A stretch of DNA of 64,000 bases, from positions 846,028 to 910,027 of the forward strand of contig CBDANZ010000005.1 of NCBI GenBank assembly GCA_965197865.1. The letters run 5' to 3'. Below are positions 1-64,000 of this stretch, piece by piece; the first letter of the stretch is position 1, and each line of letters opens with the position of its first letter. The stretch comes from Vicinamibacterales bacterium (GTDB lineage: Bacteria > Acidobacteriota > Vicinamibacteria > Vicinamibacterales > CAVVIG01). The notes under the pieces are model-generated. The model ran no database searches, was not told the DNA's origin, and worked only from the letters and a program-made list of their open reading frames with translations. The translations under genes and the position numbers were made by a program.

Positions 1-2
1 CG

Positions 3-1096
3 ATGAGCGTCAGAGTAGTTCCTTACACGAATGGCGGCTTCGAGGTGGACATTCGCCTCCGGCTGCCGAACGGGTTGCGGCATCGAGCGCGGCGAGTTCT
101 CTCGCATTCCTCGAAGTCGGCGGCTCAACGATGGGGTGCGGACCGTGAGCGATATCTCTTGCAGCACGGTCCTGCCCAACCACCGAAGGAGGTGCCTACC
201 ATCGAACAGTTCGCACCCAAGTTACTGGACGGATATGCGAGGCAAACCGTCAGAAGCCGAGCGGAATCGAGGCAAGAGAGACGATCATCCGCATGCATTT
301 GGTTCCGTTGCTCGGCGCCAAGAGGTTGGATGCGATCAGCAATGAAGTCGTTCAGGGCCTGAAACACGCGCTCCAAGACAGAGCGCCGAGAACCGTCAAC
401 AACGTGCTGACCGTGCTGAACAAGCTACTGAAAACCTCCGTCGAATGGGCCGCAATAGACCGGGTACCCTGCACGATCCGGCTGCTGCTGCTTCCCAACT
501 CCTCAGCGGCCTTTCACGACTTCGACGAATACGAGCGGCTTGTTGCGGCGGCCAAGTCAGACCCTAACGCCTATCTAATTATCCTCATGGGCAGCGAGGC
601 TGGCCTTCGGTGCGGTGAAATGATGGCTCTCGAATGGTCCGACGTGGACCTCTCGAAGGGGCAATTGTGTGTTGAACGCTCGGAGTGGAAGGGTCACCTC
701 ACAATCCCGAAGGGCGGACGGTTGCGTTATATCCTGCTCACCACGCGGCTGACGACCGCACTCCGCGAGCACCGGCACCTGCGCAGCTCGCGTGTGCTCT
801 GCGAGAGCGATGGCGCTCCGCTGAGCCGACAGCAGGTCCAGTACCGCGTCAAACGCGCCGCTCGGCGAGCGAACGTCGAGGACGGTGTTCATGTCCTTCG
901 TCACACGTCTTGCTCGCATCTCGCCATGTGTGGGGCACCAGGGCGGGCCACCCAAGAACTCGCGGGGCATAGTGAGTTGGGCACAACCCAACGCTATATG
1001 CACCTGAGTCCGATGGCGCTCGATGCGGCGATTCGGCTACTGGATCAGCGGCCCGTCCGTTCCGACTCGGGGAGACAGTGGGGAGACGGTCGCTGA
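3..1096 (+). pseudogene. Tyrosine recombinase/phage integrase, 1-nt frameshift near 242 (N-terminal arm-binding part 3-~242; catalytic domain 293-1096)
   Basis: Catalytic motifs GLRCGE, HVLRH, LAGH, QRYMH. Colinear paralog of the intact integrase at 28856-29995 (GYAR-ANR-KPS restored by a frame change). Lies next to a tRNA-Ser 3'-end repeat. Confidence 0.9.
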
Positions 1097-1132
1097 GGCC
1101 ACAGCGAAGGCCAGCGGTTAGAAGGACTTAAC

Positions 1133-1159
1133 TGGCGGTGAGGCAGGGATTCGAACCCT
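1133..1159 (-). repeat. att core: 27-bp duplicate of the tRNA-Ser 3' end
   Basis: tggcggtgaggcagggattcgaaccct is identical to 30012-30038. Confidence 0.95.
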
Positions 1160-1286
1160 AACGATGGATTTCTCTAACGCAGTGATGGGACACAACTTCT
1201 GGTCACAAGGGTTTATTTCCCTGTCGCTTACGGCCTACTTGTTCTCCTCTCTAGTCCCCGTGAGTCCTCAGGAGTAGACCCGAGTA

Positions 1287-1303
1287 GTGGAGAGATAGCG
1301 GAG
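1287..1303 (+). promoter_or_regulatory. Putative integrase arm-type binding site
   Basis: gtggagagatagcggag is identical to 29949-29965 at the other island end. Confidence 0.6.
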
Positions 1304-1396
1304 TGGGCGTCGCAATAGCAACGGGCCCAGGGTCGTTGCAGGCGCGCTACCGACAGGCCGTTCATGCGGACGCCTCGCCGGCCGAATCGACAGCCG

Positions 1397-1560
1397 TCAG
1401 ACTTTTTTGAGCAGCCGGTTGTCCAGAACCGTCTCCGCCCCCAGCAGCTTCAAGTGGGCATGCTCTGGCCGCAGATCGACGACGTCAGTCGACGTCGCCT
1501 CGCGCGTGGTGTCGCCCACGAGGCGCTTCTTCCCGGCCTCGAGAAACTTTGTACTCCAGC
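1397..1560 (-). pseudogene. IS3-family transposase OrfA remnant
   Basis: RWSTKFLEAGKKRLVGDTTREATS...LLKK resembles the OrfA C-terminal half; 5' part missing. Confidence 0.7.
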
Positions 1561-1693
1561 GTTGGCGCTTGAAACACCGTAACGTATTCCAAGACAATGA
1601 CTTGTAACTTTCCAATCGATCGCCTCCCCTCATCGTGTCCCTCGTTCTCAATCGAATGCCAGCGGGCCTAGAACACCGTGTGTGGACGCCTCC

Positions 1694-1949
1694 GTACATG
1701 CAAGCGTTTTTCTTCGGATGGTTCGGGCATGCGGTCAGGTGCTATCGTGTGTCCGGCCTCATTGATTGCGGCTGTCACACGCCGCGGGCCTGTATGAAGA
1801 TACGCGGGTCGAGTCCAAAATCGTCCATGTGTGCTCGAAGGCACTAGGTGTTCTTTCTGGCTTTCCCGACCCCGTCTCGGTGACCGTTTGCCCGTACCCT
1901 CCTCCGACCTGTTCGCATGCCCGACGGCGCCGCACCGGCTCCTGCCTGC
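1694..1949 (-). ncRNA. Putative bridge/seek RNA of the IS1111-type element (exact ends unknown)
   Basis: Stem-internal loop-hairpin at 1806-1872 with 8-nt guides AGAACACC and CATGGACG matching the flanking target; a second loop partly matches the circle junction. Confidence 0.75.
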
Positions 1950-2974
1950 TCAGGCGGTGACGGCCGACGCCCGGTAGTCTTCGTGCTTCGTCATCAGTGC
2001 CCAGGCGATGCGCGCCATCGGTTGGCCAGCGCCACCGCGACCAGCATGCGCGGCTTGTGCATCAGCATCTGGGCGAGCCAGGGGTCCTTCGTGGCGCCGT
2101 GCCACACGGCCCAGCGAAGTGTCGCCATCGCGCCGGCGACCAACAGCCGCCGGAGGTCGCGCTGACCCATCTTCGAGATCGTGCCGAGCTTCGGCTTCCC
2201 GCCGGTCGAGCGCTGCCAGGGAACCAAGCCCAACCACGCCGAGAAGTCCCGGCCGCGCCGGAAGCTCTCCATCGGCGGCGCGAAGGCCTGGGTCGCCATC
2301 GCCGAGAGCGGCCCGATGCCCGGGATGCTCATCAGCCGCACCGTCTGTTCGTCTTCGCACGCCTGCTCACGCAGTTCCTGCTCCAGCCCCGCGATCTTCT
2401 CGTCGAGCTCGGCGACCTGACCGAGCAACAGCGCACCCAGCTCCCGGACCGGGTCCGGCAGCCCCGAATCGGCATCCTCAATCGCCGCTGCCAGCCGCCC
2501 CAGATGCGCCGGTCCCCGCGGTGCAATGACGCCGAACTCGGCCAAGTGTCCCCGCAGCGCGTTACTCGTCTGCGTGCGCTGACGCACCAGTAGCTCGCGC
2601 ATGCGGAACAGCATGCCCCACGCCTGCTGCGCCTGCGTCTTCACCGCCACGAAGCGCATCGTCGGTCGCGAGGCCGCCTCGCAGATCGCTTCCGCGTCGG
2701 CCGCGGCGTTCTTCTGCCGTTTCACGAACGGCTTCACGTAGACCGGCGGGACCAGCTTCACCGCATGACCGAGCTGCCCGATCCGGCGGCCCCAGTGGTG
2801 GGCACTCGCGCATGCCTCCATCGCCACGACGCATCGCGGGTGCGACGCGACAAAGTCCAGCACCTTGTCCCGGCTCAGCTTCTTGCGAAAGGCAATCGAC
2901 CCGTCTAGCCGTGCGCCGTGGAGCTGAAAACTGCGCTTCGCCAGATCGATCCCGATGATGGTAGCGTGCTCCAT
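1950..2974 (-). pseudogene. IS110-family DEDD recombinase (transposase) with a C-terminal frameshift near 2020
   Basis: IIGIDLAK, AMEAC, KNAAADA, GLVPWQRSTGGK motifs; RBS ggagg before ATG 2974. The natural C-terminus MARIAWALMTKHEDY is in another frame ending at 1950. Confidence 0.88.
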
Positions 2975-3636
2975 TGGATGCCTCCTCCTCCAGGTGGTGT
3001 ACCGATACCTCCACCTTGGCACATCGCGATACCGTCGGGAGGAGGCGTCCACCCCATCATCCATGGACGGATTGAGATCGTGGACCCACGAGTACCGCCA
3101 TCGCAGATCAGCGCCCCGGCGCCGTCCCCAGCCGTTGAGCCCTTCGTGGAGCTTCACGAGCAGCCGATACGGCTGCCCGCTTCGAGCCGTGCCGCCTCGT
3201 CGCGCACCGGAGTGCCCTGGTCGTCGCGGGCCGTCCTGGTTGGCCCGCGCCTCGGCGAGCGAGACGAGCGCGCCGCTGCCGAGCCCGAGTTCGCGGCGGT
3301 GACTCCTCTGCGCCGGTGACTCCGCGTCGCCGTGACCATCCTCGTTTCCCCAGCCGGCCATTGACGGCTGGCCGTCGGGTGTGGTCAACAGTGTCCTGAA
3401 CCGGAACTCTCGTCGATGCGAGCGTTCACGTAGTCGACGTCAGATTCTGTGCTGCGCTTTCGGGATTCCGGGCCTTGCAAAACGCGATCGGAGGACCGTC
3501 AGCGGGCCAGAACCACGCCGGCAGCCTATGATCGGAGAGAGCATCACCGATCGGAACCCACTCTCCGCGTTTACCTATGCAGATCAGACAAGACAGGGGC
3601 ACCCCGTGGCGGGCCGCTCAAGAGCCGCCGCTAGGC

Positions 3637-4224
3637 TTAGTAGTCGCTGTCGGGTGTGTACGGCCGGCTCCAGAGCACGATGTGCAGAACCACCGACTTG
3701 AACCAAGCCTCGTACATCAGGTCGACCTCATCCTTGGTGTGTCCCTTGTTTTCCAGAAACGGGCGAATGGTCGCCATGATAGGATAGATGAACGCGATCA
3801 TATAGCGCAAGGGGACGATCGGGGCTGCATCCACGTCATCCGTCTTGTTCTTCTTGGCGCGGTGGTGCCGCAGCGCGACCTCGTGCTGGTAGTCCAGCCA
3901 CGATTGGTCATGGTCCCGCTCGCATGTGTCACGAATCCACTGCCCGAAGCGCTCGCGAACCGCCGCCAAGTAGTTGCCGACAGGCTCTCCGTCCTCGCCG
4001 GCGAAGTAGGCGAGAAGGTGCGCGTTCGAGCCGACGAAGCCGTACCAAACGTCCAACACGTCCTCAACTTGGTCGCTGAGAACTGCGCCGGCTCGCCGCA
4101 ACGCCGAGCGGTCCTCGTCGGTGAACAAGAGTGTCTCTTGGATCAAGCCAAGGTCCTCTAGAGAGAGTGGCGAGCGAGCCAAGTCAGCCGCTCCGTAGGT
4201 GTATCCGGGAATCGAAGTAGACAT
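3637..4224 (-). CDS. Protoglobin (single-domain globin)
   Basis: IPGYTYG N-terminus, LDVWYGFVGS, WLDYQHEVALRHHRAKKNKTD, PLRYMIAFIYP and LWSRPY are typical protoglobin motifs; ggagg RBS. Confidence 0.92.
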   Translation of the reverse strand: MSTSIPGYTYGAADLARSPLSLEDLGLIQETLLFTDEDRSALRRAGAVLSDQVEDVLDVWYGFVGSNAHLLAYFAGEDGEPVGNYLAAVRERFGQWIRDTCERDHDQSWLDYQHEVALRHHRAKKNKTDDVDAAPIVPLRYMIAFIYPIMATIRPFLENKGHTKDEVDLMYEAWFKSVVLHIVLWSRPYTPDSDY

Positions 4225-4359
4225 AAGTCCTCCAAAAATATGTATAGAGTCGATACTTACGTGCAGGATAGACGACCGCCGTTCCGCCCTCCCTTTGTCA
4301 AGCTCTGCATCCGATAATTCTCCCACCCTTTCCGACGGCAGGACAACCGCAACCCTGCC

Positions 4360-4800
4360 ATTCGAGCAGCCGGGTACACGGACTGAATCCAATGTCCGTC
4401 ATCTCGTGAAGTCGTCGTACCGGTTCTAAGAGACGGTGACGCCGAAGCTTGCGCGCGGTCGAACGCGGTTCGCACGCCAACCTCGATGTTGTCGCTGGTC
4501 TCCGCCCGCAGATTCGCTTTCGGCAGCGTCGTGTACCCGCCGCGCGGATTGGTGAAGCCGGTCTCGTGCGGGCCGCGCAGCTCCCAGCCGCCGATGCGAT
4601 GATCGATGGCGGCGCCATCGGCCGCTAGGGCGATTCCCCGCAAGCGCGGCCCGCGAGCAAGCTTCTCCCATGTGCGCCCGGGCGAGAGCACGAGTCGGCG
4701 GAACCCGGGGCTGGTGTTCTCGATGGAATGCGCGTGGACGCGACCGATGAGGCCGCCGTAGACGTACAGCGCGCCCTCGTGAGAGATCACGACGCCGATC
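4360..4800 (-). pseudogene. Chimeric remnant: kelch-protein N-terminal fragment fused to a TonB-receptor fragment
   Basis: About 4360-4566 is homologous to 6950-7150. About 4566-4800 is homologous to 12090-12110 plus 12280-12480. Confidence 0.85.
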
Positions 4801-4908
4801 AATGATACCTGGGCCGCCTCATTGCTGAGTACCGCCCTCCAGTCGGTCTTTGGCGTCCCGCGTGGTGGCAGCGCCGATCGCGGGAGAGCAGCGGAATCGA
4901 ACCCTGGG

Positions 4909-5547
4909 TCAGTCGATCGTGACGTACCGCTCCAGGCGCTCGACTTCGTCGTCATCGACATACTTGCCGATCTCCCGACGGAACTGCTCGATCTGACGGT
5001 AGGGCCGATACTCTTTGAACTCGCGAAGCATCCGGTTGCCCAGACTTAGAATCGAGAGAATATCCGCGTCGCTCGCGGTGTTCAGATTGATTGGGACGAA
5101 GACGAATTGCTCCAGGCGCGCCACCTCGTCGTCGTTGACATACTTGCCGATCTCTCGACGGAATTCCGCCATGTGAGCGTAAGGTCGGTACTCCTCGAAC
5201 TCATGGGCCATGCGTGCGCCGACACCGGGAACCAAGAGAATCTCTTCTTCCGTCGTCGCGTTCAGGTTCAACGGCAGAAACAGCCGGGAGTAGAGCTCGT
5301 CCTGCGCGGCTTCGTCCAGGGACCGCCCAACCAGCGCGTGGACCTCGAGCATGTTCCGAAACGGGCGCCCGTCGACGATTGTAGACGCACGGGCTGCGTT
5401 CATGTGCGGCAGCGCACTGAGTTCAGCTTCGGTTGCGGTATTCGGATTCAGCACGCCCATGTTACGACCGACCTGCGCGTGGACCAGCGCAATGCATGGC
5501 AGAACAAGCGACACCGCAAGAAATCGGATCAAGATTCTACATGTCAT
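4909..5547 (-). CDS. Secreted protein with three helix-hairpin-helix (ComEA-like) repeats
   Basis: Signal peptide; three LN(P/L)NTA/AT...LP-GxG type units; duplicated EFxEYRPY...FRREIGKYV block. Confidence 0.85.
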   Translation of the reverse strand: MTCRILIRFLAVSLVLPCIALVHAQVGRNMGVLNPNTATEAELSALPHMNAARASTIVDGRPFRNMLEVHALVGRSLDEAAQDELYSRLFLPLNLNATTEEEILLVPGVGARMAHEFEEYRPYAHMAEFRREIGKYVNDDEVARLEQFVFVPINLNTASDADILSILSLGNRMLREFKEYRPYRQIEQFRREIGKYVDDDEVERLERYVTID

Positions 5548-6046
5548 CGTGTGCCTCGTATGCGTCGTGAGACGAACGCTCCGTCTCCCGAGTTACCGAA
5601 AATATAGGATGCCGAAAGGTATACAGGAGTCCGACCACGCCCAGCTGCACCATCGTGCCTGGAGCCAACAGCGGCATCGCGCCGGTCAAAGACTCCCAGA
5701 TCAATTCCCGCCTCGTCGCCGATGGGTTCATCTCTAGCTCGAATTCCACATTGCTTTGATAGTGTAGGTAGATGCCAAGAGTGCCGGAAGCGACAAACAG
5801 AAACATGGACACCTGAAAGACCCGGAGGATGACCCGCACGCGGATCAGGATCCACGCCGCCAGGAAGGCCAGGGCCAGGAGGATCATTCCTCCGGGAATG
5901 AGTTGGGGCAGCTCGGCGTAGTGTCCCAGCAACATCAATTCGATTCCCGTGCCGAGGGTACCGAGGAAAAACACCGCCAGCAGCATGCCGCGGAGGACAC
6001 GTACGGTCTGGGTGTCGCGGGCATCGGAAACAGCAGAACCGGGCAT
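5537..6046 (-). CDS. Hypothetical membrane protein (about 4 TM), overlapping the HhH gene start
   Basis: Hydrophobic helices; conserved-looking ELMLLGHY, LHYQSNVEFELEM and PLLAPG. Confidence 0.75.
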   Translation of the reverse strand: MPGSAVSDARDTQTVRVLRGMLLAVFFLGTLGTGIELMLLGHYAELPQLIPGGMILLALAFLAAWILIRVRVILRVFQVSMFLFVASGTLGIYLHYQSNVEFELEMNPSATRRELIWESLTGAMPLLAPGTMVQLGVVGLLYTFRHPIFSVTRETERSSHDAYEAHDDM

Positions 6047-6215
6047 TAGTTCAGTTCAGAAGCTTTCCCTGGATTGACGCTTGGGCTTACGCGTACTTTC
6101 ACCAGTTGATCTTGCGCTGTCGTAACACCAGTGCCGGCGGACTTGCGGATCGTGGCGTGCTACCCACCGGCGCCGGGCCGCATCGTGGGACCGGACAGCC
6201 AGTCTCCTGCCCCAG

Positions 6216-6422
6216 TCAATGCGTGGCGCACTCGCGGACGGCCCCGCGTGTAAGCAGCCGGATGTGGGCTTCGCAGATGAGCGTCGCCAGCTGACGAAAT
6301 TCCTCAGGCTTGAGCGTTAGTGTGACGCGGTTCACGCGCAGATGGAGAAGGCCGTACCCGCACTGATACACGGCCAGCTCCGATCCTTTCGCCAACGTCT
6401 CCGATTCGTAATGACAAAACAT
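6216..6422 (-). CDS. Small hypothetical Cys/His protein (68 aa) downstream of the TonB receptor
   Basis: RBS ggaagggg before ATG 6422; CGYGLLHL...VTLTLKPEEF motif; 34 bp after the receptor stop. Confidence 0.6.
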   Translation of the reverse strand: MFCHYESETLAKGSELAVYQCGYGLLHLRVNRVTLTLKPEEFRQLATLICEAHIRLLTRGAVRECATH

Positions 6423-6456
6423 GCGTTCCCCTTCCAACCTGCCGCGTCGGCCGCCG

Positions 6457-8796
6457 CTACCAGTCGTACCCCAGGGATGCGACGGCGCTGATGCCGGGGC
6501 TCGAGTACCGATCAATCACCGGGTCGTTTGCCTGACGTCCGCGCACGTTCCACCACGCAAAGTATTTGGTGTCCGTCAGGTTGAGTAGGCCAAGGCGAAA
6601 GGTGAGGTCCTGGGCGAGCGAGACAAAGCCCACGAGATCGACGACCTGGTAGGCGTCCGGCGCGAACTGCTCCTCGTCGCCGTGCCGGTAGGACTCGACC
6701 ATGCGGACGGACAGCTCGCTGCCCCAGCGGCCCGAGGGACGGACGTAGCGGAGGCCCAGCACCCCTTCATTCGGCGCAATGGACCCGAGCGGCGTCTCTT
6801 CGGCGAGCGCCTGGACCGCGGCGGCCTTCGAGATTTCGACGCCGTCGATGTGCGCGTAGCTCCCGCGAATCATCACGCTGTCGGTCAGATACGCCTCGCC
6901 GCGCAGTTCGACGCCCGTGATCTCTGCTTCTTCGAGGTTCTGGCTCTGAAATTCAAGCAGCCGGGTACGCGGGTTGAACCCAATGTCCGTCATCTCGATG
7001 AAGTCGTCGTATCGGTTCGAGAAGGCGGTGATACCGAAGCTCGCGCGGTCGAATGCGGTGCGCACGCCCACCTCGATGTTCTGGCTGATCTCCGCGCGCA
7101 GATCTGGATTCGGCAGCGTCGTGTAGCCGCTGCGGGGGTTGGCGAACCCGGTGTTGATGGCGCTGTAGGGCGGTGCCAGGAATCCACTGGCGTACTGCGC
7201 GTGCAGGGTCACGACGTCTGTCACCTGCGCTGCCACGCCGAGCTTCGGCGACACCGCCGCGTCGGAGAAGTCGGCTGCCGTGGGATTGAGGCTCGCGATG
7301 TAGACCGGGTCGTCCTGGTTGGCGTCGAGCGTGAACTGGTCGTAGCGCACCCCGGGCACGAGCGTCACGCGACCAAACTTGAGCTCAGCCTGGAGGTACG
7401 CGCCGGCTTCGACGACGTCGCTTTCGGGGAAGTACTTGGTCGGGAAGATCAGGCTCGTCGGCACCGGCGCCCCGGTGATTGTGTTGGTCTCGCTCCGGTC
7501 TCGCCAGATGTCGAAGTGGTCGGCCTTGTAGCTCGCGCCGAACGTGACCAGTGCGCCGTCATCCGGATCGCCCAGCCACTTCTGGCCCTGCGCCGATCCA
7601 CCGTAGCCGACCTGCTCGTAGTCGAGCGTGCCGTGCCGCAGAGAAGGGGTTGGCGGTCCGAAGCCGAAGGTCATGCGGTGGCGGTCGATGACCTGCGACG
7701 TGTCGTTGAACTGGCGGTATACACGCCACGACAGTTGGTCGAGGCCGCGGTCAACGAGCGTGTGGTCGAGCGAGAGACGCCGGCGGTCTTGCGTGTCGAC
7801 GGCATCGGCATCCAACGTGTGATATGAGAGAAACCCTAAGTCCAGCAGTCCCCGATCCGAGAACCACTCCGTCTCGATGTGGGTGTTGTACAGCTCGGCT
7901 GCCGCACGCCACGTGTTGCCGGGCGCAGCGGTGAAGACGAGTTTGGCCAGCAGCTGTGTGCCCCGAACGTCCTGCGGATTTGGCACGGTACGGGTGTCGT
8001 CGGCGGTGTCCACGGTTCCCTGGTTGCCGATCTCGTGGCCCCGGCTGACGCTTGTGAAGAGCGAGCCCTGGAGCCGGTCTGTTCCGCCCGCAAGCGCGAG
8101 GTTCCCGCTGACGTGACCCGCGCGGCCATCCCACGTCGTCTTGGCGCCGATGTGGAACCGCTGGCCGCGGAGGTAGTCAGCGGGATCCTTGGTGAACAGC
8201 GACACGACGCCGCCGAGGGCATCGCCGCCGTAGAGCGCCGAGTTCGCGCTCCGCACGATCTCGACTGACTTCAGCGCGTCGAGATCGAGTCCCACTTGAT
8301 GGACGTTGAACGGGCCAAAGTCGAACTGCTCTGACGTTTGCACGCCATCCACCTGGGTCATCACGCGATTCCCGCCGATGCCGCGGATGTTGAAGCCGTT
8401 GAGACCGAGACGGGTCACGTGGTTCTCGATGTAGACGCCCGGTTCGTACTTGACGAGGTCGGCGAAGGTCTCGATAAGCCGGGCCTGGATAACCTCGCTG
8501 TCGATGACCGAGACCATACCTGGGGTTTCCCGTACCGGTGCCGGCCGGAGCGTCGCCGTCACGGTCACGAAATCGAGAAAGGTCAGCAGATCATCGGTCG
8601 ACGGCGCGTCGGCGGGTTCCATGGGGGCGCCCGGTTGGTCGGCCGCCTGCTGCTCGGTCGACTGCCGGCTGGCCGTGTCCTGCTGCGCCGATGCGGCACC
8701 CGGGTTGGCCAGGACCATCAACAGCGCCGCGAGCGCGACCGCCACGGCTGTTCCAGGTCCACGGCCGATCGGTAGGGGTTGTTGTGTGAGTGCCAC
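6457..8796 (-). CDS. TonB-dependent receptor, hemoglobin/heme-receptor type
   Basis: Signal peptide, VTVTAT, plug NIRGIGGNRV, SVEIVRSANSALYG, FLAP/NPDL (FRAP/NPNL-like), terminal aromatic YDW. GTG start after aggag (start inferred). Confidence 0.9.
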   Translation of the reverse strand: MALTQQPLPIGRGPGTAVAVALAALLMVLANPGAASAQQDTASRQSTEQQAADQPGAPMEPADAPSTDDLLTFLDFVTVTATLRPAPVRETPGMVSVIDSEVIQARLIETFADLVKYEPGVYIENHVTRLGLNGFNIRGIGGNRVMTQVDGVQTSEQFDFGPFNVHQVGLDLDALKSVEIVRSANSALYGGDALGGVVSLFTKDPADYLRGQRFHIGAKTTWDGRAGHVSGNLALAGGTDRLQGSLFTSVSRGHEIGNQGTVDTADDTRTVPNPQDVRGTQLLAKLVFTAAPGNTWRAAAELYNTHIETEWFSDRGLLDLGFLSYHTLDADAVDTQDRRRLSLDHTLVDRGLDQLSWRVYRQFNDTSQVIDRHRMTFGFGPPTPSLRHGTLDYEQVGYGGSAQGQKWLGDPDDGALVTFGASYKADHFDIWRDRSETNTITGAPVPTSLIFPTKYFPESDVVEAGAYLQAELKFGRVTLVPGVRYDQFTLDANQDDPVYIASLNPTAADFSDAAVSPKLGVAAQVTDVVTLHAQYASGFLAPPYSAINTGFANPRSGYTTLPNPDLRAEISQNIEVGVRTAFDRASFGITAFSNRYDDFIEMTDIGFNPRTRLLEFQSQNLEEAEITGVELRGEAYLTDSVMIRGSYAHIDGVEISKAAAVQALAEETPLGSIAPNEGVLGLRYVRPSGRWGSELSVRMVESYRHGDEEQFAPDAYQVVDLVGFVSLAQDLTFRLGLLNLTDTKYFAWWNVRGRQANDPVIDRYSSPGISAVASLGYDW

Positions 8797-9733
8797 TGCT
8801 ATACTCCTGTAGGGTTTCCGGCAGCGCACCATGCGGTGCCGGTGCTCAACTGGGCGTCCTCGCGCGGTTCCTAGGCCATGTGCGGGGACGCTCGTCTCCA
8901 ACGCCGATACCGGCTCTCCTTCGTTCTCCTCCAGGTCTGCTCCACTCAGTCAGGTCGGCGGATCTCAGTCCATGGGTCGCCCCACCCGGATCACGTCGGT
9001 CCCGGCACGGATCACGATGGCGTCGTTCACGATGGCGAAACCAGTGACTGGCGCGTCGACCGACAGGTGGTTCGTCGATATCACCTCCGGCGCGGCGGCC
9101 GAGGCGCGGAGCACCTGCGTGACGCCTTGCTTCGTGAAGAAGTAGACGTGGTCGTCATGGCCGAGCGGCGTCGCCCACGTCGACGCAGGCAAGCGATGGG
9201 TCCAGTGGACGACGCCCGAATCCGGCGCCAGACATCGGACGGCGCCGACCGGATTCACCCAGTAGACACAGTCCCTGTAGGCGAAGGGCGATCCGAAGTT
9301 GGACATGGACCCGGCCGTCCACGCTACATCGGCGCGGCCGAGCGTGCCTGTGGGGCCACGGCGCAGGGCGAGGTTAGCCTTCACGGCCATCCCACCGACG
9401 ATGATGAGGTCGTCCGTGACGGTTGGCGACGGCACATGGTTACCCTTGAGCTCGGCGAAGGACCAGAGCAGTTCGCCGGTGTCGGGATCAAACCCCTCGA
9501 TTCGGCCGGCCGCACTGACGACGATCTCGCCGCCGTCCGGCGCGAGCACGGGGGTGCTCCAAGCGACGCCGGGGTCACGGTCGGCCTTCCACCACGTGTC
9601 GCCCGTGGCCGGGTCGACCGCCAGCAGATACGAGTAGGTCCGGCGCGTCAGCAGCACCACCACGGTGTGGTCAGTTAGTAGCACGGAGTTCCCGACGCCA
9701 TGGTTACCCCCGACCGATCCGTAGTCGGCGCTC

Positions 9734-11162
9734 GAGTCAAGCCCATTCTTAGTTGAAACTCTTCACGGCTCCTGATCATTACGCGGCCTTCGTGTTCGGC
9801 GTCTTCCTTTCGATCTTCAGTTCCCGCTGCAATGCTTCGCGAAGCTTCGGAAGGTGGCGGTAGCCCACGACCTTGCGGAGGCGCGGTTCGATGTCGACGA
9901 GCGCCGTCGCCAGCCACCGCTGGCGCTGGCTCGAGTTCTTCCACTGGTCGACCTTGGCGCAGCGTTCCTCGACCAGCGCATTGACGGACTCGAGACAGTT
10001 GGTCGTCTTGAACGAGCGTCCCAGCACGGCATAGACGCTGAGTCGGTGCAAGGTCAGGGTCTCGTCCAGGCCCTCCGCCAGACTGCCGGCGGCCGACTGG
10101 TTCCGGTCGTCCAACTCGCCGTGGAGCTGCTCGAGGGCAGCCAGGGCCTCGGGGTACGTCGGTCGGTTGTAGGCGCGCTGGAGGCGCCGGCGCCAGTCCC
10201 CCTGCTCGCTCTTGGGCAGGTAGCTCACCACGTTCTCGCGCTTGTGCCACTGGCAACGGTGCACCAACGCCCTGTCGCGGAACACCTTCTTGACCGCAGA
10301 TCGCAGGCCCTTGCCCCCATCGAGAATCACCAGCAGACCTTGCGACGCATCGAGACCGCGGTCGACCAGCGAACGAAGGAAGGGCGTCAGGACCTGCGCG
10401 GCCTCCGTGTCCGTCTCCACGAAGCCAAGGAAGCGTTTCTCCCCTGAAATCGTGATGCCGAGAGCGATGACCATCGTCGAATCGGCGAAGGCCTTGCCGT
10501 CCAGGAACAGGGCCACTACGTCCTCACCGGACAGATCCCGCTCCTGAAACTCCCGCAGCGTCGCCGCACTGGCCTGGATGAAACTCCGAGACACCGTGGA
10601 GCTCGACAAGCCGATCGCCCCAGGAACCGACTCAGCCGCCGCCTCGTAGTTGCGGCAGGAGATGCCGTAGAGCACGCGCTTCAGCAGGACGTCATTCACC
10701 TGGCCGTCCTCCCGCGCCGCCTCGTAGGAACGCAGGGGAATCTCGCCTCCCGCGACGCTGCGCACGCGCGGAACCCGGATCGGCACGCGTTGGCCCGCGA
10801 GGCGGACCGTCCCGGGGTTGCTTCCGTGACGTCGTCCCCGCACCAACGATTCTTTGCGCGCATGACGAGCACCGGCCAACTCCGTGACCTCGTCATCGAG
10901 CAGCTCCTGGACGTGCATCAGGCCCAGCGGCACCAAGGCCCGAATCATCTCCACCTTGGCGTCCACATCGAACCCGGCGTACTCCTCGCGGCTGATGATG
11001 TCCACCTCCCCCAGACGACGGGACTTCTTGCGTTTCCTGACCGATCGTAGGACACTGCGCATCTCGGCTCCTTTCTCTTGCGGGTTGATGAGCTCTTCGC
11101 AACGTCATCAAACCACAGGGTTTGGAGCCGTTTCAATTTTCAACTAAGTTTGGCATACCCTC
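9734..11162 (-). mobile_element. IS256-family element (type A), 1429 bp, 8-bp TSD cggcgctc
   Basis: TSD at 9726-9733 and 11163-11170; imperfect IRs sharing cttagttgaaa. Confidence 0.93.
9779..11062 (-). CDS. IS256-family (mutator-type) transposase
   Basis: LFLDG, VILDGGKGL, HRCQWHK, TTNCLES motifs. Confidence 0.93.
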   Translation of the reverse strand: MRSVLRSVRKRKKSRRLGEVDIISREEYAGFDVDAKVEMIRALVPLGLMHVQELLDDEVTELAGARHARKESLVRGRRHGSNPGTVRLAGQRVPIRVPRVRSVAGGEIPLRSYEAAREDGQVNDVLLKRVLYGISCRNYEAAAESVPGAIGLSSSTVSRSFIQASAATLREFQERDLSGEDVVALFLDGKAFADSTMVIALGITISGEKRFLGFVETDTEAAQVLTPFLRSLVDRGLDASQGLLVILDGGKGLRSAVKKVFRDRALVHRCQWHKRENVVSYLPKSEQGDWRRRLQRAYNRPTYPEALAALEQLHGELDDRNQSAAGSLAEGLDETLTLHRLSVYAVLGRSFKTTNCLESVNALVEERCAKVDQWKNSSQRQRWLATALVDIEPRLRKVVGYRHLPKLREALQRELKIERKTPNTKAA

Positions 11163-12621
11163 CGGCGCTCAGGTCCCGATGCCAGACGGTCTCCCCGTCA
11201 TGCGTCAGGGCCATCAGGTCGCCGCTCGCGAAGAACGTGTAGACGTGCTCGGCGTCGACCGCCGGAGTCGGTGCTCCCTTCGACACGTAGTCGTTCCACG
11301 CAAGCGGCTCGCCGGCGTTGAACGACCGCCGCCACCGTTCGGATCCGTCGTCGAGATCGATGGCGCTGACCCAGAGGGTTTCCTTCATCGTCCCGTCAAT
11401 GGACGTGAGGAAGACGGTGCCGTCCCAGATCACCGGACTTGATTGTCCGAACCCGGGGAGTGTCACACGCCACGTCACGGCCTCGTCGGACCAGATGAGC
11501 GGCAGGCGCGCCGCGCGGCTCACGTTCGTGTCCGTGCCTCCTCGAAAGCCGGGCCAGCGCGTGGCGCCCCGCCCGGTCTTGGTGTCACCGGTCGGCACGT
11601 CGCTGGTTTCCGCGTCCTCGTCAGCGGGCACGACATCAATCATTGCGAGGTGTCCGGCCCGTGAGGCACCGCCAACGGCGAGCACATGGTTCCCGAAGAG
11701 AAAGAGCTGGTGCATGAAACGCGGGTTGTCGAGAGTCGCCACCAGCTCCCAGGACTCTGCGTCGGCAGCGAGGCGGTAGACCTTGCCGTCGGCCTGACTC
11801 ATGACGATGCGCCCGGCGTTGCTCGCGGCCGCCACGCCGAACCCTTGCAGGCTCCCGGCCTCCGGCAGGTCGGGGCCTGCAGACCACTCACCGGTCGCGA
11901 CATCGAGGACATCGACCTTGAGCACCGCCCCGTCGTCCGGCGTCAACCCGCCCAGCGCATAAATGTGCCCGCCGGCAGTTACGGCGGCAAGCGCCCGTCG
12001 CTTGAACGGCGCGGCGATCGCCCGCCACGACGTGCCGCCATCGAGGTCGAGCGCGAGGACCGTGTCGGCCCAGACGGCGTCAGCGTCCGGGCCACGCAAC
12101 TCCCATCCGCCGACGACGTAAAGGACGTTGTCCGTCACCACGGCGTCGTGCGAGGAGCGTCCCGCCGGCAACTCGGGCAGCGGCGCCCAGCGATCCGTCG
12201 TCACGGAGTAGCGGGCGGCGGCCCGGCTCGAATGGAGCACTTCCGGCGCCGTGGCGACCGCATTGGAGGCCACCATCCCGCCGACGCGATAGATCGCCGC
12301 GCCATCGGATACCAGTGCAGTCCCCTGCAGGCGCTGCCCCCGTGCGAGCTCTTCCCACGTACCGTCCGGCGTGAGGACAACACGGCGGAAGCTGGGGCTG
12401 ATGTTTGCGATCGAATGCGCGTGCACGCGACCGACGTGGCCGCCGTAGACATACAGCGCGCCGTCGTGGATGATCGCCCCGAAGCTTGCGACCGCTTCGA
12501 TCAGGTCGGGCGGGCGCCATGCGCCCAGGGTGTCGTCCTGTGCGGCCGGCGGGGAGGCCGCCGGCAGAACCAGCGTGAGGGTGAGGCCGGCGCAGAACAG
12601 CGACGGTGCAGCACGAGTCAT

Positions 12622-14050
12622 GGGGATGTCCCTCTAGCTGTTGAAATTTAAAGCGGCGGCTCCCTGCTGGTCGTGATAGACGGCCGGTGGGAAAACCTGG
12701 GGCTGAAGCCCCCAGAAAGGAGCCGCCATGAAGAAGTTTGGCACAGGCGTTCGTGGGCGCCAATCAGCATTGCCGGCACCACGGCACCTTCCATTGGTCG
12801 ACATCCTGGTCGATGCACAGGCCGAGCTCCAAGAGCTGGTCGTCGCGTCGGGCCTGAAGGTCCTCGCGGCGATGTTGGAAGCGGATCGCGTGGCCGTGTG
12901 CGGTCCGCGGTATGCGCATCAGCCCGCGCGGCGGGCGTCTCGGGCGGGCCATGCGCCCAGCGAAGTCGTGCTGGGGGGCCGCAAGGTCGCCCTGCGTCGG
13001 CCGCGGGTGCGGCGCGACGGGCAGGAGGTCGCGCTGCCATCCGTCCAGGCCTTTACGAACACGGATCCGCTCACCCGGCGCGTGGTCGAACAGATGCTCA
13101 TCGGCGTGGCCACGCGCCAGTATGGCCGGAGTCTAGAACCGCTGGGGGCCGACGTCCGCACGCGGGGCACAAGCAAGAGTGCCGTGAGTCGGCGGTTTGT
13201 GGCGCAGACGCAGGCGCAACTCGATGCGTGGCGGGCAACGCCGCTCGACGACCTCGAGCTGGTGGCGCTACTGATCGATGGGGTCCACGTCGGCGGCCAC
13301 TGCATCGTCGTGGCGCTGGGCCTCGATAAAACGGGCGCCAAACACCCGCTGGGCCTCTGGGAAGGGTCAGCGGAGAACACGACCGTGTGTCAGGGCTTGC
13401 TGACCAATCTGCAGAGCCGTGGGCTGCGGACCGACCGCAGTCTGCTCGTCATCCTCGATGGAGCGCAAGCGCTCCACACTGCGGTGATGCAGACCTTCGG
13501 CCCCGCAGCCCTGGTACAACGATGCCAGGTGCATAAACGGCGCAACGTGCTCGAGTATCTGCCCGAGGCCCAGCGTCCGTGGGTGAAGGCGACCCTCACG
13601 CGCGCCTATACGCACACCGACATCAAGGCGGCCCGGCGCTTGTTGCAGGACTTGGCCCGGCGGGTGGACGTCGATTATCCGAGTGCAGCCGCCAGCATAC
13701 GGGAAGGGCTCGACGAGACGCTCACCGTAGTCGAGTTGCCGCTCTCGGAGCGGCTCCGCCGATCGCTGGCGACGACCAACGCCGTCGAGAGCCTCCTGAG
13801 CCGGACACGCCACGTGAAGCGGAACGTGAAACGCTGGCGCGGGGGTACGATGGTGCTCCGCTGGGTCGCTGCCGGTGTGCTGGAAGCGGCCAAAGGATTC
13901 CGGCGGGTGAAGGGGTGTAAGGACATGCCCGTGCTGGTCGCCGCGTTGCGAGCACGTGACGCTCAGCTGGGGCTCGATGAATCGTCGGGGATGGTTGCGT
14001 AGTCGTCACCCGAGCCGCCGCTGAATTTCAACAGCGGATGGGACAAGCCC
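12622..14050 (+). mobile_element. IS256-family element (type B) copy 1, 1429 bp, TSD cgagtcat
   Basis: TSD at 12614-12621 and 14051-14058; IRs ggggatgtccc...gttgaaatt / aatttcaac...gggacaagccc. Confidence 0.95.
12728..14002 (+). CDS. IS256-family transposase
   Basis: LLIDG, VILDG, QRCQVHK, TTNAVES motifs. Confidence 0.95.
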   Translation: MKKFGTGVRGRQSALPAPRHLPLVDILVDAQAELQELVVASGLKVLAAMLEADRVAVCGPRYAHQPARRASRAGHAPSEVVLGGRKVALRRPRVRRDGQEVALPSVQAFTNTDPLTRRVVEQMLIGVATRQYGRSLEPLGADVRTRGTSKSAVSRRFVAQTQAQLDAWRATPLDDLELVALLIDGVHVGGHCIVVALGLDKTGAKHPLGLWEGSAENTTVCQGLLTNLQSRGLRTDRSLLVILDGAQALHTAVMQTFGPAALVQRCQVHKRRNVLEYLPEAQRPWVKATLTRAYTHTDIKAARRLLQDLARRVDVDYPSAAASIREGLDETLTVVELPLSERLRRSLATTNAVESLLSRTRHVKRNVKRWRGGTMVLRWVAAGVLEAAKGFRRVKGCKDMPVLVAALRARDAQLGLDESSGMVA

Positions 14051-14298
14051 CGAGTCATGACGCTCTCCTCATTGCACGTCATGACGACCGTCGCCTATAC
14101 TGAAACAGGCGAGCGTCCGTCATACGTGCTCTGTGTGATGGGTCCGTTTACCGGACCACGCGCTCGACTGGCTCGCCGGGTGGTGCAACACCCGGCGAGC
14201 ATTTTCCTCATGTCGTGTTGACGCTGATCATCAACACGTTTCCTCTCGAGCGACCACACCGGCCACCCGATTCGAGCCAAACGCTAGCTGCGAAGGCC

Positions 14299-14329
14299 GT
14301 TAATATTGAGACTGAGTCTCAATATTAAC
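14299..14329. promoter_or_regulatory. Perfect 15-1-15 palindrome, Fur-box-like operator
   Basis: gttaatattgagact-g-agtctcaatattaac; the core TGAGACT-n-AGTCTCA resembles a 7-1-7 Fur box. Lies upstream of the propeller/TonB operon. Confidence 0.75.
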
Positions 14330-14669
14330 TTAGTGGAAGTATATATGCGACCAAATTGATCGGTCAAGAGGGCAAACTCAGATTCGTCGCCGTGGCTCGG
14401 CCAGAGCGACCCGTCTATCCCACGCATCAGGCTCGTGTGGCCTCTTCGGCGCGGGAGACGCCTGCCGCGCGGGCCGGCTTCGCCTACGCAATCACTGTAC
14501 TTGTGGGGTGCAGCTGCCGTCCGCTTGGCGTGGCACCACGCCGCGACGCCAGCACAGCTAGCTAGGCCCGACGTGCGAGGAATCTGAGGATCGCACGTGT
14601 CATGGGAGCCATTGCTTGGCGCCCGAGGAGTGCTTTCTCTACCGAACCCGGCTATGGGACACTAGAGGC

Positions 14670-15359
14670 ATGATCTTCGATCCGATGTATTTCCTCTTCA
14701 TCGTGCCCGGGTTGGGACTCTCGCTGTGGGCCAGCGCGCGCGTGAAGCGGGCCTTCAACAAGTATTCCAAGGTGCGCGCCGCACGAGGCCTGACCGGAGC
14801 CCAGGCTGCGCAGGAGCTCCTGCGCGGGGCGGGCATCACGGATGTGCGTGTCGTCCGGTCGCAGGGCCTGTTGTCGGACCACTACAACCCGGTCAACAAG
14901 ACGCTGGCCTTGTCCGAGTCCGTGTACGATTCGGCCTCCATCGCGGCCGTTGGCGTGGCGACTCATGAGGCGGGGCATGCCATCCAGCACGCCCAGCACT
15001 ACACGCCGCTTTGGGTGCGGTCAGCGCTGGTGCCGACGGCCAACGTCGGCTCCAGTCTTGGCTATTTCGTGATGCTGATCGGGTTGTTCTTGTCCGCTAC
15101 CAAGATGGTGCTGATCGGCGCGATCCTGTTTTCGGCCGTCTTGCTCTTCCAGATTGTTACCTTGCCGGTCGAATTCAATGCGTCGAGCCGCGCGAAGGCG
15201 CTGGTGGTCGAGTACGGCATTGTCACGCCCCACGAGCGTGCAGGTGTAGACAAGGTGCTGAATGCCGCGGCGCTGACGTATGTGGCAGCGGCTGTGAGCA
15301 CGCTGCTGACGCTCTTGTATTTCCTCTGGCGCTCGGGGTTGATCGGGGGACGTCGGTAG
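14670..15359 (+). CDS. Membrane zinc metallopeptidase (YugP/Zn_peptidase_2 family)
   Basis: LSDHYNP, HEAGHAIQH, TLPVEFNASSRA, AAALTYVAA motifs. Confidence 0.92.
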   Translation: MIFDPMYFLFIVPGLGLSLWASARVKRAFNKYSKVRAARGLTGAQAAQELLRGAGITDVRVVRSQGLLSDHYNPVNKTLALSESVYDSASIAAVGVATHEAGHAIQHAQHYTPLWVRSALVPTANVGSSLGYFVMLIGLFLSATKMVLIGAILFSAVLLFQIVTLPVEFNASSRAKALVVEYGIVTPHERAGVDKVLNAAALTYVAAAVSTLLTLLYFLWRSGLIGGRR

Positions 15360-15494
15360 TCGTCTCCTCGTTCCGTTCATCGCCGTCCCGCTCGCCGGTG
15401 CCTAGCCTGCTGTGGCTCGGCGGCCTAGACGCCGCGTCCGAAGGTGCTCTCTTGATGAGGTCTTCCACCTCCTTGATTTCGAACTTGCACAACC

Positions 15495-15870
15495 TCACGA
15501 CGGTTGTTTAGCGGCGATACGTCGGCGGTAGCATGTTGCGGACTTCATGCTTGCTGCCGACACTTGATCCGGGTCACGAAGCGGGCCACGGCGGCCAACA
15601 GGGGGGGGGGGGGGGTACTCGCGATAACTGGAGTTATCGCGAGTAAACATCAGTGCCGTGCCACGTGCGTACTGCCTAGTATCCGTGCCGGTTTGCGTGA
15701 TCAATCGCTTAACCGTGTACGGATGATCCGTTGCGAGAACCTTTACTAGGTCTCCATCCGTGCGAACCGTGCCACGCACCGCCTCGACAATCGACTGCCT
15801 GATGGCCGCTCTTTGCGCATCGTTCACGATCCCGTACTTGCCGGTCCAGTAGTAGTAGAGCTCGTTAACG
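15495..15870 (-). pseudogene. Gene fragment interrupted by IS256 copy 2 and a G15 run
   Basis: Reading frame continues across the IS (HFVN|ELYYYWTGKYGIVNDAQRAA); homopolymer at 15601-15615. Confidence 0.4.
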
Positions 15871-17266
15871 GGGCTTGTCCCATCCGCTGTTGAAATTCAG
15901 CGGCGGCTCGGGTGACGACTACGCAACCATCCCCGACGATTCATCGAGCCCCAGCTGAGCGTCACGTGCTCGCAACGCGGCGACCAGCACGGGCATGTCC
16001 TTACACCCCTTCACCCGCCGGAATCCTTTGGCCGCTTCCAGCACACCGGCAGCGACCCAGCGGAGCACCATCGTACCCCCGCGGCAGCGTTTCAGGTTCC
16101 GCTTCACGTGGCGTGTCCGGCTCAGGAGGCTCTCGACGGCGTTGGTCGTCGCCAGCGATCGGCGGAGCCGCTCCGAGAGCGGCAACTCGACTACGGTGAG
16201 CGTCTCGTCGAGCCCTTCCCGTATGCTGGCGGCTGCACTCGGATAATCGACGTCCACCCGCCGGGCCAAGTCCTGCAACAAGCGCCGGGCCGCCTTGATG
16301 TCGGTGTGCGTATAGGCGCGCGTGAGGGTCGCCTTCACCCACGGACGCTGGGCCTCGGGCAGATACTCGAGCACGTTGCGCCGTTTATGCACCTGGCATC
16401 GTTGTACCAGGGCTGCGGGGCCGAAGGTCTGCATCACCGCAGTGTGGAGCGCTTGCGCTCCATCGAGGATGACGAGCAGACTGCGGTCGGTCCGCAGCCC
16501 ACGGCTCTGCAGATTGGTCAGCAAGCCCTGACACACGGTCGTGTTCTCCGCTGACCCTTCCCAGAGGCCCAGCGCCACGACGATGCAGTGGCCGCCGACG
16601 TGGACCCCATCGATCAGTAGCGCCACCAGCTCGAGGTCGTCGAGCGGCGTTGCCCGCCACGCATCGAGTTGCGCCTGCGTCTGCGCCACAAACCGCCGAC
16701 TCACGGCACTCTTGCTTGTGCCCCGCGTGCGGACGTCGGCCCCCAGCGGTTCTAGACTCCGGCCATACTGGCGCGTGGCCACGCCGATGAGCATCTGTTC
16801 GACCACGCGCCGGGTGAGCGGATCCGTGTTCGTAAAGGCCTGGACGGATGGCAGCGCGACCTCCTGCCCGTCGCGCCGCACCCGCGGCCGACGCAGGGCG
16901 ACCTTGCGGCCCCCCAGCACGACTTCGCTGGGCGCATGGCCCGCCCGAGACGCCCGCCGCGCGGGCTGATGCGCATACCGCGGACCGCACACGGCCACGC
17001 GATCCGCTTCCAACATCGCCGCGAGGACCTTCAGGCCCGACGCGACGACCAGCTCTTGGAGCTCGGCCTGTGCATCGACCAGGATGTCGACCAATGGAAG
17101 GTGCCGTGGTGCCGGCAATGCTGATTGGCGCCCACGAACGCCTGTGCCAAACTTCTTCATGGCGGCTCCTTTCTGGGGGCTTCAGCCCCAGGTTTTCCCA
17201 CCGGCCGTCTATCACGACCAGCAGGGAGCCGCCGCTTTAAATTTCAACAGCTAGAGGGACATCCCC
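15871..17266 (-). mobile_element. IS256-family element (type B) copy 2, 1396 bp, with a 33-bp in-frame deletion; TSD cgttaacg
   Basis: Near-identical to copy 1. TSD at 15863-15870 and 17267-17274. Transposase 15919-17160 lacks DKTGAKHPLGL. Confidence 0.95.
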
Positions 17267-17317
17267 CGTTAACGAAGTGGAGGCTGACAGCATCATGAAA
17301 ACGCGCTAAGCAGTTCT

Positions 17318-17626
17318 TCAGCTCTGACGAAGGGGCGGCCCGACACCACGCTGCGCATGCCAGATCGCAAGCACGCGGATCTCGTCAGCGCGCGGCACGT
17401 AGTAGACGTGATATCGCGTCTTCTTCAGTAGCACGCGTCGCATGCCCGGCACGGGCGACAGCCGATACAAGCGGCCTACGTACGGTGCATCGCCGATGGT
17501 ATCGAACGACTCGATCAGTTCTTCGAAGAACAGATTTGGCGAGGAGGGACGGTTCGTTCGCCACCAATCGTCAACGTCACGGATCTGCGCGTCCACTTCG
17601 GGAGTGGTTCGGACGGGTAGGTTCAC
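17318..17626 (-). CDS. RelE/ParE-family toxin
   Basis: 102 aa; RRVLLKKTRYHVYY...VLAIWHAQRG; overlaps the upstream small gene. Confidence 0.8.
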   Translation of the reverse strand: MNLPVRTTPEVDAQIRDVDDWWRTNRPSSPNLFFEELIESFDTIGDAPYVGRLYRLSPVPGMRRVLLKKTRYHVYYVPRADEIRVLAIWHAQRGVGPPLRQS

Positions 17627-17853
17627 CGCCGTTGACGCAATTCGTCCACAACCGCCGACGCGGGCCGAAGACGCCCGGCTTCGGCCGAGCGCCAGGATAC
17701 GGACAAGGCTTCATGCAGGGCGCGGCGCTCCGCGTCGGTCAGATCATCCCCGTCGTCGTCAGCAACGAGGTCGACAACCGTCCCTTCGGGCAAAGTTGTC
17801 GGCTCGTCAAGAACGAGCCGGCCCTTCTCGACCCGCGCTCGGAGAGGACTCAT
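17623..17853 (-). CDS. Putative antitoxin
   Basis: 76-aa gene overlapping the toxin by 4 nt; GRLVLDEPTTLPEG and EAGRLRPA typical of antitoxins. Confidence 0.7.
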   Translation of the reverse strand: MSPLRARVEKGRLVLDEPTTLPEGTVVDLVADDDGDDLTDAERRALHEALSVSWRSAEAGRLRPASAVVDELRQRR

Positions 17854-17948
17854 GCACCTACTGTACGGCCTGCGTAGCGTCCCTGCAAGCCTGCTCCGCT
17901 ACTCGACACCGGGATCGATCTATTATCGAGTTTGTGGCCGGTCTGAAC

Positions 17949-20813
17949 TCACATGCGAGAATTCTGGCGACCTCCTCGTGCGAGCGTGAGCGGAGCCGCC
18001 GGTGGAACTGCCGATCGGCGGTAACTGAACGCTCTCAATACGGTATCGAGCACGAGGTCCAGTTCCTTGCCCACGTCTTCGGCAAGGAAGCGCAACACCA
18101 GGTAGCCATTCTCCTGTAGCACCTGATCCTTGCGCCTGTCGCGACGGTACGCGACCGGATCCGCGAGGTGCTGCACGCCGTCGAGTTCCACCGCCACACG
18201 CGCATCGGCGCACAGCAGATCCACTTCGAGTCTTCCCAGGCCGTCGAACGCGATTGGCAACGACACGTTGAGGCCGAAACGGCCCTTGGTGTCCGCCAGC
18301 GTTTCGAGGCGCCGATACAGGAATGCTTCCATGGCACTTCGCGCTCGATCGGCGCCATCGGCATCTGGAAGCATCGGACGAGCGGTGTGGATGAAAAGGC
18401 TGGCTAGTGGCACATCGACGCCATCACGGACAAGCCTGCGCACGCTGCCGGAATAGTCGCGCTTCCACACCGGGTCCGACGGAAGCACGACATCGGCAGG
18501 CCAGCCCGGTATGGCGCTGGCCGGCACGACGATGTCGTAACCGACGGCCTCATAGCCGCGGCAGCGCCGATCGAACATCCGTGCGAGCATGGGTACGTTG
18601 AGGTCCGCGTAGTCGTAGATGCGCACTTCCCGCTTGCCGTCATAGAGGCGGTGCAGCCGGCCCGCGTACTGCGCGACGGTGCCGCGCCACGAGACGGGCA
18701 GGGTCAGAAACAAAGTATCCAGGCGCGGATCGTCGAATCCCTCTCCGACATACTTGCCGGTGGCCAGGATGACCCTGGCCTCATCGCGCGGGATGGCTGC
18801 GAGGCGATCGGTGACGGCCTGCCGCTGCTTCTTACCTAACCCAGCTCGCAGCACCACGAGGTGACGGACGCCCGGGGCGAGCGTGCCCTCCAGGCGATCG
18901 AGGTGATCGTTCCGCTCCGTGAGCACCAGCGGCGATCGGCCGTTGTCCGCCGACTCTAGCACGTCGTTGCAGATACAACGGTTCCGCGGCTCATCATCGA
19001 CCAGCTCTTGGTACAGCGCCTGGAACTCGACTCGCTTGTCGGCGTCGGGAGTTCTGACCGGCTGGAACGTCGTCGGTTGCACGAGTACGAGATGCTCGAA
19101 CGGTCGCGCGGCCGCCTGGGCTCTCGCGTTCACTCGGTGCCGGACCGGTCCGCACTGCATGAAGATGATGGGATGGTGACCGTCCTTGCGTGCAACGGTC
19201 GCTGACAGGCCAACGACGAATCGGGCCTTGGCTTGGCGCGCGACCTGCTCGAAGTTGTGAGCCGACAGGTGATGACACTCATCAACGATCAGATGGCCGT
19301 AGTCGGCCACGCGGTCACTGACCACGCCCCTCCTAACGAGACTCTGAATGACGGCGACATCGAGCAGCCCGGTCGGTCGGCTTCGCCCGCCGCCAATTCG
19401 ACCGATCGACTTCGCCGGCATGCCGAGGAACGCCGAGAGCCGCTCGATCCACTGGTCGAGCAGTTGGCGACGATGTACGAGGACGAGCGTGTTCACGCCC
19501 CGCTGCGCGATCAGCCACGCAGCGACCACCGTCTTGCCAAACGCGGTCGTGGCGGCCAGCACGCCAGCGTCGTGCGCCAGGATTGCGCCGGCCGCCGCCT
19601 GCTGCTCGGGTTGCAGCTCACCTTGAAAGGTCACTTGGAGAGGGCGGCCGGCGTGGCGCTCGTCGCGAATGGTCGCGCGAATGCCGAAGTTGCTCAGCGT
19701 TTGGCGAACCTCGTCGAGGCATCCTCGCGGTAGGCCGATGTGATGCGGGTGATCTTCAGCGCACGCGATGATGCGCGGCTTGGCGTAGGTGGAGAGTCGC
19801 ATGGCCTGCATCTTGTAAAACTCGGGATTCTGAAAGGCCGCCAAGCGAAGCAGCCGGTTTCGGAGACCAGGATGCAGCCTCTCCTTGGCGATGTAGATCT
19901 GATTGCCGAGAACCAGCTCCAGCGTCTGAGGCAGGTCGCCGACAATTGGCGAATCCCTGCGGTGACGCGATGGAGGAGCTGTCCACGGCTCCTCACCTTC
20001 GCTGTCTTGTGGAGGCAGGCGCACGCCGAGGATGCGACCACGCTGTTCGGCGTCCTGGACGATTCGTTCAGCCTCCGCTCGGCTGATCTTGCGCACGCCC
20101 GCGAGGAACGCCCATTGGTCCGCCCAAGGCTCGAATCGGTCGTCGAGGAAAAGACTGTTGCCCTGCCCGCGTGATCTCCTTTGTAACGGCAAGGCGATGA
20201 GGTTGCCGAATCCGCCGTGGGGCAGCGTGTCCTGATTCGGAAAGAGACGGTCGTACGAATCCAGTCCAATGTCCGGACGCCCCTCCATCGTCTCGGTCAG
20301 GAGATACGATCCCAGCCTTCTTGACAGCGCGGCTGGCATGGCCTCTTCAAAGAACAGCCAGACGTGGGCGCCTCGCCCGGAGCGCGATCGTTCCAGAGCG
20401 GCAGGGAGGTGCAGGCGTCGGCACGTGTCGAGGAACGCCGCAGCATCTTCGTGCCAACCGGTCTTGTCGAAGTCGACGGCCAGGAAGAAGCAGGTCTCCT
20501 CCAGGAGCAACGGATAGACACCCGCGACGAAAGGTTGGCCAGCATCGTCGCGGCCGGACAAGTGCCAACGGATGACGTCTTCCGTCACCGGGAGAAATCG
20601 ACGGTGGGGGCAGTCGGCGCACTTGATGCGCGGCTTCTCGCAGATGCCACGCACCCATTCGTTCGCGCAGGCGGGCGCATACCCGGACTTGCCGGTCTTC
20701 CGGCTCTCGAATCGACGCGGGTAGACGTCTTCGCGACCCCGAAACAGGGATCGGAAGAGCGCAATCTTGGCCTGGGACGACGACGACTGATTGACGGGGC
20801 CGTTCAGTTCCAT
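17949..20813 (-). CDS. TOTE-type AEP primase domain + SF2 (ResIII-like) helicase + DUF559/Vsr-like nuclease
   Basis: LFRGREDVY, AVDFD, ERSRSGRGAHVW, GFGNLIALPLQ; TTAFGKT, DECHH, GLSAT, QYAGRLHR; C-terminal AVELDG..H...DRRKD...GYLVLRF. Confidence 0.85.
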   Translation of the reverse strand: MELNGPVNQSSSSQAKIALFRSLFRGREDVYPRRFESRKTGKSGYAPACANEWVRGICEKPRIKCADCPHRRFLPVTEDVIRWHLSGRDDAGQPFVAGVYPLLLEETCFFLAVDFDKTGWHEDAAAFLDTCRRLHLPAALERSRSGRGAHVWLFFEEAMPAALSRRLGSYLLTETMEGRPDIGLDSYDRLFPNQDTLPHGGFGNLIALPLQRRSRGQGNSLFLDDRFEPWADQWAFLAGVRKISRAEAERIVQDAEQRGRILGVRLPPQDSEGEEPWTAPPSRHRRDSPIVGDLPQTLELVLGNQIYIAKERLHPGLRNRLLRLAAFQNPEFYKMQAMRLSTYAKPRIIACAEDHPHHIGLPRGCLDEVRQTLSNFGIRATIRDERHAGRPLQVTFQGELQPEQQAAAGAILAHDAGVLAATTAFGKTVVAAWLIAQRGVNTLVLVHRRQLLDQWIERLSAFLGMPAKSIGRIGGGRSRPTGLLDVAVIQSLVRRGVVSDRVADYGHLIVDECHHLSAHNFEQVARQAKARFVVGLSATVARKDGHHPIIFMQCGPVRHRVNARAQAAARPFEHLVLVQPTTFQPVRTPDADKRVEFQALYQELVDDEPRNRCICNDVLESADNGRSPLVLTERNDHLDRLEGTLAPGVRHLVVLRAGLGKKQRQAVTDRLAAIPRDEARVILATGKYVGEGFDDPRLDTLFLTLPVSWRGTVAQYAGRLHRLYDGKREVRIYDYADLNVPMLARMFDRRCRGYEAVGYDIVVPASAIPGWPADVVLPSDPVWKRDYSGSVRRLVRDGVDVPLASLFIHTARPMLPDADGADRARSAMEAFLYRRLETLADTKGRFGLNVSLPIAFDGLGRLEVDLLCADARVAVELDGVQHLADPVAYRRDRRKDQVLQENGYLVLRFLAEDVGKELDLVLDTVLRAFSYRRSAVPPAAPLTLARGGRQNSRM

Positions 20814-20831
20814 AGGCGCAACTCGCCCACG

Positions 20832-21010
20832 TCAGCCCGTCAGCGGCACGTTCCGCTCACGGGTGGCGCCGGCCGCGACCAGCAACCCTTCGCGACCGTC
20901 GTGAGCGTCGAGTTCGAGGTAGAAGCCTGGGATCTCGTCAAGCGTTTGTCCCTCGGCCACAAGGCCGATGGCGTGAGCGACCGGGATTCCGAGGTGGAGT
21001 GCCTCCCCGC
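20832..21010 (-). pseudogene. DUF433-like antitoxin remnant
   Basis: IPVAHAIGLVAEGQTLDEI...YLELD resembles the DUF433 C-terminal half. Confidence 0.45.
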
Positions 21011-21239
21011 CGGTGATGACGTGGCGCAGATGCCGCAACCCCATCGGAAAGGATTGTAGCAGTGCGCGTACCCTGGCCGGCCACTCCACCCCGCACACGA
21101 CGCCGGTGTATGACCGCCAGCCGCGGACGGTGACGCGGAATTTCGTCGAGCGTATCTCCGCCTCCGGGGTCCGCGGTCGGGCGGGCGGGTTTCTCCTTCC
21201 CGGAGTCCATACAGGCGGCCGCGCAGTCTCGCGGCACTG

Positions 21240-21808
21240 CACCCCGGCTTGGTGCCAGAGGCGATGCGTCCGATCGGGGCTCATCACGTGTCCCTCCCGG
21301 CTCAAGAAGATGCGAATCCGGCGATACCCGTCGCGGGGACTGGGCCGCCACGCGGCGCAGCGCGGCCACGGCGGAGGCGTCCGCACCGCCAGCCGCGACG
21401 GGTCGCCCACCGTCGATCGCGCGACTGAACACGCGGCGGGCTGACAGACCGCGTGATCGGGCCTACGCGACCTGCGGCCGGCGCACGTGGGCGCCTCCCA
21501 TGTGTTTCGCGTGATCTCCTTGAGAACGTCGATCGTCAGGTCGCGGTCCGCCACCATGGTCTTCAGGCGGCCGTTTTCCTGTTCGAGCTGGCGTCAGCGT
21601 GTGACGTCGGACGGCTCCAAGCTGCCAACGGGCTTCCGCCAGCTGTCGATCATCTGGGCACTGACGCCGTGCTGCTTCACCACATCCGGAACCGGCTTCG
21701 CGTCGGCTTCCCGGAATGTCGTGACCATTTGCTCGTCGGCGAATCGGGTCTTCTTCAGGGCGCCCTGCTCTCAAGCGTCAGCTGGTCCGAAAATCGCCAG
21801 GCAGGTCA
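21240..21808 (-). mobile_element. Degenerate IS3-family remnant
   Basis: Left end TGACCTGCC at 21808; KKTRFADEQMV...LEQENGRLKTMVADRDL with stops; GYRRI fragment. Confidence 0.75.
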
Positions 21809-22484
21809 GGGAACGATGGGATAGGTTTGGCACTCCAATGCGCCCAAACGAACATCCCGCCGCGACGTTGAAGACCGCGATGATCAGAGCCTGCGACACC
21901 CCACCGAGAAAACCAAGCGGGTTGCCCCGTGCCAACAGCGCTCCGTTTGCAAAAGATTCGATGAGCACGAGAACAGCCAGCACGCCAACGTTGAAGACCC
22001 GATGCAATGGGTATTGAGCAGCCCGCCTCAAGGCATGATGCTGTCTGAAGTTATCTAGATCTCTACGGGCATCAGCGACGGCTCTGCGCAACTGAAAGAG
22101 GACGTCTTTTCCATCAGATACGTGGCCATGGAATTCACTCGTTGCGGTGGTCGAAGCTGCCTCCAGTGCCGCTGCTCGGCTACCGATACTGAGATTGGCG
22201 AATCTATCCGAATAGGAACGAAGGTAGCTCGTGAGAGACTCTTGGGAATCTGCCAGAGCAGATTCACACTCGGAGACGATCTGATTTTCTATCTCGTCGA
22301 AAGTCGTCTGGGTTGACGGTGGCTCGTTCCTTGTGCCCCTTGCGGTGCCCTGCTCGTAGAGCGACAGCCGTCCCTTCAAGCCCTCGACATCGAGTTCTGG
22401 GAAGAGACGCCCCGACTCTAGGTAGTTGTGGCGTGGTTTTCCAGGAAGGCCGAGAAAACGCTTGAGCCAGTCCAGCCATCGCAT
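21809..22484 (-). pseudogene. Hypothetical membrane protein, 3'-truncated by the IS3 remnant
   Basis: Coherent ORF with coiled-coil and TM segments that runs into the IS end. Confidence 0.6.
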
Positions 22485-22521
22485 CGCTTCGCTTCTCCGA
22501 CCAACAGTCCGCCAATATGAC

Positions 22522-22869
22522 CTACTGGAATGGACCCCGGCCCGGCGCCGACACTTCTTCAGCGGCTACTCGCGGGTGAACGTCAATCTGCACGTCTACG
22601 TGCTGGCCGAGCTTGTTGAGCACGGTCATCAGACGATCAATGGTGAAGTGGTCAAGCTGCACGTTGCGAATGCGGGTAAAGTCCGCATGGCTGACACCGG
22701 TGCGGCCCTCGGCCTTACGCGTCGCAAGCCCTTCGCCGTTAAGAATGCCAATGATACGGGCGGCCAGAAGCGCCTTGGTCTGCTGCACGTCGGCGTCCGC
22801 GCGGCCGAAGTCACGGAAGACATTGCCGCTGCCGTGTACCAGCCCACAATCGTCGGCTGTCTTGCTCAC
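22522..22869 (-). CDS. XRE/HigA-type HTH antitoxin
   Basis: GSGNVFRDFG, KALLAARI, FTIDRLMTVL motifs. Confidence 0.85.
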   Translation of the reverse strand: MSKTADDCGLVHGSGNVFRDFGRADADVQQTKALLAARIIGILNGEGLATRKAEGRTGVSHADFTRIRNVQLDHFTIDRLMTVLNKLGQHVDVQIDVHPRVAAEEVSAPGRGPFQ

Positions 22870-23065
22870 GGTTGTAAGTCCCTCGTCAATCGTTTAAGCC
22901 GCTCGCGGGTCAGATCGATATCCTTCTTCGGGATCTCGATGTCCTGCTTTGCCTTCTTCAGGAAGGCATGCACAACCCAAAGCCGCTCCCCGAGCTGCAG
23001 CGCGTAGACTGTCCGATACGCATCGGTGTGGTACTTGAGCGCCACCTCGAATACGCCGGTGCGGT
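22866..23065 (-). pseudogene. RelE/HigB (Gp49-like) toxin, 5'-truncated
   Basis: DAYRTVYA...WVVHAFLKK...PKKDIDL; N-terminus missing. Confidence 0.75.
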
Positions 23066-23133
23066 GCCGAGCAGCAGTGGCATCGCACGGGTCGTCGATT
23101 TTGGGGTTCCAGGGTCGGCACGTCCAATGGTTT

Positions 23134-23487
23134 CTATGACGACGGCGGCCGGGAGATGCGGATCCGCCCGTCGCGGATCGTGACAACTGTCTGTAATTCC
23201 AAGGCCGACCGATGCCGCTCAAGAACCTCGGCCATCAAGGCAATGCGGCGCGCCGCTGGCACATCCGGGAGGCGCACCAAGCCTGCATGCTGAACTTCCC
23301 GTACATAGACAAGCTCCCCGAAGTCGGTATCGATCGTCACCAGTATTCTGCCTTCGGCGGCGGCGCGGTCGAGGAGCGCCCTGTCGCCCGGATCGGCTCC
23401 ACGCTCCAGGGACTCGACGTCATGCCCCTCGGCGCGCAACCATTCCGCCAGACGATGGCCAGCGCAGCGATCGACAAGAAATCTCAC
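23134..23487 (-). CDS. DUF5615 PIN-like toxin
   Basis: RFLVDRC, GHDV, RILVTIDTDFGEL, GRIRI; overlaps the DUF433 gene. Confidence 0.85.
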   Translation of the reverse strand: MRFLVDRCAGHRLAEWLRAEGHDVESLERGADPGDRALLDRAAAEGRILVTIDTDFGELVYVREVQHAGLVRLPDVPAARRIALMAEVLERHRSALELQTVVTIRDGRIRISRPPSS

Positions 23488-23732
23488 GACTCCGCGACCG
23501 ACACGGCAGCCAGCGTGTCCTTGGCGATGACCGCATGCGCGTATGCGGCACACGCGCGAATGTCGTCCGGCTCCAGGTCGGGGTAATCCTCCAAGATGGC
23601 TTCTTGCGTAACTCCTTGTGCTAACAGGCTCAGGACGAGTTCGACTGAAATCCGCATATCGCGAACCGTGGGTTTGCCCCCGAAGACCTCTGGGCGCGCG
23701 GTGATGCGTGACAACAGCTCAGCATTTGTCAT
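23484..23732 (-). CDS. DUF433 antitoxin
   Basis: RITARPEVFGGKPTVRDMRISV...YPDLEPDDIRAC. Confidence 0.9.
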   Translation of the reverse strand: MTNAELLSRITARPEVFGGKPTVRDMRISVELVLSLLAQGVTQEAILEDYPDLEPDDIRACAAYAHAVIAKDTLAAVSVAES

Positions 23733-24020
23733 ACGCTTTTTCTCTCCGGTTTCTGGCTCGTGCCGCTCCCCGCCGACTGGCACCCGGCCGCCGTCTTCCT
23801 CGCCAGCCTAGCCCCGGGGTCTTCCAGAGAGCATGAGTTGACTCCGGCCCCCATGGCTGGCACTTCCTGACTATAGATACTACTGCTCTTCGTACCCGAC
23901 CGGGGTCATCCCTCCCAGCGCACCCTGCAGATTGCCGACAGGCTCCAGACCCGCTTCATCATTTCTTCCCATAATTGCTTATTCATCGTCACGTTATAGA
24001 GGTTGCACTTCGTCCGCGAG

Positions 24021-24410
24021 TGTACGTCGCCAGCCCAGTGTAGACCACTGCGGCAATTTTGGAAGAGAGACTTCCTGCTGTTGAGCCACTACCGGCGGCC
24101 AGTATAGATTCTCGCGCTTCCGTTGTGCCAGCGTCCTCCGTTTGATTCGTTCGCGCCGAGTCAGGATGGCGGACCGACGTCCTGCGTACACGTCAGCGGG
24201 GGTGACGGTGTCGAGCGCTTCGTGCGGGTGTTGGTGGTTGTCGTGCTCGACGAAGCGCGCGACGGCGCGCTCCAGGGCCCACGGGGTGTGCTACAGCTCC
24301 AGCGTCCCCACGTTCTTCATCGAGCGGTGGTAACGCTCGATCTTGCCTTGGGTCATCGGGTGGTACGGCGCCGCCCGCGTGTGGTCCAGCCCGTGCGTCT
24401 CCAGGTAGGT
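24021..24410 (-). pseudogene. IS3/IS481-type transposase C-terminal remnant
   Basis: [19 protein letters not shown]...HEALDTVTPADVYAGR with an internal stop. Confidence 0.75.
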
Positions 24411-24619
24411 GGCCCGATCACCCCACATCTTGGATCACCTAACCAGCCGAATCTTCTTTCCGCGCGACGCCTGTTGTCGCGCCCTTCCCATTGAAGGTGT
24501 GGCTAGGCGGTCGGGGGTGGTGATGGAACCCACCGCGACGCACCCGAACCCCGAGAGGGCCCAGACTGGGCCGTGCCGACGGGGTGGTCGCGTGTGCGTG
24601 GTGACAGGAGGACGGCCCG

Positions 24620-24799
24620 ATGAAACGTGACTGGCGTTGCACGCATTGCGACAAACTCCTCGGCGTCCTGGAAGGGGCTCGCCTCCACATCCGGTTCGCA
24701 CGCGGTCACGAGTACATCGTCGGCTTCCCAGCGGCCAACGTGTGCCGCCGCCAGCGGGCCGAGGCCGCCATCCGCCGCTTCGAGGCGGAACAGCGGTGA
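24620..24799 (+). CDS. Small zinc-ribbon-like protein (59 aa, below ORF-track cutoff)
   Basis: aggagg RBS; MKRDWRCTHCDKLLGV...RFARGHEY; the second CxxC is degenerate. Confidence 0.55.
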   Translation: MKRDWRCTHCDKLLGVLEGARLHIRFARGHEYIVGFPAANVCRRQRAEAAIRRFEAEQR

Positions 24800-24828
24800 G
24801 TCCTCCGACCGCGTGTCCCCGTCGAGGT

Positions 24829-26257
24829 GGGCTTGTCCCATCCGCTGTTGAAATTCAGCGGCGGCTCGGGTGACGACTACGCAACCATCCCCGACGATTC
24901 ATCGAGCCCCAGCTGAGCGTCACGTGCTCGCAACGCGGCGACCAGCACGGGCATGTCCTTACACCCCTTCACCCGCCGGAATCCTTTGGCCGCTTCCAGC
25001 ACACCGGCAGCGACCCAGCGGAGCACCATCGTACCCCCGCGCCAGCGTTTCACGTTCCGCTTCACGTGGCGTGTCCGGCTCAGGAGGCTCTCGACGGCGT
25101 TGGTCGTCGCCAGCGATCGGCGGAGCCGCTCCGAGAGCGGCAACTCGACTACGGTGAGCGTCTCGTCGAGCCCTTCCCGTATGCTGGCGGCTGCACTCGG
25201 ATAATCGACGTCCACCCGCCGGGCCAAGTCCTGCAACAAGCGCCGGGCCGCCTTGATGTCGGTGTGCGTATAGGCGCGCGTGAGGGTCGCCTTCACCCAC
25301 GGACGCTGGGCCTCGGGCAGATACTCGAGCACGTTGCGCCGTTTATGCACCTGGCATCGTTGTACCAGGGCTGCGGGGCCGAAGGTCTGCATCACCGCAG
25401 TGTGGAGCGCTTGCGCTCCATCGAGGATGACGAGCAGACTGCGGTCGGTCCGCAGCCCACGGCTCTGCAGATTGGTCAGCAAGCCCTGACACACGGTCGT
25501 GTTCTCCGCTGACCCTTCCCAGAGGCCCAGCGGGTGTTTGGCGCCCGTTTTATCGAGGCCCAGCGCCACGACGATGCAGTGGCCGCCGACGTGGACCCCA
25601 TCGATCAGTAGCGCCACCAGCTCGAGGTCGTCGAGCGGCGTTGCCCGCCACGCATCGAGTTGCGCCTGCGTCTGCGCCACAAACCGCCGACTCACGGCAC
25701 TCTTGCTTGTGCCCCGCGTGCGGACGTCGGCCCCCAGCGGTTCTAGACTCCGGCCATACTGGCGCGTGGCCACGCCGATGAGCATCTGTTCGACCACGCG
25801 CCGGGTGAGCGGATCCGTGTTCGTACAGGCCTGGACGGATGGCAGCGCGACCTCCTGCCCGTCGCGCCGCACCCGCGGCCGACGCAGGGCGACCTTGCGG
25901 CCCCCCAGCACGACTTCGCTGGGCGCATGGCCCGCCCGAGACGCCCGCCGCGCGGGCTGATGCGCATACCGCGGACCGCACACGGCCACGCGATCCGCTT
26001 CCAACATCGCCGCGAGGACCTTCAGGCCCGACGCGACGACCAGCTCTTGGAGCTCGGCCTGTGCATCGACCAGGATGTCGACCAATGGAAGGTGCCGTGG
26101 TGCCGGCAATGCTGATTGGCGCCCACGAACGCCTGTGCCAAACTTCTTCATGGCGGCTCCTTTCTGGGGGCTTCAGCCCCAGGTTTTCCCACCGGCCGTC
26201 TATCACGACCAGCAGGGAGCCGCCGCTTTAAATTTCAACAGCTAGAGGGACATCCCC
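24829..26257 (-). mobile_element. IS256-family element (type B) copy 3, 1429 bp, TSD gtcgaggt; transposase 24877-26151
   Basis: TSD at 24821-24828 and 26258-26265; near-identical to copy 1. Confidence 0.95.
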
Positions 26258-26327
26258 GTCGAGGTCCCGTCACCCCCTTTGGCCTGTGGAGGCGCATGAC
26301 GTGACGGACGACGGAGGCGCGGACACC

Positions 26328-26579
26328 ATGATCAGCACAGTCGACGCCACAGCCCTGATTAACGAACTCTTCGAAGAGGAGGCCCCCGTTATCGGCGGCC
26401 TCGTCGCCGTGCACGAGATGGACGACGACCTGGTCTGGCGTCTCATCCAAAACTTCGACGTGATCCGCGGGCAGATCCTCCGTCGCTCGAGGACTAGGCC
26501 TCGGCCGACGGGAAGACGCCGCTCCGTCGGATCACCCTCACGCCCCATCCGGCCATCGAGGATTTCCTCCTCTCGCTGA
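26328..26579 (+). CDS. Hypothetical element-backbone protein
   Basis: ggagg upstream; plausible helical protein sequence. Confidence 0.45.
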   Translation: MISTVDATALINELFEEEAPVIGGLVAVHEMDDDLVWRLIQNFDVIRGQILRRSRTRPRPTGRRRSVGSPSRPIRPSRISSSR

Positions 26580-26926
26580 GGCGGGCGTGATCCGTTCCGA
26601 CGCCGCCGACCATCGAGTGCACGCGCCACGTCCGCAGACTCTCCGAGCAGGAGACCGACGAACTGGTCGAGGCCGTGGCCGACCTGATCGTGCACGTCCT
26701 CACAGGCCGACGCGATCCGGCGCGCGTGGAAGGCGATGGCCCGGAACGACACCATGCACGAGACGGCGAACAACCTGCTGTCGCCACACGACGCCCGGCC
26801 GCCGGTCATGGGATTGCACGCCGTGAGTGTGCCTGGGCGTAGGGACGCGATCAGTGCCGCGCGGGGATGGACCCCTCGGTGACGGCCGTCTCGCGTGCGG
26901 CGGCCCGGCTGCGCGGAGGATGACGG

Positions 26927-27178
26927 GTGGCGCGAGATCGTACCGACGCGGACAGCGGCGACCTGCTGCCGGAGGTGCTGTTCCTCGACGACGTGGCGGC
27001 GCTACTGCACTGCTCGCCGTCGACGATCAAGCGGCGGCTGCGGGCGCAGGTCTTTCCAGTGCCGCCGCTGCCGGGGATCGACAAGCGGCCGCGGTGGAGT
27101 AAGGCGTCGTTCGCACAGCGGCTCGCGGTCGGCGGGTCGGACAGAGCCGTGCCAAGCCGCCGGAGGTGGACAGCATGA
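26927..27178 (+). CDS. HTH excisionase/AlpA-like DNA-binding protein
   Basis: LFLDDVAALLHCSPSTIKRRL...PRW. Confidence 0.7.
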   Translation: MARDRTDADSGDLLPEVLFLDDVAALLHCSPSTIKRRLRAQVFPVPPLPGIDKRPRWSKASFAQRLAVGGSDRAVPSRRRWTA

Positions 27179-27208
27179 GCGCGGCCGGGCGAGTACGGAG
27201 AACGGCGG

Positions 27209-27340
27209 ATGGTGTGGACGTCGAACAAGACGCCCCGCGAGATCGGCGCGTTCATGGGGGACGACTGGCTGGCGAGCCGGATTGTGGGGCGGTGCCACGT
27301 GATCGGGCTGGAGGCGCCTGCCGGGCCGTGGTGGTCGACT
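27209..27340 (+). pseudogene. DnaC/IstB-like ATPase C-terminal fragment
   Basis: VWTSNKT...GDDWLASRI matches the TSN...SR motif. Confidence 0.5.
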
Positions 27341-27471
27341 GAGGGTCGTCAAGGCGTCGGACTGGAGCATGGCATCACGATCAATCACGGCCATGATGGT
27401 CGCTCGGTGTTTGAGCGACATGGCGTCAGTGTGTCGGGGTGTGCGCCCCCCCTTCCCGGACGGGAACAATC

Positions 27472-27709
27472 GGACCTGAGCGACCACACCCGGGGGTGTC
27501 CTGTCTGCGAAATAGGACACCCCTCCTGGGCCACAAATCGACCGATTGGTGGGGGGTCGCTCAGGTCCAGAGCTTTTTCCATCTGGGTCCAGCGGATGCG
27601 AAAACGGTCATACAGATCGGGCGGAAAGTGGCCTGATGGTGCGAAAAGCCAGGCCGGAATGTTGCGAAATAGGGGCTGGAGGTATTTCGCACTCCATTCA
27701 GGTCCAGAG
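27472..27709. repeat. Nested inverted repeats plus repeated motifs (putative ori/oriT or structured RNA)
   Basis: 14-bp outer stem 27472-27485/27555-27568 enclosing two hairpins; tgcgaaatagg and tcaggtccagag each repeated. Confidence 0.6.
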
Positions 27710-28648
27710 AGGGCATGTGACGGGTATCACGAGAGGGCGGTGTCTCGTCGCGACCATCATGGCAGCGACGGTCGGTCTGAACCGATGAATCTCGACGTGA
27801 ACTACTCCCCGGAACGGGCGGTTTCCGAACGGGACCACGGGCATAGTCGGGACCAAAAGCAGGAACGGGACTAGGGGTGCGATCGGGACGTTCTTCGGAG
27901 CGGTCATCGACGGGAGTTCGACGCGAGATACCCGCGCCGGTCGCTCTCGGATCAGGTCGAGGGCGTGGTGCGCGATGTCGGGACGTTCCGGACGGTGGCG
28001 CTGGTGGATATCGCCAACCGACAGTTCGACGGGCACCCGTTCGCCGCGCGGCAAGGGATCGCGCAGGCGGATCAGCAGGACTGGATCGTGCGGCAGCAGG
28101 CGCAGGGTCCGACGGGGAGACCCTACACGCTGCTCGTGGCGCGGGCACGGGGGGTGGCCGCAGCCAGCGCGGCCGCAGAGGCGGCAGTCGGGAGTACGAG
28201 GTGTTCGAGCTGTGAGGCCGTGGCGGGTGGCCGTCGGGCTGACGATGACGGGCGGGGCGCTCGCGGTGTGGGCGCTGTGGCTCGAACTCGCGCACCTGCG
28301 GCCGTATGGGCCAGTCCGGTCCGCATCGGCAGCCGCACGGTCCGGTGGGTCGAGCAGGCAGTGCTCGACTTCATCACCACCCGTCCCCGTGCCGACTCCG
28401 AACGGCCCACGCTGTAACGGCCCTGCACGACGACCGCCGGGCCTCGTTGTCCGTCGGCCGAGGCGACGATGGGTGCTGGCTCCTGACGTGTCACGCCGGA
28501 GGCGCGCGCGTTCGACGCCGTCGTCGGGGCGCTCGGCATCGAGGCGCGTGATCTCTGCCCCTCGAACGAACCACCGAGGTACGCCCACGCGCCGTGCTGG
28601 AACTCCATCGTCCGGCTGGAGGAACGGGTAGGCCGAGAGTCGCCACCG

Positions 28649-28849
28649 ATGACGCGCACGTCGCTGCCCCATCTCCTCACGACGACCGAGGTCGCGGATG
28701 TTCTCAGGACGACCTCCAAGGCCACCTACGCGATGATCGCCCGCGGACAGCTGCCGGGGGTGATTCGCATCGGTCGTCGTGTGCTTGTGCGGGCGGACGA
28801 GCTGATAGACTGGCTCGACCAGAAGCGTGTGCCATCGCTGGAGGAGTAG
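28649..28849 (+). CDS. xis: Excisionase-like HTH protein
   Basis: LLTTTEVADVLRTT...GQLPGVIRIGRRVLV; ends 6 bp before the integrase start. Confidence 0.85.
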   Translation: MTRTSLPHLLTTTEVADVLRTTSKATYAMIARGQLPGVIRIGRRVLVRADELIDWLDQKRVPSLEE

Positions 28850-28855
28850 ACAGCG

Positions 28856-29995
28856 ATGAGCGTCACAATCAGACCATATCGAACTGGCGGATGGGAAGTG
28901 GACATTCACGTGATCCTTCCGAACGGTACGCGCGCACGAAGCCGGACACGGAAACGCACGTCGAAGTCCGCGGCACTCCGCTGGGGGCTGTCCCGCGAGC
29001 GTGCCTGGCTCGTGGATCGACTCCCAAAATCCAGGAAGGAGGTGCCAACACCCGAGACAGTGGTGCCAACACTCGCAGGGTTCGCTGAGCGGTTCGTGGA
29101 CGGCTACGCGCGGGCGAACCGCGAGAAGCCCAGCAGCATCGCCGCCAAGGAGATGATCCTGCGTGTCCACCTGGTTCCTCGCCTGGGGGCGCGACGACTG
29201 GATGCCATCCGGAGCGAAGACGTGCAGCGACTGAAGCAGGGACTCGGGTCGAAGGCCGTCAAGACGGTCAACAATGTCCTCACGGTGCTCAACGTGCTCC
29301 TGAAGACCGCGGTGGAGTGGCAGGTCATCAGCCAGATGCCCTGTACGATCCGATTGCTGCCTGTGCCGAAGTCATCATCAACCACCTACCACGACTTTGG
29401 TGACTATGGGCGCCTGGTGAAACAGGCGCAGGCGGCAGATGCGCGAACCTATATCGCGGTTCTGCTCGGCGGCGAGGCGGGATTACGGTGCGGGGAGATG
29501 CTGGCGCTGGAATGGCCGGATGTGGATCTCCCCAAACGACAGCTGTGTGTGCAGCGATCCGATTGGAACGGCCATATCACGGCACCGAAGAATGGGCGGT
29601 TGCGATACATCCCGCTCACCGTCCGACTCGCAACGGCACTCCGTGCGCATCGACACCTGCGCGGACCGCTGGTTCTATGCCAGGAGGACGGGAGCCCGCT
29701 GACGCGACAGATGGTCCAGAGTTGGATTGGTCGCGTGGCGCGGCGTGCCGGCCTGTCGCACCTCGGCGTACACATCCTGCGCCACACGTTTTGCTCCCAT
29801 CTGGCGATGCGGGGTGCCCCCGTCCGGGCCATTCAAGAACTGGCCGGACACGCCGACCTCTCGATGACCCAGCGGTATACGCATCTAAGTCCGGCCGCGA
29901 TTGAGGGGGCCATCCGGCTGCTGGATGGAGCCAAACACGATCCAGTAGGTGGAGAGATAGCGGAGACGGAGAATAGCGAATCGTTAAGTTCTTAA
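28856..29995 (+). CDS. int: Tyrosine integrase
   Basis: GLRCGE, HILRH, LAGH, QRYTH catalytic motifs; ends 16 bp from the tRNA 3' end. Confidence 0.95.
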   Translation: MSVTIRPYRTGGWEVDIHVILPNGTRARSRTRKRTSKSAALRWGLSRERAWLVDRLPKSRKEVPTPETVVPTLAGFAERFVDGYARANREKPSSIAAKEMILRVHLVPRLGARRLDAIRSEDVQRLKQGLGSKAVKTVNNVLTVLNVLLKTAVEWQVISQMPCTIRLLPVPKSSSTTYHDFGDYGRLVKQAQAADARTYIAVLLGGEAGLRCGEMLALEWPDVDLPKRQLCVQRSDWNGHITAPKNGRLRYIPLTVRLATALRAHRHLRGPLVLCQEDGSPLTRQMVQSWIGRVARRAGLSHLGVHILRHTFCSHLAMRGAPVRAIQELAGHADLSMTQRYTHLSPAAIEGAIRLLDGAKHDPVGGEIAETENSESLSS

Positions 29996-30011
29996 TGTAG
30001 AACAAGTTAAG

Positions 30012-30106
30012 TGGCGGTGAGGCAGGGATTCGAACCCTGGGTACAGGTTTTAGCCCGTACAACGGTTTAGCAAACCGCCGCCTTCAGCCTCTCGGCCACC
30101 TCACCG
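30012..30106 (-). tRNA. tRNA-Ser(GCT)
   Basis: Cloverleaf with a long variable arm, anticodon GCT (30069-30071), GGTTCGAATCC T-arm, encoded CCA. Confidence 0.96.
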
Positions 30107-30429
30107 TATCGAAATTGCTAGAGCCGCTTTCACAACCGGCCCGGGTCCTGCCCGCGGCCAGCCCACGGATGCTCAGGCCGAAACATGACCACGGCTGACG
30201 GCCTTGCGCGCCCGTTGGCGGCCCGGCCTCGGCCACCCGCAGGGTTATGAAACCGAAATTCTGCGAGTGTCAGCCGAACTGTTCAGCCTTGGACGGCGGA
30301 CTATACCCAAACTGTGCCCAAGCCGGACCGACGCTCGCATAGGACTCCGTCGCAGGCAACATTATAGCCTCTCGTCCACCCCCTTCGGGGCATCGAGCGT
30401 GCCCATCGCGGTGTGCTGTATCCCTTCGT

Positions 30430-30990
30430 TCGATTCACTGGCACGGCATTCTCCTTGCGGCAAACATGGACGGGGTCCCGGGACTCAGTTTCAGCGGGAT
30501 TGGTCCAGGTGAAACTTATGTGTATCGATTCCAGGGCAGACAGGGCGGCACGCACTGGTACCACAGCTACTCCGCCTTTCGGGAGCAGCTCGGTCTGTAC
30601 GGACCGCTGATCATCGAGCCTCGGGAGCCCGGGCCGTTCCGCTACGACCACGAGCGCATGTGGTGATGCTCACCGACTGGACAGACGAGAAACCGGAGTG
30701 GGTCTTCGAAGAACTGAAGAAGCAGTCCGACTCGTACAACTTTCACCAGCGGACGGTCGGCGACTTCCTGCGCGATGTTCGAAATCGCGAACTGAGCCGC
30801 ACGATCGCCGACAAGAAGGCGTGGGGCGAGATGCGTACGAACGCAACCGATCTCGCCGACGTCCCCGGCTACACGTATCTGATGAACGGTGCCGCGCTGG
30901 CCGGCAACTGGACGGGACTCTTCCGGCCTGGCGAGCGCGTCCGGCTGCGTTTCATCAACGGCTCCGCGATAACCTACTTCGACGTCCGCA
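30430..30990 (+). pseudogene. Copper-resistance multicopper oxidase (CopA-like) internal fragment, frameshifted
   Basis: IHWHG, MDGVPG, HWYHS, GLYGPLII, RLRFINGSA. Confidence 0.85.
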
Positions 30991-31044
30991 TGTCTTCGTC
31001 TTGGGCAACTCCTCAATCAGATCGAACTTGGCTGCCATGCCGCC

Positions 31045-31217
31045 GTGCCGCAGCCCACCGTGCACCGTTGGCTGACCCTTCTCGAGACGTCCTATCAACT
31101 CGTACGCTTGCCGTCCTATGCTGTCAATCGTACGAAACGGATCATCAAGAGACCCCGAAGGTCTATTGGGCCGATACCGGACTCGCGCTCCATTTGGCGG
31201 GCGGCGGCGAGCCGTGA
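31045..31217 (+). pseudogene. AAA ATPase/DUF4143-type fragment
   Basis: TVHRWLTLLETSY...KVYWADTGLA across a frameshift. Confidence 0.6.
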
Positions 31218-31718
31218 TCCCGAAGCGCACCGCCTCGTAGGACGAAATCGACCTCCTCGCTGGTGGCCGTCGCTGCCCGTCAGCACGCCCTTCGCGTAGC
31301 TCGCGCGAGCACCGTCGCGTGGAGACCGGCGGCAGCAACTGGCTGCGTGTGTGCCCTGAGCTGCCGATGGTCAGCAGCAGACAATCGGTAAGGAATCAGA
31401 TGCGGCATCCCGGATGCAGACTCGATCCCCGATGTGACATCTGGGTCCGAACGGCTTCCATGGTCGGTGGTTCCGGCTGCCGCTTGACCCCCTGTTGGTT
31501 CCAGGCCCACGTGCACGCTTGTTTGAAGTCGAAGGCCTTGTCGAAGCTGGTGCGGACCTTGACCGCGGCGGCCGGCTGGGCAGCGGCCGCAACTCCGACG
31601 GCGATCGCAAGGGCGATCAGTCTAGGTTCCGGACGATTGGCGACACGTTCATGCGGCGCTCGCGCATGGCCCCTTACTTCTCGATTCTCACATCGCTCAA
31701 CCGAACGGGTTCGATCGG

Positions 31719-32081
31719 CTAGCGGCGACGGCGGCTGCCCTTACGGGCCGCCTTGCGCGTCCGCTTGCGAGCTCCAGCCTTCTTCTTCGCAGTCTTGCGA
31801 GCTCCAGCCTTCTTCTTCGCAGTCTTGCGAGCTCCAGCCTTCTTCTTCGCAGTCTTGCGAGCTCCGCGGCGTTTCGCCGCCCGCTTCTGCACGCCGGCCG
31901 CCTTGCGTGGCCGCGACGATGCCCTGGCGCGCCCGCCGCCGGCCCGACCGAGAGACTGGCCGCCTCCAAGATCGAGCCCCGCATCGGTTTCGGGGCTCGT
32001 ATCGATATCCAACAGATCTGCGCTGTCGGTCACCTCGTCGTCTGGCAATCCCATCCCGCCGTCATCGAAATCATCTTTCAT
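31719..32081 (-). CDS. Histone H1-like protein (acidic N-terminus, Lys/Arg-rich repeat C-terminus)
   Basis: ARKTAKKKAG x3; D/E-rich first third. Confidence 0.7.
   Translation of the reverse strand: MKDDFDDGGMGLPDDEVTDSADLLDIDTSPETDAGLDLGGGQSLGRAGGGRARASSRPRKAAGVQKRAAKRRGARKTAKKKAGARKTAKKKAGARKTAKKKAGARKRTRKAARKGSRRRR
31764..31865. repeat. 30-bp perfect tandem repeat x3.4
   Basis: Unit cttgcgagctccagccttcttcttcgcagt. Confidence 0.97.
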
Positions 32082-32228
32082 GAGGCGCCTCGTTTCGGGG
32101 CTGCGGCCCCGGCGGTAAGCGGACCGAACCTGGTCCGTGTGCACTACGAAACCCGTGGCTACGGGCGCCTAGTCTGCCCCGCCTCCGCAATGCCTGTCAA
32201 CGAGCACCGCTTCGGCAAGGCGAGCCCT

Positions 32229-33638
32229 CTACTTGCGAGCATAAAGATCGATGATTGCTTCGATGGCACGGCGACAAACCGCGCAAAACGGTACCTGGTT
32301 TCGGCTGAACATGATGCAGTCGGCCGCGGGCCTGAAGTAGCCGCGCGCCTCGTAGTTGGCGCCCTCGAACGCGCCCACCGTGCCTGCGTGCGGGCCGGTG
32401 CCGAGTAGCGCAATGTCGTGCGCCATCTGCTCGCGGAAGAGCGCATCCATCTCCGCTTCGGGTCGGTCCTCGGCGCGAATCAGACGGCGGCGTTCCTGAA
32501 TGCGTGTCGAATACTTTTCGTGCTCCGCCTTTGGCCAAGGCGTCGGCAACGGCGTGTCGGTAGTCACGAGATCCTTCCACTTCAGCGCCGTCGGATCGAG
32601 GAGCGCCGTGACGTTCGGTTCCCACGGCTCGACGCGATCGGTGGCCGGTAAGTAGGCCACGTCCAACGTGTAGTACTCGTCGGCAAGCGCCGCCAGGTGG
32701 TGGCCGAACTCGTGCACGAAGACGTACGGCGCCCACACGCTGTTGGCCGCAACAGTACCGTAGAGGCCGTAGATTCCGCCGCCGCCGTACGTCGCGCTGT
32801 TGGTGAGGATCTCGACGACCTCGTACGGCGCGTTGGAAGCGATATCGCGAAACGCCTTGTTCTCGAAGGTGAGGATGTAGCGCTCGGAATCGAACGCGTC
32901 GTAGGTGGCGCCGATCGGGGATCGCCGGAAGATGTGCTGTGACGGCCGCGAGATACCCGACTGCGCGGCGGCTGGCGAGAGACCCCACACGTTGATGTCG
33001 CGCTGCCGCTCTTTGAACGGCATCGTCTCCAGCAAAATGCGCGTCAGCCGCCTCGCGTCGCGCTCGAACTTCCCGCGCTCAGCGGCGGTGTAGCCGTCTC
33101 CGAGAATCAGCAGATCCAGCTTCTCCAGAGGATCGCCGGCCTCGTGAATCTTGATGAGTGGCCCAACGGCAGGTGCGGGGAGCGCCGGCAGACCCCGTGC
33201 GATGAACTTGTCGGCCGGGTCGATGATGAAGGTCCAGATGTCCTGAAAGACATTCTTTGCGTCGCGTTTCTTCACGACGACGCGCGCCGGCTTCCCAACG
33301 GCTGGAAACCGCAGCGATTCGGAAAACGTCCGGTTCATCAGCTTTGCCTCGGCGGTCGTCTCCCATTCGCCGTAGATCGAGTTGAAGCCACGTGAGTAGA
33401 TGGCGCGTCCGTTGTCTTGGTCGAGGATTTCGAAGAAATACTTGCCGTTGTTGGTGGTGTCGAGCGGTCGCGCAGGGTTGCCGGCCCACGGGAGCGGCTC
33501 GATCAGAATCCGATCGAGGCTGAACCACTCTTCCTTGTCGTTGCCCGTGTGGTAGTAGTCGACCCTCATCGTCTCCTGCGCGGCCCCCGCCCGAGCCGCG
33601 GCCAGAAACAGCACCAGAACCAGCATGAGTCGTTTCAT
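32229..33638 (-). CDS. Peptidase M64 (IgA peptidase family)
   Basis: Signal peptide, LLILGDGYT, HEFGH, FEGANY, CIM...FCAVC. Confidence 0.9.
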   Translation of the reverse strand: MKRLMLVLVLFLAAARAGAAQETMRVDYYHTGNDKEEWFSLDRILIEPLPWAGNPARPLDTTNNGKYFFEILDQDNGRAIYSRGFNSIYGEWETTAEAKLMNRTFSESLRFPAVGKPARVVVKKRDAKNVFQDIWTFIIDPADKFIARGLPALPAPAVGPLIKIHEAGDPLEKLDLLILGDGYTAAERGKFERDARRLTRILLETMPFKERQRDINVWGLSPAAAQSGISRPSQHIFRRSPIGATYDAFDSERYILTFENKAFRDIASNAPYEVVEILTNSATYGGGGIYGLYGTVAANSVWAPYVFVHEFGHHLAALADEYYTLDVAYLPATDRVEPWEPNVTALLDPTALKWKDLVTTDTPLPTPWPKAEHEKYSTRIQERRRLIRAEDRPEAEMDALFREQMAHDIALLGTGPHAGTVGAFEGANYEARGYFRPAADCIMFSRNQVPFCAVCRRAIEAIIDLYARK

Positions 33639-33916
33639 GATCGAGCTCCCGTTTGGTAAAGAACCATAACACGGGGTCCTGAACCAGCCGATACGCTCCA
33701 TTAGAACCGGCCCGCAGGGCAGGAACTGGCCACGTGGCGCTCAACCACGACCTCGAAATCCTGAGCCCCCTGCCCAGATGCCAAAGAAGGCAGGGCAGTG
33801 ATGATCACGAGAGGCATAGTGAACAACGTACGGAGCGTTCGCATTGAAACCTCCATCGAAGAATCAAGAGGGAGACGACCGAACCTCGAGAACGGCCATG
33901 TCACGCGCGAACGCCG

Positions 33917-34240
33917 TTGCTGCGCGCGCACCCGCTGCTCAGCGGAGGCGTGATCTTAGGACCAGTCTTTGGGCGCCGGACCACCTATCTCAATGTGGGA
34001 ACCGAGCGGTGGCTCGAACGGCCGTCGTTCGTCAGGCTCGGGGTGGCTGCATTCCTCGACGTCGCGCACGCGTCTGGCGGATTCACCGGGGCTGCGCGCG
34101 AGCCGATCTATGCGTACGTTGGCACCGGCCTGAGACTTCGCCTGCCGGGCAGCGAGGGCACGCTCCGCGTCGATTACGGCCGCGGCCTCCGCGACCGAGG
34201 CGCTGCGTTCACTATTGGAGTAGTCACGCAATTACCGTAG
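33917..34240 (+). pseudogene. Outer-membrane beta-barrel C-terminal fragment
   Basis: Alternating beta strands GTGLRLRL, LRVDYGRGL; no N-terminus. Confidence 0.45.
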
Positions 34241-34267
34241 GGGCAGCGCGGGCCTTCTAGGCCCGCG

Positions 34268-35125
34268 CTACTCGACGTTGTTCAGGCCCTCCGTGAGCTC
34301 GATGTAAGTTCCCCACGGGTCGGTGAGAAAGGCGATCGCAATCCCGAGCGACGGGACTTTCGAATACGGTCGATCCAGCTTGAGGCCCTGGCTCTCGAGC
34401 CGCTGGCAGAATTTCTCCAGATCTCTCACTTCGAATCCGATGTGATCGAGGGCGCGGCCGCGCGTGCCGACCACGGGCGCCGGCGCGGGCGAGTAGGTGA
34501 GGTTCACGCCAGGAAGATCAGCCGCCTGAAACGACCCGCGCATGCCAGGTTTGGCCCCAAACGTTTTCACGTACCATGCTCTCATCGCTTCCACGTCTGG
34601 CGCCGCAAAGTGGATGTGGTGCAGACTGATCGACTCGCTCATCGCCTTGTTCTCGACGATCTCCACTTTCGTCTTGTCCGGTCCCATCGTGAAGGCAACG
34701 TAGGTGTTCTGATCCGGAAGGAATCCGAGATCGTCTTTCACCTCGTATCGGGCGGGCAGCTCGGCGCGCGTGACAATCGGATAGCCAGCGGCCTTCACTT
34801 TGTCGACCATCGCGCGGGCGTTCGGCACCAGGAACCCGACGTGGTTGACGGTCGTCCCCTTTGTGCCGCCGCTAGGCGCGCGCGCGGTAAGAAACACAAG
34901 GACGTTCGGGAACTTCACGATCTCGGCCGGCGAGGTCCGAACCTTCACCGCTGTGCCGCCGAGCGTGTCGACCCAGAACTTCTTGTGTGGGTCAATGCTC
35001 GTGGCCATGACGTGATGATGACCGTACACGACTGGACCGTCTTTGGCGGCGGTGAGCTGGGCCGCGGCGGGGGGCGGGCACACCAAGGCGAGGAGCGAGA
35101 CGACAGAAACGAACGTGATCTTCAT
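34268..35125 (-). CDS. VOC/glyoxalase-family protein
   Basis: HHHV, NHVGF, HHIHF, DHIGFEV, TDPWGTYIELTE. Confidence 0.9.
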   Translation of the reverse strand: MKITFVSVVSLLALVCPPPAAAQLTAAKDGPVVYGHHHVMATSIDPHKKFWVDTLGGTAVKVRTSPAEIVKFPNVLVFLTARAPSGGTKGTTVNHVGFLVPNARAMVDKVKAAGYPIVTRAELPARYEVKDDLGFLPDQNTYVAFTMGPDKTKVEIVENKAMSESISLHHIHFAAPDVEAMRAWYVKTFGAKPGMRGSFQAADLPGVNLTYSPAPAPVVGTRGRALDHIGFEVRDLEKFCQRLESQGLKLDRPYSKVPSLGIAIAFLTDPWGTYIELTEGLNNVE

Positions 35126-35249
35126 GGCCCCTCCCACGGGAAGGGCCATTTTACGTCACGCAAGCCTGGCCTGGTGGTCATGTCGTGGGCCATTTCTGGC
35201 ACGCTCGTCATCTCACGCTGTTGTCAGCCAGCGGAGGCCACCGACAGGC

Positions 35250-35442
35250 AAGATCATGTGTGGATCATCCAACCGTCTCGCTACAGCCCAGCCGAGAAGA
35301 GAGCCAGGCTGCGTCGGCAGTGATAGAATTCGACGCGAACTGGAACTACATCCAGGGATGGGGCGGATTTGCCGACGCGTACGACTGGCCCGATGAGGAG
35401 CACGGGATTTGGGTCGACGACAAGGACTTCGGCTGGCGGTGA
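35250..35442 (+). pseudogene. NHL-repeat protein fragment
   Basis: DHVWI, VIEFD...QGWGG...WP..EHGIWVD. Confidence 0.5.
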
Positions 35443-35457
35443 TCGACACAGAGGCCC

Positions 35458-35913
35458 TTGTCTGCCGCAACTCGACACCGCCCATGCGGCCGCCAAGGAG
35501 CGGTGCAAAGGGGGAGTAAGCTCGCGTGGTTGGGACGGTTCGAGCCGCAGGTTTACGCCATCATGAGGATGGTGTTCAGCTTTCTCTTCCTGTTCCACGG
35601 GCTTCAAAAGGTATTTGGCCTCCTCGGAGGCCGCATGGCCGATGTCGCGACGCTTCGAGGTGTCGCCGGGTACATCGAAGTCATCGGCGGCCCGCTCATC
35701 ATGTTCGGGCTCTACACGGTGCCCACTGCGTTCATCTGCAGCGGCGAGATGGCGGTCGCCTACTTTTACTCGCATCAGCCGCGGGGGTTCTGGCCGATTC
35801 AGAATCCCGGCGAGACTGCCGTGACGAACTGTTTCGCGTTCCTCTACATTGCTGCTCGCGGAGCGGGGATGTGGAGCCTCGATTCCGCCAGGCTGGCGAG
35901 AAAGGGCAAGTAA
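35458..35913 (+). CDS. DoxX-family membrane protein (start uncertain)
   Basis: HGLQKVFG, AFICSGEMAVAYF, GAGMWSLD. Confidence 0.88.
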   Translation: MSAATRHRPCGRQGAVQRGSKLAWLGRFEPQVYAIMRMVFSFLFLFHGLQKVFGLLGGRMADVATLRGVAGYIEVIGGPLIMFGLYTVPTAFICSGEMAVAYFYSHQPRGFWPIQNPGETAVTNCFAFLYIAARGAGMWSLDSARLARKGK

Positions 35914-36301
35914 TTCAGCGCACCTTTGGCGTTCGCTGGTTCGTAGCCGTCGTCTGCATCCTGCCCGTCATGGCGGGCGCGCAGTCTCCAGCATGTCTTG
36001 CTGCACTGACACCACGGACTGTAGGACAGCAAGTACCAGAGCTGCGTGCCAGTCACTCAATGCGCTCGCGGATGCCGTCGATGTGGTGGTGTACGACAAA
36101 TTTCAAGGGGATACACCTGGACCCCTGAGGTGCGCAGCCGGCAGCTCGTTTTCAAGATGACTTATCTACTGTCGCCATAGCCGCTCGAGGGCGTTTCGGT
36201 CGCGGCTGTCGGAGGTACAAAGCCGCCAGCTGCTCGTGAAGGAGACGCATTTGCTGTTGCGTTAGACGTTAACCCCGTGCGTTCCACAAGGAGCTAAGTC
36301 A

Positions 36302-36895
36302 ATGTCTCATGCCTCTTCCAGACTACCGCGCCCGAACCGGTGGCTCGTTCATCTCCTACTCTTCGGAATCCTAGCGCTTGTCACGCTGCCAACGTCGGCT
36401 TGGGCCGGCCAGAACGTGATGACGAAAGAATCGGCCGCCGCCGTGAAGGTATCGTTCGTCGCCGACCTCGAGAACATGCGGGCCAAGTATCTCGGACTGG
36501 CCGGGGCCTTTCCGCAGGACAAGTACACCTGGCGCCCGATGGAGGGCGTGCGCTCGGTGGCTGAGGTCCTGATGCTCATCGCGAGCGAAGGCTACGGGTT
36601 CGCCCCGACCGCATTCGGCGGAAAGGCGGCTCTGAGTCGGGAGGAGATGGGTAAGCTGACCGGAATTACCGACAAGACACAAGTGATCGACCATCTGACC
36701 AAGGGCTTTGCCTACGCCAAACAGACGCTCGAGGCCATCGACCCGGCTACGCTGGTCGGCCGACGGAAGCTCTTCGGACAGGAGCGCACGACTCCAGATC
36801 TCGCCCTGTTTGTTGGTGGCGACATGCACGAGCATCTCGGCCAGCTCATTGCCTACGCGCGCATGAATCGGATCGTGCCGCCTTGGAGCAAGTAA
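36302..36895 (+). CDS. DinB-family protein, secreted
   Basis: YTWRPMEGVRS, HEHLGQLIAYARMNRIVPPWS. Confidence 0.88.
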   Translation: MSHASSRLPRPNRWLVHLLLFGILALVTLPTSAWAGQNVMTKESAAAVKVSFVADLENMRAKYLGLAGAFPQDKYTWRPMEGVRSVAEVLMLIASEGYGFAPTAFGGKAALSREEMGKLTGITDKTQVIDHLTKGFAYAKQTLEAIDPATLVGRRKLFGQERTTPDLALFVGGDMHEHLGQLIAYARMNRIVPPWSK

Positions 36896-37219
36896 GCGGC
36901 CGTTCGATAACCCCCGGGAGAAATTGGACACGGTGGCTGCTGGCCCGCCGGGGTCGATGTCGAACACGATGTTGTCCAGCCGCGCGTCGTCACCCGACCG
37001 CCCCCGATGCCGGCGGGATGATCGAGATCGAGATTTCTCCGAATGCCGACGGACTGTTTCCGAGCGGGACGTTCCACTAGGCCGATTGCTGGGCTGCGTC
37101 GAACCGTTCGCCAGGCATGCGCAGGGCACGGTTGGAGGTCGCCAACCGCGCGCGAGGAGCGATCGGCCGGAGCAAGAGACGTGTGGCTCGTCCCAGGCGA
37201 ACACCACGGGCGACGGCGC

Positions 37220-39199
<1,980 letters not shown>

Positions 39200-39559
39200 T
39201 GTTCGAGAGAAACTCTACGCTCGCGTTCCAGGCCGCAAACGCGTTTTCCCTTCAGTGCATGCCCAAGGTCGTCGAAGAACTTGGAAATACCTGGGATCTT
39301 CTGGCTTCTTCCAAGAGGTGCATGGAAAGCCGATCTGCTGTCTGCTTTGTCATTTTCTCTCTGCAGAAAGATCGTCGCCTAACGCTTCGCGCTGAGCGTG
39401 GTTAGGCTGCCCTCCTTTTCCAGACAAACGTGGGGCCGGGAGCGGTCACGAAGATATCCGACACGGACACATTTACGTTTACGCGACGCAGTTGCAAACG
39501 ACGGCGAAGCACGGTAGCTCACGAAACTAGATATGACGATACACGATAACATGGCCTAG

Positions 39560-41040
39560 CAGTCTGTGTTTAAACCCTGCGATTCACGCGGCGACGGGTA
39601 GCAGCTCAAAACAATGACGCGGCGACGACCCCGGCGATCGATCAACGAATCTTGGTTCATGGTTCCCCCAGAGAGCGCCGAGGCGCGCCCATACGGCGAT
39701 GAAGACAGCCAAGACGCCTGCGGCGCGGCCCTGCAAGCGCCGTGGCGTGCCGATGCCGAGGCACTGGCGCATCGCGAGCCCCAAGTTGAAGCCGCCGCCA
39801 TGAATCAGTAGACGCTTCAAGATGTTGTCGTGTCCCCGCAAGTGCGTGCGTCGCATCCCGCCGGTCTCATAGAGGTGGGCAAACGATCGCTCGGCGAGTT
39901 CCGCCCGTCGCCGCCGCAAGCGTCGCCCGCGGGCGCCCCGGAGACGGCGGCGATTCCCATGGACGGGCGCGTACGCATCCGGCGCGTCGGACCAATCGCG
40001 CCGGCCACGGTCGGGTTCCGAAATGTACGACCGCAGGCCCACCGCAGCCAGGTCTACCATCGTCTCGTTGCTGTGATAGCCCTTGTCCGCGACGATGTCC
40101 TCCAACCTCCCGCGCGCGTCGGTCGTCGCGTGCGCGGCTTCCACCTGTTCGGCCGCCGTGATCGCCGTCGTGACAAGCGTCCTCGTGTCGCCCTGATCGG
40201 CGCCCTGCACCGTCACCGCGACCAACGCGCCGCTCTCCAGATCGATCGCATGCTCGGCTTTGTGCGCCAAGTGCGTCTGGCCGTCTTTCATTTTCGCGAC
40301 CTTCGCATCAGGATCGCTGGGGCTGGTCCACTCGCTGTTCGAGGTTTTCTTCTTCCGCGTGCGATCAAACCGCGCCAAGACTTCGCGCGTCGGCGTCTTG
40401 ATCCCCGAGGCGGCGGCGAGGCGGGTCAGATACGCCTGGTAGGCTTCCCCCGTGTCCCGGCGCACGATACTCCGCATGGCGGCGTTGGCCTCCAACGTCG
40501 TCGCGTCGATCGCGATCGTCCGGCCCTTCAACAGGCCGGCGGCCGCCAGGCGCTGCTGGACCCACGTGAACACCGCCCGGTGCGTCTCCACATCGATCAC
40601 GCGGCGGGTGCGCGAAATCGTCGAGTGATCCGGGGCCGCCTCCTCCAGCCCGAGTCGCAGGAAGCTCCGCACCGCCAGCGAGTCCGCCGCACGCCATGCG
40701 ATGCCGCGCTCCGAATCGATGCCTTCGAAGTACCCAACCAGCAACAAGCGGAAGTAGCGACCGGGCGCCAGACTCGGGCGGCCCAACACCGGCGCGTAGA
40801 AGGATCGACAGGCGTCTTCCACGAAGGTGTCGAAGCCGTCGGCATCCAGCAACGCATTCAAGCGCGTGTAGAACGGATGCCCAGGCGAGACCGGCAGATC
40901 CGACGCGGCAATCCACAACGGAGGTTGTTCGGGGTCGCGGGTGCCCATGGCCATGCGCCACAGTGTAAGGAGCGGGATCGATCCTGTCGATCCCCTCGCC
41001 AATAACAAGGGGCTGCTCGATCGACTTTCACCACGGGCTG
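39560..41040 (-). mobile_element. IS1182/IS5-like element between CTAG sites; transposase 39584-40954
   Basis: CTAG at 39556 and 41041; GRPS, SERGIAWR, PDHSTISR, IDATTLEANA, ADKGY, ERSFAH motifs. Confidence 0.88.
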
Positions 41041-41044
41041 CTAG

Positions 41045-41202
41045 CAGTCCGTGGTGAAAGTCGGGCGCTGCACCGAGACGAGCGAGGCGCCTCGCGGGCA
41101 AGGCGCGACGACCGAGAATACCGCCTGTATTTGATGGAGGAGCAACGCAGGCCACGAGGATGCATCGCTCGTCGAATGCAGACGGACTTTCACCACGGAC
41201 TG
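41045..41202. mobile_element. MITE-like element, 158 bp, 18-bp perfect terminal IRs, CTAG-flanked
   Basis: cagtccgtggtgaaagtc / gactttcaccacggactg; nearly identical to the adjacent IS end. Confidence 0.85.
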
Positions 41203-41643
41203 CTAGATGGCACTCTCGTGTCCTGACTCGCCGGTGTCAGATCCGGCATGCAAGTCCTCTTCGACGGTGTGGATGTGGTGGGCAGCGAGCCGGCTGGCGA
41301 TCGCATCGCGGTGGCGCGACGATCGGCGATCGAACTAACTCGAGTTCATCGCCGGCGAGTGTCGCGACATGCCAGATGGCAACTTCGACGGGATGGTCAT
41401 TGCGGACGTCATGCGCCATATGCCGTATCCGGAGCACGGGAAAATCATCGAGGATGTGTACCGGAAGTGAGGCCTGGCAGCGTGCTGGTCATTCGCATTG
41501 AAGAGTCGCCCTTCAGGAGATGAAATGAAAAATCAAACAAAATGACGGTATTCTATAAGTGGATTGTTATGCCTGGACAATTGGATGAGCTCAAGGCTAT
41601 TCATAAGTGATGTTCTCAGGCCGTCGTCTTAGTTCGATAAACC

Positions 41644-42474
41644 TCATGACGTGGGGTGAAACTCCCAGGGCGAAACCGGGTCGGTTCTTGGGACGAAGAA
41701 CGGAACCGTTGCTGCGGTGAGGACCTGCGGATCGGGCGCGTCTCTGGCAGATGCGCACAAGGTCCCGAAGGCAACCCCGTGGGCCTTCATGGCGGGCACA
41801 TGCTGCCGCGTGGCCTCCACCGCGTACCGGCGGTCCGCGCGCGGATCGCCGTGGTGGCCGTCGTGCATCACGATAATATCGCCGGGTGATGCGCGGCGTG
41901 CCAGCCGACCGGCAATGCTCTTGCCTTTGCGCGGCCGAAACCAGTTCCAGTCCCACATTCCCCAGCTCCAACCAACCAGCCGGTAATCAATCCGCACCAA
42001 GGCTTCGTACATCGATCCACCGCGTCAGCCGGCATGCGGCCGGAACAGGCTACACGGGCGCCTCCCCGCGAGCTGCTCGATGCGGTCGGCATTCCGCATC
42101 AGGGTCGCGGCCAGATCCGAGGGTGACCTAATCATCAGCGCGCGCGTGTCGGCGTGAAGCGCCACGGCATGCCCTTCCTCGAACATGCGCCGCACGGTTG
42201 CGGCAGTCGACTCCGTGAGGTGAGCGTCGATCAGGAAGAATGTCGCGTGCGCGTCGGCCTCAGCCAGCACGTCAAGCAGGTGCGGTGTCGCCAGAGGATT
42301 CGGTCCATCATCGTAGGTCAGGTAGACGGTCCGCGCCCCACCCTCATGCGGCATGTGCCAGATCGACCGCGAAGGCGCAAAGCTCTCGAGCAGAAACGGG
42401 AACGGCGCAGTGTGTGCCAGTACAATGGCGGCAAAACCCGCGACGAGGAACCAGAGCATGAACTCTTGGTACAA
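41644..42474 (-). pseudogene. Polysaccharide deacetylase (NodB) with an in-frame TGA at 42025-42027
   Basis: LTYDDGP, ATFF, FRPHAG*RGG, IIVMHDG all in one frame. Confidence 0.85.
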
Positions 42475-42944
42475 CCATAGCAGAACCGCTGCCGTGCGCG
42501 TGCGCGTGCAACGTGTCGCGCCCGCGTGGTGCGTACGCTCGGGCGTTCAGTCTTTCGGGGGGGGGGTGGGGGACGCGCAAGAACAGACTACTGCTAGAGC
42601 TGGCTCTGTAGCCCATGCCGTCGGTGGTGCGCTGCCGCGCTTTCTCGCGCTCCAGCGGGCCGGCAAATGCAGTCAGGCTGAGGGCAAACCTAGCTAGGCT
42701 GGGCATGAGCGTATCGAAATGGAGATTCCGCAACTCCTTGCTCAGCCAGAACGTCGTATACCGTTTACTGTACGAGGACCTCACCACGCGCTGGCACGAA
42801 ACGACGTCCTGGTACGATGCCGACAAAGTCTGGCGTGTGAAGTCTTATGGTCCGATTCGGTGGTGGGAGGTAGGTAGTCTGCCAAACGAGGTCCGCGAGC
42901 AAGCGCAGATGGTGAGAGACATCGAGCGTCTGCGGACACCCCTG

Positions 42945-44000
42945 TCAGAGGCCGAGGTGCCTATGCCGGTCGCTCCCAGATTCAGGCGGCATCTCTGCGA
43001 GATCTCCGACAACATGCCGCAGCCCAGAGACGACGCGCGCCATGCGCTTGTAGACGATCTTGTCGGGCGTGTCCTCGGCCGTGTGGTACGGCGGGTAGCG
43101 GAACAGCGCCGTGTCGGTAATCATGATCGCCGGGTACCCGTGTTGCCAGAACGCCCAGTGGTCCGACCAGCCGATGCCCGCGATCCATGCGGGGGCCGCC
43201 GTACCCTCCGACGGAAACGCCGCGTACCGGCGAAACGTCCCAACGGCTCGGCGGACGAGCACACGTGAGCGAAAGTTTCCGACAAAGGCGATGAAGTTGG
43301 CCTCGCGCGGATAGAAAATCCCGAACAGCGGAAGCGGATACCGCTGGCTGCCGGGGGTGTCGGAGTACGCGCCGATCGTCTCGAGCGACAGCATTGCCAC
43401 GATGCGCTCCCCTCTGGCGCGCGCGGCGCGGGCGTAATGCAGACTCCCCATCTCGGGCGTCTGGAAGAAGGGCGGCTCCTCGTTTGAGAACGCGACGAAG
43501 CGGAGCGTGCGCCCGGGAGCGGCGCCGCTGAACGCCTCCGCTAATTCCAGCAGGGCGGCCACGCCCGTCGCGTTGTTGTTGGCGCCCGGGCACCCGGCCA
43601 CCGAATCGTAGTGCGGCCCGACCACGACGATCTCTCCGGGGCTGACAGCGCCACGCCGTTCGGCCGCGACGATGTCCACGCGGCGGCCGCCGCTGTCGAT
43701 CTGCTGCACGCTGACGGCGTAGCCGAGATCGCGAATGCAGCGCTGGACGTACTGCGAGGCGGCTTGTAGCTCTTTGAACCGCCAGACGTGGCGTTCGCCG
43801 ATCTCGCCCGCCAGATGCCACACGTGGCCCGCGAGCCGAGCGGCCAGCACGTGCTCGGCGGGAGTCAGCGCCGGCAGCGGTCCCGAGTGGGTTCGGCCCG
43901 GCATCGCGATCATCGGCACCAGCAAGATCAGTCCGGTGCCGGCCAGCGCGAGGAGCAGCGCCAGGGGCCGCCCCGCCTTGCGCAGTACGGCGTTCTCCAT
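42945..44000 (-). CDS. M28-family peptidase
   Basis: HYDS, GANNNATG, NEEPP, SLETIG, SDH, YHTAEDT. Confidence 0.88.
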   Translation of the reverse strand: MENAVLRKAGRPLALLLALAGTGLILLVPMIAMPGRTHSGPLPALTPAEHVLAARLAGHVWHLAGEIGERHVWRFKELQAASQYVQRCIRDLGYAVSVQQIDSGGRRVDIVAAERRGAVSPGEIVVVGPHYDSVAGCPGANNNATGVAALLELAEAFSGAAPGRTLRFVAFSNEEPPFFQTPEMGSLHYARAARARGERIVAMLSLETIGAYSDTPGSQRYPLPLFGIFYPREANFIAFVGNFRSRVLVRRAVGTFRRYAAFPSEGTAAPAWIAGIGWSDHWAFWQHGYPAIMITDTALFRYPPYHTAEDTPDKIVYKRMARVVSGLRHVVGDLAEMPPESGSDRHRHLGL

Positions 44001-44417
44001 TCAATCGTCCGTTGGCCAGTGATCAACTCGCACCTCGACACTCGCCCGCCCCCGCTGAAGGGCGCGGGTGAAGGCACGCCACAACAGGGCGCGGATCACG
44101 CGCCGCGTGGCAGGGACAAGGCAGAGAAAGCCGACGATGTCGGTCAGGATGCCCGGTGTGATCAGCAGAGCGCCGGCCAGGAGAATGATGACCCCCTCCA
44201 CCATCGTCGGACCCGGCAGCTGCCCGCCAATAAGTTCCGTTTGAATCCGCCGCAACACCGCGACACCCTGACGTCTGGCAACCAGGGCGCCGACTACGCC
44301 GGTCGCGAGAATCAGGACCAGCGTGTCGCCGGTCCCGATGCGGCGGCCAATTTCCAGCAGCAATGCCAGTTCCAGCAACGGAACCAGTGTGAAGAGCAAG
44401 AGCAGCTTGGCCAGCAT
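44001..44417 (-). CDS. fxsA: FxsA-family membrane protein
   Basis: FTLVPLLEL, ALLITPGILTDIVG. Confidence 0.88.
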   Translation of the reverse strand: MLAKLLLLFTLVPLLELALLLEIGRRIGTGDTLVLILATGVVGALVARRQGVAVLRRIQTELIGGQLPGPTMVEGVIILLAGALLITPGILTDIVGFLCLVPATRRVIRALLWRAFTRALQRGRASVEVRVDHWPTDD

Positions 44418-44599
44418 CAATTCCAATGGTGGCACAGGAGGCCCACGAGTAGTTGATTTCGCACTAGTCGCCGCTTCTTGAGGTGCGCGGTCGCGACTAC
44501 CGTCGTCGTTCACCCCATGGTCGATCATCGCCCGTCGGCGTGTACTTCCGCCCGTCGTGCCTCCGCAGGGATGCGCGCGAGGGTGAGCTGCCGCTCGAT

Positions 44600-44875
44600 C
44601 CGTCTTCGTACTCAACTTCGACGGCCGCGTGCGACGGTGCCGCCCCTCGTGACGCGGTGTAGCTTGAGGTTGCGCCCGTCCCTCGACCGCATTGTCGACG
44701 AGCTCGGCGCGCTGCTTGGCCACGTTGCGCCTTCGAGCCGGTTGGTGCTGGTGTAGGCCACTCGTTTGGTGTGTTTGTCGCGCTCGCATGTGCCGCGCGG
44801 CGTTCCACCCGGGTGGCCGGCATAGTACTGGTGGACCCGCCAACAGAATGGCTGACCATGACCCGGCAGCGCGTC
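44600..44875 (+). pseudogene. Alpha/beta-hydrolase fragment
   Basis: VLV-GHSFG (frameshifted), VAGIVLVDP. Confidence 0.5.
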
Positions 44876-44884
44876 CAACACTTA

Positions 44885-44960
44885 AGCCCAGAAGTCGTGC
44901 GCCATCACCGTGTTAGAGAAAACGCATTCCTAGGGTTCGAATCCCTGCCTCACCGCCAGT
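44885..44960 (+). repeat. Orphan inverted att-like site (tRNA-Ser 3' end plus homologous arm)
   Basis: 44931-44960 is the exact reverse complement of 1131-1160; 44885-44921 is similar to the reverse complement of about 1169-1205. Confidence 0.9.
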
Positions 44961-45077
44961 GAAACTTCTCTTGCTGCTTCCCTTCGCCGAACTCGCTGTT
45001 TCGAACCGGGCTATCCTATGGAACCCGCTGAAGGGCGCAGCGTGTGTCTGCGAATCGTACACAGGAGGATTCAACTA

Positions 45078-45450
45078 TGTCGCAGAAGGAAAAAGTTCAG
45101 CTCATGATGGTCATCGTGGCCCCGCCTGGCGCGGGTTGCGGAGGGCGCGCATATTCAAGAGTCACGCGCCGTGGATGGAGTCAACACATCATCGTGGCGG
45201 CGACAAGGCTCTGCTCAGCTATAGCGTGTCGAAGGCGCCCGAGCTGTCGAATCCCATGGACCCCGGATCTGCCCAGACTGGCAACGTATGTTACGTGCTG
45301 ACTGAGGTGTACAAGACGAATGCCAGCGTGACGAACCACTTTCAGCAAGCGGCATCGAGCTGGAAGGACTTTCCGGCGATCGGGGCATGGCTACAGAAGT
45401 GCAAGCTCACTGGGGTCCCAGCTGCTCCGATCATCAACCGTTTGTGGTGA
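45078..45450 (+). pseudogene. Hypothetical protein, frameshifted near 45125
   Basis: aggagg RBS before ATG 45078; a protein-like sequence continues in another frame to 45450. Confidence 0.5.
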
Positions 45451-45849
45451 GCAGCCGGGTTTGTTGGGTGGGACTGCGTCGGCACCTTCTTCGTTCGTAT
45501 CGGCAAGACTTGATTTCAGCTCTCAGTGTTTCAGCTCTGAGAGCTGCCGGATACGAAAATGGAAGGGGCTGTAGAATCTTGCGAGCAGCCACTGCGCGTG
45601 GGACTGCCTGAAACGGCGGTCACACGCATTGAAGGTGCAATCGAGCTGCCGGGTCCTTAAAGCGATTCTAGAAAAGCGATTTTCAGAAAGCTCTCGTACT
45701 CGCCAGCGGGTGAAACACCGGCGCGTCAAAGTTCCGGCTGCGTTCGATCAACCGACGAGCTAGTTGCCTACTCGGAGGCGTGCTTCGACCGCGGATGGTT
45801 GAGGTGAGCGCGTCGCCAGCTCAAGTGAACTCCGCCGCCACGTGCCCGT

Positions 45850-48282
45850 CTATAGGTGTGCCTGCAACGGCTCGTGCATCCGCCGGCTGTGCTCCAATGA
45901 CATCAGCACGACATCGGCCGTCACGGGCGACCGTCGGAAGACGTCCACGCCGACCGCGTCGGCAATCGCGTTCATCACGGCGCCGTAGCCGGCCCCGACA
46001 GGCGGTTCGCCGGCGCCGCGCGCCCCGACCGGCGTTTCCGGATCGGGAATATCGAGCGCTGCCCACTGCAACGTTGCGGGAATGTCGAGGATCGTGAGCG
46101 GCTTGTTGTAGTGGAACCGCTTGGCCAGCGGCACGCCGTAATGCTGGTCGTAGACCCACTTTTGACACAAGGCATGCCCGATCCCCAGACAGCTCCCTCC
46201 CTGAATCTGTCCGCCGAGGCTGCGCGGGTTGACTACCGTGCCCACATCAGCTACACCGAGATAGTCAACGAGCACCGGTTTGCCGGTCTCGAGATCGACC
46301 TCGACTTCGGCAAAACCCGCGACAAACGAGTACGTATCCCCGTCACGCGCATAGGTATCCTTCGCCACACCCATCAGCCCCAGCCCGGCCAGCGCCGCCG
46401 CCGACGTCTTCGTGTACGCGTGGACCTCAGCGGGCAGCGCGTGCCCGTCATAGGGGCCGCCCAGCTCGATGGCGCGGACGGCCACCCGCGCGTAACTCAT
46501 GCTGCGCCCTGGGTTGCCACGTCGATACACGCGCTCGCCGCCGAGCTCGTAGTCCTCCGGCGCACCGCCAAGATCCCGGGCCGCGATTTCCTGCAGCTTG
46601 CGCCGGGCATCCATCGCCGCGGCCCGGTTCGCACGCGTCATCGCGTGCGTCGTCTGGCTAGCGACCGACAGGCAGGACCACGGCGCGTGTCTGCTCGTGT
46701 CGCCCCAGACCACCTGCACCTTCTCCCAGGGTATAGCCAGCACCTGTGCGGCCACGCGCGCCAAGTCGAAGACCGAATGGGTACCCAGATTTCCGACGCC
46801 ACTCTGAACGTACAGCTTGCCGTCCGGCCGAATCGTCATCAGGCCGTCATACCCGACCGATCCTGAGCTGTGCGTCCCCACGGCGACACCGACACCGCGA
46901 ACCTTCGAGCCGCAACGCTGCCAGGAGCGTGCCTTGCGCTCGTTCCAGTTGAAGAGTTCGGCGCCCCGATCGAGCGCCTGCTTCACATAGGCGCTCGTTA
47001 TATAGCGGCGTTCTTCGTTCGGCCCCGGCGGTCCGTAGATCGCTTTGCCTTCGGGTGAGTTGACTTTTCGGATCGCCACTTGATCGAGGCCAAGCTGCTT
47101 GGCCGCTTTCGTGATGACCGGCTCCAGTATACCGATGCCCTGCATCTCCCCAGGCGACCGCTGGAAGAGGCGCGTCGGCGTGTTCGTCACGACGTTCACC
47201 GCGCGCCACCGCATCGCCGCAGGCTGGTAAATCAGCGACACCGCCCTCCCTGCCGACCGGTGATCGCCCCTCGGCCCATATGCGCCGGTGTCCTGGAGGA
47301 TGAACAAGTCGAGTGCCATGATGTGGCCGTCGGCGCGGAAGCCGACCTTCGCGCGCCCAGTCATGTTGGTGCGCGCGTGGCCGATGTAATGCTCTTCCTC
47401 TCGACTGATCCGCATCATTACGGGCGCGTTGGTCTTCTTGGAAAGCAAGGCAGGTATCGCCATCGAGATCGCCCCGATGCCCTTGCTGCCGAACCCACCG
47501 CCGGTGTACTCGGAGATGAACACAACCTGCGACGGATCGATGCCCACCCACCGTGCGAGCCCGTCGACGTTGCGCATCACGCTCTGCGTCGAACCGTGCA
47601 GATACAGCTTGCCGTTCTGCCAGTACGCCATCGCGCTGCGCGTCTCGAGCGTCTGATGACTCGTCGACTGCACGACGAATGTCTCGTCCAGGACGAGCGC
47701 AGCCTCGCTGAAGCCGGCCAAGAGGTCGCCGAATGCCCATTCTTCTGGCGCCGGTCCGAGCGGTAGCCGTCCCTCTTCGGCCTCGGCGAAATCCTGCTCG
47801 GTCCACTTAAGCGTCGACAGCCGAGGCGGCGCCCTGTTGCCTTCAGGCGCTTCCCACACGTTTCCCTCCAGCCGGGCATTGGCGCCGGTGGGTCGCAGGC
47901 TCTCCAACGGATCGACCACGAACGGCAGCAGCTCGAGATCGACGACGATCCGTTCAATCGCGTCGGCAGCCGTCACTTCGTCCACGGCGGCCACCGCGAG
48001 GATGGGCTCCCCTTCGTACAGCGGTTCGTTCGTCAAGGCTGGCGTGCCGCCGCCCACGTCGGGTAGATCGTCGGCCGTGAGGATCGCCCTCACCCCCGGC
48101 ATCGCGAGAGCCGCACTCGCCTCGATGCGTCTGACTCTCGCGTGCGGCATCGGACTGAGCAGGAGCTTGCAGAAGAGCATCCCATTCGCGCGAAAGTCCT
48201 CCGCGTACTTCGCCTTGCCCGTGACCTTGGCCACGAGGTCCGCCGGCGTGTAGTTCGTGCCGATTAACCGGTTGTCAGCCAC
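45850..48282 (-). CDS. Xanthine dehydrogenase-family molybdopterin-binding subunit
   Basis: KVTGKAKY, GGGFGSK, GQIQG, GARGAGEPP, NAIADA. Confidence 0.93.
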   Translation of the reverse strand: MADNRLIGTNYTPADLVAKVTGKAKYAEDFRANGMLFCKLLLSPMPHARVRRIEASAALAMPGVRAILTADDLPDVGGGTPALTNEPLYEGEPILAVAAVDEVTAADAIERIVVDLELLPFVVDPLESLRPTGANARLEGNVWEAPEGNRAPPRLSTLKWTEQDFAEAEEGRLPLGPAPEEWAFGDLLAGFSEAALVLDETFVVQSTSHQTLETRSAMAYWQNGKLYLHGSTQSVMRNVDGLARWVGIDPSQVVFISEYTGGGFGSKGIGAISMAIPALLSKKTNAPVMMRISREEEHYIGHARTNMTGRAKVGFRADGHIMALDLFILQDTGAYGPRGDHRSAGRAVSLIYQPAAMRWRAVNVVTNTPTRLFQRSPGEMQGIGILEPVITKAAKQLGLDQVAIRKVNSPEGKAIYGPPGPNEERRYITSAYVKQALDRGAELFNWNERKARSWQRCGSKVRGVGVAVGTHSSGSVGYDGLMTIRPDGKLYVQSGVGNLGTHSVFDLARVAAQVLAIPWEKVQVVWGDTSRHAPWSCLSVASQTTHAMTRANRAAAMDARRKLQEIAARDLGGAPEDYELGGERVYRRGNPGRSMSYARVAVRAIELGGPYDGHALPAEVHAYTKTSAAALAGLGLMGVAKDTYARDGDTYSFVAGFAEVEVDLETGKPVLVDYLGVADVGTVVNPRSLGGQIQGGSCLGIGHALCQKWVYDQHYGVPLAKRFHYNKPLTILDIPATLQWAALDIPDPETPVGARGAGEPPVGAGYGAVMNAIADAVGVDVFRRSPVTADVVLMSLEHSRRMHEPLQAHL

Positions 48283-48403
48283 CTCAGGACCTCCCACAGG
48301 TCTCCTGCCGATCAGAACCCCTATACACCCAAGCGTTCTCCGCGCGACTATACACCCACGCGTTCTCCGTACGGCCGCATTTCTTCGCCGCCTGAGCCAG
48401 AGG

Positions 48404-49519
48404 TTAGCCGATTCGTTTCCGGAAGCGCCCCGCGGCAAACGTCAGCACGACAATACCCATTACCAGCAGGGTGAGGTACTGGGTCTGGAGCGCCTCGATC
48501 CCCGCGCCTTTCAGAAAGATCGCGCGGACAATCTCGAGATAGTGCCGCATCGGATTGACCAGCGTCAGCCACTGGAACAGCTCGGGCATACTGTCGACCG
48601 GAAACATGAACCCCGACAGCAGGATCGTGGGCATGAAGAACAGAAAGGTCGCCATGAAGGCCTCCTGCTGGGTCCGCGACACGGTCGAGATGAACAGACC
48701 CACGCCCAGACAGGGCAACAGATACAGCACGCTCGCCAGCAGCAGCTCCGGGAAGCTTCCGCGGAACGGGATCTCGAACCAGAACAGGGCAATGGTGAAG
48801 ACCACGGCGAGATCGACGAGGCCGATCGCGGCGAACGGGATCGTCTTGCCGGCGATAAGCTCGCTGGCCCGGAGCGGGCTGACCATCAGCTGCTCGAGCG
48901 TCCCCATCTCGCGTTCGCGCACGATGGCCAGCGATGTGAGCAGCAGCGAGACGAGCATGATAATCGCCCCGCCGACGGCCGGCACGTTGTAGTCGCGGCT
49001 TTGGAGCGCCGGGTTGAACCAGGCGCGATCGTTGAGCTCGACGGCCACGACAGGCCGGCCGGGGCCGTACCTTCGCCCGTACGTCTGGACGATCCGCTCC
49101 GCGTATCCCTGCGCCACCGTCGCGGTGTTCGAGTCGGTGCCGTCCATCAGCAGTTGAACCTGGGCCGTGCCCCTCTGCAGGTCTGTTTCGAAGCCGGCGG
49201 GAATCTCGATCCCGACGATCGCATCGCCGTGGTCTAGGGCTCGCACCAGGTCCGCCGATCGGCGCGATCGTCCGACGATCCGGAAGTACCCCGACGAGGT
49301 CAACGTGTCGAGCAGCCCGCGCGACGCCTGGGTTCCGTCGAGATCGATGACGAAGGCAGACGTATTCCGGATGTCGGTAGAGACCGCGTACCCGAAGACG
49401 ATGAGTTGAATGACAGGCGCCACAAAGATCACGAGGCGGAGGCGCGGGTCGCGAAAGATCTGCCTGAATTCCTTGCGCACCATCTCGGCGACCCGCTCCA
49501 CCTTGGCCAGGCGCTTCAT
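48404..49519 (-). CDS. ABC-2 permease (YbhR-like)
   Basis: KEFRQIFRD, REREMGTLEQL, LSGFMFPVDSMP. Confidence 0.92.
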   Translation of the reverse strand: MKRLAKVERVAEMVRKEFRQIFRDPRLRLVIFVAPVIQLIVFGYAVSTDIRNTSAFVIDLDGTQASRGLLDTLTSSGYFRIVGRSRRSADLVRALDHGDAIVGIEIPAGFETDLQRGTAQVQLLMDGTDSNTATVAQGYAERIVQTYGRRYGPGRPVVAVELNDRAWFNPALQSRDYNVPAVGGAIIMLVSLLLTSLAIVREREMGTLEQLMVSPLRASELIAGKTIPFAAIGLVDLAVVFTIALFWFEIPFRGSFPELLLASVLYLLPCLGVGLFISTVSRTQQEAFMATFLFFMPTILLSGFMFPVDSMPELFQWLTLVNPMRHYLEIVRAIFLKGAGIEALQTQYLTLLVMGIVVLTFAAGRFRKRIG

Positions 49520-50634
49520 GCGAGTACCTTGCGAAAGCGGAACATCGCGAGCGCCAGGCCGACGCCCGCAAACGCGATCATCAGCAGCCCCTGGGTGCGT
49601 AGGACCTCGCCGCCGACGCCCTTCAGGAAAATGCCTCGCGTGACGACGAGGAAATAGCGGGCGGGAACCAGATGGGTCACCGTCTGCAGCGCGGGCGGCA
49701 TGGCGTCGATGGAAAACATGAACCCCGACAGCAAGAACGCGGGCAAGAAGGTCGCGATCATGGCCATCTGCGTGGCGAGCAGCTGCGACTTGGCCACGGC
49801 CGAAATGAACATCCCGAGGCCGAGCGCGCCGACCAGGAACATGAGCGAGAGGACCATCAGCAGCGCCGGGCTTCCGCGGAACGGCACCTGGAACAGCCAC
49901 ACGCCCAGTACCGAGCTGATCACGACGTCGATGAGGCCGATGGCCAGGTAGGGCAGGAGCTTCCCGAGCACCACTTCGACGCGCGAGACCGGCGTGGCCG
50001 CCAGCTGCTCCATGGTGCCCCGCTCCCACTCGCGAGCAATTGTCAGCGAGGTGAGGATCGCGGCGATGATCATCATCATCACGGCGACCAGCCCCGGCAC
50101 GATCGTGTTCCGACTTAAGAGCTCTTCGTTGTACCAGACACGGCTGGCCGATACGATCGGCGGCCGTCCGATTCCCTCCGTCAGCCGGACGCGGGCCGAG
50201 TAGGTCTGCACGACTGCCTGCAAGTACGCGAGCACGATGGTGGCCGTGTTGGCGTCGCTGCCGTCTACGATGGCCTGCAGCTCTGCGGGGCGGCCGGCGT
50301 CGACATCGGCCGCGAAGTCGGGCGGAATCACGAGCACCAGCTCGGCAGCGGCTCGCTCGAACAAGGGGCCAATCTCGGCCGGGCGCGTGAGGTGCCCGGC
50401 GAGCTCGAAGTAGCCGGACGCCCACAGGGCGTCGAGCAGAGAGCGGCTTGGGCCCGACGAGCTCTCATCGAGCACGGCGGTCCGGATATTGCGGATATCC
50501 CACGAGATGGCGTATCCGAACAGGACCAGGAGGAGGAGCGGCAGCGCGAAGGCCAGGATCAGGCTCCGGGTGTCGCGCCGGAGCTGGATGGTTTCTTTTC
50601 GCGCGACCGCTAGCAGCCGTCTTGCGCTGATCAT
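49516..50634 (-). CDS. ABC-2 permease (YbhS-like)
   Basis: KETIQLRRD, DGSDAN, AREWERGTMEQL. Confidence 0.9.
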   Translation of the reverse strand: MISARRLLAVARKETIQLRRDTRSLILAFALPLLLLVLFGYAISWDIRNIRTAVLDESSSGPSRSLLDALWASGYFELAGHLTRPAEIGPLFERAAAELVLVIPPDFAADVDAGRPAELQAIVDGSDANTATIVLAYLQAVVQTYSARVRLTEGIGRPPIVSASRVWYNEELLSRNTIVPGLVAVMMMIIAAILTSLTIAREWERGTMEQLAATPVSRVEVVLGKLLPYLAIGLIDVVISSVLGVWLFQVPFRGSPALLMVLSLMFLVGALGLGMFISAVAKSQLLATQMAMIATFLPAFLLSGFMFSIDAMPPALQTVTHLVPARYFLVVTRGIFLKGVGGEVLRTQGLLMIAFAGVGLALAMFRFRKVLA

Positions 50635-50684
50635 CGTTCTAGATCGCGTCGAGCTGCCACAACATAAACAATCCAATAATCCGG

Positions 50685-51631
50685 GCTGGTCGACGGGCGC
50701 GCCGCCCGCAGCCTGTACAAGAGCGATGAAGACGTCCTCGAGCGATGGCGCGATCGGCTGCATGCTCCGCACCTCGATCTGATGCGCGGCGAGCGCTGCC
50801 GGGATCCCATCGAGCGCGGCCGACGTGTCCTCGACGGTGACGTGGAGCGTGCGGCCGAACAGCGCGAGCTCGACAACGTCCGGCACGCGTTCGAGCACGG
50901 CGAGCGCGCGGGCGCTGTCGGAGGTCTGGACTTCCAGCAGCGGGCGCGTCAGCGCCTGGCGCAGCCCCTGCGGGGTGTCGAGCGCGATGAGCCGGCCGCG
51001 GTTCATCAGCGCCAGCCGGTGACAGTAGTCTGCTTCTTCCATGTAGTGCGTCGTGACGAAGACCGTGGTGCCGTCGGACGCGAGCGTGTAGATGAGGTCC
51101 CAGAAGCTCCGGCGCGAAATGGGGTCGACGCCAGAGGTCGGCTCGTCGAGGAACAGGATCGGCGGCTCGTGCAGGACGGCGCAGCCGAGCGCGAGACGCT
51201 GTTTCCAGCCGAGCGATAGCTCGGCGGTGAGCCGGCGACGCTGATTGACCAGGACGGCCATCTCCAGGACCCAGTCGCGGCGCGCCGGGCGACGAGACCG
51301 GAGGACGCTGTAGAGCCCAGAGAAGAAGGCGATGTTTTCCTCCACGGTGAGATCGGGGTAGAGTGAGAACAGCTGCGACATGTAGCCGATGTGCTGGCGG
51401 ATCGCCTCCGTCTGGGTCATGATGTCGAAGCCGGCGACCGTGCCGCGCCCCGAGGACGGCACCAGCAGCCCGTTCAGCATCTTGTATGGTCGTCGTCTTG
51501 CCGGCGCCGTTGGGGCCGAGAAAACCGAAGACCTCCCCCCGGTCCACGGCGAAGCTCACCTGGTCGACGGCCGTGAAGTCCCCAAAGACCTTCGACAGTT
51601 GCGCGACGTCGACGCCGTACGGTCGGTTCAT
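50685..51631 (-). pseudogene. ABC ATP-binding subunit with an extra base near 51485; reads through into the permease
   Basis: Walker [10 protein letters not shown] in one frame; LSLGWKQ and FLDEPT in the next frame; no stop before the permease. Confidence 0.8.
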
Positions 51632-52563
51632 GCGGCCTCCGCCTCCGCGATCCGTTCGATGAAGACATCTTCGAGCGACGGCGTCACGGGTCGGATGTCG
51701 ACCACCGGGACCCCGGCTTCCTCCAGGAAAGGCCGGATGGCGGCCGCTGCGGCCGCTGACTCCACGCTCAGATGCAGGCGATCGCCGAAGAGGGCGACCC
51801 GGCGCACCGCCGGGTGACGGCGGGCGACCGCCTGGGCCTCGCGCGCGCGTGGCACTCGCACCTCCAGGATCTCACCGGGAAAGTGGCGCTGGAGCGTGTC
51901 GGGCGTGTCGAGCGCCAACCGCTGTCCGCGATGGATGAGCGCGAGGCGATCGAACCGCTCGGCCTCATCCATGTACGCGGTGCTGACGATAGCCGTCGTT
52001 CCCTGGGCGACCATCTCGTGCACGATGAGCCAGAGGTCCCGTCGCGAGATGGGATCGACGCCGAAGGTCGGCTCGTCGAGCAGCAGCACCTCCGGCTGAT
52101 GCACGAGCGCGCACGAGAGGCCGAGCTTCTGTTTCATCCCGCCGGAGAGCTTGCCGGCGAGCCGATCCTTGAACGGCCCAAGGTTGGAAAACGCGAACAG
52201 TCGCTCGAGGCGCCCGTCGCGGTCGGCGCGAGGAACGCGGTACAAATCGGCGTAGAAATGGAGGTTCTCGAGAACTGTGAGATCGGTGTACAGCCCGAAC
52301 CGCTGCGACATGTACGCGATGGCGTGCTTGACACGCTCCGGGTGGCGCCGCACGCTGACGCCGTTGAGCCACGCGTCGCCCGCCGACGGCCGTAAGACCC
52401 AGGCCAGCATGCGGAGTATCGTCGTCTTGCCGGCGCCGTCGGGTCCGACCAGGCCAAAGAGCTCCCCGCGGCCAACCGTCAACGAGAGCCTATCCACCGC
52501 CGTCAGGGCACCGAAGCGCCGGGTCAGGGCGTCGACCCGCACGCTCGGATCGGGGTCGCTCAC
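51628..52563 (-). CDS. ABC ATP-binding subunit
   Basis: [22 protein letters not shown]. Confidence 0.93.
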
Positions 52564-53555
52564 GGTTGCAGCTCCAGCCTGACGTCGGCCGGCATGCCCG
52601 GTTTCAGCTCGAGCGCCGGATCGTCGAGGATCCGGACCTTGGCGGCGTACACGAGGCGCACGCGTTCTTCGGTGGTCTGGACGCTTTTCGGCGTGAACTC
52701 CGCTTCGGAGGCGATGAAGACGACCTGACCTCGGTACTGCTTCTCCGGGTAGGTGTCGGCGGTAATCGCCGCCGGCATATGCAGGTGCACGGCCCCGACG
52801 CGCGGTTCAGGTACGTAGATCCGGACCCACCGGTCGGCAGGATTCATGATGGTGAGCACGGCCGACCCCGGCGGCACGATCTCGCCCGGTTCGCGATGAC
52901 GCAGCGTCACGATGCCGTCGAACGGCGCGACGATGGTCATGTTGGCGAGCGTAGCGTCGAAGGTGCGGACCGCCGCTTCCGCCTGCCGGACCTGCGCGCG
53001 CCGCGCTTCGATCCGCTCGCGGCGGGGGCCAGCTTCGAGGAGCCGCACCTGCTCTTCAACCTGCGTCACCTGATTTCTGGCGACCTCGACCGACGTGGCC
53101 GACTTGTCGAGCGCCTCGCGGCTGACGGCGCCACCCTCGAAGAGCCGCGTGGTCCGATCCAGGTCGCGCTCGGCGTCCGCCAGCCGCTCGCGCACGGCGC
53201 CTAGCGCGGCTCTCGCCTGCGCAATCTCCTCCGGCCGGGAACCGCGCTCGAGCTCGAGCAGCATCGCCCTCGCCACGGCCACCTGCGCGACCGCCTGGGC
53301 ACGCCGGGCCTTGAGCTCGGTCCGGTCCAGGTGCGCCAGCGCGTCGCCGGCCCGAACGGCGTCGCCTTCTCCCACGTCGAGCGTCGCCACACGTCCGGTC
53401 GCCTGAAAGCCCAGCTGGGCTTCGGTGGCTTCGACCGTGCCGGACGCCACGAGGTCGTTAGTGGCTGGAGCCGAATCGCGCTGGAACTGGTCGCACCCGG
53501 TCAGTGCCGTCACGGCTCCGAGCATCATCGTGACGAGGACGGCCTTCGATTTCAT
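52560..53555 (-). CDS. HlyD-family membrane fusion protein (YbhG-like)
   Basis: Lipoprotein signal, SGTVEA, APFDG, EAEFTPK, LKPGMPA. Confidence 0.92.
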   Translation of the reverse strand: MKSKAVLVTMMLGAVTALTGCDQFQRDSAPATNDLVASGTVEATEAQLGFQATGRVATLDVGEGDAVRAGDALAHLDRTELKARRAQAVAQVAVARAMLLELERGSRPEEIAQARAALGAVRERLADAERDLDRTTRLFEGGAVSREALDKSATSVEVARNQVTQVEEQVRLLEAGPRRERIEARRAQVRQAEAAVRTFDATLANMTIVAPFDGIVTLRHREPGEIVPPGSAVLTIMNPADRWVRIYVPEPRVGAVHLHMPAAITADTYPEKQYRGQVVFIASEAEFTPKSVQTTEERVRLVYAAKVRILDDPALELKPGMPADVRLELQP

Positions 53556-53581
53556 GGCGACACCTTCACCTGCCGCCGCAG

Positions 53582-54916
53582 TCACTCGGGACCGAGCTCG
53601 CCGGTGACGCGCGCCACCTCAATCCGCGCCGCGAGCTCCGCGTACCGCGCATCGACCAGGCTGGCGCGCACCGCCAGCAGGTCGGCCTCGGCGGCCAGAA
53701 AATCGGTCTGGGTTCCTGTCCCCGTGTCGAGGCGGAGCTGTTCGATCCGCGCGACCTCCTCGAACTGCTCGGCCGCCGGGATCAGGCTGGCGCGCCGGGC
53801 CGCGGCTTCGCTCACCGCCGACAGCGCCCGGTCCAGCTCGCCGGCTGATTCGGTCTCGAGCAGCCGAAGCCGCTCAACCGCCACGTCACGCGCCGCGGCG
53901 GTTCGTGCGACCCGCTCGCGGACGGCGCCGCCGTCGAAGAGCGGATACCTGACCTGCACGCCGCCGCTCCACTCGTTCGTGAAGTGGCCGGCCGCGCTCC
54001 CGAAGTCGATGAAAGACCCGACGAGGTCGAAGCGGGGCAGGCGCTCGCTTTCCGCCACGGCGATAGCCGCCTCGGCGACGGCCACCCAGCGTCGCGCTTC
54101 CTGAATCGAGGGGCTGGTCTGCCGCACCGTTTCGAGGAGCCGTGTCTGGTCCGGCGTGCCCTCCGCCGGCAGCTCGAAGGGAACCAGGCGCGCCGCGCGC
54201 GTCTCGTCACGCGTCGCATCGATCAAGCGGGCTAGCTCGCGCTCGGCGATGTCCAAGGCTTCCACGAATCGGACGCGGTTCGCGGTCGCGTCCGCGAGCG
54301 ACGCGGACACGCGCAAGACCTCCAGGCGGGCGGCGCGGCCCACCTCGAGGAGCTGCCCAACGCGTTCCTGCTCGGCCTGGAGCACCGCGATTCGCCGGTC
54401 GTGGGCGTCGAGGATCTGTCGCTGGCTCAGGATGCGCGCATAGCTGGTGACGACCCGCGCCGTCACGCGGTCGCGCACGCCTTCGATAGCCGTGCCGGCC
54501 GCCTCGGCCTGGAAACGGGCTTGATCGATCCGCGCTTCTCGGCCGCCGCCGTCAAACAGCGTGTAGGAGCCGTCGACGGCGGTCTGAAACAACGTCTGGT
54601 CGAACGGAGGGGTGCCGCCCGGCGTGAACCCGTGGATCGGGCTGACGACGGTCTTCTTCTGATACTGATTCGCGGTGGCGCGCAGGTTCAAACGCGGCCG
54701 GCGCGTCGTCTCGACCTCGCGTAAACCGGCGGCAGCCTCCACGCGACCCGCCTCAGCCGCGCGGATTGAAGGGTACCTTTCCAGCGCGCGCTCCACTGCG
54801 TCGAGCACCGTCAGAGACGGCCCGCGGGCCTGCTGGGCCGCGCCTCGCGCGGGCGCCAGAAGGCGACTGAAAGGCCGACCAGGTGACACAAGAAGCGTCG
54901 GGCGGACATGGAGCAC
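53582..54916 (-). CDS. TolC-family outer membrane protein (start uncertain)
   Basis: Two OEP repeats (YTLFDGG, YPLFDGG); first gene of the efflux operon. Confidence 0.85.
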   Translation of the reverse strand: MLHVRPTLLVSPGRPFSRLLAPARGAAQQARGPSLTVLDAVERALERYPSIRAAEAGRVEAAAGLREVETTRRPRLNLRATANQYQKKTVVSPIHGFTPGGTPPFDQTLFQTAVDGSYTLFDGGGREARIDQARFQAEAAGTAIEGVRDRVTARVVTSYARILSQRQILDAHDRRIAVLQAEQERVGQLLEVGRAARLEVLRVSASLADATANRVRFVEALDIAERELARLIDATRDETRAARLVPFELPAEGTPDQTRLLETVRQTSPSIQEARRWVAVAEAAIAVAESERLPRFDLVGSFIDFGSAAGHFTNEWSGGVQVRYPLFDGGAVRERVARTAAARDVAVERLRLLETESAGELDRALSAVSEAAARRASLIPAAEQFEEVARIEQLRLDTGTGTQTDFLAAEADLLAVRASLVDARYAELAARIEVARVTGELGPE

Positions 54917-55439
54917 CTCGCGATCGAGCGATCATCGCTCGGTTTGCGCCGGCCAGCAGAACACACCGCCCGCGCCGAGCGTCAACCCCTGCGCGCGCGC
55001 CCGTTCGAGGACACCAAGGAGCGCCAGCCCTGGGATCTCACGGCGCCTAGACCCGATCCAAGCACACAAGCGGACAGGCTCAGAGGTCTTTCGGCCCGGG
55101 CCTCTAAACTAACACGCCCGTTGATGGCGATCCGTCATCGGGCCGCCTCCTCATGCCGTTGAGGCCAAGTGCCGCGCCGATGGGGACGGCGCTCTCCATG
55201 AGCTCCCCGGCCGTGCAGGCGACGATCCAGCGGCGGTAGAACGATAGGGCATGCCTTGCAGCATCCGCCCCATCCATCAGACGCAGTGTACCCAGAGTGC
55301 CAAGTGCGTACCCTTGCAGCTGACAACATTCCCGGCCCGAAATCGCCGAACCATTCCGTCCACGGAACACCCAGTTGGCGGCGCGGGCGCAGAACATTCC
55401 GCACCCTGCCCCCGGCTCCGCGCGAGCCCGGCATCGGCG

Positions 55440-55600
55440 GTTCAACGCGTCCCCACACGTCGGCATTCGAGGTGTGAATGCCCGCGATGCCGAACACGGC
55501 CCCGGGGGCCACCGTCGCACCAGGCGCGACGGTCAGGCTCCTCACGTGGTCGTAGATGACCTGGTAGGTGCCGTCGGCAATGTTGCGTTTCTCGATCTTG
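55440..55600 (-). pseudogene. M23 peptidase-like fragment
   Basis: YDHVRSLTVAPGATVAPG..G. Confidence 0.35.
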
Positions 55601-55758
55601 GACGGACGTGGACTGGCGTGACCCGGGCACTCCGCGCCTCCGTGCCGCGGTCCTTCGCGAATTCTCATTTCTGGAGCGCGACAGCCCTATCGTCCGATTG
55701 AGAACTATGGGGGCAAGGGCTGCGCGCACGCGCCTCGCAGGTCAGCTAGAGTTCACAT

Positions 55759-56694
55759 ATGACCCTCCATCGGGCTTCGGGCCGATGGCGTCTCGGCCTC
55801 GTCCTCGCCCTGAGCACCGCAGCCTTCTGGGCGACGCTCCCCGTGGCCCTCAAGGTGGCGCTCGAGGTGGTGGATCCGTGGACGCTCACGTGGTTTCGCT
55901 TCCTGGTTGCCGCGGTGCTCATGGGGACTTGGCTCGCCCGGCGCGACAGGCTGCGCGGCTTCGGCCGACTGCGAGGCATCCAGTGGCTGCTTCTCGGCGT
56001 GGCGGCAGTCATGCTGACCGGGAACTACGTGCTGTACCTGCTCGGCCTGCACTACACGACGCCGGGAAACGCGCAGCTGCTGATCCAACTGGCGCCTCTC
56101 CTCCTGGCCGTAGGGGGCATCTTCGTGTTCCGCGAGCGCTTCGTTCGCGGACAGTGGCTCGGACTGTCGGTACTCGTCGTCGGTCTGCTCGTGTTCTTCT
56201 TTGACCAAGTCAGCCTCGACGACAAGGGGACGTACCTCGGCGGCTCGCTTCTGCTCGTGCTCGCGGCCGCAACGTGGGCGATCTACGCCCTGGCCCAGAA
56301 GCAGCTCCTGCTCAACCTCCACTCGACGGCCGTGATGGGCTTCATCTATGGAACGGCTACCCTGATGCTCTGGCCCACCGCCGACCCGAGTCGGCTCCTA
56401 GAGCTGGATCTCTTCCACGCCCTGGCAATCATCTATTGCGCGCTGAATACGCTGGGGGCGTACGGGGCCTTCTCTGAGGCGCTCGCGCACTGGGAGGCCT
56501 CGCGCGTGGGAGCCGTCCTGGCGCTGACGCCCTTCCTGACTTTCCTGCTCATGGAGCTGCTCGCGTGGCAGACCCCCGGATTGATCGCACCGGAGCAGAT
56601 CGCCGTGCTCGGATGGAGCGGTGCCGTGCTGATCGTCGGCGGCTCGATGGCCGTGAGCCTGCTCGGGCGTCGGCCGGCGGTTCGGACCGCCTGA
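55759..56694 (+). CDS. EamA/DMT-family transporter
   Basis: About 10 TM helices, two EamA repeats. Confidence 0.92.
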   Translation: MTLHRASGRWRLGLVLALSTAAFWATLPVALKVALEVVDPWTLTWFRFLVAAVLMGTWLARRDRLRGFGRLRGIQWLLLGVAAVMLTGNYVLYLLGLHYTTPGNAQLLIQLAPLLLAVGGIFVFRERFVRGQWLGLSVLVVGLLVFFFDQVSLDDKGTYLGGSLLLVLAAATWAIYALAQKQLLLNLHSTAVMGFIYGTATLMLWPTADPSRLLELDLFHALAIIYCALNTLGAYGAFSEALAHWEASRVGAVLALTPFLTFLLMELLAWQTPGLIAPEQIAVLGWSGAVLIVGGSMAVSLLGRRPAVRTA

Positions 56695-56893
56695 TGTCCA
56701 ATCGATCGCCAGCTTCGGGCTGGGGCGACCGTACGATGTCGGTTAGCGCCCTTACGCGAGCAGAGCAGCTTGCGCGCGCAAAACTCCGGCAAGCGGCTGC
56801 GTCTACTGCGGGCCCCGAAACAACCCGTTGCAGCCGGGAAGGAAAGCCAAACTCCCGATTTGTGCCACGATCAAGGGGGGAGCCGCGACCCTG

Positions 56894-58306
56894 GTGAGTG
56901 AACCCGGCGAGTCACGCAGGAAGTTCGACCGGTCAATTGTCGAGGGCAGCCTCGGCCGCGCCGTCTGGCGCCTGGCGTGGCCCGCCATGGTGCAGAACAT
57001 CATCGGCGGACTGCAGGGCATCGTCGACCAGGCCATGGTCGGCAATTACGTCGGACACATCGGGAACGCCGCCATCGGCGTCAGCCTCCAGATCTTCATC
57101 CTGGGCATCGTGTTTGTCGCCTCCGCCTTCACCGGCATGGGGGTGCTCGTGGCGCGATTTGCCGGCGCCGGCGATGCCGACAAGGTGAACCGGTCGGTGT
57201 ACCAGGCGATGCTCGTCAGCTTCGTGCTCGCGCTTGGGTTGCTCGCGCCGCTCGGCTACTGGCTGGCGCCGTCGCTGCTGGCCTTCATCAACGCGGCGCC
57301 CGAAGTCCAGGTCGAAGCGCTCCCCTACCTCCGGATCCTGTTTATTTCCAGCATCGGCATGCTCATGTTTTTCATGTTCAGCGGAGCGCTCCGGGCGGCC
57401 GGCGACGCGAGGACGCCGATGCACCTCGGAATCCTGATGACGCTGCTGAACATTCTGCTCAACGTGATCCTCATCCCGTCGTTCGGGACGCGCGGTGCCG
57501 CCGTGGGGACGGCTATCGCGAGCATCGGGGTCGGCGGCATCTTCGTCTGGCTCCTCGTCTCGGATCGCCTCGTCATTCATTTCTCGCGTTCCATGCCCTT
57601 GCGGCCCGACTGGGCAATCATCCGGTCGCTGTTCCGATTCGGCCTGCCCGCCGGCTTCCAGGGCATCGTCATGAACCTGGGAGGCGTGCTGATGCTGCGG
57701 TTCATCGGATCGCTGCCAAACAGCGCCGAGGCGCAGGCGGTGTATGCCGTCGGCTACACGGAACTGTTCTCGCTGGTGACGTGGACGTCGATTGGGTTGA
57801 TGGGCGCCGCCGCGGCGGTTGCCGGTCAGAATCTCGGGGCCGGGCATCCCGATCGGAGCGCCCGCGGAGTGCACGTGGCGTCATTCATCGGCATCAGCCT
57901 GGCCGCCGCGGTAGCGGTTCTCTTCCTTGCAACCCCCGAGCTATTCCTGGCCCTGTTTGGGATGACAGAAGGACTCGTCGTGGATCTCGGCCGTCAGCTT
58001 CTTTCGTATCTGGCCGTGTCGGGTCTCTTCGTGACCGTGGCTCTCGCCTATACGGGAGGCCTCCAGGGGACGGGCGACACGAAGGGCCCGCTCTATATTT
58101 CGATCGTCTCGCAGGTGGTTCTGCCCGTCGGGCTTTGCGCGCTTGTTCAGGCGACGCGAGGGTTGCAGCCGTCCGATATCTGGCTGGCGATCGTGGTCGG
58201 CCACATCGCGCGCGCAGGTTTGAGTGTGCTGCGGTTCCGCCTTGGCAAGTGGAGAGAGATCGCCGTCGACGTGGGGCCGGCGACGCGATATCCGAACGCC
58301 CGTTGA
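56894..58306 (+). CDS. MATE-family efflux transporter
   Basis: LAWP, DQAMVG, RAAGDARTP, GQNLGAG, QGTGDTK. Confidence 0.93.
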   Translation: MSEPGESRRKFDRSIVEGSLGRAVWRLAWPAMVQNIIGGLQGIVDQAMVGNYVGHIGNAAIGVSLQIFILGIVFVASAFTGMGVLVARFAGAGDADKVNRSVYQAMLVSFVLALGLLAPLGYWLAPSLLAFINAAPEVQVEALPYLRILFISSIGMLMFFMFSGALRAAGDARTPMHLGILMTLLNILLNVILIPSFGTRGAAVGTAIASIGVGGIFVWLLVSDRLVIHFSRSMPLRPDWAIIRSLFRFGLPAGFQGIVMNLGGVLMLRFIGSLPNSAEAQAVYAVGYTELFSLVTWTSIGLMGAAAAVAGQNLGAGHPDRSARGVHVASFIGISLAAAVAVLFLATPELFLALFGMTEGLVVDLGRQLLSYLAVSGLFVTVALAYTGGLQGTGDTKGPLYISIVSQVVLPVGLCALVQATRGLQPSDIWLAIVVGHIARAGLSVLRFRLGKWREIAVDVGPATRYPNAR

Positions 58307-58799
58307 AGATCGCCTCGAGTTCCCGTTCGAGCTCTCCCTCGCCGATGGGTCCCTTCACTCGGCCACGGCCCAGTGCAACGTGCGTCCAGATCCTTCGCGC
58401 CACGGTTGACGGCCTTGCGCGCCAGCGGGCGCCCGGCTCGGCCACCCTCAGGGTTGTGACCGCTTCGAATAAACCTGTCGGCCGGCGTGTCTCCGGCCGT
58501 TTGGGCGGCGGCTTCAGCCTTCTCCTTCCACAGTATTCATCGGACTCGATCGATACCGCGCGTCACTTCGGCGCTGTTGAGCGTCGGCGCTTTCGCAGCC
58601 CGCTGCCGACCCAGTAGTAGGCGACCGCTGCACGAGAGCACGTGAGCGCAGCGATCGTCAGCCGTAGGCGTTTGGTCATCATCTGGCTCTCGGGTGGCGA
58701 TCCTTACCACCGGTCGCGTCTTTCCTGTATCCGCTCGCGAATCGCGCTGACCTGCTCCTGCTGTGTCTCGGTCAGATTGAGCGCGCCGACGTACTGACG

Positions 58800-59692
58800 G
58801 CAACCGTTTTCACCATAGGGCCTGGTCATCACCGGGACTACGTGGGCGCAGGGCCCGCGCCAGGGCTGGCCTGGACGTGGGCCGCGCAGCCTGTTCGGCG
58901 GCGGTCGCTCGGTCTTTCGACCGCATGGCCAACGACCTGACCAGTCGCGCGCGCGCTCGAGGCGTCCGACAAGGCCCGGCGCCAGCTGCTTGCCGATGTG
59001 TCACACGAGCTGATGACGCCGCTGACGGCGATGCACGGGTACCTTGAGACACTCACGATGTCCGAGCTGCAGATCGAGGCCGCCACTCGCGGACGTTAAT
59101 CTGGGCATCGTGAGCGACGAGACGCACCGGCTCGAACGCCTCATCGGCGACCTGCTCGAACTCGCGTGCCTCGAGGGCGGCGGCACGGCCATGAGGCGCG
59201 AGCGGGTGAGCGTGACGGCGCTGTTCGACCGCGTGGCGACGCGGCACGAACGCGAGCTTGGCGACCGAGCCGTCCGGCTCGTCGCGCGCGTCGACCCCGG
59301 TGCCGAGCACGTGACTGGGGATCCAGATCGCCTGGAACAAGCCATCCAGAACCTCGCCGCCAACGCGCTGCGCCACGCCCCGGACGGCGGCGAGATCTCG
59401 CTTGCGGCGACGCCGGGCGAGGACACCGTCCGTCTGACCGTGTGCGACACCGGCCCCGGAATCGCCCAGGAGCACCTGCCGCTTGTTTTCGACCGCTTCT
59501 ATAAGGTGGATGCGGCGCGCAAGGCCTCAGGGGGGTAGCGGTCTCGGGCTATCGATTGCTAAGGCGATCGTCGAACATCACGGCGGTACCATCTCGGTGC
59601 GGAACGACAACGGCGCCGTATTTGAGATCGTGCTGCCGAGACCTTCTGAACAAGCCGCCGAAAAGCAGGAGCGCTGCAGACGGGAATTATGA
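58800..59692 (+). pseudogene. Sensor histidine kinase, fragmented by frameshifts
   Basis: DVSHELMTPLT, NLAANALRH, DTGPGI, FDRFYK, GSGLGLSI in different frames. Confidence 0.85.
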
Positions 59693-60259
59693 AGGGTCGT
59701 CAGCTCTCAATTTGATTGCCGTCATCATCAACCCGATCTCCCGCGGCGCGCGCCCTGGGGCAGAGCGGCGCCGCGCCCACACGGGCGCGCGCAAGGCCGT
59801 CAGCCGTCGGCATGTTTTTCGGCCTGAGCACCCGTGGGCTGGCCGAGGACAGGACCCGGGCCGGTTGTAAGACGGGCTCTTGCTATAGCTGAAACATTCC
59901 CGGACCGGTCGCGCACGACCCGCGAGACGCGGTTCCCGGCGCACACGACCGCGCGGTCTGCGTTCAAGACACTGTATTCGCCGAAGTGGGGCGAGCCGGC
60001 GGACGCCGGCTCGCCCTGACAAGGAAGACAAAGACCGAAAACACGAGGATCTATGCTATCTCCGCAGGGATTCTGGGGGCAAGTCAGATCACCTCACCGA
60101 ACGGCTGCCGATCGACGTCGAAGTGTGCGTCTACCGGACGATCCAGGAGGCCCTGACCAACGTCTCGCGCCACGCGCAGTACCGAAGTGTCCCCGGAGTC
60201 GCTCGACGCCGGTGGCTTCCTTATCGAGATAGACGGCGCGCGACGCGTTAGTCAGTTAA

Positions 60260-61186
60260 TCAGGCAACCGGCATGTGGATGAGGTAGTTCATCCCGCCTT
60301 GGTTTAGCCACACGCGCACATATTCGTTGCCCTTCAACAGCTCGGTCCGCTGCTCGTTGTTCCCGGGTCCCGGGCTCTTGGCGACCTCCTGGACCTCCGC
60401 GGCGGTGAGCACGACGGCGAGCACGCGGCCCGTGACTTTCCCGTCGCGGAGAAATTCGATCCAGCGTCCGGTCGTTGCCGGCGGCTGGCCATCGACTGCC
60501 GGGGCCTCCTCGCTCGTCACGCGCAGGCGATAGGTGCCGGCCGGCAACCGATTCCCGTCGGCGAGCACGGCGCGCGGTACCACCGTGCGATCCGGTGACC
60601 GGCGTTCGGCCTCCGTGTGAGCGGCGGTTTCGGCTTCTTGAATCGTGTTGCTGATCTGGCTGGCCGCCTCGCGGGCCGCTTCGGCCATCTGCTGTACTTC
60701 CTGCAGCCGGCCCGCGGAGAGCAGTGCGTCAACCTCTCCCAGCGACGTTTCCGCCGCGGCCACGTCGGTCTTCAGCGCCTCCACCTCCCCTTGGGGAACC
60801 TTCTCGAGCGACGCCGTCGCGTCCCCGAGCGCGCGCTTCGCGTCGGCAGCCACCCGGCTAGCCTCCGTGCGAAGGCGTTCCTTCTCGGTGTCGACGGCCT
60901 GCTGGACGCGGTCGGCGGCCGTCCCCGCGGCGGCGGCCAACTCGCTGACGCTGTCGTACGAACGGGTGAGCGCGAACCTCTGATTCTGCGCTTCCATTTC
61001 GGCGTCGAGTTGAGCCACCGTGTCCTGCGCCGCCTTGTAGGCGTCTGGCGCGTAGAGCACACCTTCGGCCGCCATGGCCTGGACCTTGGCTGTGGCCGCG
61101 TCAACTTCCGCCGTGGGTGGCTGAGCACAGCCTGCCGTCCAGACTGCGAGTGACGCACCAAATAGCACCGCTGTGAGTCTCTTCAT
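60260..61186 (-). CDS. Lipoprotein (DUF4398-like helical N-domain)
   Basis: Lipobox TAGC, ggagg RBS, Ala-rich helices. Confidence 0.8.
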   Translation of the reverse strand: MKRLTAVLFGASLAVWTAGCAQPPTAEVDAATAKVQAMAAEGVLYAPDAYKAAQDTVAQLDAEMEAQNQRFALTRSYDSVSELAAAAGTAADRVQQAVDTEKERLRTEASRVAADAKRALGDATASLEKVPQGEVEALKTDVAAAETSLGEVDALLSAGRLQEVQQMAEAAREAASQISNTIQEAETAAHTEAERRSPDRTVVPRAVLADGNRLPAGTYRLRVTSEEAPAVDGQPPATTGRWIEFLRDGKVTGRVLAVVLTAAEVQEVAKSPGPGNNEQRTELLKGNEYVRVWLNQGGMNYLIHMPVA

Positions 61187-61606
61187 TGGCTTGTCCTCCT
61201 TGTGGCAATCCGGCCGCCCGTCCTCCTCCGCGACTTGCGGAGCTGCGTACTGGCATCAATTGCGAGGGGCAAATCATATGCCATCGGGCAGCGCCTTCGT
61301 TGCCGGGCAGGCTCTTTCGCCGTGAGCAGCCAGCTCGAGCGTGGAAAAGGGGAAGGCATCATGAAAAGCGATCAACAATGGCCGATCGATGCTGACGCGT
61401 CTGCGCCGTCAACACCGACCAGTTTAGGACGCTGAACGCGGTGACGGCGGCGACCACGAGCACCCAAAAAATAGCCCAAGCGCGTATGGCATACCTCCCT
61501 TGCGACATTACTACGAATGAGACGCAAAGGCGATACCAGGCGACTCAGCCCATGTTCTCAATGGGACACTACGCTAACGCAACAAGACCTACACTAAACT
61601 GTCAAG

Positions 61607-61810
61607 TTAGCCGGAGGGTTGCTGGTTCGAGAGGTGGGCGTACCGCATCACCATCCGTAGCCCCCTGTGGCCCAGGAGTTCCGCCACCGCGAGGAGGCTG
61701 ACGCCGGCCATCACGAGCCGGGGCGCGTGGTTGTGCCTGAAATCGTGCCAGCTGAAATTCACGATCTTGACCTCGTTCGGCGCAGTATGAAAGGCGGTCT
61801 TCACGTCCAG
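61607..61810 (-). pseudogene. Tyrosine integrase C-terminal fragment
   Basis: WHDFRH...LLGH...MRYAHLS. Confidence 0.8.
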
Positions 61811-62030
61811 GACCGGTGTGCCCTCGTGCCGTGAGTCGCGCGGATGCAAGAGAAGATGTCCGCGGAGTCGAAATATACGGCTAGTGAGGCCATGTAACGA
61901 AAGTACTGAGTGAAGTGACTATGTGGTCAAGTGACCATTTGGTGAAGTGACTATTATTGTAAGGAACACACCGGGTATGTGCCCAACGAAGAGGTCGAGC
62001 ATGGGATCAACGCGCTGCTGTAACCGATAC

Positions 62031-63770
62031 ATGCGTCGTCAGATCCTGGTGTTGCTGGCGGCCTCGGCCGTGGTGGCGGCGGTTCCCGTCGGCGCGCAGG
62101 TCCGCGCCTTTACGGCGGAGCTGTCGCCGATCGTCGAAAGCGACGACGTTCGGGCAGGCACGACCGTGCGGACGGCGCTCGGCGTTCGCTTGCCTGAAGG
62201 CCTTCACGTCAACTCCAACCAGCCACGCGACCCGCTGCTCATCCCGATCGTGCTCACGGTCGATCCGCCTCCTGGGGTGTCTGTTCTGGAGATCGTGTAC
62301 CCGGAGCCGACAGATCTGCGACAAGAAGGTGCGGACCAGCCGCTCAGTGTCTTTGAGCGCGCCTTCGCAATTGGCGTTCGTTTAGAGCTGGCTGAGGATC
62401 TCGCGTTGGGCCCTCTGGTGGTTCTCGCGCGCCTTCGCTACCAGGCGTGCGACGAAACCGTCTGCTACAGGCCGCTCACGGTCCCCGTGGAGTGGACGCT
62501 GCGCGTGGTGCCTTCGACGGTGCCGGTGGCTGCGCTACACGACGATGTCATGAGCCGGATTGCGTTCGGGCGTGGCGAGGCGCCGCCGGCGGCGCCCGAA
62601 CCGGAAGCTCCACGCGCGGCGTTCTCCAGCCGGCTCGATGGCGTCGACGGGCTCGCCAAGCTCGACGACTTCTCGGTCCTCGCTACAGCGGGTGGCTACA
62701 TGGGGGCGCAGGATTTCCTGACGTTCATTCGCAACGCCGAAGCGGGTGTCCAGGAGCGCGGATGGTTTGAGGGGCGCGGTCCGCTCGCGATCCTTCTCAT
62801 TGTTTTTCTCGGCGGATTAGCGCTGAACCTGACGCCGTGCGTCCTGCCGATGATTCCGATCAACCTCGCGATCATCGGGGCGGGTGCGCAGGCCGGGACC
62901 CGGCGCCGAGGGTTTTTCCTGGGCGCCACCTACGGCGCCGCCATGGCCTTTGTCTACGGCGTTCTCGGCCTCGTCGTGATCCTGACGGCGGGCACATTCG
63001 GCACGATCAATGCCTCTCCGTGGTTCAACGCCGGGATTGCGGCGCTGTTCGTCGTGCTGGCGCTGGCGATGTTCGATCTCGTCCCGATCGACCTGTCACG
63101 TTTCTTGAGCCGCTTCACGGTCGGTGACGCGAAGCGAGGCACGTTCCTGGTGGCATTCACTATGGGTGCGGTGGCCGCGCTGCTGGCGGGCGCCTGCATC
63201 GCGCCGGTGGTGATTCAGGTCGTGGTCTTCTCGAGCAGTCTCTATGCGGGCGGCACGACGGCTGCGCTCGCGCTGCCGTTCTTGCTCGGGGTCGGCATGG
63301 CGATGCCGTGGCCTATCGCCGGCGCCGGAATCGCGTCGCTGCCAAAGCCTGGCGTCTGGATGGCGCGGGTCAAGCAGGCGTTCGGGATTGTTATCCTCGC
63401 GACCGCCGGCTATTACGGTTACACGGCGTACGGCCTGTTTGCGGATCGTTGGGTGGACCCGGCGCAAGTAACCTCGAGTGTCGAAGAGAAGTTGAAGGAG
63501 GGGTGGCACGCGTCGCTCGCCGACGGCCTGGCCACGGCGGAGCGCGAAGGGAAGCCGGTGCTCGTCGATCTTTGGGCGACGTGGTGCAAGAACTGCCTGG
63601 TCATGGACAAGACAACGCTTGCGAACGCGGAGGTGATGGCCGCAACGGCCGGTTACGTGAAAGTCAAGTTCCAGGCCGAGAACCCGGACGAGACGCTGAC
63701 GAAGGAAGTGATGCACCGCTTCGACGCCGTTGGGCTACCCACCTACGCCATTCTCAGGCCGCGCCCCTGA
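62031..63770 (+). CDS. DsbD-like thiol:disulfide interchange protein (DsbD-N + CcdA TM + thioredoxin)
   Basis: YQACDETVC, LTPCVLPMIP, GACIAP, WATWCKNC. Confidence 0.92.
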   Translation: MRRQILVLLAASAVVAAVPVGAQVRAFTAELSPIVESDDVRAGTTVRTALGVRLPEGLHVNSNQPRDPLLIPIVLTVDPPPGVSVLEIVYPEPTDLRQEGADQPLSVFERAFAIGVRLELAEDLALGPLVVLARLRYQACDETVCYRPLTVPVEWTLRVVPSTVPVAALHDDVMSRIAFGRGEAPPAAPEPEAPRAAFSSRLDGVDGLAKLDDFSVLATAGGYMGAQDFLTFIRNAEAGVQERGWFEGRGPLAILLIVFLGGLALNLTPCVLPMIPINLAIIGAGAQAGTRRRGFFLGATYGAAMAFVYGVLGLVVILTAGTFGTINASPWFNAGIAALFVVLALAMFDLVPIDLSRFLSRFTVGDAKRGTFLVAFTMGAVAALLAGACIAPVVIQVVVFSSSLYAGGTTAALALPFLLGVGMAMPWPIAGAGIASLPKPGVWMARVKQAFGIVILATAGYYGYTAYGLFADRWVDPAQVTSSVEEKLKEGWHASLADGLATAEREGKPVLVDLWATWCKNCLVMDKTTLANAEVMAATAGYVKVKFQAENPDETLTKEVMHRFDAVGLPTYAILRPRP

Positions 63771-64000
63771 ACGTGTGGTAGCACTTCGATGAGCCGGTCT
63801 GATTGTCCAGCGGCGGCCGCGACGGCGCAGACGGAGACCACGAACGCCCCGTGAAGAACAGCGATTCGCACGTCAGGTCTCTCCCTCATTAATTTTCCGC
63901 TTCAGGTGGTTGTCGCGCACGCTAAATGAAGGCTCATGTGAGATCCTTGACAGCAGGCGTAGCCGAGGGCGGCTATTCTGTGCACCGTGTTTCACGTTCT

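Follow-up and report, generated by a model that had tools for sequence, protein, structure and literature searches.

The window, the whole 64,000-nucleotide stretch of DNA that was analyzed, contains an IS1111-type insertion sequence of the IS110 family at 1679-3059 on the minus strand. It is a slightly broken copy. The 271-nt noncoding region at its right end encodes a predicted bridge RNA (seekRNA) of about 150 nt. In our reading, this RNA guides a DEDD recombinase to its target and also matches the ends of the element itself, and we give that reading a probability of about 0.9. The element has the anatomy and boundaries of its relatives, and its RNA region has a conserved RNA-type structure. 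Both target guides covary with the flanks across relatives, and the 3' donor strand covaries with the end of the element. A first-pass annotation of this DNA had already placed it in the IS110/IS1111 class with a guide RNA, and comparison with 80 relatives upholds that assignment.

The element, its relatives, and its insertion site

The element and its target consist of the following features, with left and right given in the orientation of the element.

1679-3059, minus strand: whole IS1111-type element, 1,381 bp (inverted repeats; ends that align with 80 relatives; paralog L129; metagenome contigs)
3059-3052, minus strand: left 8-nt terminal extension TGATGGGG, which precedes the left repeat
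3041-3051, minus strand: left subterminal inverted repeat, 11 bp, TGGACGCCTCC (sequence; alignment with relatives)
1950-2974, minus strand: recombinase gene, ATG at 2974 (Pfam, NCBIfam, relatives)
1683-1693, minus strand: right subterminal inverted repeat, 11 bp, GGAGGCGTCCA (sequence; alignment with relatives)
1682-1679, minus strand: right 4-nt terminal extension CACA, which follows the right repeat
1670-1678, plus strand: target half to the right of the element, with the right-junction core CG at 1677-1678 (sequence; L129)
3060-3066, plus strand: target half to the left of the element, plus-strand TCCATGG (sequence; L129)

The length of 1,381 bp includes the left-junction copy of the YG core (TG, 3059-3058). 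The element contains 85 nt of noncoding DNA upstream of the gene (3059-2975) and 271 nt downstream of it (1949-1679). As in IS1111 elements, the longer noncoding region lies 3' of the gene, at the right end. The subterminal repeats of 11 bp fall within the 7 to 17 bp of that group, and the extensions of 8 nt and 4 nt are short.

The relatives were retrieved by a scan with one genome per species, and the best 80 of 426 confirmed relatives were used. These 80 have 71 to 84% protein identity and often occur in many copies per genome. The MAGs that carry them are labeled Vicinamibacterales, Alphaproteobacteria, Longimicrobiales, Gemmatimonadetes, Binatia, and others. All of the best 80 have the same layout of ends, gene, and RNA. 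In the closest relatives (L040-L055, labeled Vicinamibacterales), some 290 additional bases separate the RNA from the right terminal repeat (for example, L046:3265-3553). These bases are absent from the window and from the alphaproteobacterial copies.

A paralog of the flanking sequence was found in the same genome (L129). It is continuous across the junction, and its length equals that of the left flank plus the right flank. Metagenome contigs (four runs, DNA-type contigs) join approximately 1676-1679 to approximately 3086-3093, with homologous but not identical letters between. They probably represent related, element-free target loci, either in other organisms or as other copies. L129 and the metagenome joints indicate that 1679-3059 is an inserted piece with no duplication past the core. 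Site-specific insertion without target duplication, the IS1111 pattern, is seen in the length of L129 and in the consensus flanks of multicopy relatives. The first-pass annotation had proposed that removing 1679-3059 restores the target. It does: the 15 bp covered by both guides are rejoined, and the boundaries are backed by the repeats, L129, and the metagenome contigs.

Elsewhere in the genome, the best matches to the 15-bp target have 2 mismatches. There are nine such sites, compared with five for a control pattern. The target locus (1600-1678 and 3060-3100) is a dispersed repeat with at least two paralogs in the same genome (L129 and L130) and diverged element-free versions in the metagenomes. 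By eye, the paralogs fit the guides poorly.

The recombinase frame is open from 2974 to a stop at 1996-1994 and encodes 326 aa. It stops there because of a 1-base deletion that adjoins plus-strand position 2018, 21 codons ahead of the normal stop. The deletion swaps the last 21 residues, which are conserved in relatives, for 7 others. The conserved C-terminal tail runs on in another frame to a stop at 1952-1950. All 12 relatives that were translated have 340 to 342 aa, within the IS1111 range of 330 to 350 aa, and one base more at the 2018 position. Metagenome contigs from all four runs carry an extra base behind 2018 (C) at about half of the depth. A contig from run X1 links the left flank to the 2018 site in the deleted form of the window, with no gaps. 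Run X1 may be the source sample, so this contig is not independent.

The recombinase encodes an N-terminal DEDD (RuvC-like) domain and a C-terminal Transposase_20 domain. The Pfam matches are PF01548 (DEDD_Tnp_IS110; 2.1e-12) and PF02371 (Transposase_20; 1.2e-19). It matches the NCBIfam equivalog NF033542, "IS110 family RNA-guided transposase," with 291 bits against a cutoff of 140. Its PDB matches are distant and are the ISCro4 and IS621 transposases (1.1e-6 for IS621). The GL-P----S/TG motif (PMC11187229) is present as GLVPWQRSTG in the translation, checked by eye and not aligned to the logo. All of the testable features of the IS1111 group were found except the protein length in this broken copy.

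The genome (3.1 Mb) has only one full copy of the element, 1679-3059. The frameshift near the 3' end of the gene and the lack of a second full copy indicate that this copy is probably no longer autonomous. It is thus best to regard the guides as recording the insertion at this site. Judged from the sequence, activity of the element in this genome is doubtful.

The window also contains a tyrosine recombinase (phage integrase family) gene at 3-1096. It seems to be split into overlapping frames at 3-362 and 293-1096. The second frame, the only one scanned, matches PF00589 (1.6e-26). Beside this gene, approximately 1130-1175 on the minus strand resembles the 3' part of a tRNA (T-arm and acceptor end). 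ARAGORN found no whole tRNA in 1-5000, so this stretch may be an attachment-site remnant of an integrated element. A 78-aa frame at 1400-1633 on the minus strand lies beside the IS1111-type element. A resemblance to the first frame of IS3-type elements was considered and dropped, and an NCBIfam search gave no family for it.

The predicted RNA, its guides, and its donor strands

The right-end noncoding region contains the following features, all on the minus strand.

1733-1885: predicted bridge (long seekRNA) core, 153 nt (RNAalifold, 36 distinct relatives)
1806-1872: target-binding stem-loop, 67 nt (minimum-free-energy fold; RNAalifold; pair counts)
1872-1865 with 1813-1806: outer stem of the target stem-loop (4 pairs changed on both sides)
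1860-1857 with 1818-1815: inner stem of the target stem-loop (fold and alignment)
1844-1841 with 1834-1831: apical hairpin of the target stem-loop (fold and alignment)
1847-1854, in loop strand 1856-1846: 5' target guide AGAACACC (8-nt exact run with own flank; covariation)
1822-1829, in loop strand 1830-1822: 3' target guide CATGGACG (6 of 7 flank positions and the core; covariation)
1794-1800: candidate 5' donor strand UCUUCAU (conserved; complementary to left end ATGGGG with two G-U pairs)
1755-1790: conserved hairpin between the donor strands, with GGCC/GGCC and GCGGC/GCCGC stems (RNAalifold, pair counts)
1744-1752, in multiloop strand 1754-1738: 3' donor strand ACACACGAT (4-mer match to the right end)
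1698-1703: TTGCAT, -35-like hexamer, 19 nt from the right end

Folded to minimum free energy, 1949-1679 reached -110 kcal/mol. Shuffles gave -92.5 +/- 5.0 (z = -3.5), and none of 200 folded as stably. The fold reproduces the double stem, internal loop, and apical hairpin that the first-pass annotation had read at 1872-1806 on the minus strand, and the letters are as it quoted them.

The consensus of 36 distinct RNAs has six helices and 31 pairs, and 98.6% of its 1,115 cells are paired. Eight of the 31 pairs changed on both sides (48 cells). None of 500 column shuffles reached the observed pairing, and sliding the 3' partners by 1 to 3 columns lowered pairing to 20 to 49%; this pairing control is partly circular because the structure came from the same alignment, and the compensatory pairs are unaffected. 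Outer-stem pair 24/89 is AU in 14 sequences, GU in 12, and GC in 10, and outer-stem pair 29/84 is GC in 26 and AU in 10. Apical pair 52/65 is GC in 14, UA in 11, and AU in 6. This is conserved RNA secondary structure with covariation, as in seekRNAs and bridge RNAs. One inner-stem pair is G-U in 35 of the 36 sequences, which would be a mismatch on the opposite strand. The frequent G-U pairs on this strand only argue for a single-stranded molecule of this polarity.

A covariance model (R1), which the first-pass annotation had suggested building from homologous IS1111 ends, was made from the alignment of relatives. It scores 160 bits at 1733-1885, as high as any relative. A search of the RNA region against Rfam gave two matches to unrelated families at chance level (E values of 3.1 and 6.8), so no curated family covers the RNA. 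A further stem, drawn by eye between the strand 3' of the target stem-loop and a donor strand, was dropped, as it is not conserved in the solo RNA module L002 described below.

The two target guides were found as the first-pass annotation had read them. Plus-strand 1670-1677, its top strand left of the junction, reads AGAACACC and is identical to loop stretch 1854-1847. Plus-strand 1677-1678 joined to 3060-3065, across the junction, reads CGTCCATG and is the reverse complement of loop stretch 1829-1822. Together, both 8-nt guides match 15 bp of the rejoined target. In element orientation, the 5' guide can pair with the core G and the right flank on the top strand. The 3' guide has the same sense as the left flank plus the core CG and is hence complementary to the bottom strand. 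In the window, the 3' guide matches 6 of 7 flank positions and the core, with a difference at the outermost position, and the 5' guide has an exact run of 8. The 5' guide ends at the core G. Opposite the first core position it has a mismatch in the window, and this position is variable among the closest relatives.

For the window by itself, 20,000 dinucleotide shuffles were made, and in 203 of them the 271-nt region contained two separate 8-mers from the 30-bp rejoined site. This test allows either strand of the 30-bp site and counts two separate sites. The support against chance from the window alone is thus modest, and the comparative support is decisive.

The internal loop in every relative contains CCAG, 10 or 11 variable nt, the hairpin, 7 variable nt and YG, AU, and UUGG. 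On the 3' side, the sequence of the 7 variable nt and YG is that of the left flank and core of the same element. On the 5' side, the variable nt correspond to the core G and right flank in reverse complement. The guide counts cover 72 of 81 elements (80 relatives and the window), which were parsed into 33 guide classes and 62 distinct insertions. Four elements were left out because the right end was not found (L036, L038, L043, and L056), two because of a deletion in the left repeat (L046 and L050), and three because the RNA anchor was not found (L048, L107, and L108).

Over the 62 insertions, the 3' guide agrees with the left flank of its own element at 5.32 of 7 positions on average, compared with 2.13 for the flanks of other classes. 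It scores 5 or more in 50 of 62 own pairs and in 158 of 3,590 other pairs. The 5' guide was scored by its longest exact run, because the best window of 8 understates matches near the stem. It has an exact run of at least 6 with its own right flank in 28 of 62 insertions, compared with 61 of 3,590 other pairs. When the flanks were permuted over the 33 classes, the permuted scores had a mean of 193.7, an sd of 10.0, and a maximum of 240. The observed score was 358, and 0 of 10,000 permutations reached it. Both target guides therefore covary with the flanks across relatives. This is the covariation that the first-pass annotation had said should be looked for, and its "readable natural guide-target pair" is real: the 33 guide classes follow the rule. 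Some flanks are identical across contigs (L096-L098, L105, and L106 on the left; L043, L044, and L076) and by eye look like coding frames of mobile elements. This suggests that some guide classes target other insertion sequences.

The donor part of the RNA matches the ends of the element. The 3' donor strand ACACACGAT has the same sense as the right end ACACA, the core CG, and the first bases of the left end. It lies single-stranded between the conserved hairpin at 1790-1755 and the stem that closes the multiloop at long range. In 71 of the 72 parsed elements, the variable 4-mer of this strand is the same as the final four bases at the right end of that element, with five right-end types (CACA, CATA, CAGA, TAGA, and TACA). 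UCUUCAU is a candidate 5' donor strand, by analogy with the target loop. In most relatives it is UCUCCAU, complementary to the left end ATGG(G/A)(G/A). It has this conserved complementarity without clear covariation because the left end hardly varies.

The first-pass annotation had put ACACACGAT in a second loop, one mismatch from the circle junction. The stretch is present at 1752-1744 on the minus strand, and so is the mismatch, which falls on the first base of the YG core; the left junction has TG here, and the right junction has CG. Against the right-junction copy, ACACA-CG, the stretch matches exactly. A simple internal loop does not hold: the donor strands sit in a multiloop, closed by GGUCA (1885-1881) paired with UGACC (1737-1733).

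Solo RNA modules, a second family, and the core dinucleotide

Three cases from outside the sample of relatives obey the same guide rule. L002 was found in the same genome. It is a 275-nt RNA end alone, 73% identical, with no gene and no left end.

L002:1515-1790 (G000:C1, about 207161-207449): solo RNA module, CG on both sides

L002 is inserted precisely in a palindromic repeat, and an uninterrupted copy of the repeat lies 80 nt away. Its loop matches the reverse complement of the right flank at 8 of 8 positions and the left flank plus core at 7 of 8. The second case came from a search for DNA similar to the RNA, which matched 58 plasmid records, none of them annotated at the RNA. A copy from this search, on a plasmid of Sinorhizobium meliloti, follows the same guide rule.

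The third case is a second IS1111-type family in the genome of the window, with a recombinase that is 42% identical. The covariance model retrieved 27 further full-length, weaker matches there (40 to 49 bits), which lie after genes of this family (for example, G000:C4:101158-101313). These RNAs have the same six-helix architecture with many compensatory changes. The right flank is common to all 27, and the left flank to the 26 that have an identified left repeat. Both shared flanks fit the family's own loop guides. One second-family RNA, at G000:C5:489668-489823, has no left repeat within 3.2 kb and no recombinase match nearby. Judged from these surroundings, it is another solo RNA end.

Relatives contain, on the left, the left flank, YG, and ATGG(G/A)(G/A)TGGACGCC, followed by the gene and the noncoding region. 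On the right they contain GGCGTCCA with 4 variable bases, YG, and the right flank. YG (CG or TG) is present at both junctions and thus behaves as a core. The core of IS621 is reportedly CT, per the bridge-RNA work.

The window has TG at the left junction (3059-3058) and CG at the right junction (1678-1677). In its clade, both RNA loops encode CG. Seventeen distinct insertions have TG at the left junction and CG in the RNA, and their right junction is CG in 15, TG in 1, and GG in 1. The TG-left, CG-right pattern was seen among relatives L034-L055 and L076. No element within the clade of the window has CG at the left junction. The only CG-left, TG-right event is L099, from another clade. The second family of the same genome has the same core asymmetry (T left, C right).

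If strands were exchanged with a stagger around a 2-nt core, and the donor and target cores differed, replication should leave both arrangements. The bias toward one of them suggests that the first core base lies outside the exchanged overlap or that selection keeps the T, perhaps for a junction -10 element. One more specific reading is tentative, and we consider it possible but rather unlikely. It holds that the donor and target cores differ and that recombination tolerates this, with C in both loops. The donor base would stay on the left and the target base on the right, and the T would be kept as the third base of the junction -10 (TTGCAT, 17 nt, CATGAT). If true, this would constrain the strand-crossing point in IS1111-type elements.

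When the ends of the element are abutted, TTGCAT lies 17 nt before CATGAT, a hexamer that spans the core. Of 29 distinct end pairs, 28 have a TTG hexamer 16 to 18 nt upstream of the one formed at the junction. The pair may act as a junction promoter. In the literature, a circle-junction promoter transcribes the gene and the noncoding region together (PMC11187229). A sigma-70-like promoter scan of 1600-3150 gave 0 sites inside the integrated element. The same scan gave two terminator-like sites within the gene, at the level of shuffles. The 24 sequencing runs listed for this sequence include no RNA run.

Proposed mechanism, alternative readings, and known systems

The proposed mechanism is as follows. 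The 5' guide would pair with the top strand of the target, to the right of the YG core. The 3' guide would pair with the bottom strand of the left target half and with the core itself. Two single strands of the multiloop would read the element's own abutted ends in the same way. A DEDD recombinase loaded with this RNA would then bridge the circularized element and its target, with strand exchange at the core. The element would be inserted without target duplication beyond the core. Transcription (probably from the circle-junction promoter), RNA processing and binding, and catalysis are expected from experiments on relatives.

The element and its RNA gene may instead be a dead remnant, from which nothing is made or mobile and which preserves a fossil guide-target pair. 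We find this fairly probable for the window copy. The 1-base deletion alters the last 21 residues of the recombinase, the X1 contig has the same form without gaps, the 3.1-Mb genome contains a single full copy, and the element has no promoter-like site within it. However, the rest of the frame is open and 81 to 84% identical to intact relatives, the RNA still scores 160 bits, as high as any relative, and the guides have kept their match to the flanks. Help in trans is uncertain, since the genome's other IS110-family recombinases share only 42% identity with this one. The two other alternatives concern the guides themselves. It is very improbable that the matching stretches act as DNA, either as recombination sites read by a protein or as a folded single DNA strand. 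The counts given here address sequence and not the kind of molecule. The stems keep G-U pairs that mismatch on the complementary strand, which fits a single strand. In IS1111 relatives, as described in PMC11187229, the RNA copurifies with the transposase, is needed, and can be reprogrammed. For ISEc11, RNA provided in trans has been shown to rescue insertion once the DNA region is deleted. Coincidence of two 8-nt matches in a G+C-rich hairpin would be in keeping with the 203 of 20,000 shuffles that give two separate 8-mers. It is scarcely credible as an explanation when the same loop positions follow the flanks in 33 guide classes, with 0 of 10,000 permutations as high, and when L002, the S. 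meliloti plasmid, and the second family obey the same rule out of sample.

The RNA-guided reading fits what has been described for the IS1111 group. In the account of PMC11187229, the more 5' of the two stretches is complementary to the top strand and the more 3' one to the bottom strand, and their matches overlap in the target. The window and its relatives have this guide order, including the overlap at the core. The sizes are comparable, with a 67-nt target stem-loop and 153 nt in all here and 70 to 100 nt for seekRNA and 154 nt for long seekRNA there (PMC11187229). Compared with ISEc11, ISPa11, ISKpn4, and ISPst6, as presented by Siddiquee et al. (2024; PMC11187229), the element belongs to another sequence family and has another target. 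Its family occurs mostly in uncultured soil-type lineages and on alphaproteobacterial plasmids. It is known here from sequence alone, and the window copy is frameshifted.

Like IS621 (Durrant et al., 2024; PMC11208160; 8WT6 and others), the element has target-binding and donor-binding RNA parts, each of which reads the two strands of the DNA around a 2-nt core found at both junctions. In IS621 the RNA is in the left end, whereas here it is in the right end and the order of the two guides is reversed. The donor strands also differ from those of IS621 in that they lie in a multiloop, and the protein match is distant (1.1e-6). Many IS1111 orthologues have donor strands in a multiloop, according to Durrant et al. 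(PMC11208160). The family may already stand in the ISfinder-wide tables of predicted bridge RNAs of that paper.

ISPpu9 and Ssr9 (Pares-Guillen et al., 2025; PMC12288879) also include RNA-only modules that lie apart from the gene in palindromic repeats. L002 and the second-family RNA at G000:C5:489668-489823 are comparable to ssr9 alone. The small RNA of ISPpu9 is reported there not to be required for transposition (PMC12288879). In contrast with ISPpu9, the solo module L002 has guides that match its own flanks.

The class was described in 2024, and NF033542 already names an RNA-guided transposase, so this is a correct reading of an already known system. The first-pass annotation had also offered the element as a candidate programmable recombinase scaffold. 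Such a proposal is generic, and here the recombinase is frameshifted in the sole full copy in the genome; intact relatives are found elsewhere. The added value is modest: a natural series of guide classes that share a scaffold, RNA modules that stand alone, and a core that differs between the junctions. For annotation, the unannotated 150 nt after such genes would be a functional RNA gene, as predicted from sequence, and solo copies of it exist. Recombinases of this RNA-guided class are under development for genome editing, and every natural family whose guides can be read therefore supplies further design rules. The family is of more value here than this broken copy: it contains 33 guide classes from several phyla on one scaffold. 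These classes show which loop positions are free, and the donor strand tracks the end of the element. They also give the reach of the guides: one side covers the core and about 7 nt, and the other covers the core G with 6 to 9 nt.
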